Source: Promethearchaeota archaeon (GTDB lineage: Archaea; Asgardarchaeota; Lokiarchaeia; Sigyniarchaeales; SOKP01). From it: a stretch of DNA of 64,000 nt. The notes under the pieces were generated by a model, which worked only from the letters and a program-made list of their open reading frames with translations, did no database searches and was not told the DNA's origin. The stretch spans positions 1 through 64,000 of the forward strand of contig RDOA01000015.1 of NCBI GenBank assembly GCA_011364925.1, given 5' to 3'. Shown piece after piece: positions 1 to 64,000 of this stretch; within the stretch, counting starts at the first letter, position 1, and the number at the start of each line of letters is the position of its first letter. Both the position numbers and the translations under genes were made by a program.

Positions 1-814
1 CAAAAAGCAATCTATAATCTTCCTTCTGCAAGGCGCCGATTCCATTTTCAACTCTCTCCTTTGCCTCACGATACATTCTTTTGTATAATTTAATTGGTTC
101 CTTAAGCCCGCACATTGTAAATAAGGGAAAAAGCCCCCCGAAAGTGTCCCGCGTAGAAATCGGGCACGGAACATTTTTTCTCAATTTATAGATATCCTGC
201 CAAACCATACTAAGATTCCAAGAATTTTCGCTTACCTCTCTCGCTTTCTCTTCGTTATATTCGTGCCCAGTAACTTCTTGAATAAAATCGATAAATTCGT
301 GTAATTGTTCTGCGATATATTTCTTAAAATAGTTAAGCTGTCGATTATTAGTATTACTAACTACATGAGGAACATCGATTGAAAAATGAGGGACATTCAT
401 TCTTTCAGCTTGAACTTGAAACCAATTAACATGTGTATCGCATATAACGTCTGTAGAGAGCATGAAAGTTGGTTTTCTGGTACCTCCTTCAGTTATTCCT
501 GCATTACTTGTAACCGCCCCCACGTTTGTTTTAAAATAGGAGCACAAATCGTAGGAAAATCCTTGTTCTTCTGCAATTTCTATAAAGTTTTTTGAAAGTT
601 TCTGAGCAGCACTAACCGTTGCACTATTTTCAGGAAGCATAGGTTGGATATCCATAGCGTATAGCATTTCGACAGGACTTCCTGAAGTAGCCCAAGCGGT
701 TGGTTTACCGTCTCTGTAAGCTTGTTCAATTGCAAGAAAATGTCTTCCCATAACATTTTTTAGCCCTTGAGTTGCGTTTAACATCTTTTTATGCTTTGGT
801 TCAGTTTCTGTCAT
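1..814 (-). CDS. 2-hydroxyacyl-CoA dehydratase family subunit (HgdA/B, FldB/C-like), 3' end truncated by window edge
   Basis: Not in the ORF track. Manual translation from ATG at 814: MTETEPKHKKMLNATQGLKNVMGRHFLAIEQAYRDGKPTAWATSGSPVEMLYAMDIQPMLPENS. GAGGTGA SD at 819-825. Paired with the adjacent paralogue. Confidence 0.8.
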   Translation of the reverse strand, partial: MTETEPKHKKMLNATQGLKNVMGRHFLAIEQAYRDGKPTAWATSGSPVEMLYAMDIQPMLPENSATVSAAQKLSKNFIEIAEEQGFSYDLCSYFKTNVGAVTSNAGITEGGTRKPTFMLSTDVICDTHVNWFQVQAERMNVPHFSIDVPHVVSNTNNRQLNYFKKYIAEQLHEFIDFIQEVTGHEYNEEKAREVSENSWNLSMVWQDIYKLRKNVPCPISTRDTFGGLFPLFTMCGLKEPIKLYKRMYREAKERVENGIGALQKEDYRLLF

Positions 815-824
815 TTTTTCACCT

Positions 825-1862
825 CTATATCATTTCAGCGAACGCTGAAAATCTTGTTGATAATTGTTTATACGCCTCTCTATTATATGTTACTTCAGTA
901 AACATATAGGGTATTTCTAATTCTTTAAATTTTTGTCTTAAATATGGGTGATCGTATAAAACGGGTTCACAGAACTTCTGAGCAATATTAATAACACCAT
1001 CTACATTATACTCAGTAGCTAATTTCTTAAGAACCTCAAATCTCTGGTAAGAAGGAAATTTGGTCGCGTGGATTGGTTTATTCAAGTGATATTTAGCAAT
1101 ACTTTCGATTGGATTTCCATTCTCCTCAATATCATTAGTAAAATATTTAGTACCTATTCCTAAGTCATCGATAACGACTTGGAATCCTAAACTTTCAATA
1201 TATCTTATGAATTCAGTATCGTCAAGATCGGACCCGGTCAACAGAATTCTTTTGTAGTCTTTTTTGGAGAATGGTTGGCGCTCTTTTAGATTTTCTAATT
1301 TGGCTTTTAAAATCTCAAGTGCATCATCTTTGTTGAGTTTTTGGACATCTTTCACTAATCCGTGGAATTCTGAACCAGTTATAATCATTTTATTACGATA
1401 TTCAGAGATTTCTCTTAGTAATTTTCGAATCTTATTCGTCTTTTTAATAGCTTCTTTCAAGTCATTTTCTGTTATTTTTATCTTAAAATGATCTTCTAAC
1501 TGTATTATAAATTCGTTAATATCGTTGATGAAAAACTTCAGAGCAGTATTATCGCGTTTTCTTGGTGAATTAAGAAAATACATGAAATCAAGCTTTAAGC
1601 ATTCTCGCCATATATCAAACTCTCGGTTAGTGCGATCGCAACCGTGAGTCGCAATTATACCAACAATATCTTTATCAAGGTAAGTAATTGCTAGTTCTAA
1701 AAGGTTCCTAGTCCATACGCAGTGTGTTGGAGGAATGTGCTCGTTAGCTTTGTTTGGTTCTATTGTTGGGTCTCCAAAAAATCTGTACGGTATAAAACCG
1801 GCCGCTATTATGATTTCCTCTGGAGTATCGACTCCTGAATCAAAGATGCCAATTTTCTTCAT
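825..1862 (-). CDS. 2-hydroxyacyl-CoA dehydratase family subunit (D-component-like)
   Basis: PEEIIIAAG, HCVW, HGCD, RILLTGS and VDGVI..QKFCEP motifs with three Cys ligands; C-terminal TRFSAFAEMI. Confidence 0.85.
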   Translation of the reverse strand: MKKIGIFDSGVDTPEEIIIAAGFIPYRFFGDPTIEPNKANEHIPPTHCVWTRNLLELAITYLDKDIVGIIATHGCDRTNREFDIWRECLKLDFMYFLNSPRKRDNTALKFFINDINEFIIQLEDHFKIKITENDLKEAIKKTNKIRKLLREISEYRNKMIITGSEFHGLVKDVQKLNKDDALEILKAKLENLKERQPFSKKDYKRILLTGSDLDDTEFIRYIESLGFQVVIDDLGIGTKYFTNDIEENGNPIESIAKYHLNKPIHATKFPSYQRFEVLKKLATEYNVDGVINIAQKFCEPVLYDHPYLRQKFKELEIPYMFTEVTYNREAYKQLSTRFSAFAEMI

Positions 1863-1980
1863 ATTTTTGTTCCCTAAATATAGAAATATAGTTTTATTGT
1901 AAAGTTTAATCGTTAAGAATAAAAAAATATTTATTATTTTAAATATTAAATATTCTATAAGTTTTTACAGAGTTTTTTAA

Positions 1981-2304
1981 ATGTCGCAGCAAACAATCTC
2001 AAGGACCTTAAGTAAAGCCATTCTTAAACCAAAAGTTAGAATCAAATTAAAGATTTGGAATACGTATTTGACTGGAAAACTAGTGAGGTTTGACAATTAT
2101 ATGAATTTAGTTGTTGAAGACGCGAAAGAAATATATTTTGGTCGTGGCGGTAAAAGGAGTAAAGATCTTGGGACTGTTATGATACGAGGTGCTTCAATCA
2201 TTTTTATCGGACAGGATAGAGAAAAATTAATATTTGCTGATTCTGAAGTTGATGAAAACGTACACGATAAATTAATGCATCGAAGAGAAGAAGAAGACAC
2301 ATAA
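1981..2304 (+). CDS. Sm/Lsm-like RNA-binding protein (SmAP) with acidic C-terminal extension
   Basis: Sm1 motif [17 protein letters not shown] and Sm2 motif [11 protein letters not shown]; directly upstream of rpl37e as is usual in archaea. Confidence 0.9.
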
Positions 2305-2324
2305 ATACTAAAGAGGGACTGAAA

Positions 2325-2525
2325 ATGGGTAAAGGAACTCCGAGCAAAGGAAAGAAAAATAAAGCTGCAAGCCACAAAGTATGTAGAAGATGTGGAAAAC
2401 ACAGTTACCATAGAAGAAAAAGGTATTGTGCACATTGCGGATTTGGGAGAACTGCTAAATTACGCCAATATAGTTGGAAAACTAGATATAGAGCCTTTAA
2501 CAAAACCAAGGGCTTTCACGCTTAG
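2325..2525 (+). CDS. rpl37e: 50S ribosomal protein L37e
   Basis: MGKGTPS start and [16 protein letters not shown] zinc finger. Confidence 0.97.
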
Positions 2526-2603
2526 ATCATATATTTTTTAAACTAAATTCTCTTTATTTGTTATAACTAGTCAATTTTTTAAAATCTTAAAAGTCTTAAT
2601 AAA

Positions 2604-2993
2604 ATGATTGATCCGTCTAAAATTGAAACTGTAACGAGGGAATTAGAGAAATTAGAATTCGTAAATGGGATAATTGGAACTGCAATCGTGAACCGAAACG
2701 GTTTGACGATTATTTCTAGGCTGCCTAGAGACATTGAAGAGCGAAAATTTGGAGCGATGGCAGCTACTATGTTTGAAGCAATGGAAACAGCATCAACTAC
2801 ACTAAAAGATAATTTGGTAAATTTATCTGTAGAATTTGAAGATTATCAATTGTTTGTTTATACTGTAAATGCGGAAATCATTTTAGTTTCTTTATTGGAG
2901 AAAAATATTGATTTAGGAATTGTTCTTATTGAGATTGAAGAATGTACAAAAATTATCCATAACATATTAAAGGTGGAAAAAAATTTTAACTGA
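2604..2993 (+). CDS. Roadblock/LC7 domain protein
   Basis: GIIGTAIVNRNGLTIISRLP...FGAMAATM pattern; 129 aa. Confidence 0.88.
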   Translation: MIDPSKIETVTRELEKLEFVNGIIGTAIVNRNGLTIISRLPRDIEERKFGAMAATMFEAMETASTTLKDNLVNLSVEFEDYQLFVYTVNAEIILVSLLEKNIDLGIVLIEIEECTKIIHNILKVEKNFN

Positions 2994-3717
2994 AGCTCAA
3001 AAGGAAAGGTACTCAAGGCAAATAATATCTCCTCATATTGGAGAAAAAGGACAGGAAAAAATAGCTCAAATTAAAGTTTTACAAATCGGTGCGGGAGGTT
3101 TAGGATCACCTTTCGCACTTTATCTCGTAGCAGCTGGAATAAAAGAATTAACCATCATCGATAATGACACCGTAGCGATTTCTAATCTTCAAAGACAGGT
3201 ACTTTACGATGAACCTCAAATCGGAGTGGTTAAAGTGGATGCTGCACAAAAGAGGTTATCATCTCTTAACTCTGAAGTAGAGATTAAAATCCATAAAGAG
3301 TATACAAACGAGGATTCAATAAAAAAACATCTTAAAGATATAGATTTCATAGTTGACTGTAGTGATAACTTCGGTACAAAGTTTCTAGTTAACCGTGTTG
3401 CTATAGAATTTGAAATAAAAGCTGTTATTGCAGGTGTTAAAGACTTTTTTGGTCAAATTATGACAATTAATCCAAAAGTATCTGCTTGCTATGAATGCGT
3501 TTTCGATCAGCCAGTTTCATTTGAGACTTCAGAGAGCCCGTTACCTGTAATTGGCGTCACGCCAGGGATTTTAGGTACTTTAGAAGCGTTAGAAGTGCTT
3601 AAAACCACATTGAAACTGCCTAATCTAGAAAATAAGCTCCTAATGGTAAACTTACTAAATTTATCATTTGATATCATTGATTTAGTAAGGAATGAAAACT
3701 GTTTCTGCTCAAAATAA
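2983..3717 (+). CDS. ThiF/MoeB/HesA family E1-like adenylyltransferase; true N-terminus lies upstream of the tracked GTG at 3226
   Basis: The frame is open from 2971: ILTEAQKERYSRQII...VLQIGAGGLGSP...IDNDTVAISNLQRQ...DCSDNF...CYEC. There is no ATG/GTG/TTG before 3226, so the start is tentatively placed at ATT 2983 after AGGTGG. Confidence 0.85.
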   Translation: MLTEAQKERYSRQIISPHIGEKGQEKIAQIKVLQIGAGGLGSPFALYLVAAGIKELTIIDNDTVAISNLQRQVLYDEPQIGVVKVDAAQKRLSSLNSEVEIKIHKEYTNEDSIKKHLKDIDFIVDCSDNFGTKFLVNRVAIEFEIKAVIAGVKDFFGQIMTINPKVSACYECVFDQPVSFETSESPLPVIGVTPGILGTLEALEVLKTTLKLPNLENKLLMVNLLNLSFDIIDLVRNENCFCSK

Positions 3718-3775
3718 AATTTTATTGAGCTAAATATAAAAAAAAAGTGAAGAATTTATTCTCTACTTTTGAGAT

Positions 3776-4294
3776 TCATTCTTTGCTGAATAGGAAGGAG
3801 AAACATCCATAGAAAAATGCATTAATTATTCCAGGCACTATAAAGTATAATATTGCGCCGAATAATTGATATATCGACACAAGCGACGGCCACATAGAAC
3901 CAATAGTAGGGGAAACACCAGGAGCGAAGATTATAAGTAATAGGTAAACAACGCAAGAGATAATAGCAGTTAAAAACCAAGATAAAAATGAGATTTTGCC
4001 TGAATCTCCTAATCTCGCTCCCACGATTACCGCTACGAACGGAGGGACAATAATAATAAGAATCGATAGAAGTGCCATAAGTATATCTGGTGCGAGGTGC
4101 AATAAACCAAAACCACGTAAAGCAATATCTGGAGTGGTTATAATTGGCGCAAATAGAGTAGATATCACAAAATAGATATCATCGAGAGGGAATCCCGAAA
4201 CTAAAAAAATGGTAATCAGAAGAAAAATAGCATTTAATCCTAAGTAAATCACGAGTGTTATTAAAAAAGTTTTTATTAAATTCGTTTGAATCAC
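3776..4294 (-). CDS. Hypothetical membrane protein (about 4-5 TM)
   Basis: Multiple hydrophobic segments, no recognised motif. Confidence 0.7.
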   Translation of the reverse strand: MIQTNLIKTFLITLVIYLGLNAIFLLITIFLVSGFPLDDIYFVISTLFAPIITTPDIALRGFGLLHLAPDILMALLSILIIIVPPFVAVIVGARLGDSGKISFLSWFLTAIISCVVYLLLIIFAPGVSPTIGSMWPSLVSIYQLFGAILYFIVPGIINAFFYGCFSFLFSKE

Positions 4295-4451
4295 GCTTTT
4301 TATTTTTTGATTTTTTAGACGATTTTGTTATAAATTAGTAGACTATTTTGATATTTAAACATTTTAGAAATCGCGATTTTCATCAAAATTGAGTTATTTG
4401 GAACAGTAAATAGTTCTAAAATAAGGTATATAATACTGAAAAGAAAAAGAA

Positions 4452-5000
4452 TTATAAATTTGAATAGTCTGGATTCTTTTCGAAAAATTCTTTAAACATT
4501 TTGCCGTTATTAGCGTATTCACCAGAAGTTTTTTCTCCTTCCATTTTACCTTTTTGAAGTAGCTGTTTTTTAATATCAGCAGGAACACCGGCAGCTAAAA
4601 CGCGTGGTGGAATTTCTTTTCCAAGTAAAACAGCACCGGATCCAAGGATCGCTCCTTCTCCCATTTTAGATCTATGTAACACATTCGCACCAATTCCGAC
4701 TAAGCAGCCATTTGCAATAGTACAGGGGCCGTGTATCATCGCATGGTGCCCAATGATACAATTATCACCGATTTCCACTGTAGATCCTATTTCGTTGTGA
4801 ATAGTAACATTTTCTTGAACACTCGTGTTTTTTCCTATAATAATTGTACCCCAATCTCCTCTTAAGACAGCTCCAAACCATATATTACTTTTTTCTCCAA
4901 TAGTAACATCTCCTATAATAACTGCAGTTGGTGCTATATATGCTGATTCGTGGATTTGGGGGACTTTTCCCGTTCTTGGGCTAGGCATGATAAGTGGCAT
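4452..5000 (-). CDS. Gamma carbonic anhydrase family protein (hexapeptide repeat)
   Basis: IGDVTIG..IWFGAVLRGD, VQENVTIH and IGHHAMIHG with three Zn-ligand His. Confidence 0.92.
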   Translation of the reverse strand: MPLIMPSPRTGKVPQIHESAYIAPTAVIIGDVTIGEKSNIWFGAVLRGDWGTIIIGKNTSVQENVTIHNEIGSTVEIGDNCIIGHHAMIHGPCTIANGCLVGIGANVLHRSKMGEGAILGSGAVLLGKEIPPRVLAAGVPADIKKQLLQKGKMEGEKTSGEYANNGKMFKEFFEKNPDYSNL

Positions 5001-5088
5001 GATGTCTTCATAAAGTTATCGTATTTTAAAGATGAAAAATTAAAGGAATAATAATAAGCTTTTTGTATTAAAAAAAAGGAAAAAAGAA

Positions 5089-6768
5089 TTACTTGATGAG
5101 GTTTGCATCACTTAGAATTTTTTTATGATCAAATGCTAGCTCAATATTTTGAAGTTCAGTAATAGGAATTAATTCAGCATCTTTAGAATCATCACCGCCT
5201 CTTAAATCAGAAACTCCACCAATTATTCGACATTTATACGCTGTAGTGTGTACGTTACCTCTTGGATCTCGTCCTTCTTCTGTGTAAATACCTATTTTTG
5301 ATTCAACTTTTATGTCTAAATTTGTTTCTTCTTTAACCTCTCGAATTACAGCTTCAACTGGTTTTTCTCCCTCTTTTATAAAACCACCGGGTAATGCGTA
5401 GTAATTTTGGAAAGGTGGGTATTTTCTCTTAATTAAAACTACATTTCCCTCCTGATCTTCAATTATAGCATCAACAGTTAAGCCCACAGTTGGTTTATTA
5501 ATTTGAATCTTAATATAGATATAATAAACGATCGTTACTACTAATATTCCGATTATGATCGTACCAATTAGACCATTTAAAAGCGAAGTAAAGAGTGTTC
5601 CTTCTTGCAAGTTAAGAGTGAGCATAATTACTCCTGCTAAATCCGCCAGTACCCCCGCTCCAAAGAGTAGATTCAATAAATTTAAACCTCTTTCTGTTTT
5701 TTGTTGATTTTCTTCACTTTTTTTATGATACAAATTTTGCATTGCGTCGTAAATCGTTGTGAACTTTTGATTTATACGATTAACTACGTTTTCTATCTCA
5801 AATTCATTTAAAAGATGTTTCAAAATTCTTGTATAATGTTGTCTCCTATTATAGTCAAGTTCATTATAGATCATGCTTAAGTTAGTTTGAATTAATCCTC
5901 TTAGCAATCTCAAATTTTTAATTTTATCTTCAATAGATTTTAGGTCTTGAAACATCTCCGATTGCATTTTTAAGAAAAGCAAATCTAATGACTCGTTAAT
6001 GGATCGCAAAGCGAACAATACTGCTCGCATTTTTGGTGTCGGATCGAGAACATACTTTATCATATATGATTCGAAAAATTTATCGTAACTATCCTCAACC
6101 ATATATACAAATCCTGAATTTCTACGGATAAAATGGAGTTCTGACAACCGATTTGACAGATTATTTTCAATCCTTTTGTTGTATAAAGCTTCTGAATAAT
6201 CTTCCCATTGCCCTGAATAAATTTCTGTCCAATCACCTATTAATCTTTTATACCTTTCAATATTTTCTTGAGTCCATTCAATTGTACTCGGTGTGGTTTT
6301 ATTCGAAGTCAGAAACACATAAACTGGGCTTTCAGTATCAAGTAATATGCCGGGATAAGAGCTTCCTTTAAAAAATTCTTTTAAATCGTCTAAAATAAGA
6401 TAAGGAATTTGTTGTATCAGCATAGGGACTAATCTTTCTTTTTTTAGCGGTTGATGGGGATAATACTCAACCTTGAATTGAAAATATCCTACGGTATTAA
6501 ACGCTCTATCAGTATTTTCATCTCTATACGGAAAACTTTCAAGATAAGGGACCCAGCTACATTGAATAGATATATTTTGAACCATATCAATTATTTTATC
6601 TTTAAGATCTTGACGATAAAAGTCGTCTGGAGTCAAGTTGTTGAACTTATTTTTAATAAACTCTTCGATTTCTTTAGCAGTTTCTTCTCCACTTATTGTC
6701 TTACTATTTAAGAACGAGCTAATATACCAGAACTCTTCGCGATAAATAAAAGAAAGTTGTTCACTCAT
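5089..6768 (-). CDS. CorA-like helical/2-TM membrane protein fused to a C-terminal Nudix hydrolase (ADP-ribose pyrophosphatase type)
   Basis: Long amphipathic helices, then two hydrophobic segments, then TVDAII, Nudix box GGFIKEGEKPVEAVIREVKEETNL, RDPR, GDDS and LAFDH. Confidence 0.75.
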   Translation of the reverse strand: MSEQLSFIYREEFWYISSFLNSKTISGEETAKEIEEFIKNKFNNLTPDDFYRQDLKDKIIDMVQNISIQCSWVPYLESFPYRDENTDRAFNTVGYFQFKVEYYPHQPLKKERLVPMLIQQIPYLILDDLKEFFKGSSYPGILLDTESPVYVFLTSNKTTPSTIEWTQENIERYKRLIGDWTEIYSGQWEDYSEALYNKRIENNLSNRLSELHFIRRNSGFVYMVEDSYDKFFESYMIKYVLDPTPKMRAVLFALRSINESLDLLFLKMQSEMFQDLKSIEDKIKNLRLLRGLIQTNLSMIYNELDYNRRQHYTRILKHLLNEFEIENVVNRINQKFTTIYDAMQNLYHKKSEENQQKTERGLNLLNLLFGAGVLADLAGVIMLTLNLQEGTLFTSLLNGLIGTIIIGILVVTIVYYIYIKIQINKPTVGLTVDAIIEDQEGNVVLIKRKYPPFQNYYALPGGFIKEGEKPVEAVIREVKEETNLDIKVESKIGIYTEEGRDPRGNVHTTAYKCRIIGGVSDLRGGDDSKDAELIPITELQNIELAFDHKKILSDANLIK

Positions 6769-6865
6769 CGATTTTTACCTTTATATTTATTATAATTTGA
6801 ATTAAATTGTATTATGTATTTATAACATTGATTATTTAAGAATTTCACATAAAATATAGAAGAAA

Positions 6866-7807
6866 ATGTCAGTAAAACAGATTCAAGAAGAGATCCTTAA
6901 GCTGAAAAAACGCTCGGATACAATAATATTGGCTCATTACTACCAACCAATCGAAATACAAGAAATAGCTGATCATTTAGGGGACTCTTTAGGGTTGTCA
7001 CGGCTAGCTAAAGAAACAAATTCAGAATATATTGTTTTTGCGGGTGTAGATTTTATGGCGGAAACTGCTTCCATATTGAATCAAGATAAACATGTTCTAA
7101 TACCTAATCCTGAATCTTGTTGCCCAATGGCGGCATATTTAACTGCTCAAAAAGTGAGAGATTTTAAATCACAATATCCAAATCTACCCGTTGTAGTATA
7201 TGTAAATTCCACTGCTGAGACTAAAGCTGAGTCGAATATATGCTGTACATCGTCTAATGCCGCCAGAATCGTAAAAAGAATCTCTGAATCGGGAAATACT
7301 GATGCAGTTTTATTCGGACCCGATGCTAATTTAGCAGATTACGCTGAACAAAAATCCGGAATTAAATGTATTAAAATGCCCGAAAAAGGTAATTGTTACG
7401 TCCATTCTCAACTAACTATTGAGGATATGAAGAAAATCAAAGCCCAGTATCCTAATAGTCAAATATTAGTTCATCCAGAGTGCATAAGAGAAGTCAGAGA
7501 ATTAGCAGATTTTGTCGGCTCTACTGCTCAAATGTATAACTTAGTAAAAAAGAGTAATAATAATAATAGTGAGTTTTGTATTGGAACCGAAAGAGGTTTG
7601 CTGGAGCGAATGACTCAAGACTTCCCGAATAAAGAATTCCATCTCATTCACGAGAAACTTCTATGTTATAATATGAAAAAGAACACAATAGAACTCATGA
7701 GATATGTACTCGATCATCTAGACGATCCGATGTTTGAAGTTAAAGTACCGCCTGAAATCGCTAAGAGAGCTTTGAGACCCATTGAAAAGATGCTGGAGTA
7801 TTCATAA
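6866..7807 (+). CDS. nadA: Quinolinate synthase
   Basis: ILAHYYQ, GDSL, GVDFMAE, CPMA, YVNS, CTSSNA, CYVH, HPEC, GTE and C.NMKK. Confidence 0.96.
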   Translation: MSVKQIQEEILKLKKRSDTIILAHYYQPIEIQEIADHLGDSLGLSRLAKETNSEYIVFAGVDFMAETASILNQDKHVLIPNPESCCPMAAYLTAQKVRDFKSQYPNLPVVVYVNSTAETKAESNICCTSSNAARIVKRISESGNTDAVLFGPDANLADYAEQKSGIKCIKMPEKGNCYVHSQLTIEDMKKIKAQYPNSQILVHPECIREVRELADFVGSTAQMYNLVKKSNNNNSEFCIGTERGLLERMTQDFPNKEFHLIHEKLLCYNMKKNTIELMRYVLDHLDDPMFEVKVPPEIAKRALRPIEKMLEYS

Positions 7808-7856
7808 ATTTACAGTTCCAACATGAAGAAAAAAGGATATAAAAAATGAAATGTAT

Positions 7857-9530
7857 CTATTTTTCTAGTTTCTTGATTTCTTTTTCCCTTAAAGCTCTTC
7901 TAAGGATTTTTCCCACTCCGCTTTTTGGAAGACTTCGAACAAACTCTATTTCTCTAGGATATTTATAAGCTGCTAAATTTTCTTTGGCAAATTGAATTAT
8001 GTCTTCCTCAGAAACTTTTCCTTTACTTTCGGTTTTAAGTAGTACAAACGCTTTAATGTTTTCACCTTTCATAGGATCAGGAACGCCAATTACCGCGCAT
8101 TCTTGAATCGCTGGATGTTCGTATAATACTTCCTCAATCTCCCTCGGATAAACGCTATGTCCTTTGTATTTTATTAGATCTTTTATCCGATCTAATAAAA
8201 ATAAGTAATATTCGTTATCAAGCCTTCCATAATCACCAGTACGCAACCATTTATAGCCACCCGCTTCAAAAAATACAAGTTTGTTTTCCTCTGGTCTGTT
8301 GTGGTATCCCACCATTACTTGCGGTCCAGATATAACAATCTCTCCCTCCTCGCCGATTGGAACGAATTCAAGATTCTCATTTACGATACCTACAAGAGTA
8401 TTGGTGAATGGATGTCCTACAGAGCCTCGTTTTAATTTTGACCATATTGTAGCTGTTATAGCGCCTGTACTAGTTTCGCTAAGGCCATATCCTTCTGCCA
8501 TTCTGAAACCCGTTCGTCGCTCCCATTCCAAGGCTAGCTCGTCAGGAAGCGCACCAGCACCACAGTTTGCGAATTTCAGGCAAGTCATATCTACATCTTT
8601 CATATGAGGCGAGTTTAAAATGTTCACAAACATCGTGGGCACTCCAAGTAACATATTTGGACGCCATTTTTTGATTACCTCTGCAATTCTTTGAAGATCA
8701 AATGAGGGAAGGATGTACGCTTTTGATCCAACTAAACAACCCATTAATAGTTCACAAGCTTGTCCGTAGATATGATACCAAGGTAATATAGAAAGACCTT
8801 TTATATTTTCCTTAAGGTAATTCTCGATCATATAATCAGTAGTTTGTTTTATTGCCCAAAGCATTGATACCACATTATAATGCGATAAACAAGCACCTTT
8901 TGGAAGTCCAGTCGTTCCTCCTGTATATTGAATTATAGCAATATCTTCTTTTGGATTAATTTTGACTTCAAATTCAAGAGGTTCTTGATATTTGTCCATT
9001 AATTTATCGTAATGAGTGATGATGTCTGTCTCAGGGACTGTAATTTCTTCTCCCATTATGTTCAATATAATTACTTTGTTAAGCGATATTTTTTCGGCAA
9101 CTTTTTCGTATTCCCGGACGAATCTATCCATGGTAACTAAAATACTAGCACCAGAATCTTCGATTTGATAAGCAAGTTCTCTTCCAGTAAATAAGGGGCT
9201 AATAGCTGTTAAAGTAGCTCCGAGATAAATTGCAGCATAATACGCAATAGAGAATTGAGGACAATTAGGAAGCCATAATGCAACAATATCCCCTTTCTTT
9301 ACACCCAAATCTTTTAACACTGCAGCAAATCTTCTAGTTAACACATCTAATTGTTTCGTATTAAATTCTTTCCCAAAGAAATCCATTACAACTTGGTCAG
9401 GAAAATTTTCACCGCGATACTTCCATACATCAATCAACGACATGTTTTTAGGTAGTTCTAAGTCTACTGTTAGACCATCCGGTAAAAATTCTTCCCAACT
9501 ACGATTTTTTATATAGTCTGGAAGTTCCAT
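7857..9530 (-). CDS. Long-chain fatty acid--CoA ligase (AMP-forming)
   Basis: YTGGTTGLPKG, EGYGLSET, TGD, YPREIEE and LPKSGVGKILRR. Confidence 0.93.
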   Translation of the reverse strand: MELPDYIKNRSWEEFLPDGLTVDLELPKNMSLIDVWKYRGENFPDQVVMDFFGKEFNTKQLDVLTRRFAAVLKDLGVKKGDIVALWLPNCPQFSIAYYAAIYLGATLTAISPLFTGRELAYQIEDSGASILVTMDRFVREYEKVAEKISLNKVIILNIMGEEITVPETDIITHYDKLMDKYQEPLEFEVKINPKEDIAIIQYTGGTTGLPKGACLSHYNVVSMLWAIKQTTDYMIENYLKENIKGLSILPWYHIYGQACELLMGCLVGSKAYILPSFDLQRIAEVIKKWRPNMLLGVPTMFVNILNSPHMKDVDMTCLKFANCGAGALPDELALEWERRTGFRMAEGYGLSETSTGAITATIWSKLKRGSVGHPFTNTLVGIVNENLEFVPIGEEGEIVISGPQVMVGYHNRPEENKLVFFEAGGYKWLRTGDYGRLDNEYYLFLLDRIKDLIKYKGHSVYPREIEEVLYEHPAIQECAVIGVPDPMKGENIKAFVLLKTESKGKVSEEDIIQFAKENLAAYKYPREIEFVRSLPKSGVGKILRRALREKEIKKLEK

Positions 9531-9670
9531 TTATTGTAATACCTCCAATTTTATTTTTCAAAATCAATTAATTGTTAGTCTAAAGATTCTCATATCATAT
9601 TTAAGTTTTATTTGAAGATGGAGATGTAACTTAGTACTAAAAAAAACAATGTTTATAGAACAAGATAATT

Positions 9671-11143
9671 TCATAATAAATCTAAAAATTTCGTAATTCG
9701 CAACTGTTTTTTATCATCTAGATATCTTAAAAAACCTTTGGTGGGAGCACCAGCTCGTAATGCTATTTTAGAACTTGTTTCCTCGTATCGCTTGATACTT
9801 TTAAAATCAAAATTGAACTTTGCCATAGAATCTCTCACTTTCAATTGCCACTTTACAAAATTTTTATATAATCGATTATTCACTCTCGCTCGGGAGATGT
9901 AGTGATTTTCATAATATTGAATTTCCCGAAGGTTATAATTTGTATAATATCTGAAGTTTTGCCCCATCCAGAAAAAATGTGAAACTAATTCTGAATATTT
10001 CCCAAGACTACAACCTACTAATTTTAATACCTTGAGAAAAGGTAAATCGTTTAAGTATTCGGGTATTTCTTTAATTTCAACATTCCCAGATAAATCGAGC
10101 CATTCTAAATTCTTTAATTGACTTAAACCTTTGACATTTTTTATGTAGTTATTCTTTAAGTTCAGCTTTCTCAAATTTTTTAAACGATCTAATCCTTTTA
10201 TTTCAGTAATTTTATTATTACTTAAATCTAAATGCTCTACCTTTGTTTCAATATCCTCTAATCCTTTTATTTCTGAAATATTCTCAATTGTTTTGTTAGA
10301 AAGGTTTAAAAGATTGTTTTGTAGCATTCCAATAAAATTATTTTTATATATAATGAGTTTTACATCTAAACAATCATAATTAATTATCGCTTTATTAAGG
10401 AATTTAAGGAGAGGAAAACTCTTGTTTTTTTTATACCGATTATAAATAATTTCAATAAAGGATTGCTTGAACTCGTCAGGAATGTTTTCAATTGATTTAA
10501 TTAAAATTAAATATTTATAAGACAGCCGAAAGGATCCTAAAAATTGCGAAACAAGCGATTGAATTTGCCGTTCAGAATCGGAATTTATACCCCCTTTTAG
10601 ATGTGAAGTAATCTTCTTTGAAAATTCTTCTATGCTTGGAAAATCAATATCGACCAGGATACTTTCAAATTCATCTTCTGTTAAGTAATTTAGATAACCA
10701 TTTTGGGTTAAAAATCGAACTACGGTAGGATGACCAGTAGCGTACCTCATTGCTATTTCTTCTTTAAATTTTCGTTTAGCTATTATATCTCCCGCATCAC
10801 ACAACGCTTTTAACAGAGGAAAAGCTAAATTACGATGAAGAATTCGAGTATCATAATCATTATCAACCCACGCTTGGATGTTTGAACAATGACCCCAGAA
10901 CTCTGTTTCAGGCGGGACTAATCTGTGATTGCGTTCCATGTTGCGACTCAACCTTACTGCAGCTTCGTCTATTGATCTTATTTCATCATATCTTTCTATT
11001 TCGTGAACGGGAATATCCAGTAGTAGATACATGCATTGTCTGAAAGGTCGACCATTTACATAAATGATCGTTCTTCCACCCTCCAGTTTTAAGGTTAAAA
11101 GGTCGTTAATCTTAAAATCCTTTTTAGTCGTGGGAGCATACAT
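9671..11143 (-). CDS. Leucine-rich repeat protein with a Lokiarchaeia-type N-terminal domain
   Basis: SDS22-like LRRs (LDLSNNKITEIKGL, LNLKNNYIKNVKGL, LDLSGN); N-terminal EFWGHCSNIQAW...LHRNLAFPLL block. Confidence 0.85.
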   Translation of the reverse strand: MYAPTTKKDFKINDLLTLKLEGGRTIIYVNGRPFRQCMYLLLDIPVHEIERYDEIRSIDEAAVRLSRNMERNHRLVPPETEFWGHCSNIQAWVDNDYDTRILHRNLAFPLLKALCDAGDIIAKRKFKEEIAMRYATGHPTVVRFLTQNGYLNYLTEDEFESILVDIDFPSIEEFSKKITSHLKGGINSDSERQIQSLVSQFLGSFRLSYKYLILIKSIENIPDEFKQSFIEIIYNRYKKNKSFPLLKFLNKAIINYDCLDVKLIIYKNNFIGMLQNNLLNLSNKTIENISEIKGLEDIETKVEHLDLSNNKITEIKGLDRLKNLRKLNLKNNYIKNVKGLSQLKNLEWLDLSGNVEIKEIPEYLNDLPFLKVLKLVGCSLGKYSELVSHFFWMGQNFRYYTNYNLREIQYYENHYISRARVNNRLYKNFVKWQLKVRDSMAKFNFDFKSIKRYEETSSKIALRAGAPTKGFLRYLDDKKQLRITKFLDLL

Positions 11144-11298
11144 AATAAAATGATTTCAGTTGAATAGAAATTTATTAAATGGATTTACTGTCTAACTGAT
11201 GAAGTATTCAGTTGATAAATAAACAGTTTGTTAAAATTTTTAAAAGAAAAGAGAGAATTAATTTTCAAAAAAAAATCAATATGTATAAAATTTTAAAC

Positions 11299-12414
11299 TT
11301 AGTTGTCAATAAGAGTTAGAGTGTTTAGGTTCACAGACTCCATTTTTGTACCTTTAAAAATTACTTCTCTTAATAATTTTCCTTCTTTAGACATTTCAAG
11401 TTTACGAGATTGAGTTAAGCCCTCCATTAACTTATCCCTTTCGATGTTCAAGAATCCCATCTCTATAGCATTATTAATAATTAGATTTAGTACTAATAGT
11501 TGAAATTGTTCCATTATTTCGTCCCATAATAACCCCATTTCCTTTAATTCTACGGTGATTTCTTCAGACATTACATCTAAATCGTAAATCTGATTTGAAA
11601 TTCCTTCTTGTAAGTTAATTATCTCGTCTATTAATCGATCTTTTATCAATCTTAAGGTTGTAGTCCCAAGTAAATCTTCCTCGTGAAAGAAAAAATCGCT
11701 ATCAGCTCGTTTGATAAGGTAAAAACCAAATTCATGTTTTATGAGTTTTATTCTTGCTAAATAGGTAATTGCCTCTCTATCAACTTTAAAAGTTTCACAG
11801 AATTGGTCCAAATCTAATTTGTATCCCTTAAAATTTGGTGAAGGGATGTCAAATCTCCAATATTTTTTTGCAAAAGCACCTTGTCCGAGGATTGAATTAT
11901 AAAAAATATAAAAAAGCGACATGTATAAGTCCCTATCTTGCTGTAATTCAAAGAAGTTATCGCCAATTTTTGAGACTATTCTTACGATGTGAATAATAAA
12001 AGCTGCTTCTAAATTTCTCTGTTTATAAAAATCGATTAAATCCTCGAGCTTTCTTACGTTTTCTTTAAGTTCATGGACAACAAATAGTTCGTCCTTCAAT
12101 TGTAGTGGTTCCTCGCCTAATTTCTCTACACCCTTGTCAGTAATGACATAGAAACGATATTGTTTATTCGAATCTTTATCTGTAATAAGCCTTTGTTCTA
12201 TCGTCTTATCTTTACTATGTAATGTAAGATATTTAGATACAGTTGACCTGCTTAATTTTGAGTGCTTAACCAAATTTGTAAATCTTTGCGGTCCTAAATT
12301 TCTTAAAATGAACAAAATTCTTCGACTGTTATCTTGAATATTATCAGATTTCGTTAACAATTCTCTTTTTAATTTTTCAGAGATTTTCCAACTCTCCATA
12401 TTTATATTATACAA
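11299..12414 (-). CDS. Winged-helix (MarR/ArsR-like) domain protein with a large unknown C-terminal region
   Basis: ILFILRNLGPQRFTNLVKHSKLSRSTVSKYL...YVITDKG. Confidence 0.75.
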   Translation of the reverse strand: MYNINMESWKISEKLKRELLTKSDNIQDNSRRILFILRNLGPQRFTNLVKHSKLSRSTVSKYLTLHSKDKTIEQRLITDKDSNKQYRFYVITDKGVEKLGEEPLQLKDELFVVHELKENVRKLEDLIDFYKQRNLEAAFIIHIVRIVSKIGDNFFELQQDRDLYMSLFYIFYNSILGQGAFAKKYWRFDIPSPNFKGYKLDLDQFCETFKVDREAITYLARIKLIKHEFGFYLIKRADSDFFFHEEDLLGTTTLRLIKDRLIDEIINLQEGISNQIYDLDVMSEEITVELKEMGLLWDEIMEQFQLLVLNLIINNAIEMGFLNIERDKLMEGLTQSRKLEMSKEGKLLREVIFKGTKMESVNLNTLTLIDN

Positions 12415-12681
12415 ATTTAATATTTTAAATCTATACTTTTTTTTTGGACTTATACTAAAAGATTTCTAAAAAACAAAAAATATTAGTTTGAGTATAGTAT
12501 TAAAATCGGAGATAAAAAGCCATAGCCCAGCAACAAGAAAAAATATATACCCAAATATTACTTTCCTTAAAAATAAAATATGATTTAGACTTAAGTATGA
12601 ACAATAAGACCACATTCTTTAAAATATTGAATTCTAATAATATTATTAACAATAATAAAAAAAATATAAAGTGATATTGAA

Positions 12682-12933
12682 ATGACCCAATACAGGTTTA
12701 GGCTCACAGGAGTGCCCCCAGATCAAGCAATCAAGCTCATTGAAGTAGATCCTAATCAATCAATCGCAGAGATTAAGAAAACAGTTCAGAGAGAGTATAA
12801 ACTTAATCCTATTCTAGCGATTCAATTTATCTTCAAAGGAAAAGTACTCCCTGATCAGTTAAAATTCGCTAAAATTGGAATTCATCCAAAGAAGGATGTT
12901 ATAACCGTTATGGCTACACAAGCTGGCGGATAA
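12682..12933 (+). CDS. Ubiquitin-like protein ending in a diglycine
   Basis: 83 aa beta-grasp pattern; QFIFKGKVL resembles ubiquitin RLIFAGKQL; ends QAGG-stop. Confidence 0.88.
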   Translation: MTQYRFRLTGVPPDQAIKLIEVDPNQSIAEIKKTVQREYKLNPILAIQFIFKGKVLPDQLKFAKIGIHPKKDVITVMATQAGG

Positions 12934-12999
12934 AAAATATTTTTTTCTCTTTTTATTTTGTTTCGAAATCTTTTTACTTCTTATATATGATTTTTTATT

Positions 13000-14223
13000 A
13001 TGGACTCTATAACTAAAATTGGAATTCAGAAAATTGAAAATGACAATGTAAAAGCAGCTGTATTTTCAACTCTCAAACTCATAGATGCTCAACAACTAAT
13101 GCGTAAAGAAAATATGGTAGTTGTGTTAAAACCAAATCTATTAATGGGTAAACCAGCTGAAAGAGGTGTTAACACTCATCCAGAAGTTGTTCGAGCTGTA
13201 ATTCAATGGGTAAAACAATTCAATCCATCAAAGATTTACGTAAGTGATTCTGCTGGAGGTCAAAAACCAGGAATCACAGAATTGGCTATGAAAGAGAGTG
13301 GAATTCAAGAAATTTGCGACCAAGAAGGAGCAATTTGTGTACCATTTGAAAAAACGGAGAGAGAAATTTATGAAGTTAAAGATGCTCTTGAATTAAAAGA
13401 AATTTCGAGTTCTCGATTGCTTAAAGAAGCTGATTTAATTATAAACATCCCCAAAATTAAAACTCATTGGCAATGCACTTTAACATGTTGTATTAAAAAC
13501 ATGTTTGGAACTATGCTTCTTGCAAATAAAGCGAAAACTCACGCTCAAACTGCAGTTTTGGAACGCTTTTGTTCAGCGTTAGCTGATATTTATTCAGTCT
13601 CTAAGCCACAATTAACGGTAATAGATGGATATTATTGTATGGAAGGTCAAGGACCATCGAGCGGTGATGTAGTTAAGTTAGACATAATTATGGCGGGATA
13701 TGACGGTGTTGCTTTAGATACAGCTGTTTGTAAAATAATTGGATTTGATCCATCAGAAATATTGTATCTGGGTAAAGCGGTAGAAAAGAATTTAGGTACT
13801 ACAAATCTTGAAGAAGTGGAAATCTTAGGTGAGACAATTGAATCCGTTTATCGAAAATTTAAACGACCAAAGCTTAAACCAATTTCAATGCCTCTACCAA
13901 AATGGTTCGCAGATTATATTGGGAAAACAATATTTAGAGCTAAAGTTAAATTCGATAAAAAAAAGTGCAAATTATGTGCTACTTGCTGGACAAATTGCCC
14001 AGTAAGTGCGATCACACCCCCAGATGAGTTAAAAAAAGGAAATGTCCCAAATTGGGATAGTAAGAAGTGTATTACCTGTTTCTGTTGCGTGGAGTTGTGT
14101 CCTCATGAAGCGGTTAAGTTTAAAATCAATTACATTAAAAATGTTCTAGCTTCATGGTTAGGATTGGGTTGCATTATAGTCTTAGGTTTAATAACGATTC
14201 TTATTCTATGGTTAACTCTTTAG
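13000..14223 (+). CDS. DUF362 domain protein with a 2x[4Fe-4S] ferredoxin domain and C-terminal TM anchor
   Basis: LKPNL, THPEVV, PKIKTH, KNMFG and MEGQGP; two CxxCxxCxxxCP motifs. Confidence 0.9.
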   Translation: MDSITKIGIQKIENDNVKAAVFSTLKLIDAQQLMRKENMVVVLKPNLLMGKPAERGVNTHPEVVRAVIQWVKQFNPSKIYVSDSAGGQKPGITELAMKESGIQEICDQEGAICVPFEKTEREIYEVKDALELKEISSSRLLKEADLIINIPKIKTHWQCTLTCCIKNMFGTMLLANKAKTHAQTAVLERFCSALADIYSVSKPQLTVIDGYYCMEGQGPSSGDVVKLDIIMAGYDGVALDTAVCKIIGFDPSEILYLGKAVEKNLGTTNLEEVEILGETIESVYRKFKRPKLKPISMPLPKWFADYIGKTIFRAKVKFDKKKCKLCATCWTNCPVSAITPPDELKKGNVPNWDSKKCITCFCCVELCPHEAVKFKINYIKNVLASWLGLGCIIVLGLITILILWLTL

Positions 14224-14305
14224 AGATCTTCAATTGTGTCTTAGCTTTTCTTAAAATTGTAAAAAATTCTAATTGAACAATAAATGGGCCCACTCTTCTA
14301 TGATA

Positions 14306-15067
14306 TTAACGACCCTTGAATATAGGCTTCCTATTTTCCTTAAGCGCTGCCTTTCCTTCTTTGAAGTCTTCGCTGACTAATTGAGGTTGAATAAAAGTAT
14401 TAAATTCCTCCTGTGCTAAACGCATAGCCTTTCTTCCTTCACTCTCCATGCTTTTGTAATGCCCATATTTAATAGCTTTTAGTGATAGTGGTGCATTATC
14501 CCGTAATATTTGAGCCATTTTAATAGCTTCTATCATAAGTTCTTCTTTATTTTTTGTTACATGATTGATTAGACCTAATTCATAAGCTCTTTGAGCACTC
14601 ATCGGTTTCCCTGACATGTAAAATTCCATAGAAGCCTTGAAAGGCATATAGGGTTTATATTCTACAACAGCACCAACAATTCCAACATAAACCTCACCAA
14701 AAATAAACTGAGTATCTTCTGTCGCATAAGTTATATCTGTGCTTAAAACTCCGAGCCCATATCCACTACCAATTACATTTCCATGAACCGCTCCGATGAT
14801 TGGTTTCAGGATTTTGGTACCATTTGGAGGAAAAGCTTTAAGAAGATCTTTTAACAAGCCCTTGACAAAAATATCTGCACCACGACTAAAATCGGGACCT
14901 TTTGCACTGAGAATTGCCACTCTACTTTCTGCATCTTTCGCAAAACGCTCCCATGCTTCTCCTAAAGCTCTACATAAAGGGGGATCCAATCGATTATTCT
15001 CTGGATTGTCAATTGTAATGTAGGCAATCTGATCCTTGACCTCGTAAATTAAAACATCCTTCGTCAT
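14306..15067 (-). CDS. Enoyl-CoA hydratase/isomerase (crotonase) family protein
   Basis: FSRGAD, KPIIGAVHG..IGSG, AQRAYELGLIN and RKPIFKGR; start reassigned to ATG 15067 (MTKDVLIYEV). Confidence 0.88.
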   Translation of the reverse strand: MTKDVLIYEVKDQIAYITIDNPENNRLDPPLCRALGEAWERFAKDAESRVAILSAKGPDFSRGADIFVKGLLKDLLKAFPPNGTKILKPIIGAVHGNVIGSGYGLGVLSTDITYATEDTQFIFGEVYVGIVGAVVEYKPYMPFKASMEFYMSGKPMSAQRAYELGLINHVTKNKEELMIEAIKMAQILRDNAPLSLKAIKYGHYKSMESEGRKAMRLAQEEFNTFIQPQLVSEDFKEGKAALKENRKPIFKGR

Positions 15068-15391
15068 ATTTTTATTCACTTTATAGATATAATACATGTT
15101 TAAATGAATGTTATATATATAATTTATAGTTAAATCATAAATCGGAAAAAAAGATAAAAGTCTGGAACACAATCATTCTCTATTTGTTCTTATTATTATA
15201 TTAATTTAAAAATTTAAATATAATTGTAATTAAATCTACAGAGAGTATAGATCAGTACTTATAGAGTTTCTAAGAAAAGGAGTGGACAAAGATTAATAAA
15301 AAGAAAAACATTAATTAAAGAATTATTTCCTTTTTTTACACATTTTATAGTTTATTACAGAGAATAACAATCGAAGAGGAAAGAGCCGAAG

Positions 15392-15736
15392 ATGAGTAAA
15401 GAAAAGACTGTCCATGAGACAAAAGGTGTTGCGGTGAAGCTACTAGCAACATTTGACCTTGGCCCTGAAATAGAGGGGATGGAAGGGCGTCAATTTCGAA
15501 TGCGTATGGTGACCTTCGAACCTGGCGGTGTCTTCGGTCCGGTTCACGACCACAAAGACAGGCCGGGTATGGTCTATATACTGCAAGGAACGATCACAGA
15601 CCATCGAAACGGAGTAGCTACGGACTATGGGCCAGGAGTGGGCTGGCCTGAGGATAAGAACACCACACACTGGCTTGAGAATAGAAGAACAACGCCGGCA
15701 GTGGAAATCTCAGTCGATATCGTCAAACAAGAGTAA
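15392..15736 (+). CDS. Cupin domain protein
   Basis: VTFEPGG..PVHDH...YILQGT...THWLEN; GC about 51% in the three 60-nt lines counted. Confidence 0.88.
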   Translation: MSKEKTVHETKGVAVKLLATFDLGPEIEGMEGRQFRMRMVTFEPGGVFGPVHDHKDRPGMVYILQGTITDHRNGVATDYGPGVGWPEDKNTTHWLENRRTTPAVEISVDIVKQE

Positions 15737-15804
15737 GTCATATTTTATTCACTTTTTTTAAATTTAAAGAAATTTCTTGACAGATATAGAGAATATTATT
15801 TCTT

Positions 15805-15960
15805 CTAAAAAATAAAAGGCAACCAATCATACCATCGATCGCGTTCTTTGATTCTAGTAGAGCCACATTTAGGGCACCTAAGATATTTTGTTTTTCTAAA
15901 GGAATAAATTAAGATCTTTAACCATATAATATAAAAAAAAAGGGTATTATAATTTGAATT
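15805..15960 (-). pseudogene. Possible remnant of a small Zn-ribbon gene
   Basis: LRCPKCGSTRIKERDRWYDWLPFIF-stop with no plausible independent start. Confidence 0.3.
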
Positions 15961-15967
15961 TTTAATC

Positions 15968-18445
15968 TTATAGCCATAAATTATATCTCCAAACAGACTC
16001 AGCAACTCTCTTAATGTCACTGAAACGGAAGAGAACTGGTTTATAAGTCCAAGTGTCGTATAGTGGTAGTTGATCATAGGCATGAGGGCTTGGTCCAGTT
16101 AAAGCACTAAAGAATCCACTTTGACCTGGTGGAATTACATTTACGGCGTGAGGCGTTGATTTTTGGAACCAGTGGCGCCAACTGTATTTTGGCATTTCAG
16201 CTATGTGATTATAAGTTCCTCGATTCATGTAATGCATTGTTGGAGTGGGTAATGCTCCTAAGGAATTAAGTTTTACGATAATGACTGGTGTAAGCCATTC
16301 ATCTATATCATCACCTCTCGTTGCTTTTAAGTCAGCTATTGCCATTTTTAAAGCACGATTAATTACCACGTTTCTATCTTCTCCATTAAGATAATCAAAA
16401 TTAAGCGGTAATTTTGAATTAGCTCCATCAAAAACATGAATAAGGGTACTTGGGTTTCCATTTACAGCAAGTTCATCAAATACTTCATCAAAAATCCTGT
16501 TGTACCACGCATCAAATATAGTTAATCCTGGATCGTCATATGTTGCATCGGGGTCGGGATAAATTGGAGCTATCTCATCGTTATAATGATGATTCCACGC
16601 TTCAAGATAGGGAAAAACATCCTTTATCTCCTGATCATCTGATGTACCAGCAGCTTCTACAAGATAATGGAGAAAATTCATCCCTGCAATATGATTGTAT
16701 CCTGCTTCCATGTTAATCCTATTCATATCTTCAAATGTAAATTTATCTCCAGCTGCCAAGACTTCTTGGATCCATTTAACACGATGTCCCTCACCCCAAT
16801 CTGCTTCTGAATATGGCCAATTAGCAATAGGTTTATTATTCCAGTTTGCCATATAACCTTGAGTTGGATTAACTGCTTTAGGCATTTCTTTAAAGCCAGT
16901 TAGACCAATCCATTCTTCTTCTCCAGTTCCGTATAATGGGAATCGATCATCGATTAATCTTGGGCCATCTCCAAAATCTTTACCATAAGTTGGTTTAATT
17001 GGGTATTTTCCAGAATGCCAATATGCAATATTTCCACATCGATCAATCCAATAGAAGTTATGACTTAAATCTACTCTTTTAGCAGCCTCTTGCATGTCGT
17101 ATAGATTTTCAGCTTGTTGAAAGAGCATCCAACCTTCTTCAGCTGTTAATTCGTCTTTGTAGAATGGGACCTTCATGGTATACGCACGATTATTTGCTAA
17201 ATCCCATCCATAAACAGGATGGATGAGGGGTCCGTGTACTGTACGATAAATTGTGTAATCTACAGGGTTCGTTTTAAAAGGGCCATATATCGTTTCTGTT
17301 CTTTGTTCCATATCAACCCATTCACCATTATATTTGTATTGGTATTGATTGGCAGGATTTAATTCCTCAATGTATGTATCAACTAGATCTGAAGAACCGG
17401 TTGTTGATGTCCATGCACCATCTTTACTCACTCCAATCAAAATTGTGGGAGCCATAGGCATCATCATACCTACGGCATCTATGCCTGCACCATGAAATCC
17501 TATTTCACTAACAATTTGAGGTGTTGAATGGCCCATTTGAGGACCTCCTACTTGCATAGCATTTCTTGAGACCGATTTCCATGGATTAACCATCCATGCA
17601 TTGCTTCCGAATTTTGTTGGTAAACCCATCGAATCAAAAAATTCATCTTGACCCATTCTAAATTCCTCGTAACATTGAGCAATATTACCTATATTGCTAG
17701 GAAGATGAGATGGTTTGCTACCGTATCCTTTTAAATCAGGGTAACTAGCCCCACTTGGTATGGTAACTTCTGCTCCTGGATCTTGTTGAGGGTAAAGATC
17801 ATTAAAGATTTCCCAAGCTAAATCTGGGCCATAAACTGATTCAAGAGCTTCATAACGACTTGCATAGGTTAGTTCATTTCCTCCTGTTGCTCCAAATCTC
17901 CATGCCATCATCACAAAAAGAGCAACACTATCCTCGATTGTCCATGGTTCGAGTGGAAACCCATAAGCCAGATACTCAGCAGGCATAAGAGAGGGATCGC
18001 CATTCATGAGAGCCTCATTAGCTTCAGCAATATACAAGTTCAAACCGTCTTTATATGCTACGATCATTTCTTTCAGCTTTTTTCCTGGAAATGAAGGTTC
18101 CCAATTATCCCAAATTTCTCCTAATTCTTCCCTGCTATACCCTAGTGATCTTGTTATATAATCATTATTATAACTTCCTATACCAAATTCAAAGAGATTA
18201 CCAAAAGCTTGTTTTCGGAATAGATCTGCTTGCCATAATCGATCTTGACCAATGGCATAACCAGCACCAAAAGCTAATCCCTCCTTTGTGTTTGCAAAAA
18301 TATGAGGTACTCCATAATTATCTCGTATTATAGTCACTTTATCTTTTTCTTTTCTCTTTCTACCACATGCATTAGCAGGTTGGGTGGGTAAGAGCATTAG
18401 CAATATTATTACAAAAGTTGTACAAACAATCAGCTTTTTTTTCAT
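15968..18445 (-). CDS. Secreted penicillin acylase family protein (Ntn hydrolase, peptidase S45)
   Basis: Signal peptide from MKKKLIV, IIRDNYGVPHI, GYAIGQDRLWQ, nucleophile G/SNAW, RTVHGP, NWNNKP and PPGQSG. Confidence 0.93.
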   Translation of the reverse strand: MKKKLIVCTTFVIILLMLLPTQPANACGRKRKEKDKVTIIRDNYGVPHIFANTKEGLAFGAGYAIGQDRLWQADLFRKQAFGNLFEFGIGSYNNDYITRSLGYSREELGEIWDNWEPSFPGKKLKEMIVAYKDGLNLYIAEANEALMNGDPSLMPAEYLAYGFPLEPWTIEDSVALFVMMAWRFGATGGNELTYASRYEALESVYGPDLAWEIFNDLYPQQDPGAEVTIPSGASYPDLKGYGSKPSHLPSNIGNIAQCYEEFRMGQDEFFDSMGLPTKFGSNAWMVNPWKSVSRNAMQVGGPQMGHSTPQIVSEIGFHGAGIDAVGMMMPMAPTILIGVSKDGAWTSTTGSSDLVDTYIEELNPANQYQYKYNGEWVDMEQRTETIYGPFKTNPVDYTIYRTVHGPLIHPVYGWDLANNRAYTMKVPFYKDELTAEEGWMLFQQAENLYDMQEAAKRVDLSHNFYWIDRCGNIAYWHSGKYPIKPTYGKDFGDGPRLIDDRFPLYGTGEEEWIGLTGFKEMPKAVNPTQGYMANWNNKPIANWPYSEADWGEGHRVKWIQEVLAAGDKFTFEDMNRINMEAGYNHIAGMNFLHYLVEAAGTSDDQEIKDVFPYLEAWNHHYNDEIAPIYPDPDATYDDPGLTIFDAWYNRIFDEVFDELAVNGNPSTLIHVFDGANSKLPLNFDYLNGEDRNVVINRALKMAIADLKATRGDDIDEWLTPVIIVKLNSLGALPTPTMHYMNRGTYNHIAEMPKYSWRHWFQKSTPHAVNVIPPGQSGFFSALTGPSPHAYDQLPLYDTWTYKPVLFRFSDIKRVAESVWRYNLWL

Positions 18446-18540
18446 TTCATTCAACTTTTTTTTTATGAATTTCTTTTTTTTTTTAGATTATTTTGTGTAT
18501 AATTTTTTTTGACATAATTATATATAAATCTTTTTGTTAA

Positions 18541-18684
18541 CTTGTAAAAGCAAGAGCTCGTTTACATCAAGCACCTTACCAAAACTCCATGTACCCATAA
18601 CTATCACCCCATAGAAGGAATACCAAAATTGAAGAAGTTGAGACCGAAAACGACTTTGAACCTACCGATGACGAAGACGATTAA
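18541..18684 (+). pseudogene. Possible 3' gene remnant with an acidic tail
   Basis: LVKARARLHQAPYQNSMYP*LSPHRRNTKIEEVETENDFEPTDDEDD*; coding-like composition, one internal TAA. Confidence 0.35.
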
Positions 18685-18768
18685 ACTTAATTTATATTTT
18701 TTTTTTCTTGTTTTAATTTGAAATTTCAAAGCTTAGGATTTTTAAATTGTAAATCATGTACCTTTGAT

Positions 18769-20160
18769 ATGAAATTCGTCGTCTTAAATGGCAGCCCTAA
18801 AGGTGATGAAAGTGTTACAATGCAATATATTCATTATATCAAGAAGAAACATCCAGAGCACGAATATAATATTATTAATGTAGCGCAGCAAATTAAAAAG
18901 ATTGAAAAAGATGAAGAAAGATTTAATAACATTATACTCCAAGTAAAAGAAGCAGATGGTGTGATTTGGGGGTTTCCTTTATATGTTATGTTAGTATGCT
19001 CCCAATATAAGCGATTTATTGAACTCATCTTTGAGAGGAATGCTGAAGCTGCCTTTGAAAATAAATACACGATTGTTCTATCAACTTCTATTCATTTCTA
19101 TGACCACACTGCTCAAAATTATATGCAAAGTATAAGCGACGATTTAAGTATGAAGTACGTAGGGAATTACCCAGCAGATAGTTGGGACCTTCTGTGGCCA
19201 AAGCGCAGGGCTCGATGGTTATTGTTTGCCGAAGAATTTATTAATCATATCGAAAACAACTATCCCACTTCAAGACATTATACTCCTTTAAATCCAAGAG
19301 ACTTTGAATACAAACTTGGTAAACGTTTAGATGATTCCGAGAAAATTGATACAAGTGGTAAAAAGATTCTTGTTCTAAGCGATGAAACCGGTGAGAATAC
19401 GAATTTGGGAAAGATGATAAAGAGATTTAAAGATTCTTTTTCGAGCGAGATAGAAGTTATTAATCTTTACGATGTAGATATAAAGGGCGGATGCATCTCT
19501 TGTTTACAATGTGGTTACGATCATCAATGTTCATATATCGGAAAGGATGGTTTTATCGATTTCTGGGAAAGTAAGGCAATGACTTCTGATATTCTGGTTT
19601 TTGCTGGTGTAATAAAAGATCGATATCTCTCAGCAAGATGGAAAATGGTACAAGATCGTGCCTTTTACATGACGCATACACCCTCACTAATAGGAAAACA
19701 GATGGGTTACATTGTCTCTGGACCGTTAAGTCAAATTCCAAATCTTGCTGAGATGTTTCAAGCTCACATAGAATTGCAAGGCTCAAATTTTGTGGACATT
19801 ATTACTGATGAATTTGGGACGTCGGAAGAGATAGATGCTTTACTTCACGATTTTGCTAGAAGGTTAGTTAACTTTTCCAATGTTGATTACTTTAAACCCT
19901 TAACATTTTTAGGAGAAGGAGGACAAAAGATATGGCGCGATGATGTTTATGGAAGAGATCGATTTGTATTCCTAGCTGACCATGAGTATTACGAGAAACA
20001 TGGATACTATGATACATTTCCGCAAAACGACGAGCGTGCTAAAAAGATGAACGAAAAATTAATCCCGTTAATGAGAATAGATAAAATAAGAAAGAAAACT
20101 AACATGAAACAAGAATTTCTTCGTCCTTTTCTGAGAGTAATTGAGGATCCTAATAAATAA
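18769..20160 (+). CDS. Tandem flavodoxin-like / NAD(P)H-dependent FMN reductase family protein
   Basis: VLNGSPK, ADGVIWGFPLY; second domain with CISCLQC..C (iron-sulfur flavoprotein-like); start at ATG 18769. Confidence 0.85.
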   Translation: MKFVVLNGSPKGDESVTMQYIHYIKKKHPEHEYNIINVAQQIKKIEKDEERFNNIILQVKEADGVIWGFPLYVMLVCSQYKRFIELIFERNAEAAFENKYTIVLSTSIHFYDHTAQNYMQSISDDLSMKYVGNYPADSWDLLWPKRRARWLLFAEEFINHIENNYPTSRHYTPLNPRDFEYKLGKRLDDSEKIDTSGKKILVLSDETGENTNLGKMIKRFKDSFSSEIEVINLYDVDIKGGCISCLQCGYDHQCSYIGKDGFIDFWESKAMTSDILVFAGVIKDRYLSARWKMVQDRAFYMTHTPSLIGKQMGYIVSGPLSQIPNLAEMFQAHIELQGSNFVDIITDEFGTSEEIDALLHDFARRLVNFSNVDYFKPLTFLGEGGQKIWRDDVYGRDRFVFLADHEYYEKHGYYDTFPQNDERAKKMNEKLIPLMRIDKIRKKTNMKQEFLRPFLRVIEDPNK

Positions 20161-20182
20161 TACATAAATGAATTGAGTATTA

Positions 20183-20365
20183 ATGGCATGGGGAGGCTCG
20201 TTAAATAAGGAAGGTTCTGAACATCTGAGAAATCTAAGAGAAGCTGATAAAGTATTAAAGTTTCTTGAGGGATTAAAGCAAGAATTGAAAGCTGATGATC
20301 AATCGATAGTATCAGAAACAATCAAAATTATTGTAAAGCACTACACAAAAAAGTCTGGAAGTTAG
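20183..20365 (+). CDS. Small hypothetical protein
   Basis: 60 aa helical ORF that fills the gap, ATG start. Confidence 0.6.
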   Translation: MAWGGSLNKEGSEHLRNLREADKVLKFLEGLKQELKADDQSIVSETIKIIVKHYTKKSGS

Positions 20366-20991
20366 ATGGATTGAATTAATTTTTTAATTACTTTTATCAG
20401 TTTATCAGCTTCATCTTTTATTGTTTTAGTAAGATTTATTTCGAAGAACGGGAGCTCAATGTTATTCGATCGCTCTTCAAGAGATATAGTTTCTTCTTTA
20501 TAGAGCTTTAGATCTTTAAACCCCTCTAAACTTTCGGGAACAAATCCGATCATAAAAACATTTAACTCCGATAATTTTTCTACAATTAAATCAATTACAA
20601 TATGTACGGGAATAGTGTGAGTAGATATTGGCACATATTCCTTAATCGATTCACGTTCCAATATAGATATTGTTCCCGGAGGTTTGTTCAGAGTGCAAGT
20701 GTCAATTAGGATGAGATATTCTGGATTGAAGTTAACGACATCATCAACTCGAGCCATAGGATCTGTTCCGGCGTTTAGAAATAGGAACTTTTCGTTATCA
20801 GCCCAAGGAAGGAGCTCACTAATAATATAGGGCCCAACCCCGTCGTCGGATAATTTCTCTTCTCCAATCCCCATAAAGACTATCCTGTCAACTCCACTTA
20901 GTCTGTCTAAAAATAAGCGGTATAGTTCATCCACAATAATTTTATGAATTGTTTTTTTTACATTAATTTTTGTGTTTGAAATGAAATACAA
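20362..20991 (-). CDS. Hydrogenase maturation protease, HycI-like (start uncertain)
   Basis: GIGEEKLSDDGVGP, ILIDTC, PGTI and ISTHTIP. Confidence 0.85.
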   Translation of the reverse strand: MYFISNTKINVKKTIHKIIVDELYRLFLDRLSGVDRIVFMGIGEEKLSDDGVGPYIISELLPWADNEKFLFLNAGTDPMARVDDVVNFNPEYLILIDTCTLNKPPGTISILERESIKEYVPISTHTIPVHIVIDLIVEKLSELNVFMIGFVPESLEGFKDLKLYKEETISLEERSNNIELPFFEINLTKTIKDEADKLIKVIKKLIQSI

Positions 20992-21032
20992 TTTAGTAAT
21001 TTTTTTTATGAATACTATACTCTTTTTTTATT

Positions 21033-21917
21033 ATGTTATTAAAAGGGAAAAATATAGTAGTTACTGGTAGCGGAAGGGGTATTGGAAAATCTGTAGCAAT
21101 TGCATGCGCTAAAGAAGGAGCAAATATAGGATTGATATCAAGAACATTAGAAGAATTGGAGGATACTAAACAAAAAATCCTTGATCTTAACACAGGAGTA
21201 AAGGTTGTCTTAAAAACAGCAGATGTCACAAAATTTGAAGATATTGAGAATGCGATTAAGAGTTTCGCAAGTGAGCTTGGTTCACTAAATGGTGTTATCG
21301 CGAATGCGGGTTATTCCCGTATGTGGGCAACTCATGAATTTGATAATGAGAAGTTTTCTCAGATCTTGGATGTTAATATTTTGGGTGTTTTTCATACATT
21401 TAAAGCATCATATCCTTACATGAAAAAAGATGATAAAAATGATAAAGCAAGATTTGTAATCACTGGTAGTGAGGCATATCCTAACGCACCATCAAGACTT
21501 ATTGCGTATGTTGCTAGCAAATACGCAGTGGTAGGAATGCAAAAAGCATTAGCAGCGGAGTATAAACGAGAAAATATCAATTTTAACATGGTCTTGCCTA
21601 CACAGGTAGATACGCGTCTATTAAGAGGAAAAAATGCTGGAGATGGTAATAAAGCGGCTCATGTCTTAAATCCATGGGATTTGAACGAATTCTATGTCTT
21701 TCTTTTAAGTGATTATGCCAATAGAGTTGACAATGCTTTGATTTTTACCCAGGATTTAAACGAAGTCAAAAAACTATTAGCTGAAGCCCCTGCTGGAAAG
21801 AAAGAAAATTGGGAAGTTTTTAAAGATTATTTAGAAGAAATAGCTCCTCAAATTTTTGAAAATGTAAAAAATCTTGGAAAACTAGTGGATTTTATCATTG
21901 AAAGAATGAATAAATAA
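21033..21917 (+). CDS. SDR family oxidoreductase
   Basis: TGSGRGIG, ANAG and YVASK (YxxxK). Confidence 0.92.
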   Translation: MLLKGKNIVVTGSGRGIGKSVAIACAKEGANIGLISRTLEELEDTKQKILDLNTGVKVVLKTADVTKFEDIENAIKSFASELGSLNGVIANAGYSRMWATHEFDNEKFSQILDVNILGVFHTFKASYPYMKKDDKNDKARFVITGSEAYPNAPSRLIAYVASKYAVVGMQKALAAEYKRENINFNMVLPTQVDTRLLRGKNAGDGNKAAHVLNPWDLNEFYVFLLSDYANRVDNALIFTQDLNEVKKLLAEAPAGKKENWEVFKDYLEEIAPQIFENVKNLGKLVDFIIERMNK

Positions 21918-22016
21918 GTGCTACCTATTTTTAATCTAGTAGATATACTGTAAGAATTATTTAATGCTAAAAATGATTAGATTCTTTAAAAATGAAATCC
22001 TAAAAATCATAAGCAG

Positions 22017-22634
22017 ATGACCGAAAAACGGAATGAAGAAGCGGAAAAAGCAGAAAAAGCTCAGTTTGAAGGGATTCTTCAAAAAGATAAGTTAATTATC
22101 TCTAATCTAGATGGCATTAATGAAATCTATTTTAATTCTTACATCGGTACTTTGGAAAAAAATGATGATAATAAGGAAATATTAGTTTTAGATCCTGTAG
22201 AAGTTTTATTATTATGTGAACGAAAGCGGATTTTAGTATATTCTGACATAATCAGAACAGAAGAAAATCTATACGAATTCGAAGATTTGTTGGAATATTT
22301 TAGCCAATTTGACGATCGCTTATGGCAGAAATACATTATCTACATGGATCTTCGCAAGAGAGGTTATATCGTCCGAGCGGGATACGGAGAAGGCATCGAT
22401 TTCCGTGTATATAAAAGAGGAGCTGATTTTGAAAAAGATTCGGCGAAATTTTTGATATATCCCGTTTTTGAAGGTTATCCTATCGATTTAAGAGACCTTG
22501 ACAAAATGTCGCGAGTAGCGATGAGCTCACGCAAAGACCTCGTAGTAGCTACTGTTGACAGACTGAGTAAACCAATTTACTACAGTGTTAATAAATTTGA
22601 AATTATGAATAAAGTGGAAGAGGAGGAGGAATAG
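22017..22634 (+). CDS. endA: tRNA-intron endonuclease family subunit (possibly structural)
   Basis: YMDLRKRGYIVRAG..GIDFRVY...RVAMSSRKDLVVA. Confidence 0.85.
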   Translation: MTEKRNEEAEKAEKAQFEGILQKDKLIISNLDGINEIYFNSYIGTLEKNDDNKEILVLDPVEVLLLCERKRILVYSDIIRTEENLYEFEDLLEYFSQFDDRLWQKYIIYMDLRKRGYIVRAGYGEGIDFRVYKRGADFEKDSAKFLIYPVFEGYPIDLRDLDKMSRVAMSSRKDLVVATVDRLSKPIYYSVNKFEIMNKVEEEEE

Positions 22635-22635
22635 A

Positions 22636-24297
22636 TTGTCAGAAAAGTATGCGTGTGATACTTCAATCATATTCAACGGAATCGTGTTAGAACTGATAAA
22701 TGATGGCGACTTAGGTGATATGCCAGAGATATATGTCCCTAACGTAGTTGTTGCTGAAGTTGAATATCGGACCAATGTGCAAAAAGAAATAGGATTTTAC
22801 GGTTTAAATGTGTTAAAAGAACTAAGGCAATTACACAACGAAGGTAAAATAATTCTTCATATAGTAGGAAAGCGTCCTACTAGAGAAGAAATAAAAATGA
22901 GTCCGGGTGGAGAACTTGATGCCCTCATTAGAAAATCAGCGTTAGAATACAACGCAACTTTAATTACTGCAGATAGGATACAAGGCGATGTTGGCATTTT
23001 CGAAGGACTTAATATCATGTATGCAAAAGAAAAGATAATTCCTAAGAAAAATGAACCACTTTCGTTGAAATTACTAGAATATTTTGACGAAAATACAATG
23101 AGTGTGCATCTTAAGCAAGGATTGCCTCCATATGCTAAGAAAGGTAGCCCAGGGAACTGGTATTTAGAAAAGATAGGAGAAGAACAAATATCTGCAAAAC
23201 TAATAGATGAAATTGCTATTGAAATAATAGAAATGGTTAGAGAAGACGAACATTCATTTGTCGAAATTGAAAAAATTGGTGCTGTAGTCGCTCAATTGCG
23301 AGAATTTAGGATCGTGATAACCCGTCCTCCATTTTCTAACGATGTTGAAATCACAGCAGTTCATCCACTTGTGACGCTTGCATTAAGAGACTATGCCATT
23401 GATTCTCGACTCCATAAAAGATTAGAAAAAGCAGAAGGAATTTTAGTAGCGGGAGCTCCTGGTGCAGGAAAAAGTACTTTTTCAGCAGCTTTAGCAAACT
23501 TTTATTTAGAAAAAGGTAAGGTTGTAAAAACATTAGAAAGCGTTCGAGATTTACAAGTTAAAGATGAAATCACGCAGTATACTAAATTAGAAGGAAGTCT
23601 CGAAAATTCCGCCGATATCCTCTTATTAGTAAGACCTGACTTCACAATTTTCGATGAAGTTCGTACAACGAATGATTTTCAAATCTACGCTGATTTTCGA
23701 CTTTCAGGTGTAGGCATGGTCGGAGTCGTTCATTCTTCCTCTGCTATTGATGCAATTCAGAGGTTTATAGGTCGAATTGAGCTTGGAATGCTCCCATCGA
23801 TAATAGACACGATTGTTTTTATTGAGGGTGGAGATATTTCAACAGTTTTAATTCTTAAAATGACAGTAAAAGTTCCACATGGATTTAGAGATAAGGATTT
23901 GGCCAGGCCTGTTGTAGAAGTGAGAGATTTTAAAACTGACCGATTAGTTTATGAAATTTACTCTTTCGGTCAAGATATTGTAATTAATCCAATAAATCCT
24001 ATTGATCATAAAAGTTCTTTTAAACCCAGAGAACAATATCGAATCGATCACTTTGGCAGAAAGAAAAAAGAAGAGGAGATTGAATTAGATGTCGAGATCA
24101 CAAAGCAGAAAATAGTCATAAAAGCGAGCCCTGAATACGCAAGTAGCAACATTATTGTATATGCTAATGGGTATGAAATCTTTACTGGCTCTTTAAGTCG
24201 TTCTAGCAGTATTACGCTCTCTCTTTCGAATAAGGAAGGAAGGAGGGTTCTAAAAGAATTCGATAGAAATAAAAAATTATACGGAATTTTAAAATGA
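22636..24297 (+). CDS. PINc/VapC-family ATPase (PINA-like)
   Basis: N-terminal PIN domain (DTS..E..D), Walker A GAPGAGKST, RPDFTIFDEVR and GVVH. Confidence 0.92.
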   Translation: MSEKYACDTSIIFNGIVLELINDGDLGDMPEIYVPNVVVAEVEYRTNVQKEIGFYGLNVLKELRQLHNEGKIILHIVGKRPTREEIKMSPGGELDALIRKSALEYNATLITADRIQGDVGIFEGLNIMYAKEKIIPKKNEPLSLKLLEYFDENTMSVHLKQGLPPYAKKGSPGNWYLEKIGEEQISAKLIDEIAIEIIEMVREDEHSFVEIEKIGAVVAQLREFRIVITRPPFSNDVEITAVHPLVTLALRDYAIDSRLHKRLEKAEGILVAGAPGAGKSTFSAALANFYLEKGKVVKTLESVRDLQVKDEITQYTKLEGSLENSADILLLVRPDFTIFDEVRTTNDFQIYADFRLSGVGMVGVVHSSSAIDAIQRFIGRIELGMLPSIIDTIVFIEGGDISTVLILKMTVKVPHGFRDKDLARPVVEVRDFKTDRLVYEIYSFGQDIVINPINPIDHKSSFKPREQYRIDHFGRKKKEEEIELDVEITKQKIVIKASPEYASSNIIVYANGYEIFTGSLSRSSSITLSLSNKEGRRVLKEFDRNKKLYGILK

Positions 24298-24329
24298 ATC
24301 TTAGAAATTTTGATAATTGCTCTTTCTAA

Positions 24330-24710
24330 TTATTTGGATAATGCAATTCGAGCTCTTTTTATATCATCTACTCCAATGACAATTTTGTTATGCTCCGCTA
24401 AATAGATGAGATCAATATTAACACCAACATTGCCTATTTTACGGGCCAATTTCCCACCAGATCCTGGCTTTCCTGCAATATTGCCAATATCTAATACTAA
24501 TACCTCGCGTACTGCACTAACTTTAAAACCAGCGGATTCTAATACGTATTTGGCAACAGTTTCATCATCAACTAATATATGAATAATTCCTTCATCATTA
24601 AGGGGAATGCCACACAAACCATTCATATTTATACCATTTTTACCTAAAAGTTCTCCCATATCAGCTAACGTGCCAGGACTATTTTCCAATATAACGGTTA
24701 TATCTTTCAT
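24330..24710 (-). CDS. ACT domain (amino acid-binding) protein
   Basis: Tandem ACT repeats: LENSPGTLA...GINM and KPGSGG...GVNIDLIY. Confidence 0.85.
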   Translation of the reverse strand: MKDITVILENSPGTLADMGELLGKNGINMNGLCGIPLNDEGIIHILVDDETVAKYVLESAGFKVSAVREVLVLDIGNIAGKPGSGGKLARKIGNVGVNIDLIYLAEHNKIVIGVDDIKRARIALSK

Positions 24711-24808
24711 TTTTTTTCCTCTATAGTGATTTTTTCTATTGCTTAATTATGTCGACTCTATATTTAAGCTTTCTTTTGAGGTTGCATTCGATTCTTTCAT
24801 AATTTGTG

Positions 24809-26704
24809 CTATTTTGAGATATCAAGTGTAAATAAGACTTCTCCATATTCTACATTTTTTGATTTCATAGGATATCCACTATTATTAAGAATATAGAGCA
24901 TTGGTTTGTTTTCGAGAAGAATAGAACCTGTAAAATATTTGTAATTAAGCTCTCTAGCGATTGTAATTAGGTACTCTAGTAAAAATTTAGCGATTCCCGA
25001 CTTACGAAAATTTTTCTTAACAACTATACCCAATTCAACAGTAGAAGGTTGATGAGTTTTAAAAAAAGCTGCGGAAGCGACAATTTTCTGTTCACCTTCT
25101 TCAATAGTTTCTCCTACTATTATCATATCAGTTTGATAATCGATATTGACTAAAGGTTGCACAAATTTATGGGGGAATTGTCGATCGTGAGCGAAGAATC
25201 TTAAATATCTATCATTTTCGTCCAAAGAGTAATAAAGACCTTGCAATAATCGTTCATCCGTAGGTTTAACAGGTCGGATTTTAATATTTGTACCGTTTTG
25301 CATTTGAAAGTTTGTTTCATATTTATCGGGATACAAGCTTAACCTCCCATCGATAGATATTGGTAATTTTTGGTCGGAATATACATAGTTTATTTTTTTT
25401 GCATATCCCAAAAGTTCTTCTCTAAAATCTGGATGAGCTACATTAACAAGTTGTAAAACTCGTTCTCTTATACTCTTTCCGAAAAGATAAGCTATTCCCC
25501 ATTCAGTCACAACATAGTGGATGTCTCCCCTTGTTATAACTACTCCCGACCCAGGTTCAAGATATGGAACTATCCTAGAAATTACAGTCCCATCCTTTAA
25601 GGTAGCTGTACTTGGAAGCACAGCTATAGGTTTTCCGTCTTTAGAATGGTTTGCTCCTCTTACGAAATCTACTTGACCGCCTATTCCGCTATAAAATACA
25701 TGTCCTAACGAGTCAGCGTTCACTTGTCCCGTTAGATCAATGGTTAGAGTAGCATTAATTGCTACTTGTTTCTTATTTTGACTAATTATAAATGGATCAT
25801 TGCAGTAATTACTCGGATGGAACTCTACAAAAGGATTGTTATCTACAAAATCATAAAGCTTTCTTGATCCCATGACAAAGGAACAGATAATTTTGCCCTT
25901 ATGAATTGATTTCTTTTTACATGTTATTACTCCCTTCTCAACTAGATCAACGATACCATCTGAAAATACTTCACTATGAACTCCTAAGTCTTTTTTATCA
26001 TCTAATTCTGCTAAAACTGCATTTGGTATTGTTCCAATACCAGTCTGTATCGTCGATTCATCTTCTATAAGGGATGCAACATATTTTCCTATTTTTGTAA
26101 CTGTCTCGTCCGGAGGATCGTAAGTAAACTCAATAATATCGTGATCTGCTATAACAAACGCGTCGATATCATCCATATGAATAAATGAATCACCTAGCGT
26201 GCGAGGCATTTTAGGATTGATCTCAGCTATCACAAATTCAGCTGACTCTGCAATAGGTTTAGCAATATCTACATTTATTCCATAGCTACAAAAGCCGAAT
26301 TCATCAGGAGGACTTACTTGAATTAAAGCGGTCTTTAAATGCATTTGCCCTCGTTCAAAAAATTTTGGAATGTCTGAAAGTAACATGGGGGTGTAATCTG
26401 CTAAACCATGTTTGACAGCGTCTCGAAGATTTTCGCTTATAAAAAATACATTATGTCGAAATAAATCTTCTTTTCCTCCCGCAGTTTTATAATAATCGAG
26501 ATCAGACAAGCTTATAAAATGGATCATCTCGACATCTGAAAGCTGAGGTCCAAGTTCAATAAGTTTTGATGTGAGATTAATTGGTTCAGAACATCCAGAA
26601 TCGATAAAAATGCGATCTCCCGGTTTGATGTATCTTTTGATAGCATCTTCCACATTTACATGTTTACGTTTATATTTTTTAGTATTCATTAAATCAATTG
26701 ACAT
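24809..26704 (-). CDS. Acetyl-CoA hydrolase/CoA-transferase fused to a C-terminal Pat-type GNAT acetyltransferase
   Basis: QTGIGTIPNAV, GVHSE, SGIGGQVDF and VVTEWG; then IRPVKPTD...YLRFF, FRKSGIA and LENKPM. Confidence 0.92.
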   Translation of the reverse strand: MSIDLMNTKKYKRKHVNVEDAIKRYIKPGDRIFIDSGCSEPINLTSKLIELGPQLSDVEMIHFISLSDLDYYKTAGGKEDLFRHNVFFISENLRDAVKHGLADYTPMLLSDIPKFFERGQMHLKTALIQVSPPDEFGFCSYGINVDIAKPIAESAEFVIAEINPKMPRTLGDSFIHMDDIDAFVIADHDIIEFTYDPPDETVTKIGKYVASLIEDESTIQTGIGTIPNAVLAELDDKKDLGVHSEVFSDGIVDLVEKGVITCKKKSIHKGKIICSFVMGSRKLYDFVDNNPFVEFHPSNYCNDPFIISQNKKQVAINATLTIDLTGQVNADSLGHVFYSGIGGQVDFVRGANHSKDGKPIAVLPSTATLKDGTVISRIVPYLEPGSGVVITRGDIHYVVTEWGIAYLFGKSIRERVLQLVNVAHPDFREELLGYAKKINYVYSDQKLPISIDGRLSLYPDKYETNFQMQNGTNIKIRPVKPTDERLLQGLYYSLDENDRYLRFFAHDRQFPHKFVQPLVNIDYQTDMIIVGETIEEGEQKIVASAAFFKTHQPSTVELGIVVKKNFRKSGIAKFLLEYLITIARELNYKYFTGSILLENKPMLYILNNSGYPMKSKNVEYGEVLFTLDISK

Positions 26705-26737
26705 TAAATCAACCTATTTTTTAATTTGATTAGAATT

Positions 26738-27493
26738 TTAATTTGAACTCATCATTTCTTTTACTCTCTCAATAATTTTAGGAAGTACTTCTCCAATTTG
26801 CTCGAAAAACCTTAAATCAACTACGTCATCATAAGGTGTCTCGCCTTGATTTAAAATTATCAATTTTGCTCCGTTTCTCCATGCGATTCCTGGCATATTT
26901 GCTGCGGGAGTGACAACCAAGGATGACCCGACTACGAAAAAAACATCAGAACTTTGAGATCTTCTCTCTGACTCTAGGAGTTCGTCCATTGGTAAAGAAT
27001 CACCAAAGTTAACTATGCTTGAAATTAACCTGCCTCCGCAATCTGGACAATTTGGTTGATTTTTGCGAACTAATCCCGTCCTGTATCCCGAACCCCACTT
27101 TTTTTTATCCCAACCGGCTTCTTCAAAAGTGAGTTTTTTTCCGCAAGCTAAACACTTCATGAAATACATATTACCATGGAGTTCAGCTAATTTGTCAAAT
27201 GGTATGCCTGATTTTGCGTGGAGTCCATCTACATTCTGAGAGATTAGATAATCTAACTTACCTAATTGAAGTAATTCTAGAATGGCATAATGTCCTTGAT
27301 TTGGTTTAACTTGGTCCCATGGTGGTGATTTTGGGGGAGGCAAGCCTTTATCCCGACGAGTCCAGACTCCATCTGGACCTCTATAATCTGGTAACCCACT
27401 TTCTGTAGATATTCCAGCACCAGTGAATACAACAAGGTAATTAGATTCGTAAATCCATTTTGCGGCTAATTCAATTTTTTCTTCGAGTTCCAT
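26738..27493 (-). CDS. Sir2-family NAD-dependent deacylase, SIRT6/7 (class IV)-like
   Basis: [22 protein letters not shown], ELHGN, CxxC..CxxC and GSSL. Confidence 0.93.
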   Translation of the reverse strand: [251 protein letters not shown]

Positions 27494-27638
27494 ATTAATA
27501 GAATGAGTTTTTGAGAATAAAAATATAATTCATTCAGTTTCTTAAGAAAGTTTAATGATAATAAGTAAATATATTGAACTCCCATTTTATTTTAGCTTTA
27601 AAATTGAATAATCTAGATATGACATTAATTTCTTTTCC

Positions 27639-28373
27639 TCACGCGGGACTTTTCTTATCTAGTGAATCTACTAAATTGTTAAGATTCTCTTCCAAATTAT
27701 AGAATTCTATCATTCTATATGCACTTTCTATATCTCTCAAGCTTGATATATGATGAGAATCACATCCAATTGACACTTTAATGTTATATTCCTTCAATTT
27801 TTTAAAGAAGATTTCTTGTTTTGGAGAGTAAAATTGTGGATAACTTGAATTAAACTCTATTATTACATCATATTGTTTCAAAAAATCTACTAAGGTATCT
27901 AATCCTCTAATTATAAAAAATGAAGGATCAAAGTGAGCAAGCCCGACAATTGGGAAAATTGGGTATTTTTCTTCCCAATAAGTGAAAATCTTTTTTAGGA
28001 AAGCTATTCCTTCTAATGATTCGAGATATTCGAATAAAATCAAATCAAACCTGTTAGGAATGATATTATTAAGAATAAAATTTTCGGAACTACCCAAATC
28101 TATTTCAATTCCTTTGAGTAGTGTTAAATTTTTGTTCTCTTTTGAAATAAGTTCTTGATAGTACGTTATTTCGTCTAAATATCTCATAATTTTATCAAGG
28201 TTATTAAGATTAGGGATGTGATCGGCTTTCCATGAATCTGTAAAATGATCTGTTATACAGATGTATTCTAGATCAGTTTTCAAAGCAGCTTTTACTATTT
28301 GCTTAATTGAGTTTCTACCGTCTGAATAAGTCGAGTGAGTGTGTAAGTTTAATTTAGGGTAATCTATGTTCAT
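27639..28373 (-). CDS. PHP domain protein
   Basis: HTHSTYSDG, ITDH, GIE, AH and GCDSH. Confidence 0.9.
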   Translation of the reverse strand: MNIDYPKLNLHTHSTYSDGRNSIKQIVKAALKTDLEYICITDHFTDSWKADHIPNLNNLDKIMRYLDEITYYQELISKENKNLTLLKGIEIDLGSSENFILNNIIPNRFDLILFEYLESLEGIAFLKKIFTYWEEKYPIFPIVGLAHFDPSFFIIRGLDTLVDFLKQYDVIIEFNSSYPQFYSPKQEIFFKKLKEYNIKVSIGCDSHHISSLRDIESAYRMIEFYNLEENLNNLVDSLDKKSPA

Positions 28374-28418
28374 TGTATCTATTTTAAAATATTTGAGAGA
28401 AATTATACTTTAGGTAAA

Positions 28419-30293
28419 TTAAATCCCTAAAGACTTTACTTCTATATTACGATACCAAGATAATATTCCATAAATAGTAAGAATTGCCCCAAAAATAAAA
28501 AGAATTGAAGTAAAAAGAATTGTTCCTGCAATACTTGAGATATATGTAATAGAAGAACCTAAGTAAACAGTTAAATCTTGGATTACGAAGGATTTATTAA
28601 CGAACATAAATACTACACCAAAAATAATTACTCCGGAGATGATTTGTAAAGCTGCGATTATAAGATTTATATTATGGATTGCTCTAGATCTTTTTTTGCC
28701 TAAATCAATAATCTGAGCATTCCCAATATTAATTGCAACTTTTTCTCTGTCGACAAATTTAACATAATAATAAGCTAATTCTCTAAGAGGCAATAAGTCA
28801 AGTATAACTGTTATTATAGTAAACACGCATATTCCAATTACAATTCTATTTATAATAATTAAGTCAGGAGCGACTACGGAAAAATTATTTATAGCCATTA
28901 TAAATAATCCTAATGCTAGAGAAAAGACGAATTTTATACCTGTTAAGGTCAGATTCTTGGAGGGTTTATCAGTCATTATCAATAACTGATATGTAAAACC
29001 AATTATCACTATTATAAGTCCCATAACTAAGGCAATTGGTTCAATTATAATACCTAGAATTACGGCGAAAGCTAAGAAGCATATAAAAATAAAGATAGGT
29101 AAAAATGGAAAAAATGGTGCTTTAAACGGACGATCTAATTCTTTTCTTTTTCGTCTTAACTTTACTGCTGCATAATTTACAAAAGCTAAAGCAAAAAAGT
29201 AGATAAAGTTAGTTATATTAGCAGCTAAAAATTTTGCACCGGCAAAAATCGTGAATAAAAGGATTATAACCACAGAAATTACCAATCCTAATATTGGTAA
29301 ATCTGATTTAGATTTAGTTTCTCTAACTTTTTCGGGTATAAATCGATCTCGTGCTAATGCAGTTATAATACTTACTGCTGAACCTAATGCAGCATTTATC
29401 GCAATCATAGTTGAGATTAAGGCGGCAATAACCATGATATAAAAACCAAATGAACCGATGATACTTTCAAATACATTAGCTAATAATATGGGACCTTCAA
29501 CTAACTCTACTGGAGTTCCTCCCATATTAACTAAAACAACAAGAGTAATTAATATGTATATAATTAATGTAGAAAGTATAGCATACATATTCGTTTTTGG
29601 AATATTTCTTGAGGGATTTTTTATCTCAGGGTTTAAGAGTGCTAGATTTGTAGTGATCGAAGGATATAAAATAAATAGAAATAAAAAGCCCGGAATGATT
29701 CCTTCGCTTTTAATCGGTGGAAGAAGAAAATTAGGATTTGTAATAGGTTGGAGTAATAATCCCAAAACGATAAAAAGCGCAAACAAGCCTATTAGTATGA
29801 AAGTTAACACCAATAATGCATTGGTAGCGATTGTTTTTTTCCTAAAAATAATTATACTTGTGAAAAGAATAGGTACAATAGAGATTCCTGTTACAATAAT
29901 ATCTGAAATTGGTAGGTTTAATTTAATAAAAACATCCTGAATCACAATAGCAAATATTTGGGCTGAAAAGGCACATGCTGCGATGTTTGCTATCCATAAA
30001 AAAAAGCCGATAATAAAAGCTAAGAACCCACCAATTCCTTCTTTACCAAAATTGTAAACACCTCCTGCTACTGGAAGGCTAGTAGAAACCTCGGCATAAT
30101 TTAATCCAGTAAAAAATATCAATATTCCTCCTAAGAGTAAACTAAAAATTAGTCCCGATCCTGCCTCATTAATTCCTAATCCTAACAGTGCGAATATGGA
30201 ACCACCTATTCCACATCCTATACCATAAATTACCCCTTGAGATAATTTTAATGTTCTTTCCGGCAGAACTTCTTTTGGCTTTACCTCATTCAA
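28419..30293 (-). CDS. APC family amino acid permease with extra C-terminal TM helices
   Basis: GIGGSIF, YAE..P.AGG.Y, EIKNPSRNIP and RPFKAP. Confidence 0.88.
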   Translation of the reverse strand: MNEVKPKEVLPERTLKLSQGVIYGIGCGIGGSIFALLGLGINEAGSGLIFSLLLGGILIFFTGLNYAEVSTSLPVAGGVYNFGKEGIGGFLAFIIGFFLWIANIAACAFSAQIFAIVIQDVFIKLNLPISDIIVTGISIVPILFTSIIIFRKKTIATNALLVLTFILIGLFALFIVLGLLLQPITNPNFLLPPIKSEGIIPGFLFLFILYPSITTNLALLNPEIKNPSRNIPKTNMYAILSTLIIYILITLVVLVNMGGTPVELVEGPILLANVFESIIGSFGFYIMVIAALISTMIAINAALGSAVSIITALARDRFIPEKVRETKSKSDLPILGLVISVVIILLFTIFAGAKFLAANITNFIYFFALAFVNYAAVKLRRKRKELDRPFKAPFFPFLPIFIFICFLAFAVILGIIIEPIALVMGLIIVIIGFTYQLLIMTDKPSKNLTLTGIKFVFSLALGLFIMAINNFSVVAPDLIIINRIVIGICVFTIITVILDLLPLRELAYYYVKFVDREKVAINIGNAQIIDLGKKRSRAIHNINLIIAALQIISGVIIFGVVFMFVNKSFVIQDLTVYLGSSITYISSIAGTILFTSILFIFGAILTIYGILSWYRNIEVKSLGI

Positions 30294-30353
30294 GATTAAT
30301 CTTTATATATTGTAATTTTTTTGGTGTGTATTCTTGAGATTATGAATCTACAC

Positions 30354-31808
30354 TTAAGATTTTTCAAGATGGAAAACTCCGCTAGCGATTGAGAAAACAC
30401 CTGCGATTATTAGGATAAGAAAAAGCAAGCTTTCCATGTCGCCAAAGTTTAATACTCTAGTGTAACCGAGGAGTACTATTATTATTATAAGGATTCCAAC
30501 TCCAATGAGGATGCCCCCGAAAAATTTCGATAATCTATAGACTAATGAAAGGAATTCTAATCTGTGGATCCTGCTTTCTTTATCACGAATTTCTTCCTCT
30601 TGGGTATCTAGTTCTAACTTTAATTTCTGAAGAAGATTTTTAGCATCATTAGTACTCTGCTCAATAACTTCTTTCGATTTAACGAGTCTTTCATGCTCTT
30701 CATTCATATAGTTTAATTTCTCAGTAATAGAATCTAATCGTTCTTCTCGTTCAGCATATTCAAGATTGGAAGTTTCAATATTCTTTTTCAGATCTTCTAA
30801 TCTAGTTTGGTTTGCTTTAATTAAATTTTCTTGACTTGCTATTTGCTCAACAATAGAGTTCATTGCATCTTTTTGTTGTTGAACTCGTGATTCGACATCA
30901 ATTAATTGTTCTTGCTTTTCTGTTAGCTGAACCTTGTATTTTGCAATAAGTTCTTCGTAAGTTTCTCTTTGTTTTTCCATTTCTGGAAAACCATCCTTAT
31001 AATCCTCTATTGTTTTCTCAATGATTTTGATCCTAGCCTCGTTTTTTTCAATCTGTTCGTTCAATAACTTTTTCTCTTCTTCTTTTGCTTCTATTTCATT
31101 GTTAGTATGCTCTAATTCATACTTATTTTTACCTATTGAAACTTGAAGCGCTTCTTTCTCAGCAGTTAAACTTTTAATCCTTTTTTCCAACGCCTCAGCA
31201 GCTTCTCTTTGCCGTTCGCGTAAACTTTCTTTTTCTTGTATTTCTTGGTTCAGTTTTGTGATGCTATTTCTGAGTTCTTCTTGATTAGCTACTTTCTCTT
31301 TTACACTATCCGTTAAAACAATTAAATCTACCTGTCTTGTTTCAAATGTGTTGACCAATTGTTCATTATTTTTTAATAATTCTTTATACTCATCCTCTAA
31401 GTTTTCTTTACTCTTCTTGATTATTTCGAATCGTTCTTCTAAATTATGTAATTCCTCATTTTTTGTATTGTATTTATCTTCATGTGTCTTTATTGTCTCT
31501 TCAATCGCAGCTAAATATTCCTCTTTATCATTGATCTTACTTTGAATTGATTCTAGCTTTTCTTGGGCTTCCTGGATTTCTTCAGTAACTTTTTCGTTTT
31601 TGCGTTCTCGCTTTTCTGGTTCTGTTTCACCAGTTTTAATTGTTTCTGAAATGTCTTCAATACTATTTTCGAAAGTCCTAAGTTTCTTTTCTATCATATC
31701 TCTTGAATCCTTAGCTTTTGACAAATATTCTTTATCTACTTTTTCAACTTCCTTTTCCGACTTTTCTCCCGATTTTTCTAGTTCTTCTTCGATCTCGTCG
31801 TCTGTCAT
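30354..31808 (-). CDS. Long coiled-coil protein with two C-terminal TM helices
   Basis: About 410 aa of E/K/Q-rich heptads, then two hydrophobic segments. Confidence 0.85.
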   Translation of the reverse strand: MTDDEIEEELEKSGEKSEKEVEKVDKEYLSKAKDSRDMIEKKLRTFENSIEDISETIKTGETEPEKRERKNEKVTEEIQEAQEKLESIQSKINDKEEYLAAIEETIKTHEDKYNTKNEELHNLEERFEIIKKSKENLEDEYKELLKNNEQLVNTFETRQVDLIVLTDSVKEKVANQEELRNSITKLNQEIQEKESLRERQREAAEALEKRIKSLTAEKEALQVSIGKNKYELEHTNNEIEAKEEEKKLLNEQIEKNEARIKIIEKTIEDYKDGFPEMEKQRETYEELIAKYKVQLTEKQEQLIDVESRVQQQKDAMNSIVEQIASQENLIKANQTRLEDLKKNIETSNLEYAEREERLDSITEKLNYMNEEHERLVKSKEVIEQSTNDAKNLLQKLKLELDTQEEEIRDKESRIHRLEFLSLVYRLSKFFGGILIGVGILIIIIVLLGYTRVLNFGDMESLLFLILIIAGVFSIASGVFHLEKS

Positions 31809-32224
31809 ATTACGATTATTATTTTTAGATTTTTAATTTTGCATTTAATAAAAGGAGAATTTGAAATTTATAATTTAATATTTATTTATATACAAGAAAT
31901 ATATTTTATTTTGCTCAACGATTTGTTGATACAAATAAATCTGCATTTTCTACATCAAAACTAACTTCTTTATAAAATATACCCTTTCCAAATATTTAAA
32001 CTTTTGACATTAATTTATTTTGAAGGACTATCGTTTCAAGATCTAGCGATAAATTTATATAAGAGTATCTATGGAAAGATAGAGTGAAGAGGTTTTTCAA
32101 AGCTCTAATTTTCAGAAACTATAATCCAGATTACGGATTATCTTTTTTAACATTATCTAAAAGGTAAATATATTATCCTCCTTAGAAAAATAGTTTATTC
32201 TATTTTATTCTGATTATAGGAGAC

Positions 32225-33718
32225 TTAATTAAAACGTTGCTGTTTTATATCCACTTCTTTGATCAACTTAACCTTAACATTAATAAAAAAAGTTCTTGGT
32301 CCAAAAGTTACTAAGGTATAGTAATTTTCACGACTCCCAATTTCTAATTTTCTATCAACAATTGGTAATATAAATTGGCGCTTTCCATAAATGCTTGCTA
32401 ACTCATGATCATAGTGGTTAAAATCAGCTCGATTTTCGAGTGCTCTTACTGTATGCAGAAATTGGGAGCTATCTCTTGAGGACATTTCAGCAAAAAAATA
32501 ATGCAGATCAAGATAATTTCCATATTCATGCTCATTCATAAGTAAACTTACGGTTGTATGGTAAGGTCTAATGACTAATTCTCCACTTTTTAGATCTGGA
32601 TTATCCTCTAAAGTTGAATTTAAGATTTTTTCGAGAATGTTTGTAATAAGGAGTAATTGGGTTACACCAAAGCTCCTTAACTTAATTTTATAAGAAAAAA
32701 TTAATTCATTTTTATTTTCAATTCGATCTATTTCTTTAATTTCTTTCAATGGTTCAAATATTTTAGGATCAATAGAAGGCGTAAAATAAATTGGATTTAA
32801 CCTAGTTACATTTCTAAAACCCCAAGTTTTCAAAATATTTTTATGCGAGAAATTTAGAGTTTCAATAGCTTCCAAGAATCCCCTCATCATTTGAGATACT
32901 TCTAAAGTCGGAGTAGCACTTCCAATCGTAATTCTATGCCATGAGTTTTGAATAAATCCCGGCATCGAAAATAATTGACGAAAGGAATTAGTAGGCGTCA
33001 TCCCCCCAAAAGTTCTTGGGTCGATTTCAATCCACACATTATTATAAAGCCTTAGGAGTTGATAATACAAATTAAAATCACCTGAAATATCAAGACCACT
33101 TAAAATTGTAATAATACCTGTGTGTTGGGATAAGAATGACTTGATTTTATCATAAGTAACATACTGAGCGTGATTGTCAGGGATACTAGTATTTCCGACG
33201 TCTAATTTAAGAAACAAATGGTGTTCTTTACAATATTCAATTAGTTCGTTGAGATTTTGGTTATCGTTTTTAGTTATATCTAATTCTATAAAGGAGGGAT
33301 AAATTACAATACCAACAACCGGAATCTCATCTTGGATGGCTTTTATTGATAAAATCACACTCTCTTTAAGATCAAACGATAGAATTGCTTTAAATAATTC
33401 AGGGTCTTTTTTTACAACCGTGATGACATCTTCATTAGTTATTCCATAAGATCTATTCATTTCCATTGCTTGAATTAATCCGTATTTCATATCTGAGCAA
33501 ATTAGTTCTAGTTTTTCATCCTCTAAAGATATTTTTCTGGTATAAAACAAATTATTCCCATAACTGTCCTTAAGTTTAAATAGATTTAATAGAGCATTAG
33601 AGGGTTCAAAATCGGTAAAAATTGGCCAGATCAAACTATCTATTTGACCGTAAATAAAAGCACTGGCGTATTCTTCTCCAAATATCGAACTAAAATCTGG
33701 CTGATACAACCTTTCCAA
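32225..33718 (-). CDS. Degenerate amidohydrolase-like domain fused to a YjbQ/UPF0047 domain
   Basis: C-terminal HTTVSLLMNE...H...LPIVDRKLEIG...GPR; N-terminal TIM-barrel-like pattern (YNNVWIEI, ITIGS, ILKTWG..N). Confidence 0.65.
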   Translation of the reverse strand: MERLYQPDFSSIFGEEYASAFIYGQIDSLIWPIFTDFEPSNALLNLFKLKDSYGNNLFYTRKISLEDEKLELICSDMKYGLIQAMEMNRSYGITNEDVITVVKKDPELFKAILSFDLKESVILSIKAIQDEIPVVGIVIYPSFIELDITKNDNQNLNELIEYCKEHHLFLKLDVGNTSIPDNHAQYVTYDKIKSFLSQHTGIITILSGLDISGDFNLYYQLLRLYNNVWIEIDPRTFGGMTPTNSFRQLFSMPGFIQNSWHRITIGSATPTLEVSQMMRGFLEAIETLNFSHKNILKTWGFRNVTRLNPIYFTPSIDPKIFEPLKEIKEIDRIENKNELIFSYKIKLRSFGVTQLLLITNILEKILNSTLEDNPDLKSGELVIRPYHTTVSLLMNEHEYGNYLDLHYFFAEMSSRDSSQFLHTVRALENRADFNHYDHELASIYGKRQFILPIVDRKLEIGSRENYYTLVTFGPRTFFINVKVKLIKEVDIKQQRFN

Positions 33719-33825
33719 TTTAATGACCCATTCTTCTAATTTGAACCATAAATTAAGGACATTTTAAATAAATTATTTTAATGTAGGAACCCAAATAATA
33801 ATTATTAAGTTAATTCGACTTACTA

Positions 33826-35826
33826 TTGATTATTGTATCAATGATCGATCTCACATTAGGAAATTATCCGATAATAATATCTCCGAACTTAGGGAATCCA
33901 ATCTTACTCAATTTAAGAAATAATAAAGACCATTCTCAATTTCCAGTAAAGAATTTATCTTTTAAGGCTCTCGTAATTGCTTCTAAGTCTTATTCAATTA
34001 AAAAAATTTTGGAGAACTTTCACCAGAATCTATTTATACAACCAATTTTGAAGGATAGTGGCGATTTTTCAAAAAGAAGAGGAGAATTGATAGATTTACA
34101 TCTCGTTGAAATTAAAAAAGTTGAAAAACTAGATTTCAGAGACGAACCCGTTTTAGAGGAGGAAAACTGCATTATTTGGGACATATTTAATTGTGTCTTT
34201 AAACATGATGACGTTTTCGGAAAAAGAAAAGAGCTATATAAGATAAAATTAGAAGTGAGAAATCTCCCAAAAATTGAACAATTATTAAAAGATTCTGACA
34301 GAGATTTTCTACTCTTCGATATTGTTCACGATATCCCTAATCTAAGCGAGAATAAGGTAAATTACCATAGTATCGCTGTATTTAATAAAGATTGGAAGGA
34401 TTTCAAATTCATACATGCTTCAGATTTTCATGTTGCGAGGAGAAATGATTTCATTATAAATTATTTAAGGGAAAATGTAAGATCTAAATTAGAGAGGTTT
34501 GATTCAAAAGAAAAGAAATTATCAAAGATCGATAAATTTGTGTTAACACGAGATTTTGAATTTAAAGAAGAATTCCAAGAAGAACGATACGAGGAACTAA
34601 GATATGCAAAGTATAATTTCAATTATAGTCTAAGGAAATTAATAGAATTTGCAAATATGGAAGTGTCAGAGAAAAATCTCGATTTCATGCTTATGACGGG
34701 TGATTTAATTGATTATTTAGACATAGCAAGAGGGAATTATCAATACAAAAATAATTATTTAGTGTTTTTAGACATATTGCTTGGTTTGAACAAAGGTCTA
34801 GAAGATCCTCCATACTTGGGTAATGATGATGAATTTATAAATAAACAAGAGATTTTAGTCCCTATTTTTACTATTCCGGGTAATCACGATTACAGAAAAA
34901 ACCATTACGGAATGCGTTTCGGCCAAATTCACAAAATTTTTGGAATGACTCATTCAGATGTAAAAGGATATTACGATCATAAATTTTTCAATTATCTTAC
35001 TGCTCTTAGGGCTAATGAGAGATATTTGAAAGATTATCTCAGATACATAAATCCTAATCTTAATTTTAATCTTAGAATAGGTGAGAATTATAATTTCATT
35101 TTTCTTGATACTGGACAAGACTCTGTAGCAGACATGCATGATTTGCTTAAGGGTGGTCCTAGTACAAAGGGGATTAAAGATTATCAGGTTGACTTATTAC
35201 GAGCGTATATCAAATTAGCACATAATGAAAAGATTATAGTCGTTATGCACACTCCTCCAGTTTCTCCCAATCTTAATGCCAATAAAAGAAGAAAGTATAA
35301 GAAGAAATTAAATATAAAAAATAGGCCACTAAAATGGTCAGATTTCTACGAAGAAAATTTAAAGAGCCACGATGGAACTGGAAGGTTAGATAAAATGTTA
35401 AATCTAAAATATCAGACTATAATGTATAATTGGGCTACTGTCTTGAGGATTTGTACTGGTTCAGATAAGGAAATTAGAAGAAAAGTAGATCTTGTAATTT
35501 GCGGACACACGCATACGTTAAAAGAATATCGTTTGAAAGAGGCAAAAGAAACCGAGCGAATAAATTTTGGGTTCTTGATTTTTCCTATCTACATAGAAGT
35601 ACCGTGTGAAGTATATACTTCTCGATATAGAGATAAATTTAAAGAAATAAAAGATCCAAAAGATTTACAAATTTGGTTTGATGTGAATAAACCCTTTGTT
35701 CTTCAAACGCAAGCAGTTGGACCGCTTTCGGCAAGCTTTAAGTTTAAACCGCCAGGATTTAGACTTTATACAATAAAAGAGAACCAAATAGTTAGTGCAA
35801 AAGTATTTTCATTACATCTAAAGTGA
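33826..35826 (+). CDS. Calcineurin-like metallophosphoesterase with large insertions
   Basis: SDFH, TGDLID, PGNHD, MH and CGHTH. Confidence 0.88.
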   Translation: MIIVSMIDLTLGNYPIIISPNLGNPILLNLRNNKDHSQFPVKNLSFKALVIASKSYSIKKILENFHQNLFIQPILKDSGDFSKRRGELIDLHLVEIKKVEKLDFRDEPVLEEENCIIWDIFNCVFKHDDVFGKRKELYKIKLEVRNLPKIEQLLKDSDRDFLLFDIVHDIPNLSENKVNYHSIAVFNKDWKDFKFIHASDFHVARRNDFIINYLRENVRSKLERFDSKEKKLSKIDKFVLTRDFEFKEEFQEERYEELRYAKYNFNYSLRKLIEFANMEVSEKNLDFMLMTGDLIDYLDIARGNYQYKNNYLVFLDILLGLNKGLEDPPYLGNDDEFINKQEILVPIFTIPGNHDYRKNHYGMRFGQIHKIFGMTHSDVKGYYDHKFFNYLTALRANERYLKDYLRYINPNLNFNLRIGENYNFIFLDTGQDSVADMHDLLKGGPSTKGIKDYQVDLLRAYIKLAHNEKIIVVMHTPPVSPNLNANKRRKYKKKLNIKNRPLKWSDFYEENLKSHDGTGRLDKMLNLKYQTIMYNWATVLRICTGSDKEIRRKVDLVICGHTHTLKEYRLKEAKETERINFGFLIFPIYIEVPCEVYTSRYRDKFKEIKDPKDLQIWFDVNKPFVLQTQAVGPLSASFKFKPPGFRLYTIKENQIVSAKVFSLHLK

Positions 35827-35843
35827 AAAAAGTATAGTATACT

Positions 35844-36806
35844 TTACTTTTGGGATTTCATTAATTCAATAACTTCCTCGAATGATGTGTCTGGCATAGG
35901 ACCGAAAAATTGAACTTTTAATGCACCAGCAGCGTTTGCAAACATTCCTATTTTCTTTAAATCCCACCCTGCTAAGTATCCAACGATAAAGGCTCCATCA
36001 AACGAATCACCTGCACCCGTTGGATCTATTTCCACAGCATTGTAACCGGGAATTTTAATTCCGTTAATATTTTCTCGAGAAAATATAGTACAACCTTCCT
36101 TGCCTTGTTTTAAAACTACCAAATTTAAACCTTTCTCTAATAACTTTTTACATGCATTTATTTCTCCTTTCACTCCCGCTAACATTTCTACTTCTTCTCC
36201 GCTTGGGAATAAGACAGTAGCATTATCTAAGATAGGTTTGGAAATGTCTAAAATCGTGTTTAGATCTAGCATCTCAGGTCTTAAGTTAGGATCAAATGAT
36301 ATTATCACATTTGGATTTATAGTTTTTGCAATTTCTATTGCTTTATAACAGGAATTCCGAGAAATTTTGCTTATTGAAAGGGAACTTCCCATAATATGAA
36401 GAGCTCTAACATTCGAAAAATAATCTTCATTAAGATCTTCTGGAGATACTTGTCCTGCTGCACCCGTTGCGAAAATAAACTTACGAGAACCGTCAGAGTT
36501 ATATTGATTAAACGCAATTCCAGTCGTGCAATTATCATTAACTTTTATCTTGGATACATCAATATGATCAGATCTCAGTTTTTCGAGTATTACCTCACCA
36601 AACTCATCATTTCCAATAGTACCTATAAACCCTGTTGAAAAGTTAAACGGGATCGCCATTCGAGCTACAGTATCTATGTAGATTGCCGGAGCTCCACTAG
36701 GAAATGGTCCATTATATTGATGACCAATTATTCTATGTGGTACATCCTTCTCTGTTCTCATAATTTCAACGAGTAGCTCGCCTAAACAAATAATCTCGGG
36801 ATTCAT
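35844..36806 (-). CDS. PfkB family sugar kinase
   Basis: SGAPA, FDPNLRP and DPTGAGDSF. Confidence 0.93.
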   Translation of the reverse strand: MNPEIICLGELLVEIMRTEKDVPHRIIGHQYNGPFPSGAPAIYIDTVARMAIPFNFSTGFIGTIGNDEFGEVILEKLRSDHIDVSKIKVNDNCTTGIAFNQYNSDGSRKFIFATGAAGQVSPEDLNEDYFSNVRALHIMGSSLSISKISRNSCYKAIEIAKTINPNVIISFDPNLRPEMLDLNTILDISKPILDNATVLFPSGEEVEMLAGVKGEINACKKLLEKGLNLVVLKQGKEGCTIFSRENINGIKIPGYNAVEIDPTGAGDSFDGAFIVGYLAGWDLKKIGMFANAAGALKVQFFGPMPDTSFEEVIELMKSQK

Positions 36807-36971
36807 CTTTAAATTTAAATTTTTTTACTTTTATTAAATTAAAATTAAGGTATCCTATAAATACAAGAGATTTAGAATTTAATTTCTGTATTTAAAGATT
36901 CAAAAAGGTTATTTACTTCATTTCATAATATTTTCATAAGAAAACTATAATTACTTTAATAGGGAAAAAGA

Positions 36972-38006
36972 TTGGGTTTAAAAACTAGCATAACCGAGAT
37001 GTTTGGGATTAAATATCCTATTTTAGCCGCCCCAATGGGTCCATTTTACACCACAGATTTGACTGTAGCTGTTTCTGAAGCAGGAGGTTTAGGGGTTCTC
37101 AGCCATACTAATTTGTTTGGAAAAAGTAGCTTAGCTGAAATGAAGAAAAATATGGAATTTGTTGTAGAGCATACTGATAAACCTTTTGGCTTCAACATAA
37201 GAACCTCAAGATTACAACTTGATGCTCCTGGGCTTTGCAGGGCAATTCCTAGATTCATTAATAATAATCCTAAAATTAAGGAACAGTGTTTATATGTAAT
37301 TACTAGCGCGGGTACTCCAAAGATGCTATATAATAACGCTTTTAATAAATTAAAAGAAGGAGGATCAAATATAAAGCATTTTCACGTTGCTCCTGCTCTC
37401 TGGTTGGCAGATAAGTGTGTAGATGCGGGATGTGATGGAGTTGTCGTTACAGGTTGGGAAGGCGGAGGCCATCAATCGTATGAAAAAATAAGCTCGTTAG
37501 TACTTCTACAACAAGTTAAAACTAAATATCCAGACCTCCCACTAATAGCATGTGGAGGAATTGCTACTGGGGAGGGGATGGCTGCAGCTCTATCGCTTGG
37601 AGCTGGAGGAATTGCTATGGGATCTAGATTTATAGCCTCAAAAGAAAGTGAATTTCACGATAATTATAAAAACATTATTCCTAGCGCAGAAGCAAGTGAT
37701 ACTATATGGGTTACAGGCGTATTAGGTCCTATTCGCCTTTGGAAGAATAATTATTCACAAAATCATGGCGTAGTAAGTTCTAAGGATGAAAAGATGGCTC
37801 TTGAAGCTCAAATTACTCCTGAAAAGGCTTTAAAAGACCAAAAGCATTACGAAATGACGTACAAAGGAAATATTAACGATGGTGCGGTGTTATTAGGACA
37901 AAGTATTGGAGTTATTAAATCTATTGAAAGTGTCAAAGATATCTTGGATAAGATGGTGAAGGATGCCGAGAAAGCTTTAATTAATGCCTCAAAAATGGTA
38001 ATCTAG
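36972..38006 (+). CDS. Nitronate monooxygenase / FabK-like flavoenzyme
   Basis: AVSEAGGLG, GWEGGGH, GGIA and MGSRF. Confidence 0.9.
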   Translation: MGLKTSITEMFGIKYPILAAPMGPFYTTDLTVAVSEAGGLGVLSHTNLFGKSSLAEMKKNMEFVVEHTDKPFGFNIRTSRLQLDAPGLCRAIPRFINNNPKIKEQCLYVITSAGTPKMLYNNAFNKLKEGGSNIKHFHVAPALWLADKCVDAGCDGVVVTGWEGGGHQSYEKISSLVLLQQVKTKYPDLPLIACGGIATGEGMAAALSLGAGGIAMGSRFIASKESEFHDNYKNIIPSAEASDTIWVTGVLGPIRLWKNNYSQNHGVVSSKDEKMALEAQITPEKALKDQKHYEMTYKGNINDGAVLLGQSIGVIKSIESVKDILDKMVKDAEKALINASKMVI

Positions 38007-38067
38007 TCTGTATAATGGGTAATTTAGATTAATCATAATTTTTTTTAATAATTTAATTTAAAATTAA

Positions 38068-38328
38068 GTGATATTGATGGGAAGAAAACTAAATAATAGG
38101 AAAAAAGTTGAATTAATAAATGAAGTATTAGATAGATACGACGAAGGTGCGTGTTTATATTGTGGAGGGACTCTAAATGGTGACTTAGAAAGCAGTGACT
38201 TCGATGAGGGTTATTCAGACGACTGGTGTGGCAATTGCGCGAAGGAAATTGATCCTACTGATGACTGGGAAGAAGCATGTTTAATCGCAATTGATAAAGT
38301 AATTCACGATAAAGAATTTAAGCCATAA
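38068..38328 (+). CDS. Small acidic C4 zinc-finger hypothetical protein
   Basis: CLYC...CGNC. Confidence 0.7.
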   Translation: MILMGRKLNNRKKVELINEVLDRYDEGACLYCGGTLNGDLESSDFDEGYSDDWCGNCAKEIDPTDDWEEACLIAIDKVIHDKEFKP

Positions 38329-38345
38329 GTACTTACGATTTAAGG

Positions 38346-38825
38346 GTGTTTGACTCTTTGTATAAAAGAATAGAGATAAATCCATTTGATTATCTTGACA
38401 GTTTTAACAGAAATACTGCTTTAATGGTTACAATAGATAAAGCAGGTAAATGTAATGTTATGGCGCTAGATTGGAAAAAAATCACTGAGTTTGAAGGTGA
38501 CCCTGTCATTAGAGCTCAAGTAGCGTATAGTCGATATACATATACTTTATTAACCAAGGGAGAAGCCGAATTTACGATTAATATCCCTTCAGAAAGAATT
38601 AATAATGCTGTGGATATAGCTGGATCTTTTTCTGGGAGAAATACCGATAAAATCAAAATGGCGAAATTAGAATTAATTCCCGGTGGAGCAACTAAAGTTC
38701 CTACTTTGAAAAATTGTTTATTGAACTATGAATGCAAGATAATTCATGACGCAAAGTCAGAGATTTCTAGTCATCACTATTTCTATGGTAAAATAATTCG
38801 TGCTTATGGTTCAGTTGATCTATAG
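38346..38825 (+). CDS. Flavin reductase-like (flavoredoxin) protein
   Basis: NVMA..W, SRYT, EFTINIP, SGRNTDK and YECKI. Confidence 0.88.
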   Translation: MFDSLYKRIEINPFDYLDSFNRNTALMVTIDKAGKCNVMALDWKKITEFEGDPVIRAQVAYSRYTYTLLTKGEAEFTINIPSERINNAVDIAGSFSGRNTDKIKMAKLELIPGGATKVPTLKNCLLNYECKIIHDAKSEISSHHYFYGKIIRAYGSVDL

Positions 38826-38864
38826 AAAAATAGATTCATGCTAACCTTTAATGTCGCAAGCAAT

Positions 38865-39485
38865 TTATTCTTCAGATTCAATAGAAACGAATATCTTATT
38901 AAATACTTGAGGTAGTCCTTCGATTATATTTTTTCTGGAAGCGATAATTAATAGGATTGAAAAAACCGCAGCAACTATGAATTGAAAAAAGTTCCCCGGT
39001 ACTTCTGCTAAAGCAGTAAAAACTCCAAGCCTAAGAATAAATGCTTCGTAAATAAAATAACCAAGAGGAATGAGAATTCCACCAATAATTACAGCTAAAC
39101 CGTCTCGGAGTGAAATTCTTCCTTTACATCCTTTAGGGTTGGAAATTATTCCAATAACGAAACCTTCAATTCCTTTGATAATTAATGTAGCAGGAGCGTA
39201 GATAATGTATGGTCCCGAGAAAAAATCAGCCAACATCGGACCCAAACCGCCAGTAATACCACCTATAATAGGCCCAAATAGGAGAGCTGTAAACATCACG
39301 GTTATATCACCTACATTGATATATCCTCCTGTTGCAGGAATTGGAATTTGAATCCAATAAGTTACTATAAAATTTAAAGCTGTAAAAATGGCTATAATTG
39401 AGATAGATAATACATTGTTGGGTAAAAGATAGCCTAGGAAATTTCGACCTTCCACTATTCTTGTTCTCTCCATATTCAAAATCAC
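38865..39485 (-). CDS. ECF transporter S component
   Basis: IPIPATGGYINVGD, LFGP..G, LAD and TLIIKG. Confidence 0.9.
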   Translation of the reverse strand: MILNMERTRIVEGRNFLGYLLPNNVLSISIIAIFTALNFIVTYWIQIPIPATGGYINVGDITVMFTALLFGPIIGGITGGLGPMLADFFSGPYIIYAPATLIIKGIEGFVIGIISNPKGCKGRISLRDGLAVIIGGILIPLGYFIYEAFILRLGVFTALAEVPGNFFQFIVAAVFSILLIIASRKNIIEGLPQVFNKIFVSIESEE

Positions 39486-39666
39486 TTACTTAATTATTAT
39501 TTATTTAATTTAAAACTTATCTCTACGCCTTGCGGATTTTTATCAATGGGCAATATTTGGGAAATATATATATTGAATTATTTTTATTATGTCTTCGAAA
39601 TAATCTCTAGATTATTTTTTAACCGCAATTATTAGGGTAATATACTCGAAGAGGTAGGTACTTAAA

Positions 39667-41232
39667 ATGGTTCTTAATAACAACAAGATTGATGATCTAG
39701 AAATCGATAACCTCTTCGAAAGAATTATTGCTTTATACAATGCTCTAATGAAGTCATTTCCTGATTTAGTCGTCATATTAGGATTAGAAGGAAAAATAAT
39801 TAATATTTCTCGTAATGTACAAGATTTTTACACCTCCAAGAATAAAGATGATTTTATAGGCAAAAACATTGTCGAACTTATTGTACCTGAGGATAGAAAC
39901 TTAATCGAAAAAAACCTTGCCGAGGCGTTGTCTCAAGGATTTTTAAAAATGATTGAATACACTTTTTTGGGAGACAATAACACAGATTTTATAGGAGAGC
40001 TAAGTCTTAGTTTGATTAAAGATAAAAATGATAGTCCTAATTTTTTCATTGGGATAATAAGGGATATAACAAATCAAAAAAGGATTGAAAGCGAGTTAAG
40101 AGATAGTAAACAAATGTTCCAGCAAGTAATGGATAATATACCCCAATTAATATCGTGGAAAGACGAAAGCTCAATATATATGGGATGTAATAGTAATTTC
40201 GCTAGAGTTGCAGGACTTGAAAAACCTGCTGAGATAACAGGTAAAACCGATTATGAATTGCCATGGAAAGTTACTGAAGCAGAATCCTTTTATGAAATAG
40301 ATCAATTAGTCATGGATACCAAGAAAACAGAACAACATATAATATTACCTCAACTTCAAGCAGATGGAAAGCAAGCTTGGCTTGATGCAAATAAAATACC
40401 TCTACTTGATTTAAATGATAAGGTAATAGGTTTGTTAAGCACTTACGAAGATATCACAAATAGAATTAAAGGAGAAGAAGCTTTAAAAAAATCTGAAAAG
40501 AGGTATAGGGAAGCATTTAATAGAGCGGAGTTTTATAAAGATGTTTTTGCACACGATGTAAGTAATATTTTGCAAGGTATACTCTCTTCCATCGAGATGT
40601 GTAAATTGGGGTTAAGTAATCCTCATGGGGAAACAAATCTCTCTAAGTTTTATGATATTATTGAAGATCAAGTAAATAGAGGAGTTAAACTTATCTCAAA
40701 CATAAGAAAAATTTCTTCTATTGATGATATGGAGAATTCTTTTATCCCTATTGAACTATGTAAGATTATTAAGATTTCTTTAGAACAGATACACTATCTC
40801 TTCCCAAAGAAAATCATTCAAACTAATTATGAAGCAGAATTCGACGAAATATTTGTAATTGCTAATAATCTTTTTCAAGATGTCGTTGATAATATCCTTC
40901 ATAATGGAGTTAAACATAACAATAGTCCTGTCATTGAAATTTCAGTGTCTATCTCAAAATTAATCAAAGATAATATGAATTACATAAGAATACAATTTAT
41001 AGATAATGGATTAGGAATCTCAGATACCTATAAGTCTATGATCTTTCAAAGAGGGACATTAGATCCAAAAAATTTTTATAGATTAGGGTTAGGTTTATCG
41101 CTAGTTAAAAGGTTAGTTGAAAGTTATGATGGAGAGATTTGGGTTGAAGATCGCGTGGAAGGAGATTATAAGAAAGGAAGTAAATTTATTATATTGATCA
41201 AAGAATATACAATTCTTTCTGAAAATAAATAA
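39667..41232 (+). CDS. Cytoplasmic PAS-PAS sensor histidine kinase
   Basis: Two PAS/PAC domains, H-box AHDVSN, N-box NILHNGVKH, DNGLGI and GLGLSLV. Confidence 0.92.
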   Translation: MVLNNNKIDDLEIDNLFERIIALYNALMKSFPDLVVILGLEGKIINISRNVQDFYTSKNKDDFIGKNIVELIVPEDRNLIEKNLAEALSQGFLKMIEYTFLGDNNTDFIGELSLSLIKDKNDSPNFFIGIIRDITNQKRIESELRDSKQMFQQVMDNIPQLISWKDESSIYMGCNSNFARVAGLEKPAEITGKTDYELPWKVTEAESFYEIDQLVMDTKKTEQHIILPQLQADGKQAWLDANKIPLLDLNDKVIGLLSTYEDITNRIKGEEALKKSEKRYREAFNRAEFYKDVFAHDVSNILQGILSSIEMCKLGLSNPHGETNLSKFYDIIEDQVNRGVKLISNIRKISSIDDMENSFIPIELCKIIKISLEQIHYLFPKKIIQTNYEAEFDEIFVIANNLFQDVVDNILHNGVKHNNSPVIEISVSISKLIKDNMNYIRIQFIDNGLGISDTYKSMIFQRGTLDPKNFYRLGLGLSLVKRLVESYDGEIWVEDRVEGDYKKGSKFIILIKEYTILSENK

Positions 41233-41264
41233 ATCTTATTTTTTATTGAGAATAATTTAATCAT

Positions 41265-43859
41265 ATGTATATTTGTGTTAATAACTTAATTCAAACAGAG
41301 CAAAATGTTGAAGAAGTTCTGTTAATTCCCGAACCTCTTCACTTTAAGTTATTGAATTCTAATGGGTTAAAAATTGGTAAAGGAACTTCAATCGTAACTG
41401 ATTTACAAAAAGATGATTTACATTTAATCGACAAATTCTTGATACAATTGAATAAATTAGGATTCAATGGAAATTTAGATGTTATCTATTCTCAAGAATA
41501 TCCAAGAGTTTCTGACGATTCTACATTATTGGGATTGTGCGAAAAATTATTTCCTGAATTAAATATTAAGCTTCTAATGCAGCGTAAATTGGCAATTAAA
41601 CAAGGTTATGTCTTAATTACAGATGGCTCAAGATTATACTTAAAAGGGGAATCCTTACACGGGATTTTTTATGGGATTCAAACGCTAATTCAATTATTAA
41701 ATTCTAATCCAAGCGAAGGATTATTCCCTTCAATAGCAATAGTTGATTTTCCCCTTTTAGAAATTAGAGGTGTTTCTGATGATATTTCAAGAGGCCAAGC
41801 CGCGACAATAGACAATCTTAAGAAGTTTATTCAAGTTCTCAGCCACTTCAAAATAAATCATTATTATCTGGTTTATATGCAAGATATGTTTAGATTTGAA
41901 AATTATCCAGAAATAGGAAAAGGGAGAGGAGGATACACAAAAGCGGAAATAGAAGACTTATTTAAATTTGCGAAGGATAACTTTGTAGAATTAATCCCTA
42001 TATTTCAAACGATCGGGCATTGGGATAATATACTATATCAAGAAAATTTTTGGCAATACGGTGAATTTCCTGGTTCAAATAGTTTGAACATTGCTAACGA
42101 AGAAATTTATCCTATCTTAGATAATATGATAAAGGAATTAAGTGAAGTTTTTAAATCTGAATATTTCCACATAGCAGCTGATGAAAGTTGGGATGTTGGA
42201 AAAGGTAAATCGAAAGAATATATAGAGAAACTCGGAATTGACAAAGCGTATTTGAAACATTACAAGATAATTCATGACATAGTAAAGAAGCACGGGTATG
42301 ATAAAATCATAATATATCACGATATACTTTGCAAATATGATGAAGTGCTTAAAGATTTACCTAAAGATATGATTGTGATGTATTGGAAATACAATATAAA
42401 AGAAAAACATCCACTTTTGGAAAAAATAAAGGAATTTCACCTACCATTCATAGTTAGTCCTTCCATTATGGATTATAATCGCGTTTTTCCATCATTAATT
42501 CGAGCAGAAAAAAATATCACAAATCTAATAAAGGATGGATACAAAAATGGTGCAATAGGTGAAATAACTTCAAGTTGGGGCGATTACTATAACAAAGAAA
42601 TAAGGGAAAATAGAATGTATGGATTTATATACTCGTCTCAAGTAGGTTGGAATCCACAAAAGGGATTTAATATCGTTAAATACTGGAAAAGCTTTTTAAT
42701 TCATTTTTTCGGTATATACGATGAAAAATTGTTTAGAGTAATAAAAATCCTAAGATCAATTGAAAGCGAAAGGCGGTTACATACAAGACCCACATTTTAC
42801 TATAATCACTTTTTTAGCCATCCATACAATAAAAAAAGTTCTACATATAAAAAAAGCTTAAAAACTTCTAAATTCGATAAACTAGTCGAAGAATTGGATG
42901 AATTAATTGCAATATGCAGTGATTTTGAATCAAAAGTATTAAGAAATAAGGAGAACCTTTTAAATCTTGCTTTTGTTGCTAAACACATCAAATTTTATTG
43001 CAGAAAACGTATAAATTCCAGGAAGTTAGTTGACTTTTCCCCTGCTTTGGCAAAAAATGAATACAAACTACTACTAATTCAAGAAATTGAGTCGTTAATA
43101 GATGAGCTAATGGCTCTCTTAAAAGAATACGAATTACTGTGGTTAAAAGTCGCAAAAAAAGAAGGTTTTGCTCCAATAAAAATGAAATACATGTGGTTAT
43201 CTAATTTTTATACGAGTAAAATTGAAAATTTAAAAAATAATATTGAATGGCAAAATCCGAATATACCCAGCAAAACTATATATCTCGATGCAAAAGAACG
43301 GCATCAAATTTCAACGACATACTATAAAAAAAATATTACGATAAATGAAGAGATTGAAACAGCACATATCCAAGTAATGGGAGGAACTTTTGCTAAAGTT
43401 TTTGTAAACGATAATTTTGTGGGTTATGTAATTACTCGTCATTCGCTTAATTATGTAATTCTAAAAAACAATATTAAAATATTTGAGATAAAAGAGTACC
43501 TGAAAGCAGGTGAAAATCAAATTGTTATAGAAAATACCGATTATAGCGGTGGCATTGGATTGATTAACATATATGGTGAGATTCTACTAAAGTCTAATCA
43601 AAAAATTCGAATAGTGTCAGACAAATCTTGGCTAGCTGTAAGAAATCGTGATTTAGAATGGGACAAAGTTAGAAGCTTTGGCTCTCCACCTAAATTTATA
43701 GGAGGACTCTGTTATCCAGATTTTAAAAATAATCAACATTCGTTAGAAAGTGATATGATGACTACATTTAATGCTTTAATTAGTCGCTTTCCAAAAAGAT
43801 TGTATTGGTTATTAAAGGTAGTCATGAAGTTATTTAACCGGTATAATATTATCGAGTAG
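41265..43859 (+). CDS. Glycoside hydrolase family 20 (beta-N-acetylhexosaminidase-like)
   Basis: [27 protein letters not shown] catalytic DE pair; C-terminal beta-sandwich. Confidence 0.88.
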
Positions 43860-44090
43860 TTCCTTAAATCTTAAAAAAATAGAAATTTAAAAATTATTTT
43901 AATTTCTTTATAAATCCTAGCTTAGTTTTGCAACTTTTTTGGGTTGATTTCTAATGTGACTTTGGGTTTGCCGTCAGATGGAATCGATATTCTTTCTATA
44001 TTAAAAAAAGATATTAGATTCGTGAAAAACTTAAGTAGGAGCTTTTGGAATAAAGAAAATAAAATAAATGAAGTTTATATTGAAGATTTT

Positions 44091-45047
44091 TTAAAAGTTG
44101 GAATAGATCATGAACTTATTTGCCGAACCTAAACTATATATTTCGAATTTTGATCCTTTCTTAGTCTCACAAAACATTTGGATCATAGGAAAGAGATAAA
44201 TTTGAGTAGTAATTTGAGCTTCTTTATCTTTATCGTAGGTTTTAAAATCGCTTCCTGCGGAACTGATTGTCTTTTTGATATTTTTATTCCAGTAACCTAA
44301 AGATGGCTCGGCTTTAGATTCTAATTCTTTAAAGTCATTAAATCTTATGCCTTCAACTTCTTCGATCATTTGGTGAAGGTCACGCTCAATCTCTTTTTCA
44401 TATTTCGTTTGAGCACTACTATGAAGAACTGGGATTCCTGTAACAACAGTTTTATAAGGAACTGGGAGAATTTGGTATTTGTACAAACTTTTATGTCCTC
44501 CACAATCTCTACACGGCTCTTTACTCGTGCCAGAGCCATAACAAACCCCACATGAATAAGAAAACGTTTTATCTTCTTTTTTTTGTTCTTCTCCCGTTAA
44601 GATACCCAACTTCTCTTCAATTTTTCCCGTTCCTTTGCATATTCTGCACTTATCTTCTATATATCCCTTACCATTACATTTTTTGCACGAGACAGCCTGA
44701 ATAGTCTCGTAGGTCGGTACTTTATCATCACCCTTCCAATTTTCTTTATTAACCTTCGATGTTCCCTTGAAAGAATAGAATGTTTCTCTCGGTACTTTTG
44801 GTGCAAGAACAGTTTTTTCTTCCGTTCCCTTGGGAACTGCGCCTACTGTTTTTTTAATCGCAAAATAGATTGCTGCTTCTTTTTGTGTGTCTTTGACATA
44901 TTCTGCTGCACTTATAGCATCTAAAGTAAAAACAGCACCTTTTGTGCCGAATTGTTTTTCCATTTTCTTTTTGTCATTTCTGACTGACTGAAGCTTCCAT
45001 TTTTCAAAAATATCGTCTAGATTAGGAGTTTTTATTCTCACTGACAT
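44091..45047 (-). CDS. DnaJ-type cysteine-rich zinc finger protein lacking a J-domain
   Basis: CKKCNGKG, CRICKGTG, CGVCYGSG and CRDCGG; no HPD motif. Confidence 0.8.
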   Translation of the reverse strand: MSVRIKTPNLDDIFEKWKLQSVRNDKKKMEKQFGTKGAVFTLDAISAAEYVKDTQKEAAIYFAIKKTVGAVPKGTEEKTVLAPKVPRETFYSFKGTSKVNKENWKGDDKVPTYETIQAVSCKKCNGKGYIEDKCRICKGTGKIEEKLGILTGEEQKKEDKTFSYSCGVCYGSGTSKEPCRDCGGHKSLYKYQILPVPYKTVVTGIPVLHSSAQTKYEKEIERDLHQMIEEVEGIRFNDFKELESKAEPSLGYWNKNIKKTISSAGSDFKTYDKDKEAQITTQIYLFPMIQMFCETKKGSKFEIYSLGSANKFMIYSNF

Positions 45048-45255
45048 AATTAATAATCTTCCATCTGGTTTAATTCTATAATTGAAATTGAATAATAAAC
45101 ATCTAGAATATAAGCTTAATTTTAAAACTATTTATCCTTTTTTTACACCATTTAGTTCAATTTTGAAATTGTAAATAGTTAAATTAGAGTAATTAAATTA
45201 TTTTATATAGAGTTAAAAAATATTCATGTTACAAAATCATATTCCAATTCTTATC

Positions 45256-45423
45256 ATGTCGTCAGAAGAGCGTCAAGCAGTCGAGTATTTTAAACAGTGG
45301 ATGAGCCCTAATGGTGGGGGTTTGGCACAGTGGATTGAGCATTTCTTAAATCAAGGCGATGAAGCGAAATTGAGACAAATTAAACAGGTTTATGACAAGA
45401 TAAAAGCTGTATTTGGTTTTTAG
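45256..45423 (+). CDS. Small hypothetical protein
   Basis: MSSEERQAVEYFKQW...; coding-like; start at 45256 or 45226. Confidence 0.6.
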   Translation: MSSEERQAVEYFKQWMSPNGGGLAQWIEHFLNQGDEAKLRQIKQVYDKIKAVFGF

Positions 45424-45474
45424 GTTTTAAATTTATATTATTTTGGCGACACAATCAAGTGTATTATAAGATCA

Positions 45475-48153
45475 GTGATTTTTCTTTTGATTACCATTTC
45501 TAGAGCCTATTTTATTGCTTTCGATAAAAATTGGGAGAGCAAAAAAGAACAAAGCTTTATTGTGAACTTCTTTTATTTGAAATCGTTTAAGAAGAAAAGC
45601 CAGACATATTCGTACATAAAAAAACCTTTTTTGAAAGGAATCGTAATCTTTGGATTAGACTTTAAAGACAAGATTCGTCCTGTTAGTTTTTCTAAGATAG
45701 AGGTAGATGGAAAATTAGAACCAATTAATCCACGACTTCTTAAAGGTTTTTTAATTGATGAGAGAAATAAGTTTATCGCTTTTTCAAGTCAAACTAACCA
45801 AGAAGAATTTACTCCTATCATAAAAATGCTTGAAAATCTTCAATATGATAATGATAAAATTATAACTATGACTTTTTGCAAATCATGCTTAAATGATAAA
45901 AAATTTACAATTTTAAGCGAAAAATCTAAGATTAAATCAGTAAATAATCAGTTTCTTTGTCCTGATTGTGCGTTAGATGCTGTAGTGAATCAAGCGCAAA
46001 CAATAGGAATCATATCATCTGATAAACTTAGTCCTAAGCTCAAAAATTTCTTCATGCACTTAATACTCAAGTTCCGAGATATAAATAGAATACTGAACAC
46101 TTTTAAAGCAGATTTCAACCCAATAAAAGACAGAGAAATGACTATTTATGATATCGAAAAAAATCCATCAATTAGTAAGAAATATCAAAATTATATGATT
46201 GATGATGTAAATATACCTACAAAATTTAATAATTTATTAAAAGAACTTAATATTTCAAAACTCCTACCAATACAAGCGATTTCAATAGAGAAGGGTTTAA
46301 TACACAATCACAAAAACCAATTAGTTATGGCTCCAACATCAGCAGGTAAAACTCTTATTGGTGAATTAGCAGGAGTATCAAGAATTCTAGAAGATCACCG
46401 GAAACTTTTGTATTTAGTACCAATTAGAGCCCTTGCAAGTTTAAGAACTGAAGAATTCAAAAATAAATATAAACCACTGGAATTGAAAATTATTAAAAGA
46501 ATAGGAGAATCAATATTAGAAAAAAAAGATTTAGAGACGATAGAGGAATTAACAGATGCTGATATAATCATTGCTACATATGAAGCAATTGACTATATTT
46601 TAAGAAGCGGAAATAAAGATAAATTGGGCTCTATAGGGACGATAATTATTGATGAAATTCAGACTTTAATTGACCAAGAGCGCGGATATATATTAGATGG
46701 GTTAATAGCTCGTCTAAAATCATTTTTTAAGGATACACAATATTTGTATTTAAGTGCGACAATAGGAGCACCAGAAGCCTTGGCTAAAAAACTGGACTGC
46801 ATTTTAATTAAGTACAACAATAGACCAGTTCCAATCGAACGGCATTTAATCCTTTGTTTGAACGAGGCTGTCAAATTAAGAATTCTGACTAAATTAGTGC
46901 GAGCAGCCTTCTTAGAACGCTCATCATATGGATTTAAAGGGCAATCTATAATATTTACAAATTCAAGAAAAAAGTGCGAGTCGTTAACGAATTATCTACA
47001 AAATAAAGGTTTAAAAGTAAAATCTTACCATTCAGGACTAACTAATGAAGAGAGAGCAGAAATTGAAAATGAATTTCAAAATCAATATATCTCTGCAGTT
47101 GTAGCAACTGCGGCTTTAGCTGCTGGTGTTGATTTACCCGCTAAGCAAGTAATTTTTGAATCCTTAACTATGGGTATAAATTTACTGACAGTTGCAGAAT
47201 TTGAACAGATGTTGGGAAGAGCGGGAAGGTTAAAAAAGCATGATATTGGAAGAGCATATCTTCTTGTCGAACCTGGAAAGATCTATTCTCATAAAACAAA
47301 AATTACTGAAGATAATATTGCTATTAATTTATTAAATGGAAAAATAAAAGATTATGAATTACAACCCGATGGAGATAAATCTTTAACTGAACTACTCGCT
47401 CTTGTTTCAATGTATCAAGATGGAATCGAACGAGAAAAAATTTATAGATTTAATGAGTATTTAATTAATTCCGATTATGAGATAGAGGAATTCTTAAAAA
47501 AACTAGTTAACTTTCAATTAGTTAAATTAGAGAGCAGATTTATTTTCAAATGTACCTTTTTAGGCCAATCAATCGCTAAATCTTTTCTTACCGTTGAAAA
47601 AAGCTTGGAAATTGTGGAGTTTCTTAAAAAAAAAGAAAAAACGATAGTTGATATTGTCCTTGAATTGAAACCGCTCAGAAATGTTTATCTAACAAAGAAA
47701 GTAGTTGCTGATTTATCAAAACACAGAGCTGCAAAGTATTCCTCAAATAATTTCTTTAGCGCTAGTGTTCTCTCGTTGATGGATGCAAATTATGTTAGAA
47801 AGAGGAAATCCTTCTCAGATGAGTTTATTGAATATGTAGTAAAATGGACTCAAGAGATTTTTAATTGTGAATGTAAGGATAAACCCTATTGTGAATGCGG
47901 TAGAATTAATCTGGAACGAATAATCTTAGACTTAAGGATTGAAAAAAGATTGTCAATTAGTGAAATTAGTGAATATCTCGAAGAAGAGCTAAAAATCTTA
48001 ATCTATAAAGGAGATATAACTGATTATTTAGAAAATTTAATCTATTCTTTCGAAAGTATACTTAATATTTCACAAGGTATCCCTAATTTGGACTCAGAAT
48101 ACGAGAAAGAAATCTCTCAGATTCCCAAAATTATTGAAAATATTAAAAATTGA
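45475..48153 (+). CDS. Archaeal Ski2-like DExD/H helicase (DUF5814 type)
   Basis: APTSAGKT, DEIQ, SAT, YHSGL, AGVD.P and QMLGRAGR; CxxC..CxxC and C-terminal CEC...CEC. Confidence 0.9.
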   Translation: MIFLLITISRAYFIAFDKNWESKKEQSFIVNFFYLKSFKKKSQTYSYIKKPFLKGIVIFGLDFKDKIRPVSFSKIEVDGKLEPINPRLLKGFLIDERNKFIAFSSQTNQEEFTPIIKMLENLQYDNDKIITMTFCKSCLNDKKFTILSEKSKIKSVNNQFLCPDCALDAVVNQAQTIGIISSDKLSPKLKNFFMHLILKFRDINRILNTFKADFNPIKDREMTIYDIEKNPSISKKYQNYMIDDVNIPTKFNNLLKELNISKLLPIQAISIEKGLIHNHKNQLVMAPTSAGKTLIGELAGVSRILEDHRKLLYLVPIRALASLRTEEFKNKYKPLELKIIKRIGESILEKKDLETIEELTDADIIIATYEAIDYILRSGNKDKLGSIGTIIIDEIQTLIDQERGYILDGLIARLKSFFKDTQYLYLSATIGAPEALAKKLDCILIKYNNRPVPIERHLILCLNEAVKLRILTKLVRAAFLERSSYGFKGQSIIFTNSRKKCESLTNYLQNKGLKVKSYHSGLTNEERAEIENEFQNQYISAVVATAALAAGVDLPAKQVIFESLTMGINLLTVAEFEQMLGRAGRLKKHDIGRAYLLVEPGKIYSHKTKITEDNIAINLLNGKIKDYELQPDGDKSLTELLALVSMYQDGIEREKIYRFNEYLINSDYEIEEFLKKLVNFQLVKLESRFIFKCTFLGQSIAKSFLTVEKSLEIVEFLKKKEKTIVDIVLELKPLRNVYLTKKVVADLSKHRAAKYSSNNFFSASVLSLMDANYVRKRKSFSDEFIEYVVKWTQEIFNCECKDKPYCECGRINLERIILDLRIEKRLSISEISEYLEEELKILIYKGDITDYLENLIYSFESILNISQGIPNLDSEYEKEISQIPKIIENIKN

Positions 48154-48278
48154 TTTTATTATTGTAGAATTAAAATTTAATGATAAAGATTTAATAAATA
48201 TATTACTATTCGAATATTAATCGGTTACCAATATTTCTGATAAAAATGTAAGGATCAATTACAATTTTCTGTACTTAT

Positions 48279-49238
48279 ATGATTTATTCCATTTTTCTTT
48301 ATCAAAGCCACACTGGATTATTGATTTACGAAAAGAGTTTTCAAGATATTAGTGCGGGAAAAATGGAAATGTTTAGTTCTTTTTTCTCAGCGATTAAAAC
48401 TTTTGTTTCTGAACTTGTTTTAGGGGATTCTCAGGATCGCTCAAATGAATTGACAAACATCGAACTAAAAGATTATATCATTCTAATCACCTCTTTACCT
48501 AAAATTAAAGTCGATATGGCAATTATCGCTGATAAAGAAGATATTAAATCCATAAACAAAGTTATACCAAAATTAATTAAATTGTTAAACAAATACGAAC
48601 AACTATTTCTTTTATGGAATGGAAATAAGGATGAATTAACTATTTTAGATAACCCACTTACAGAATCAATTGTATCTAATGTAAAAGTTGTGAGAAAATC
48701 TTTGTTAGAACATCCTGGTCAGATGTTAAAATCAATTTGGGCGCATAAAAAGAAACTCTCAGAAGAAAACGTTGAAAATCTAATCCAAGAACGAGATTTA
48801 TTAATTTACAAAATTGAGAATATTGGGAATCTCCCAACTAAAATTGCTATGTCTAAAACCGTTATTGATTTATCAGAGAAATTAAACGATGAATTAACCT
48901 TTCTGAAATATCAGGATGAGATTATTAAGCTAAAAAATGAATTAAACGATGTTAAGTTCAAATTGAGCTATTACTTAGAAAAAACAAGAGAAGCTTTAAA
49001 TGAGGCTATATGTAAGTTAGGTGATAAACCACTTCATTTAGGCGATTTTAAAAGCACATATCTTAATTTGTATTCCTTTAGCACAAAGCTGAAATTAATA
49101 AAAGAAAGTGGTTGGGAAATCTATCGCGATTCTGCAACTAAATTAATTGAAAAAGACATGGTAAGTGAACATGATCTTTCTCAAATTATCCAAGATTTGT
49201 TAAAAATGAGTACTAATGTTGAAGATTATTTGAGTTAA
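48279..49238 (+). CDS. Longin-like domain protein with a helical C-terminal region
   Basis: MIYSIFLY..TGLLIYEKSF...FSSFFSAIKTFVSE pattern. Confidence 0.7.
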   Translation: MIYSIFLYQSHTGLLIYEKSFQDISAGKMEMFSSFFSAIKTFVSELVLGDSQDRSNELTNIELKDYIILITSLPKIKVDMAIIADKEDIKSINKVIPKLIKLLNKYEQLFLLWNGNKDELTILDNPLTESIVSNVKVVRKSLLEHPGQMLKSIWAHKKKLSEENVENLIQERDLLIYKIENIGNLPTKIAMSKTVIDLSEKLNDELTFLKYQDEIIKLKNELNDVKFKLSYYLEKTREALNEAICKLGDKPLHLGDFKSTYLNLYSFSTKLKLIKESGWEIYRDSATKLIEKDMVSEHDLSQIIQDLLKMSTNVEDYLS

Positions 49239-49266
49239 CTATATCTATTTCAATTCATTCTAATTT

Positions 49267-50469
49267 TTATTTAGTATGTAATTCGATTATATCATTTTCT
49301 TTTAACTCGTAATTTAAACCAACTTTTTTCTTTTTTTGTTTTACGCCTTTCCGAATAACGATAGCATAATCGAATGATTCGTAAAAACTTCGATGTATTT
49401 TAATTGCTACATCCCTTATCGTAGGCTGAATTTGGATACAATCAAGAATAAGCGGTTTTTCTGCAATTACACCCTTATGCATAGTATAAATTTTGATTTT
49501 TTTTAAAAAGGTCAGTACGATTTTTCCAAAATCCTCTGGAATTTCCCCCTTTATAGCACTCGTCCCTATTACCAATGGGAACTGGTTAGAATAATAATTT
49601 TGTAATTCAAAAAATGTATTTTTGGTAAGTGATAAGTCTCCTTTAGTTCCCAATATGATAGCTTTCTTGTATGCTACAGAAGGATTTAGTGCATCTACAA
49701 CCTGATCAAGCTCAATCTGTCCAAAAATTTTAACAATCCCGTTCCGTATACCTCCAGCGTGAACTATTTCTGTAATTTTCTCTGTCAATTCTTCAAGATT
49801 ATTATTTTTTTTAGCTTCACTTGTTAAATAAAATACTTGAATTTTATTGGATCCTGTTTTTTCGATTGTAATTGGAGGAGGAGGGAGATTAATTCGTATG
49901 TGAGATTCACTTAATTCGTTAAGTAGCAAATTCATTTGCTCCTGATAATTACGTGATAAATCAACGCAAAAACATATTAGATCACATGCTCTTAATTGAG
50001 AAATTATTTCTTTGCCATTACCTATTCCGTTCGCTGCCCCTTCCATTATGGAAGGCATGTCTACTATTTGGTAACGAACTTTATTATACTCATAAATTCC
50101 TATTTCAGGTAAAGGTGTAAATTTGCCAATCTTTTCTTTTGCAGTTCCTGTTAATAAATTGAGAATAGAAGTTTTTCCTACTCCGGGAGTATGATAATCA
50201 CTTATTAGAATCAATTGGATTCCTTCTTTTTTTATAGAAAAGGGACTAACTTGCTTACCCATAGATTTACTACGAATTTTTTGAGCTTCTTGTTCTCTTC
50301 TAAGTTTAGCAAGCCGCGATTTGTTTAAGGCAACAATTTTCTCTGTAGCTTTGTGTTTTGGAACTAAGGAAAGAAATTCTTCTAAGCGGTTAATCCTTTC
50401 ATCAATCGTAGTAGCATCTAAATACTTTTGATAAGCGGCTTCAGCTTCTGGTCCTATATTTGAACTCAA
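49267..50469 (-). CDS. DRG/OBG-family GTPase with TGS domain, divergent G motifs
   Basis: PKHKATEK, PGVGKT, DMPSIMEGA..G.G.G, TKGD, IH..F and LKENDIIE. Confidence 0.85.
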   Translation of the reverse strand: MSSNIGPEAEAAYQKYLDATTIDERINRLEEFLSLVPKHKATEKIVALNKSRLAKLRREQEAQKIRSKSMGKQVSPFSIKKEGIQLILISDYHTPGVGKTSILNLLTGTAKEKIGKFTPLPEIGIYEYNKVRYQIVDMPSIMEGAANGIGNGKEIISQLRACDLICFCVDLSRNYQEQMNLLLNELSESHIRINLPPPPITIEKTGSNKIQVFYLTSEAKKNNNLEELTEKITEIVHAGGIRNGIVKIFGQIELDQVVDALNPSVAYKKAIILGTKGDLSLTKNTFFELQNYYSNQFPLVIGTSAIKGEIPEDFGKIVLTFLKKIKIYTMHKGVIAEKPLILDCIQIQPTIRDVAIKIHRSFYESFDYAIVIRKGVKQKKKKVGLNYELKENDIIELHTK

Positions 50470-50502
50470 TAAAAAAGACCTCTCTTAATTTGTATTTATA
50501 AT

Positions 50503-50958
50503 TCAAAAAATTGACCGGAATCTATCTTCGGTTTTTAGTTTTAAATCTCCTATTATTTCATTAATTCGAACTTCAAATTTTTGAAAGAATTTTTCTTTTT
50601 TTGAGAAAATATCGTTAAGAGAGTATCTATTTAAAAAACGGGAATTAACTTCCCTTAGATGTTTCTTTACAATGGTTGAATCTGTTTCTTTTTCAGTTAT
50701 TGCGAAAGATATCAAAGGTTGCTTGTTCGATTCGTCGTCTGGTAAAGAGATTAAATCACAATAACATACCAGTTTAAATGAGGCTAGAGAAATGACATTT
50801 ATATCATCACCAAATACTTCTGATGTGAAACTTTCGAGAGCAGAGAGAAAACCGGCTCTTAATTCGGGATCTAACCCCACTCCAGTATCTGAATCATAAT
50901 ACTTTATATTTAAAAGATTCCGTATCCCTAAATTTATTCCAAGTTCTAAGATGGCCAT
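50503..50958 (-). CDS. Stand-alone longin-like domain protein
   Basis: LDPELRAGFLSALESFTSEVFG...HLREVNSRFLNRY...F..F. Confidence 0.7.
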   Translation of the reverse strand: MAILELGINLGIRNLLNIKYYDSDTGVGLDPELRAGFLSALESFTSEVFGDDINVISLASFKLVCYCDLISLPDDESNKQPLISFAITEKETDSTIVKKHLREVNSRFLNRYSLNDIFSKKEKFFQKFEVRINEIIGDLKLKTEDRFRSIF

Positions 50959-51059
50959 TTTTCAAATTAGGTCAAATTTTAATTCTAACCTTATTAGGTT
51001 GTAAGTATAATAATAACTTTTTTGTTTTTTGATATAATATAATCGAGGTTTTATTAAAG

Positions 51060-51917
51060 TCATAGATTCATTTGGTTTTTATACGCATAGAAAGTGTTTT
51101 GTAGTAAGAAGCTAACAGTCATAGGACCCACGCCCCCGGGATTAGGTGTAATCCATGAGCACTTATCGAACACACCTTCATAGTCAACATCACCGCATGT
51201 TTTTCCGTTAACTCTATTCGTTCCTACATCTAGAATAACAACGCCTTCTTTTATTTTCTCTTTAGTTATGAAATTGGGTTGACCTACTGCGACTATTAAA
51301 AGATCTGCTTTCTTAATAAACTCATTTATATTCACTGTTGATGTATGGCAGATCGAAACAGTAGCATTTCTTTTTAAAAGCATAAATACTAATGGTTTAC
51401 CTACTAAATTAGACCGATTAATAATGACAGCGTATTTTCCTTTGATTTCTACATTATAGTGTTCTAAAAGAGAGATTATCCCTTTTGGAGTACATGGTAC
51501 GAGATCTTCCTTGTAGTCAAATAATTTCCCCCGATTGAACGGATGAAGTCCATCTACATCTTTTTGAGGACTTATTTTCTCAATAAATTCATTAGTAGAA
51601 TCTTTTAGTTCCTTTGGAAGAGGAAGTTGTAAAATTATACCATGAACAGAATTATCTTCATTGAACCGTTTTATTTCATTTAGTAAGGTTTCTTTTGAAG
51701 TCTCTTTCTCAAGATTTACAAGTAATGAATCTATTCCAACTTCAGAACAAGTTCTTCTCTTGATATTTAAATACAATTCTGAAGCAGGATTATTACCAAC
51801 AAGAATGCCCGCTAATTTTGGTTTCACACCAGTTTTTTTGGAAATCAATAGTACTTTCTCTTTTAATTCCAAGTTTAATTTTTGCGACAAGAGCTTTCCG
51901 TCTAATACTTTTCCCAT
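51060..51917 (-). CDS. folD: Methylenetetrahydrofolate dehydrogenase/cyclohydrolase
   Basis: KDVDG, PCTP, NRSNLVGKP and PGGVGPMT. Confidence 0.96.
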   Translation of the reverse strand: MGKVLDGKLLSQKLNLELKEKVLLISKKTGVKPKLAGILVGNNPASELYLNIKRRTCSEVGIDSLLVNLEKETSKETLLNEIKRFNEDNSVHGIILQLPLPKELKDSTNEFIEKISPQKDVDGLHPFNRGKLFDYKEDLVPCTPKGIISLLEHYNVEIKGKYAVIINRSNLVGKPLVFMLLKRNATVSICHTSTVNINEFIKKADLLIVAVGQPNFITKEKIKEGVVILDVGTNRVNGKTCGDVDYEGVFDKCSWITPNPGGVGPMTVSFLLQNTFYAYKNQMNL

Positions 51918-52020
51918 AATAATCTTTACTATCGAAAGTGTTAACTTAATTTAAATTATAAACAAGGTTTTAATAGAAATAAAAAGAATTATTATAAGCT
52001 TATTAAATGATAAAAAGAGT

Positions 52021-53130
52021 TTAAATTCTTCGACGACGCTGAATTATGTAAGCAATCAAAACAATTGCTCCAATAACTGTTAATAATATAATTAAAATTA
52101 TATAATTAAACTCGACCATGAATATATCTTCGTTCAATAAATCTAATAAACCTAGTGATTGTAAAATCTTGAATGCAGAATAAGTTGTACCAATAGAAGA
52201 AAATTTTTGATCAGTCCCTTCAATCGAATCGCCAAAACCACCATCAAGAAAATTTTGATGTTTTAAGACCCAATTTGAGGTTGCGTCTTTATTTAATTCA
52301 TTTATATCTATAATTTTAATTCCTTCAACGCAGAGAAGGGTACTTCCTAATAATGTAACTTCAGAAAATAGATCTGGTAAATATCCACCATAGTTATCAA
52401 GATTATTAGAATCTCCGATATAAAGCGACTTAAAGTAATCGAGTGTCGCAGTTGTGTTTACTAAATTACTAATTGTACCTAATTCGGTTGTTAAATAAAC
52501 CGCAAAATTGGTTGTTGTTAAAGTAGATGGTAGAGTTTGGTTTCCTCCATAGCCACCATCAGAATTATAGCATGATGAGATCCAATTTAAATGTGTTGTC
52601 TTATTTTTGACTGGTTCATTAAGCAAAGAATATATATTATAAATGTAGTATGTTGAAACCATGTTAGCATGCCCAGATTCGTTTGTGGGACTAAATCCTC
52701 CACCAATTTGGTAAGTTTCATTTATATATCTATAAATTTTATTATGAAGAGATGTATTTAATGCTGTACTTAATGGTTCCAATACATTTAAAGCTTCTAA
52801 GTTATATTTTATAGTGTATATATCGATTGTTTCAGAAGAAAACATTTGATTAATTTCATTTTTAAGGTAATTTTTCAATTTGAGGATGTCAACGCTTTTG
52901 GTCCCGCTAAATGCGTTATAATAGGCTATAATTTCTATTGCATTAGCAGTTTCTTGGGAATTAACGCCAAAACTTTGATCTTTATGTTGATATTTGTAAA
53001 TAAAATCAACTAGATAACTCTCACGGGTTTTCGCGAGCACGATAGGAGTGATACTTAACATTACTATAATAACTAAAAACACAAATGATAAATTTCGAAC
53101 TCTCTTATTCAAATCGAAGTGAAACCCCAA
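52021..53130 (-). CDS. Membrane-anchored, probably extracellular prenyltransferase/squalene-cyclase-repeat protein
   Basis: N-terminal signal; repeats GGFS, CYNSDGGYG, GGY and QNFLDGGFG; C-terminal TM plus RRRRI. Confidence 0.78.
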   Translation of the reverse strand: MGFHFDLNKRVRNLSFVFLVIIVMLSITPIVLAKTRESYLVDFIYKYQHKDQSFGVNSQETANAIEIIAYYNAFSGTKSVDILKLKNYLKNEINQMFSSETIDIYTIKYNLEALNVLEPLSTALNTSLHNKIYRYINETYQIGGGFSPTNESGHANMVSTYYIYNIYSLLNEPVKNKTTHLNWISSCYNSDGGYGGNQTLPSTLTTTNFAVYLTTELGTISNLVNTTATLDYFKSLYIGDSNNLDNYGGYLPDLFSEVTLLGSTLLCVEGIKIIDINELNKDATSNWVLKHQNFLDGGFGDSIEGTDQKFSSIGTTYSAFKILQSLGLLDLLNEDIFMVEFNYIILIILLTVIGAIVLIAYIIQRRRRI

Positions 53131-53259
53131 TCTGGTTTTAACTAAAATTTTAATTTTTTAAATTTAACGTATAATTAAAAATTAACGATCTTTTGTGTTT
53201 TCAGTCAGATTATCTAAGAAATTATATTAGAATAAGATGTAATTTGATAGAAGGTTAAA

Positions 53260-54786
53260 CTAAAAAATTTCACTTATGCTCTTGTATAGAGTAGCACTAT
53301 TGGACTGAAATTGTTCGTGGGTTACAAATAAACTTTGAAAGCTTGGAAGACTCCCAAGTATGCTCGCACCATTAAATATAGCAAACTGTAAGTTTTCTGG
53401 GACAAAAAATCTTAAAACTTCTTCTGATGATTCGTAGAAACCTGAAAATTCTTTTGCAGGTGTAGTATTCTTAATAATCTCGGGAGGAATCTCTGGAATT
53501 CTTGTTGTTTGAATACTTGCTCCACAATACGGACAAAAAAATGACTTAACGTCTTCAATTTCTTTATTACAATTAGAACATAAAATTTTGCCACCTTCAA
53601 GCTTGGAATTTTTAGCCATTTTTACACCTCCAATTGTAAGTTCTGGTAATGCGATTCGACCGTTACAAGATGGACAAAATTCTTTACCATCTGTAAGATC
53701 TACAAGCGTACCACAATGTGGGCATGTATCTTCCTTCTTTTGCGATTTTTCCTTTGGTTTTAACTTTTGCCTTCCTTCCCGCGAAGGTTGAGTAATTTTA
53801 GGTTTAGGGATCTTTCCTAATTGAGGGAGTAATTGGTTTAATTCTAATCTCAGTCTCTCTTCAAATCCAGAATATGAGAGATTTCCACCCGAAATCATAA
53901 TATGAGAAAGAAGATCACTCCAGAAGTATTTATCGATTCCTTGTAAACTATTTATCATTGCCTCTGGTATATTCATAATATTATATCCCAATAAATTAGG
54001 CTTAAACATTACCTCTGGAGCTTCATGGAAAATATAATTTGGAATATTAATGTTTGAACCATCTGGCATCGCAAAACTATAACTTTCATCTACTTTTGGA
54101 GGGTTCTCGGGATCTAAAGCAAAAAAACAATTCTTTTCTTTGATATCTTTAACTATTTCATCTACAGCGCTTGATTCTATATTGATCCCTTCTCTCATAA
54201 GCAAATTTTTTAAATGCTGATTTACATCTATACCAGCTAAAGTTAATTTTTGGACTGATTGCTCAACCATTTCTCCATTTAGAATCGGGCATACCCAAGT
54301 TATCCCATCACCACTTTCTACAACAATTCCAGTCGTAAGACCTACACTGAATAGTGAAAGTATTGGTGTTGGGATCATTATTAAACTTTTTACTCTATGC
54401 GTTTCAAACAAAACTCGGGCAATGTATTCCTTAGTCTCTCGTTGAACAAATGGAGATTCAGTATATAACACGGGATAATTAGCCATGTTTTCGATTCTAA
54501 GTAACGAATAAAAGATGTAATTTAATATTTCATAGTAGTCGTTCCAATCCGTTATCGCACCTCGTTCGATTGGGTGCTTTATTTTTAGAACACCTCTCAT
54601 TTTTGAAGCGTCTGATCCAATATATATATTTCGAGCTCCCACATCAACCATCACAGCTTTATATTTTTCTGTACCTGTGATTGTGGGGAACACAAATCTA
54701 GGACTGGGCTCTCCTGCGAATCCTATTTTAGTGTAGGCTGATCCAATGTCAACAATAATCGGAGTTCCGGGTAATGGGATTGCCAT
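53260..54786 (-). CDS. Actin-related protein with a double zinc-ribbon insertion
   Basis: DIGSAYTKIGFAGE..PRFVFP, PIERG, ESGDG, IKEK, PDG, PE..F.P, SGG and GASILGSL; four CxxC in the insert. Confidence 0.92.
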   Translation of the reverse strand: MAIPLPGTPIIVDIGSAYTKIGFAGEPSPRFVFPTITGTEKYKAVMVDVGARNIYIGSDASKMRGVLKIKHPIERGAITDWNDYYEILNYIFYSLLRIENMANYPVLYTESPFVQRETKEYIARVLFETHRVKSLIMIPTPILSLFSVGLTTGIVVESGDGITWVCPILNGEMVEQSVQKLTLAGIDVNQHLKNLLMREGINIESSAVDEIVKDIKEKNCFFALDPENPPKVDESYSFAMPDGSNINIPNYIFHEAPEVMFKPNLLGYNIMNIPEAMINSLQGIDKYFWSDLLSHIMISGGNLSYSGFEERLRLELNQLLPQLGKIPKPKITQPSREGRQKLKPKEKSQKKEDTCPHCGTLVDLTDGKEFCPSCNGRIALPELTIGGVKMAKNSKLEGGKILCSNCNKEIEDVKSFFCPYCGASIQTTRIPEIPPEIIKNTTPAKEFSGFYESSEEVLRFFVPENLQFAIFNGASILGSLPSFQSLFVTHEQFQSNSATLYKSISEIF

Positions 54787-54989
54787 GCTATGATCAATTA
54801 AATTTTTTAAAGTTCTATGTTCTTTTATATAAATCTCTTAATATAAGTATTAGTAAAATACTATTATAAATTGATTTTCCTTAATTAAATAATTTTTCCA
54901 AAAGAAGAAAGATATTTTGAAATATTAAATTAGGATGAATACCTTATTAGTGAGAGAATTAGGCAATACTTTTTTTGTCAAGAATAAAT

Positions 54990-55412
54990 TTACTCGATTT
55001 TTAAAGATTTTTCTAACTTCTTTTCTATATCTTCTAGCTCCACGAAAAGAGTTTTATAAGTTTTAAGTAAATAGTGACCCCAATCGTTTAATTTAACCCA
55101 TCCTCCTCCACCAAGACCCCCTTTTTTGGTTTCTACGGGTGATCTTCCTGATCGCTCTTTAATTTTTTTTAAGATATTCCACGCATATTTATAAGAGTAT
55201 CCACATTCCATTGCCGCTTTGGTTAATGATTTGGGCTCACCCATATCAGCATCATTAATAGAATCAAGTAATTTAGCCCAGCCTGATCCTAATATGTTTT
55301 TGCGATCCTCATCTTGAAATTCTAACCAAAATTTAATACCAAAACCAATTTTACTTTTTAATTTTTCAAAGTTCGAGTTTTTACTCAATTTTTCACTAGA
55401 TGGATCTTCCAT
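54990..55412 (-). CDS. ModE-family winged-helix regulator
   Basis: ILGSG..LL..I, SLTKAA..GYSYKYAW and GG.GGGG..L..G. Confidence 0.88.
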   Translation of the reverse strand: MEDPSSEKLSKNSNFEKLKSKIGFGIKFWLEFQDEDRKNILGSGWAKLLDSINDADMGEPKSLTKAAMECGYSYKYAWNILKKIKERSGRSPVETKKGGLGGGGWVKLNDWGHYLLKTYKTLFVELEDIEKKLEKSLKIE

Positions 55413-55506
55413 ATTAATTAATTGATTTCCTCGTTTTAATTGTTTTTTATAGGAGTAAAGAGAAAAACATTAAAGTTAAGTCAATTTTTATTTTGTAAAA
55501 TACCGA

Positions 55507-56271
55507 TTGGTGTCGAACATGTTTTTTTCTGGTTCAGAGAGTCCAGCAAAAAGAGGACAAAAAGTAATTGGAGAAGTCTATTATTTTGAAGAAAATCCGA
55601 TGCTAGACTGTAATCAATTCGTGATAAACGACAGAAAAACTGGGGAGCTCGCACTTTTTGATTCTGGAAACGGTATATCCTTAAAAAGCCTATTCGAAGG
55701 TATGAAAACATTGGGATTAAATTATCAAAATATAACTAAAGTATATCTAACACACGAGCATGTAGATCATGTTCTTGGGTTATATCCACTTATGAACATT
55801 TTGAAAAATAATCCCCCCGAATTGCACGCGTATGGTGAAACAGCTAAGATCTTGCGTGAGGGAGATGAATCAAAAATCTTTCCGGGAAATCTAGGAATCA
55901 GCCCTAAAATGTTTGGTTTAGAAATTAACCCTTTAGCTATCAATGAACTTGATATTAATGAACCTATTCAAATAGGGTCAGAAATCTCGTTTCAAGTTTA
56001 TTATACTCCTGGTCACTCGCTAGGTTCAATTTCTTACTATGAACCAAATAAAAAAATCCTAATTCCCGGAGATTTAGTGTTTACAGGAGGGAGTTTTGGA
56101 AGATACGATTTTCCAGGGGGATCTTTAGGCGCGTTAATTGAATCTATTAAGTTTGTTAATGAATTGGATGTAAAATATTTACTTCCAGGACATATGGGGA
56201 TAAGTGACAATGGAAACCAACAAATCGATTATTCCTACAAAATGGTTCAATCACTTAAAAACTACTTTTAA
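55507..56271 (+). CDS. MBL-fold metallo-hydrolase
   Basis: THEHVDH, TPGHS, GD and PGH. Confidence 0.92.
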   Translation: MVSNMFFSGSESPAKRGQKVIGEVYYFEENPMLDCNQFVINDRKTGELALFDSGNGISLKSLFEGMKTLGLNYQNITKVYLTHEHVDHVLGLYPLMNILKNNPPELHAYGETAKILREGDESKIFPGNLGISPKMFGLEINPLAINELDINEPIQIGSEISFQVYYTPGHSLGSISYYEPNKKILIPGDLVFTGGSFGRYDFPGGSLGALIESIKFVNELDVKYLLPGHMGISDNGNQQIDYSYKMVQSLKNYF

Positions 56272-56427
56272 CATTTAATACATACAGCCCAACTATTTCA
56301 TCTAATTATGAATCTAAAAAACCTAAATTCATATCTCTCTTGATATGTAATTGATAAGAACATTTTTTAAGTCAGATTCTATATAAAAGTTAATCACTAC
56401 ATTAAAAAAAATATCAAATTATAATTT

Positions 56428-57099
56428 GTGATTAAAATGTCTGAAAAAAAAGAAAAAGCGGTAACTGAAATTTATCTTAGATCGTACCCAAAAGTTATCT
56501 TTTTTTGGCCAACGGCACTTGTATCGTTAGTACTATGGCTTTTGCAATTGATTTATCCAACACCCGTTGCGTGGTTCGGGAATGTCTGGCTAATAGTATT
56601 TTTTGTAAATATGTTTATCGTAGCGTTCGATTTTAGCAGTACGAAATTTTTTGTTTTAATCCTTGTTGTCGTAGTTGTGATTATACTCCTGATTTTCCTT
56701 GTACCAGATTTATTTTCTGGAATTGGGACAGGATCATTTAATCCAGGATTGACTGCAGAATTCTATTTTGTTGTCACAATCATAATGGCATTTATTTTAG
56801 GGCTTGTTGTATTGGGATCTCGATTCGACTATTGGAAAATTGAAAGAAATGAGATTTACCATAAAACTGGAATCTTCTCAAGTGCAGAAAGAATTCCTAC
56901 AAAAAGCCTTAGAATTAAGAAGGAAATCCCAGATGTATTTGAATTTTTCATCCTACGTGCAGGCTCAATTACGCTTATGCCAGGCCATGGTGATGTCATC
57001 CCCTTACAAACCGTGCTTAATGTCAACAAAAAGCAGAAACAGATTGACTTCTTATTAAGTTACGTTTCAGTAGAACCCGATGAAGTAGACAACATATAA
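56428..57099 (+). CDS. 4-TM membrane protein with a C-terminal bacterial-PH-like domain
   Basis: Four hydrophobic helices, then YWKI..NEI..KTGIF...FE..L.AGSITL. Confidence 0.65.
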   Translation: MIKMSEKKEKAVTEIYLRSYPKVIFFWPTALVSLVLWLLQLIYPTPVAWFGNVWLIVFFVNMFIVAFDFSSTKFFVLILVVVVVIILLIFLVPDLFSGIGTGSFNPGLTAEFYFVVTIIMAFILGLVVLGSRFDYWKIERNEIYHKTGIFSSAERIPTKSLRIKKEIPDVFEFFILRAGSITLMPGHGDVIPLQTVLNVNKKQKQIDFLLSYVSVEPDEVDNI

Positions 57100-57165
57100 A
57101 ATTGCATTTTTTTTTTTATTTTTTAATTAAATTTATGAAGTAATCTATATTTTTAAGTAATATTA

Positions 57166-57891
57166 ATGACATATCCTCTTATCTTATTATTCGATTTTGA
57201 CGGCGTAGTAATTACTCAAAAAGCTCTTGAATTTACTGCTTTAAAATTTCTTAAAAAAGAATTTTATAACTGGAAAAATACTGAATCATTAAGATTAATA
57301 GATTTTGCTCGGCTATTTGAGGAATCAGACTCCAGTAATAGATTAAAAGCACTTTTTAATGTTTATCGCGTATATAAAAATTATATCCCAAGTCGATGGA
57401 GGCGGATCTTATTTTTTATAAAATTTAGGAGAACTTATCCAAAATATGAAAAATATGAGACTCTTAAACCTAACTTGAAGGATACATTACTAGAATTAAA
57501 AAAAAAAGGAGTAATATTTGGGATTGTATCTAATACAAGTGGAGAAAGAATAGCTTTTTTCAGAAAGGAATTAAATTTAGATGAGTATTTTTCCGTTTAT
57601 ATTACTCGTGATGATTCAATAATAAGGAAACCTCATGCTTATCCCGTTTTAATTGCGTTAAGGCAAATCAAAAGAGTTTTAGATGTCCCTATAGATAAGT
57701 CAAAGGTGTACCTAATTGGAGACCTTCCAACTGATATCGAATGCGCAATCAATGCGGGAGTGAAGAGTATTGCGCTACTTTCAGGTCATGGCACTCAAAC
57801 TGACTTGGAAATGGCTAATCCAACGATTGTTCTTCAAGAAATTAAGGATATTTTAGAGATTGACCCATTCAAAAATTTATTATTAGATTAA
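57166..57891 (+). CDS. HAD family hydrolase
   Basis: FDFDGV, VSN, KP and IGD..TD. Confidence 0.92.
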   Translation: MTYPLILLFDFDGVVITQKALEFTALKFLKKEFYNWKNTESLRLIDFARLFEESDSSNRLKALFNVYRVYKNYIPSRWRRILFFIKFRRTYPKYEKYETLKPNLKDTLLELKKKGVIFGIVSNTSGERIAFFRKELNLDEYFSVYITRDDSIIRKPHAYPVLIALRQIKRVLDVPIDKSKVYLIGDLPTDIECAINAGVKSIALLSGHGTQTDLEMANPTIVLQEIKDILEIDPFKNLLLD

Positions 57892-57910
57892 TTATTAAAT
57901 CTCTTTAATA

Positions 57911-60646
57911 ATGTTTAATCTGGAAGAGTTTGAACAAGATCAAGTAGTATATCCTCTCGTTGAAAAACTTAGTAAGTTACTTGAAAAGAATAAGATTGAT
58001 AAGATTGAAAAAGTGATTAAACAGTTAGAAGAACTTTTAAGAGAGGAAGAGCATGCCACAACTGTTTCCTATATTCTTAGTATCATAGCAGAAATCAATC
58101 CTAACTTAATTAGTGAGAGTATACTTACTGAACTAGAAAGCTATATTACCACGGGCAATCCAAAATTAAAAATTAATACATTCATTATAATTGGATTTGC
58201 AATGCTTTCAGATCAGAAATATCTTGATAGGTATTTACCAGAATTTATTCTCCATCTAAAAGATTTAAACAAAGATGTGCGAGGTAATATCTATTACTTT
58301 TTACAGGAGGTTGGAAATTCTAAGCCTGAAAGGTTATGCGCTTATAAAATTGATATTATAAATGCGTTAAAAACCGAAAATGTTGAAGAGAATCTAATTT
58401 CGCTAATGAGTTTTCTTGAAAAATGTACGCAATTTGACTTTGAAAACTTATACAATGTTAGAGAAGTTTTAAAAACACTCGTTAAACGGTATTATTCCAC
58501 TGACTCTTCTGCAATTTATAATAAAATATTAAATCTAGTGAAAAAGTTATTTCCATCCATTAATGATTTAAACGTTGAGGATTATGGATTAGATCAGATT
58601 TTAGACGCTGTTCAGAATTGCTTTTTAATGAAGAAACACAATTTTACTGAGATATCTGAGTCACTAAATGTTGATTTAAAAGATTACATTAAAAATTTGA
58701 GTGAGAAAGACCATAACGACCGAAAGATATCTTTTTACATAAACCAAAAGGAACAAAAAGAAACATATATCTATGAACTTGAGAAGGAAAAACTATTAGA
58801 TTTATTCGGAAAGGAAGAAAAATTACAAAAAAAGAATATTCTTCGGGTTTTTTCTCCGATTATTCATACAGAGCCCGAATTAAGACAATTTATAAATATG
58901 TTAATTAAACTAGGGCATATAAAAGGATTTTATTCAAAATTGGGTTTCTTTTACTCGTATAATTATTTAAAATCAGAAATATTAAATGATTTTTATAATC
59001 ATGGAACAATTGATCTTACGAAATTTGACTATTTCCCCCCTGAATTCGTTAATAATATTATAAGAGATATATCAGATCTAACTAAACAAGTATTTCTGAT
59101 GGGGAAAAATAACACTACTTACTATTCTTTAAAAAAAATTCAACAAGAAATTAACACTGAAGCAGCGAAGAATACTATTATTGATTTAAAAGAATACCGT
59201 GAACATCTATTAGAAAAGGATTTTATTCGACTGATCAAAAATCTCCCAAAGGGTTATTTAACTTTCTTTAGATCAGGGACTCAATGGTTAACAAATGTTG
59301 GATTATTGAAGGTTAAAAAAGAGATTGAAAATTCTAAACTTATTGGATATTATTCAATTCCAATGCTCTCAGAAAAATTACATGTTAAAAGAGAGTTGTT
59401 AGTTCAAGTTCTTGAGACCTTCATTGATATTAGAAGTGGAATATTCGATAAAAACAAGGAAATTTTCTATTATACTAAGTTTCTAAATCAGGAGATCGAG
59501 AAAATTAACACGATAATAGATCAAAACGAGAGAGAGAAACAAATAAACTTAATGGCAAAAAATTTAAACATCGATAGGAGTCATATCATTACAAAATTGG
59601 ACGAGAATTTAAAATCAATAGGGGAAGAAATTAAGGAGATGGACACGATCAAAATTAACGATTATATTGAAAAAACAGGCATGTCCTATAACCTGTTTAT
59701 CGAATTTATCAATGATCTCGGTTTAAATTATTTCAAGAAAGGAGGCGAACTCATTTTTAAGGAGAGTAAAATCGAAGAATCTAAGCACAATATTAAACTA
59801 ATGCTGATTAATAAATCTAAATCTGAGGACATCATACATTTGGGAGATCTCGATGTTACTTCTAGTATCGTTGAGGAATTACTTAAGGAGCTCCAAAACG
59901 ATGAAAAAGTTAATGGAGTTTTTCATTTTCACGACGGGGAGCTAATTTTTTACACTGAAAAAGGAATTGAAAATTTAATGTTGGAAAATAGTTTCATGTT
60001 TTCATTTAATGATTTTTTTTACGATAAAATCTTGGATGATAAAGAAATAGAAACTTTATTATCTATTTTTAATAAGTTGGTTAGTAAGAAGCTTTTGAAA
60101 GGCACTTTTGATAATGATTCGTTAACATTTGCCAGTTCTGATGTAATCTTCGCACAAGATTATAATAAAATTTTATCTCAATTCGAAAAAATAGTAACAG
60201 AATATACGACGATTTTTAAAACTGAATTTGAAAAGATTAAGAAGATTTTGACTAAATCTAAAGAAACGATATTTCCTCAAGAAATTAAATTTATCCAAGA
60301 AAGAATTGATTTGATCAACGAAAAGTATATACATTGGAGAAACGGAATAGAATCGTTTGTAAGAAAAGCTAATGCTTCACTCCTAAAGAAGCAAGGGTTT
60401 ACCATCAAAAAATACAAAACTATGACGATTTCAGCAGAAAAAAAAGATGAAATTAAGTATTTTGAAGAAGATCCATATATTCTTGATTTAATTTCTGAGT
60501 TTAATAAATGGGTAAAAGCATTCAATGAGTTAGAATTAAAATATGGGAATGTAATATTTTATCAAAAAAGATTAATAAATGATGCAGATAATAAGGACAG
60601 TAGGAAAGTATTAGATGATTTATTGAAGAAATTAAACTTAATCTAA
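57911..60646 (+). CDS. HEAT-repeat protein with tandem winged-helix (UFL1/PCI-like) repeats
   Basis: N-terminal HEAT-like helices (DLNKDVRGN); repeated units ending IKGFY, RSGIF, VNGVF and LKGTF. Confidence 0.7.
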   Translation: MFNLEEFEQDQVVYPLVEKLSKLLEKNKIDKIEKVIKQLEELLREEEHATTVSYILSIIAEINPNLISESILTELESYITTGNPKLKINTFIIIGFAMLSDQKYLDRYLPEFILHLKDLNKDVRGNIYYFLQEVGNSKPERLCAYKIDIINALKTENVEENLISLMSFLEKCTQFDFENLYNVREVLKTLVKRYYSTDSSAIYNKILNLVKKLFPSINDLNVEDYGLDQILDAVQNCFLMKKHNFTEISESLNVDLKDYIKNLSEKDHNDRKISFYINQKEQKETYIYELEKEKLLDLFGKEEKLQKKNILRVFSPIIHTEPELRQFINMLIKLGHIKGFYSKLGFFYSYNYLKSEILNDFYNHGTIDLTKFDYFPPEFVNNIIRDISDLTKQVFLMGKNNTTYYSLKKIQQEINTEAAKNTIIDLKEYREHLLEKDFIRLIKNLPKGYLTFFRSGTQWLTNVGLLKVKKEIENSKLIGYYSIPMLSEKLHVKRELLVQVLETFIDIRSGIFDKNKEIFYYTKFLNQEIEKINTIIDQNEREKQINLMAKNLNIDRSHIITKLDENLKSIGEEIKEMDTIKINDYIEKTGMSYNLFIEFINDLGLNYFKKGGELIFKESKIEESKHNIKLMLINKSKSEDIIHLGDLDVTSSIVEELLKELQNDEKVNGVFHFHDGELIFYTEKGIENLMLENSFMFSFNDFFYDKILDDKEIETLLSIFNKLVSKKLLKGTFDNDSLTFASSDVIFAQDYNKILSQFEKIVTEYTTIFKTEFEKIKKILTKSKETIFPQEIKFIQERIDLINEKYIHWRNGIESFVRKANASLLKKQGFTIKKYKTMTISAEKKDEIKYFEEDPYILDLISEFNKWVKAFNELELKYGNVIFYQKRLINDADNKDSRKVLDDLLKKLNLI

Positions 60647-60663
60647 ACAATTATAATTATCAC

Positions 60664-61014
60664 TTATTTTACTTGCCCTTCTTCAATTTGAGATATGATT
60701 TCCTCAATATCGATTTTTTGGGAAGATTTAATCTTATATGATTTTGGTGAATATGTACCATTCACTTCCAAAATACCTTCTTTTTCAAGATAATTAAGAG
60801 ATCTCCATATAAAATTAATTTTTGAGCGATTTGAGGCTTTAATGTTATTACATCGTCTTATACTCTTAGTGGTAACTAAGTTGATGTTATTATCAATTAA
60901 TTTATTTATTGCTTCCAACGTCTCCCTCAAATTACTTGAAAAAAAGTCCATAGAAAACTCGCTCATCAAAAAAAGAATTTTACTAATCGGTGTAATTAAT
61001 TTATTCTTAAGCAT
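60664..61014 (-). CDS. Hypothetical protein, possibly winged-helix
   Basis: IWRSLNYLEKEGIL..SPKSY pattern; start uncertain. Confidence 0.6.
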   Translation of the reverse strand: MLKNKLITPISKILFLMSEFSMDFFSSNLRETLEAINKLIDNNINLVTTKSIRRCNNIKASNRSKINFIWRSLNYLEKEGILEVNGTYSPKSYKIKSSQKIDIEEIISQIEEGQVK

Positions 61015-61115
61015 TTAAAAACTTTTTTTCTACGGAAATAAAACAGCTCAAAACATTTATTATGAGATCATTACATACTCTATCCATAATAAAAAGGAAA
61101 ATTAGATTGACATTC

Positions 61116-62714
61116 TTAATGCCGAAAAACTCTCTTACCGCAAAACACTAATGCACAATCTAACTCATTTGCGCGTTTGATGACAGCGTCATCACGAATG
61201 GAACCTCCTGGATTGATGATAGCTTTAGCACCTGCGTTCACAGCTGCTTCTAATCCATCAGGAAATGGAAAGAAAGAATCTGTACCCATCACGGAATTCT
61301 TCAGTTCATTTTCATGTCCAAATTCCAACGCTTTTTGTGCCGCTAATTTGACTACATGTACTCGACTATGTTGTCCAGCACCTATACCAATTGTATAAAT
61401 TCCATTATCATAGTATTGAGCAAAACAAGCAGAATTAGATTTTGTCCATTTCGAGACTCTATAAGCAAAAATTAACGCTTCCTTTTCTTTGCTAGTTACT
61501 TGTTTATTGCTTACAACATTCCATTCTTTAATGATAGGTTTATGGTCATATTCTTGTACTAATATACCACCCAATACCCCCCTGATTTCCAAGTTTTCAT
61601 ATATTAAGTCTCGCTTTTCCAGTAAATCTCCAAATTCAATAATCCTCATATCTTTTTTTTGTCTTAATATCTCTAATGCTTCATTTTCAAATGAAGGAGC
61701 TAAAATAACTTCTACAAATATCTTTTCTTTGTTTACAATGTAATCTGCCGCATTTACCGTAAGTTCTTTGTTTACTCCCCAAATTCCACCGAATGCGGAT
61801 AAGGGATCTGTCTTGAAGGCCTTCTTAATAGACTCTAATTGGTCTGATTTATCTATGGCGATCCCATTTGGACTGGTATGTTTCAAAATTGCCGATATAT
61901 AGGTATCTCGATCGAAATCTAGAAGCATTTGAATACATGCATCAATATCTAAAAAGTTATTGAATGATATTTGTTTTCCTCCTATTTGTTTAAGATCATG
62001 GAGTCCGTATCTACTTGAGAGATCTTTATAATAAGCAGCAGCTTGATCCCAGTTTTCTCCATAACGACAATCTTGAATTTTCTCATATGCATTAAAAAGG
62101 TGGGTTTTCATAAGTTGTCCTGGGTGAAAGTGGTTTTGCAAATAATTCGAAATTGTTGCGTTATAATCAGCCATAATTGTGAAGACTTCTTGAGCTAACA
62201 TTGCTCTCGTTTCGTTTTTAATACCTTTTAATTCTTCTAATTCTTTAATAATTCTATCGTAATACTTGGGGCTTGGCACAACGACAACATCAGGAAAGTT
62301 TTTTGCAGCAGCTCTTATCATTGTAGGACCACCTATATCGATCATTTCCAATGCTTCAGGTAAAGTGATATCTGGCTTAGAAATTGCCTCCTTAAATTGA
62401 TATAAATTACAAACAACCATATCAATAGGTGGAATATTATATTTAAGGGCATCTTCGTAATCCTTGATTAGTTCTCGTCGAAAAAGTATTCCTCCTTCAA
62501 TTTTAGGATGCAATGTCTTGACTCTCCCATCAAACATCTCTGGTGAACCTGTGTAATTAGAGATTTTCTCAAATTTGATATCATTTTTCTCTAAAAGCTT
62601 TCCTGTTCCACCTGTCGATATGACTTCAATTCCAAATTTAGTCAACGACCTAACAAATTCAATAATGTTATTCTTATCAAAGACACTAACAATAGCTCTT
62701 TCTATTTTTTTCAT
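61116..62714 (-). CDS. purH: Bifunctional AICAR transformylase/IMP cyclohydrolase
   Basis: STGGT, GRVKTLHP, IDIGGP, RYGEN, KH, SD/TDSFFPF, PGGS and RVFRH. Confidence 0.96.
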   Translation of the reverse strand: MKKIERAIVSVFDKNNIIEFVRSLTKFGIEVISTGGTGKLLEKNDIKFEKISNYTGSPEMFDGRVKTLHPKIEGGILFRRELIKDYEDALKYNIPPIDMVVCNLYQFKEAISKPDITLPEALEMIDIGGPTMIRAAAKNFPDVVVVPSPKYYDRIIKELEELKGIKNETRAMLAQEVFTIMADYNATISNYLQNHFHPGQLMKTHLFNAYEKIQDCRYGENWDQAAAYYKDLSSRYGLHDLKQIGGKQISFNNFLDIDACIQMLLDFDRDTYISAILKHTSPNGIAIDKSDQLESIKKAFKTDPLSAFGGIWGVNKELTVNAADYIVNKEKIFVEVILAPSFENEALEILRQKKDMRIIEFGDLLEKRDLIYENLEIRGVLGGILVQEYDHKPIIKEWNVVSNKQVTSKEKEALIFAYRVSKWTKSNSACFAQYYDNGIYTIGIGAGQHSRVHVVKLAAQKALEFGHENELKNSVMGTDSFFPFPDGLEAAVNAGAKAIINPGGSIRDDAVIKRANELDCALVFCGKRVFRH

Positions 62715-62865
62715 TGTAGTCTACTCTATTATTATCTAATATTATAAGCAAAATTGACATTATAAAGTAAAGAAGAGTAATGTTTTAAGTTAATTAATAG
62801 GCATTTAATAAAAGTGTATTCTGTTAAGTCTATAATGTTGTAAAAAATTGAAAAATGGATGAACG

Positions 62866-64000
62866 CTAATATCTACTAAGGAGATCGTGAGGTCTACTTT
62901 CACGCTGCCCAACATAAGAGACAATTCCAACTTTTGCCTTCTTCATCTCATCTATACATTTTGCTCCAGCATATATCATACCATTTAAAAGACCTTCCTT
63001 TAAGGAGAGCATCACTCCTTCCATATCACCGACAAAAGGGACATAATCGCTAACACCCTCTGGTAGCATCTTTGAACTTTCAGTGTATCGATCCGAAACA
63101 TATCCAGAGGTCCTCGCTTCTTTAGATCCCATGCCCCTATATATCTTTACTTTTCTACCTTGTATAGTGTCAACATAACCTGGACTTTCTGTTGATCCGG
63201 CAAAGAAATGACCGCTCATAATTAAATCTGCACCAGCAGTAAAGGCTTTAGGTAAATCTCCCGGATTTTTAAATCCGCCATCCGCAATCAAACTAATCTT
63301 GGAATTGTAATCTATTATTGCATCTGCCACTTGAGCTGTCGCAAAGAGAGTAGGAGCACCTACTCCAGTCTGAATGGATGTAGTGCAGATTGATCCCGAA
63401 CCCATTCCAACTTTTATACCAATAAATTTCTCCTTATCAAAATCACCTTTTGAGATAAGGTACTCAGCCGCTTCATAAGTTCCGATATTGCCTAATACAA
63501 AATCAGAATCTAGAAAATCCATAAGTTTTTTAGTACCTTTTATATCAGACACTTTATAAAAGTCTGCTACATCAATAAAGAAGATGTCTACATAATTTTC
63601 GATTTCTTTTAATAATTTTTGGGCGTGTGACGATTCAGGAAATTTTGGAGAAATCGCAAGAGCGCATATCAAATGTCCTTCACTATCCATGGATGCTAAA
63701 GGGAACTCTGGAGCTAAATCTTTTTTAGTAATTAATCCTTTTAAATATCCTTCCTTATCTATAATTGGGAGCTTTTCCTTTCTGGATTCAAAAAGAACAT
63801 CTAACGCTTTTTCTCTGGAAGCTCCAGGTTCGATAGATATGACTTTTTTTGTCATAAAATTCCTTACTTTACCATTATTGATATCATTTTCTGAGAAAGG
63901 GATGTCTCGTTTAGTGAAAATTCCACATACTTTATTTTCATCATTGACAACAACGATGCCGCTAATATTGTAGTTTTCCATCATATATTTTGCTTTTGAA
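62866..64000 (-). CDS. guaB: IMP dehydrogenase with CBS pair, 5' end truncated by window edge
   Basis: KVGMGSGSICTT, IADGG, ESPG, YRGMGS and PEG. Confidence 0.93.
   Translation of the reverse strand, partial: SKAKYMMENYNISGIVVVNDENKVCGIFTKRDIPFSENDINNGKVRNFMTKKVISIEPGASREKALDVLFESRKEKLPIIDKEGYLKGLITKKDLAPEFPLASMDSEGHLICALAISPKFPESSHAQKLLKEIENYVDIFFIDVADFYKVSDIKGTKKLMDFLDSDFVLGNIGTYEAAEYLISKGDFDKEKFIGIKVGMGSGSICTTSIQTGVGAPTLFATAQVADAIIDYNSKISLIADGGFKNPGDLPKAFTAGADLIMSGHFFAGSTESPGYVDTIQGRKVKIYRGMGSKEARTSGYVSDRYTESSKMLPEGVSDYVPFVGDMEGVMLSLKEGLLNGMIYAGAKCIDEMKKAKVGIVSYVGQRESRPHDLLSRY

What the first reader, a model, noticed from the sequence alone, without database searches (positions are those of the whole stretch)
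53260..54786. Actin-related protein with a double zinc-ribbon insert and substituted hydrolysis residues
Seen: an actin-like sequence with the D-loop region retained (KAVMVDVG). About 130 aa (approx. 53420-53815) containing a basic Pro-rich linker and CPHC, CPSC, CSNC and CPYC are inserted just before the final subdomain-3 strand. By-eye alignment puts T at actin Q137 (IPTPILSLF versus AIQAVLSLY) and W at H161 (ESGDGITW versus DSGDGVTH). Established: Q137 and H161 drive ATP hydrolysis, and eukaryotic ARPs specialise through such inserts. Inference: a non-filament, ARP-like nucleator, cap or adaptor linking the cytoskeleton to a Zn-ribbon partner such as nucleic acid, Ubl or membrane protein.
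Basis: partly seen in the sequence, partly recalled or inferred. Interest (0 to 1): 0.75.

Follow-up and report, generated by a model that had tools for sequence, protein, structure and literature searches.

The report
Asgard actin relative with zinc ribbons
This is a real, conserved actin-like gene of Loki-type Asgard archaea that has lost actin's main ATP-splitting residue, carries one or two zinc ribbons in a surface loop and keeps only one of actin's two stacking faces under strong selection, which suggests (untested) that it plugs the growing end of an actin filament.

Summary
Observation confirmed. Window 53260-54786 (minus strand) encodes a 508-aa actin-fold protein with a ~131-aa insert at actin position 324/325, four CxxC motifs, T at Q137 and W at H161. 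Orthologues occur in 142 of 153 other genomes of the order, including L. ossiferum (UYP44711.1, already listed as an ARP; one ribbon) and P. syntrophicum (QEE17409.1). None was found elsewhere in the phylum. Q137 is lost in all orthologues; the H161W change is lineage-specific. My main addition: filament-contact residues of the pointed-end face evolve slowly and those of the barbed-end face fast (0.48 vs 1.24, p about 0.005, tested after I had seen the pattern). Lokiactin shows no such asymmetry. This argues against an Arp2/3-like template and fits a barbed-end cap or one-sided adaptor. Published L. ossiferum data put it about 5.6 log2 units below Lokiactin, but it was not enriched in the Lokiactin co-IP, which weakens the cap model. 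No complex could be modelled and the ribbons' partner is unknown. I found no paper describing the insert. This scan noted the family before on other DNA (57 windows, 41 genomes). New variant of a known kind.

The parts
53260..54786 (-). Gene for the 508-aa zinc-ribbon actin-related protein (ZnR-ARP)
   Evidence: AF2 model pLDDT 81.7, core mostly above 90; VIA Z=45 to actin over 346 residues, rmsd 2.0
53422..53814 (-). ~131-aa insert (aa 325-455) at actin 324/325 in subdomain 3: linker, ribbon 1, linker, ribbon 2, linker with a conserved E-F/Y motif
   Evidence: linkers pLDDT below 50, ribbons about 70
53665..53724 (-). Zinc ribbon 1 (CxxC-x12-CxxC, aa 355-374); present in every full-length orthologue examined
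   Evidence: zinc binding inferred from the motif
53524..53580 (-). Zinc ribbon 2 (CxxC-x11-CxxC, aa 403-421); absent in family f4 and in the L. ossiferum lineage
54367..54369 (-). T140 at the position of catalytic actin Q137
   Evidence: S/T/A in 36 of 36 diverse orthologues
54295..54297 (-). W164 at the position of actin H161
   Evidence: invariant in the 117 close homologues, variable across the order
54595..54672 (-). Pointed-end face, subdomain 2: D-loop to the R62 equivalent (K39, Y40, M44, M61, R62 in actin numbering nearly invariant)
   Evidence: site rates 0.12-0.17
54262..54285 (-). Barbed-end face: degenerate W-loop (Y169 replaced by E/Q/K; Y166 and E167 replaced)
53920..53934 (-). 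Barbed-end face: 286-290 segment with D288 and R290 salt-bridge partners lost (D288 variable, R290 mostly W)
52021..53130 (-). Conserved downstream neighbour: single-copy alpha/alpha-toroid (PF00432) protein with signal-peptide-like N-terminus and C-terminal membrane helix; functional link not shown
   Evidence: adjacent in 31 of 35 orthologous loci
54990..55412 (-). Conserved upstream neighbour: ModE-like winged-helix protein (context only)
51060..51917 (-). FolD, conserved fourth gene of the block (context only)

Best explanation
A low-copy, nucleotide-bound but poorly or non-hydrolysing actin paralogue that acts as a one-sided subunit. It docks with its conserved pointed-end face (D-loop M44, K39/Y40, R62, the 243-245 turn) on the barbed end of a Lokiactin filament or oligomer, as an incoming monomer would. 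It cannot accept the next subunit because its own barbed face has lost Y169, D288 and R290 and carries a flexible 131-aa insert. It would thus end or stabilise the barbed end, and the tethered zinc ribbons would link that end to a partner, most plausibly at the membrane. Shown: architecture, conservation, residue changes, rate asymmetry between the faces. Taken from published data via an inferred identifier match: low abundance. Inferred: nucleotide and zinc binding, weak ATPase, docking on Lokiactin, capping, membrane partner.
For: Site rates in 36 orthologues, using contacts named in bioRxiv 10.1101/309534: pointed face 0.48, barbed face 1.24, permutation p=0.005; five key contact pairs 0.13 vs 1.56, p=0.004. 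Controls show no such asymmetry: Lokiactin 0.68/0.51, a second Loki ARP clade 0.92/0.77. The contrast with Lokiactin has p=0.001, holds for three residue lists, and holds without family f1 (p=0.001). R62-D288 and D244-R290 pairs are mostly broken within the family, against self-polymerisation. Nucleotide-pocket residues D11, G13, K18, G156, G182, K213, E214, G301, G302 are kept (72-80% identical to Lokiactin against 33-41% overall), while Q137 is lost. The L. ossiferum orthologue is expressed in all 16 proteome columns at mean 16.1 against 21.7 for Lokiactin. Look-alike ribbons in this genome sit mostly on membrane proteins: 22 of 33 against 748 of 3483, odds ratio 7.3.
Against: In the published Lokiactin co-IP the orthologue has no row in the stored table, which runs from the top down to a ratio of about -1 (file cut), although the less abundant FolD was detected. 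My first test, identity of the two faces to Lokiactin, was not significant (p=0.23 identity, 0.09 BLOSUM); the rate test was run after I had seen the pattern; within family f1 alone p=0.07. K39, Y40 and D244 are nearly invariant in all three clades and may be structural. The M44 pocket (F143, T148, I165) and W290 stay fairly conserved, so the barbed face is not free of constraint. Lateral contacts are poorly kept (about 14-30% identical to Lokiactin). The D-loop tip is shorter in the cultured lineage. Q137A actin still polymerises and releases phosphate only 4-fold slower, so 'no ATPase' is not established.
Confidence: 0.4

Rival explanations
1. Monomeric adaptor or sequestering factor outside filaments: the conserved pointed face binds a non-actin partner (or one Lokiactin monomer) and the ribbons bind a second partner, as nuclear ARPs act as scaffolds.
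For: Not enriched in the Lokiactin co-IP; lateral filament contacts poorly kept; remodelled phosphate site (H73R in 36 of 36, S14E/Q in 20 of 36); fixed neighbourhood with a membrane toroid protein, a ModE-like regulator and FolD.
Against: The most constrained surface residues (M44, M61, R62, K39, Y40) are those that actin uses for the long-pitch contact; no alternative partner was identified.
Confidence: 0.3
2. It forms its own filament or short oligomer with remodelled contacts, with the ribbons projecting outward as a decorated coat.
For: D-loop M44 and its pocket (F143, T148, I165) are both fairly conserved; W290 is conserved in 25 of 36; a flexible insert at 324 could loop out.
Against: Y169, E167 and D288 vary freely; two salt-bridge pairs are broken without compensation; abundance is far below Lokiactin; the filaments seen in L. 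ossiferum were assigned to Lokiactin (PMC9834061).
Confidence: 0.12
3. It pairs with the other Loki ARP (C91-type, L. ossiferum UYP44126.1), which shows the mirror pattern, either as a direct heterodimer or as the two ends of a short dynactin-like Lokiactin filament.
For: The C91-type keeps Y143, Y166, Y169, D286, D288, R290 but has lost M44 and R62; difference between the two clades p=0.01; both occur in most genomes of families f1 and f3.
Against: C91-type was not found in family f4 (0 of 4; genomes 63-88% complete), where ZnR-ARP is 4 of 4; it has no row in the stored top part of the L. ossiferum proteome (below about 14.4), so it is not stoichiometric; its own asymmetry is not significant on the paper-derived list.
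Confidence: 0.12
4. Arp2/3-like nucleator that templates barbed-end growth of Lokiactin (one of the first reader's options).
For: Low abundance and ARP status.
Against: Templating needs an intact barbed face; here that face is the fast-evolving one and bears the insert.
Confidence: 0.05

Closest known systems
Ca. Lokiarchaeum ossiferum UYP44711.1 (NEF87_000996), one of the three non-Lokiactin actin homologues in PMC9834061; P. syntrophicum QEE17409.1; Ca. Harpocratesius repetitus MCF2140085.1
   Same: Orthologues: one clade with UFBoot 100, same gene neighbourhood, same insert site; identity confirmed by the paper's primers and exact look-up.
   Different: UYP44711.1 has one ribbon, an acidic linker and keeps H161. 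The paper only places it among ARPs and reports that Lokiactin is expressed severalfold higher; the word 'zinc' does not occur in its main text.
Lokiactin (this genome's C16 copy; solved relative HC1 actin, PDB 9wc4) and eukaryotic actin
   Same: Same fold (VIA Z=45), about 37% identity, nucleotide pocket and pointed-end contacts kept.
   Different: Q137, H73 and H161 (invariant in 27 Lokiactins) replaced; barbed face degenerate; 131-aa insert; no C-terminal RCF; confined to one order.
Eukaryotic Arp2, Arp3 and dynactin Arp11
   Same: Low-copy ARPs that act at filament ends (own knowledge); same fold.
   Different: They keep a usable barbed face and sit at pointed ends (own knowledge); here the polarity of constraint is reversed. 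I know of no zinc-ribbon insert in them. Orthology was not testable with the sequences in hand.
Nuclear ARPs (Arp4, Arp7/9, Arp8)
   Same: Non-polymerising ARPs with large inserts and altered catalytic residues (own knowledge); same fold, Z 33-39.
   Different: They have a remodelled D-loop and work in chromatin remodellers (own knowledge); here the D-loop is the conserved part and no remodeller link was seen.
DZR / zinc_ribbon modules (PF12773, PF13240, PF13248)
   Same: CxxC-x11/12-CxxC ribbons; DZR score above the Pfam cut-off; many look-alikes in this genome.
   Different: Here they are inserted inside a soluble actin fold, whereas the look-alikes are mostly on membrane proteins; ligand unknown.

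Membership tests
Actin family (PF00022) | Profile score above the curated cut-off | tested here: met
   241 bits against cut-off 27
Actin family (PF00022) | Complete four-subdomain actin fold with nucleotide-pocket residues | tested here: met
   AF2 core mostly pLDDT above 90; VIA Z=45, 346 residues, rmsd 2.0; D11, G13, K18, G156, K213, E214, G301, G302 kept
Lokiactin / conventional actin | Catalytic Q137 and H161 | tested here: not met
   T and W here; 0 of 36 orthologues have Q; 27 of 27 Lokiactins have Q and H
Lokiactin / conventional actin | Falls in the Lokiactin plus eukaryotic actin clade | tested here: not met
   Separate clade with UFBoot 100, outside the Lokiactin/actin clade (96)
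Lokiactin / conventional actin | Both long-pitch faces conserved | tested here: not met
   Barbed-face rate 1.24 against pointed 0.48; Y169, D288, R290 replaced
Lokiactin / conventional actin | Polymerises into F-actin-like filaments and hydrolyses ATP | not testable with these tools
   needs purified protein
Asgard actin-related proteins (non-Lokiactin paralogues) | Orthology to a protein classed as Asgard ARP | tested here: met
   Orthologue L037 is UYP44711.1
Arp2/3-type nucleator | Intact barbed face to template a filament | tested here: not met
Arp2/3-type nucleator | Orthology to Arp2 or Arp3; ARPC subunits present | not tested
   no verified Arp2/Arp3 sequences in the tree; ARPC subunits not searched
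Barbed-end capper (functional class) | Binds barbed ends and blocks elongation | not testable with these tools
   needs a biochemical assay; only indirect conservation evidence
Double zinc ribbon (PF12773) | Two pairs of CxxC with score above cut-off | tested here: met
   28.5 bits against 27.3; 8 Cys invariant in 117 homologues
Double zinc ribbon (PF12773) | Zinc is actually bound | not testable with these tools
   inferred from the motif
NZF / RanBP2-type zinc finger | W-x-C-x2-C-x3-N-x6-C-x2-C, with TF after the second Cys for ubiquitin binding (motif from memory) | tested here: not met
   Spacers are 12 and 11, not 10; no W, N or TF at those positions in the family profile
WH2 / thymosin actin-binding motif | Profile match of the LKKT-like segment in the inserts of the cultured lineage | tested here: inconclusive
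   No WH2 or thymosin family among the best 25 Pfam rows for six inserts; lists were cut at 25

The most novel reading that the evidence does not exclude
Lokiarchaeales have an actin-fold barbed-end cap that tethers filament ends through zinc ribbons, possibly with a second ARP of mirror-image conservation at the pointed end. That would be dedicated filament-end machinery built from actin paralogues in archaea, with a polarity I do not know from eukaryotic ARPs.
Probability: 0.3. Interest if true: 0.85.

Novelty: new variant of a known kind. Interest (0 to 1): 0.62.

Why it matters
What the non-Lokiactin actin paralogues of Asgard archaea do is an open question: published work on regulation covers profilins and gelsolins (PMC13716822) and lists the ARPs only by phylogeny and transcript level (PMC9834061). 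This family is kept in nearly every genome of a whole order, is present in both cultured species, and now has a directional, testable prediction (binds through its pointed face, blocks at its barbed face) with named residues to mutate. If true, archaea evolved filament-end control from actin duplicates independently of Arp2/3 and CapZ.

Tried and rejected
Identity of the two faces to Lokiactin: not significant. Atlas feature search with the insert alone gave no usable hit. The first AF2 run (shallow alignment) had inconsistent models, pLDDT 51-74; the second gave no confident docking of the conserved E-F/Y motif (pLDDT about 52). A WH2-like reading of the LKKT segment in the cultured lineage found no profile support. 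No RNA holder was listed. Promoter/terminator scan was at chance level. Apparent joint loss of the ARP and toroid genes in G147 and G233: the ModE-like neighbour is missing too, so probably an assembly gap. An obligate link to the toroid gene is rejected: it was not found with this query in G274, G276, G278, which have the ARP, and weaker homologues occur outside the order. Sister group of the clade is unstable: an insert-less ARP from family f25 is sister in IQ-TREE but not in FastTree. Paper searches for the insert or the accessions found only PMC9834061; most subscription journals are not covered. The Arp4 structure paper was not held, so statements on eukaryotic ARPs are from memory.

Full report
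1. The observation. The window holds an uninterrupted ORF at 53260-54786 on the minus strand, 508 aa. Pfam finds Actin (E=1.8e-71, two stretches) and DZR over aa 355-422. HMMER alignments to solved actins cover aa 6-326 and resume at aa 458 with actin residue 327, so about 131 residues (nt 53422-53814) sit in the 324/325 loop before the last subdomain-3 strand. The four CxxC motifs are at aa 355, 371, 403 and 418. T140 aligns with Q137 and W164 with H161. Contigs from independent studies cross both insert junctions. An AlphaFold2 model from a diverse alignment (mean pLDDT 81.7, five consistent models) closes the actin fold around the insert, with ribbons near 70 and linkers below 50; the best solved match is actin, Z=45 over 346 residues.

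2. The family. A protein search gave 315 hits; in 117 full-length ones (61-98% identity) all eight Cys are invariant. In 400 genomes of the phylum, matches at E below 1e-100 occur in 127 of 134, 1 of 1, 10 of 14 and 4 of 4 genomes of the four families of the order, and in none of 246 genomes outside it, where the best hits are at Lokiactin level (only three candidates were scored per genome, so a very divergent copy could be missed). The orthologue in the 6,035,313-base genome matches the RT-qPCR primers for UYP44711.1 in PMC9834061 and is that record by exact look-up; P. syntrophicum QEE17409.1 and Ca. H. repetitus MCF2140085.1 are also members. The host is therefore a Lokiarchaeales (Promethearchaeia) genome. 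On the core without the insert the family is one clade (UFBoot 100) outside Lokiactin plus eukaryotic actin. Family f4, with one ribbon, branches first; L. ossiferum lost ribbon 2 secondarily; one genome has an extra insert-less copy nested in family f1. This genome also has two Lokiactin-like genes and two other ARPs.

3. Active site. Residues that hold the nucleotide are kept (72-80% identical to Lokiactin against 33-41% overall). The hydrolysis side is remodelled: Q137 is S, T or A in all 36 diverse orthologues, H73 is always R, D154 mostly E, S14 is E or Q in 20 of 36, and H161 varies (W16, T6, F4, H kept in L. ossiferum); all 27 Lokiactins keep Q137, H161 and H73. The roles of Q137 and H161 are described in bioRxiv 10.1101/309534, which also notes that Q137A actin polymerises and is only 4-fold slower in phosphate release. 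Weak or absent ATPase is therefore likely but inferred.

4. The two stacking faces. I took the long-pitch contacts named in that paper. Identity to Lokiactin differs between the faces only as a trend (p=0.23 and 0.09). Site-specific rates within the family are clearly asymmetric: pointed face 0.48, barbed face 1.24 (p=0.005); for K39, K61, R62, D244, M44 against D286, E167, D288, R290, Y169, 0.13 against 1.56 (p=0.004). Lokiactin (0.68/0.51) and the second ARP clade (0.92/0.77) do not show this. The contrast with Lokiactin is p=0.001, survives two other residue lists, and holds without family f1 (p=0.001) but only as a trend within it (p=0.07). This test was chosen after I saw the pattern, the lists are short, and some of the invariant residues may be structural. 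The insert lies on the relaxed face (that the 322-325 loop meets subdomain 4 of the next subunit is from my own knowledge). The other ARP clade (L. ossiferum UYP44126.1) is a mirror image at the key residues: Y143, Y166, Y169, D286, D288 and R290 kept, M44 and R62 lost.

5. Published proteomics. In the supplement of bioRxiv 10.1101/2025.11.30.690169, identifiers 01003 and 01004 have the masses of the two downstream neighbours (31.93 and 41.88 kDa against 31.95 and 41.9 computed), so 01005 is inferred to be the ARP. It is present in all 16 columns at mean 16.1 against 21.7 for Lokiactin, about 50-fold lower if the values are log2 and proportional to amount. That is too little for the main filament and enough for one copy per roughly 50 subunits. 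It has no row in the stored part of the Lokiactin co-IP, which is sorted by enrichment and reaches a ratio of about -1, and the paper names no ARP among enriched proteins. This counts against a stable, abundant association. The mirror-image ARP (inferred 00418) has no row in either stored sheet.

6. The ribbons and the neighbourhood. The ribbons are of the generic DZR type; the NZF/RanBP2 motif is not met and their net charge is -2.6 and +0.7, which does not favour nucleic acid. Of 33 look-alike ribbons in this genome 22 are on proteins with predicted membrane helices, against 21% in the background (p=4e-8); this is a class association and names no partner. The gene sits in a conserved block: ModE-like regulator, ARP, membrane-anchored alpha/alpha-toroid protein, FolD. 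The toroid gene follows directly in 31 of 35 loci across all four families and is about as abundant as Lokiactin in L. ossiferum but not enriched in the co-IP. Its cytosolic tail is only a few residues, some genomes have the ARP without a detected toroid, and FolD shows that unrelated genes also stay in the block, so a functional link is unproven.

7. Mechanism. Best reading (0.40): a one-sided actin subunit that docks on a Lokiactin barbed end through its conserved pointed face, cannot be extended, and holds out zinc ribbons to a partner. Rivals: a monomeric adaptor outside filaments (0.30), its own polymer (0.12), a pair with the mirror-image ARP (0.12), an Arp2/3-like template (0.05). A complex model could not be run.

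8. Novelty. The gene is on record: as an ARP in PMC9834061, as 'zinc ribbon domain-containing protein' in automatic annotation and as a 79-member archaeal cluster in the ESM Atlas. I found no paper that describes the insert, the residue changes or a function, within a library that lacks most subscription journals. Earlier agents of this scan reported the same family on other genomes; that is not independent support. It is an Asgard ARP and an actin-family member, not a Lokiactin and not an Arp2/3-type nucleator by the tests run. Verdict: new variant of a known kind, interest 0.62.

Noticed in passing
window 52021-53130 (minus): Single-copy membrane-anchored alpha/alpha-toroid (PF00432) protein; its L. 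ossiferum orthologue is among the roughly 75 most abundant proteins (mean 21.5), so it is a candidate major cell-surface component.
   Followed up: partly
L073:1228-2340 (G000 C91); L120: Second ARP clade (UYP44126.1 type) with barbed face kept and D-loop M44/R62 lost; Q137 to D/G/E, H161 to R; in 116 of 134 f1 and 13 of 14 f3 genomes, not found in f4.
   Followed up: partly
L155:11726-12295 (minus): A Ras-family small GTPase gene lies directly upstream of that ARP in L. ossiferum.
   Followed up: no
L072:1187-2332 (G000 C32): Second Lokiactin-like gene in this genome with Q137/H161 intact but an altered D-loop and a longer branch.
   Followed up: no
L074:1273-2472 (G000 C90): Third, very divergent ARP clade (P-loop K18 to R, no D-loop motif), conserved in families f1 and f2.
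   Followed up: no
L046:5873-7030 (minus; G196): Insert-less duplicate of the ZnR-ARP with a decayed D-loop (M44 lost), in a genome that also has the full copy.
   Followed up: partly
L135:1492-2958 and L136:730-2181: ARPs of family f13 with an N-terminal Cys/His motif; an independent metal-module fusion, not related to this clade in the tree.
   Followed up: partly
L137, L138, L139, L140: ARPs of the sister order with long C-terminal extensions (483-853 aa), some with repeated F-x-K-I-D motifs.
   Followed up: no
L057-L070, between the ModE-like gene and the ARP: A CBS-pair gene (about 143 aa) is inserted directly upstream of the ARP in many f1 genomes but not in this window.
   Followed up: partly
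L037-L045, after the ribbons: The cultured lineage has a conserved basic segment ending in LKKT-like residues inside the insert; thymosin/WH2-like by eye, no profile support.
   Followed up: partly
window 57911-60646 (plus): 911-aa protein with only a weak HEAT-like hit (Cnd1, E=5e-4), conserved near this block in family f1.
   Followed up: no
window 53145-53189: Short AT-rich stretch at which unrelated contigs from several runs align partly (loose ends); possibly a dispersed element or chance.
   Followed up: no
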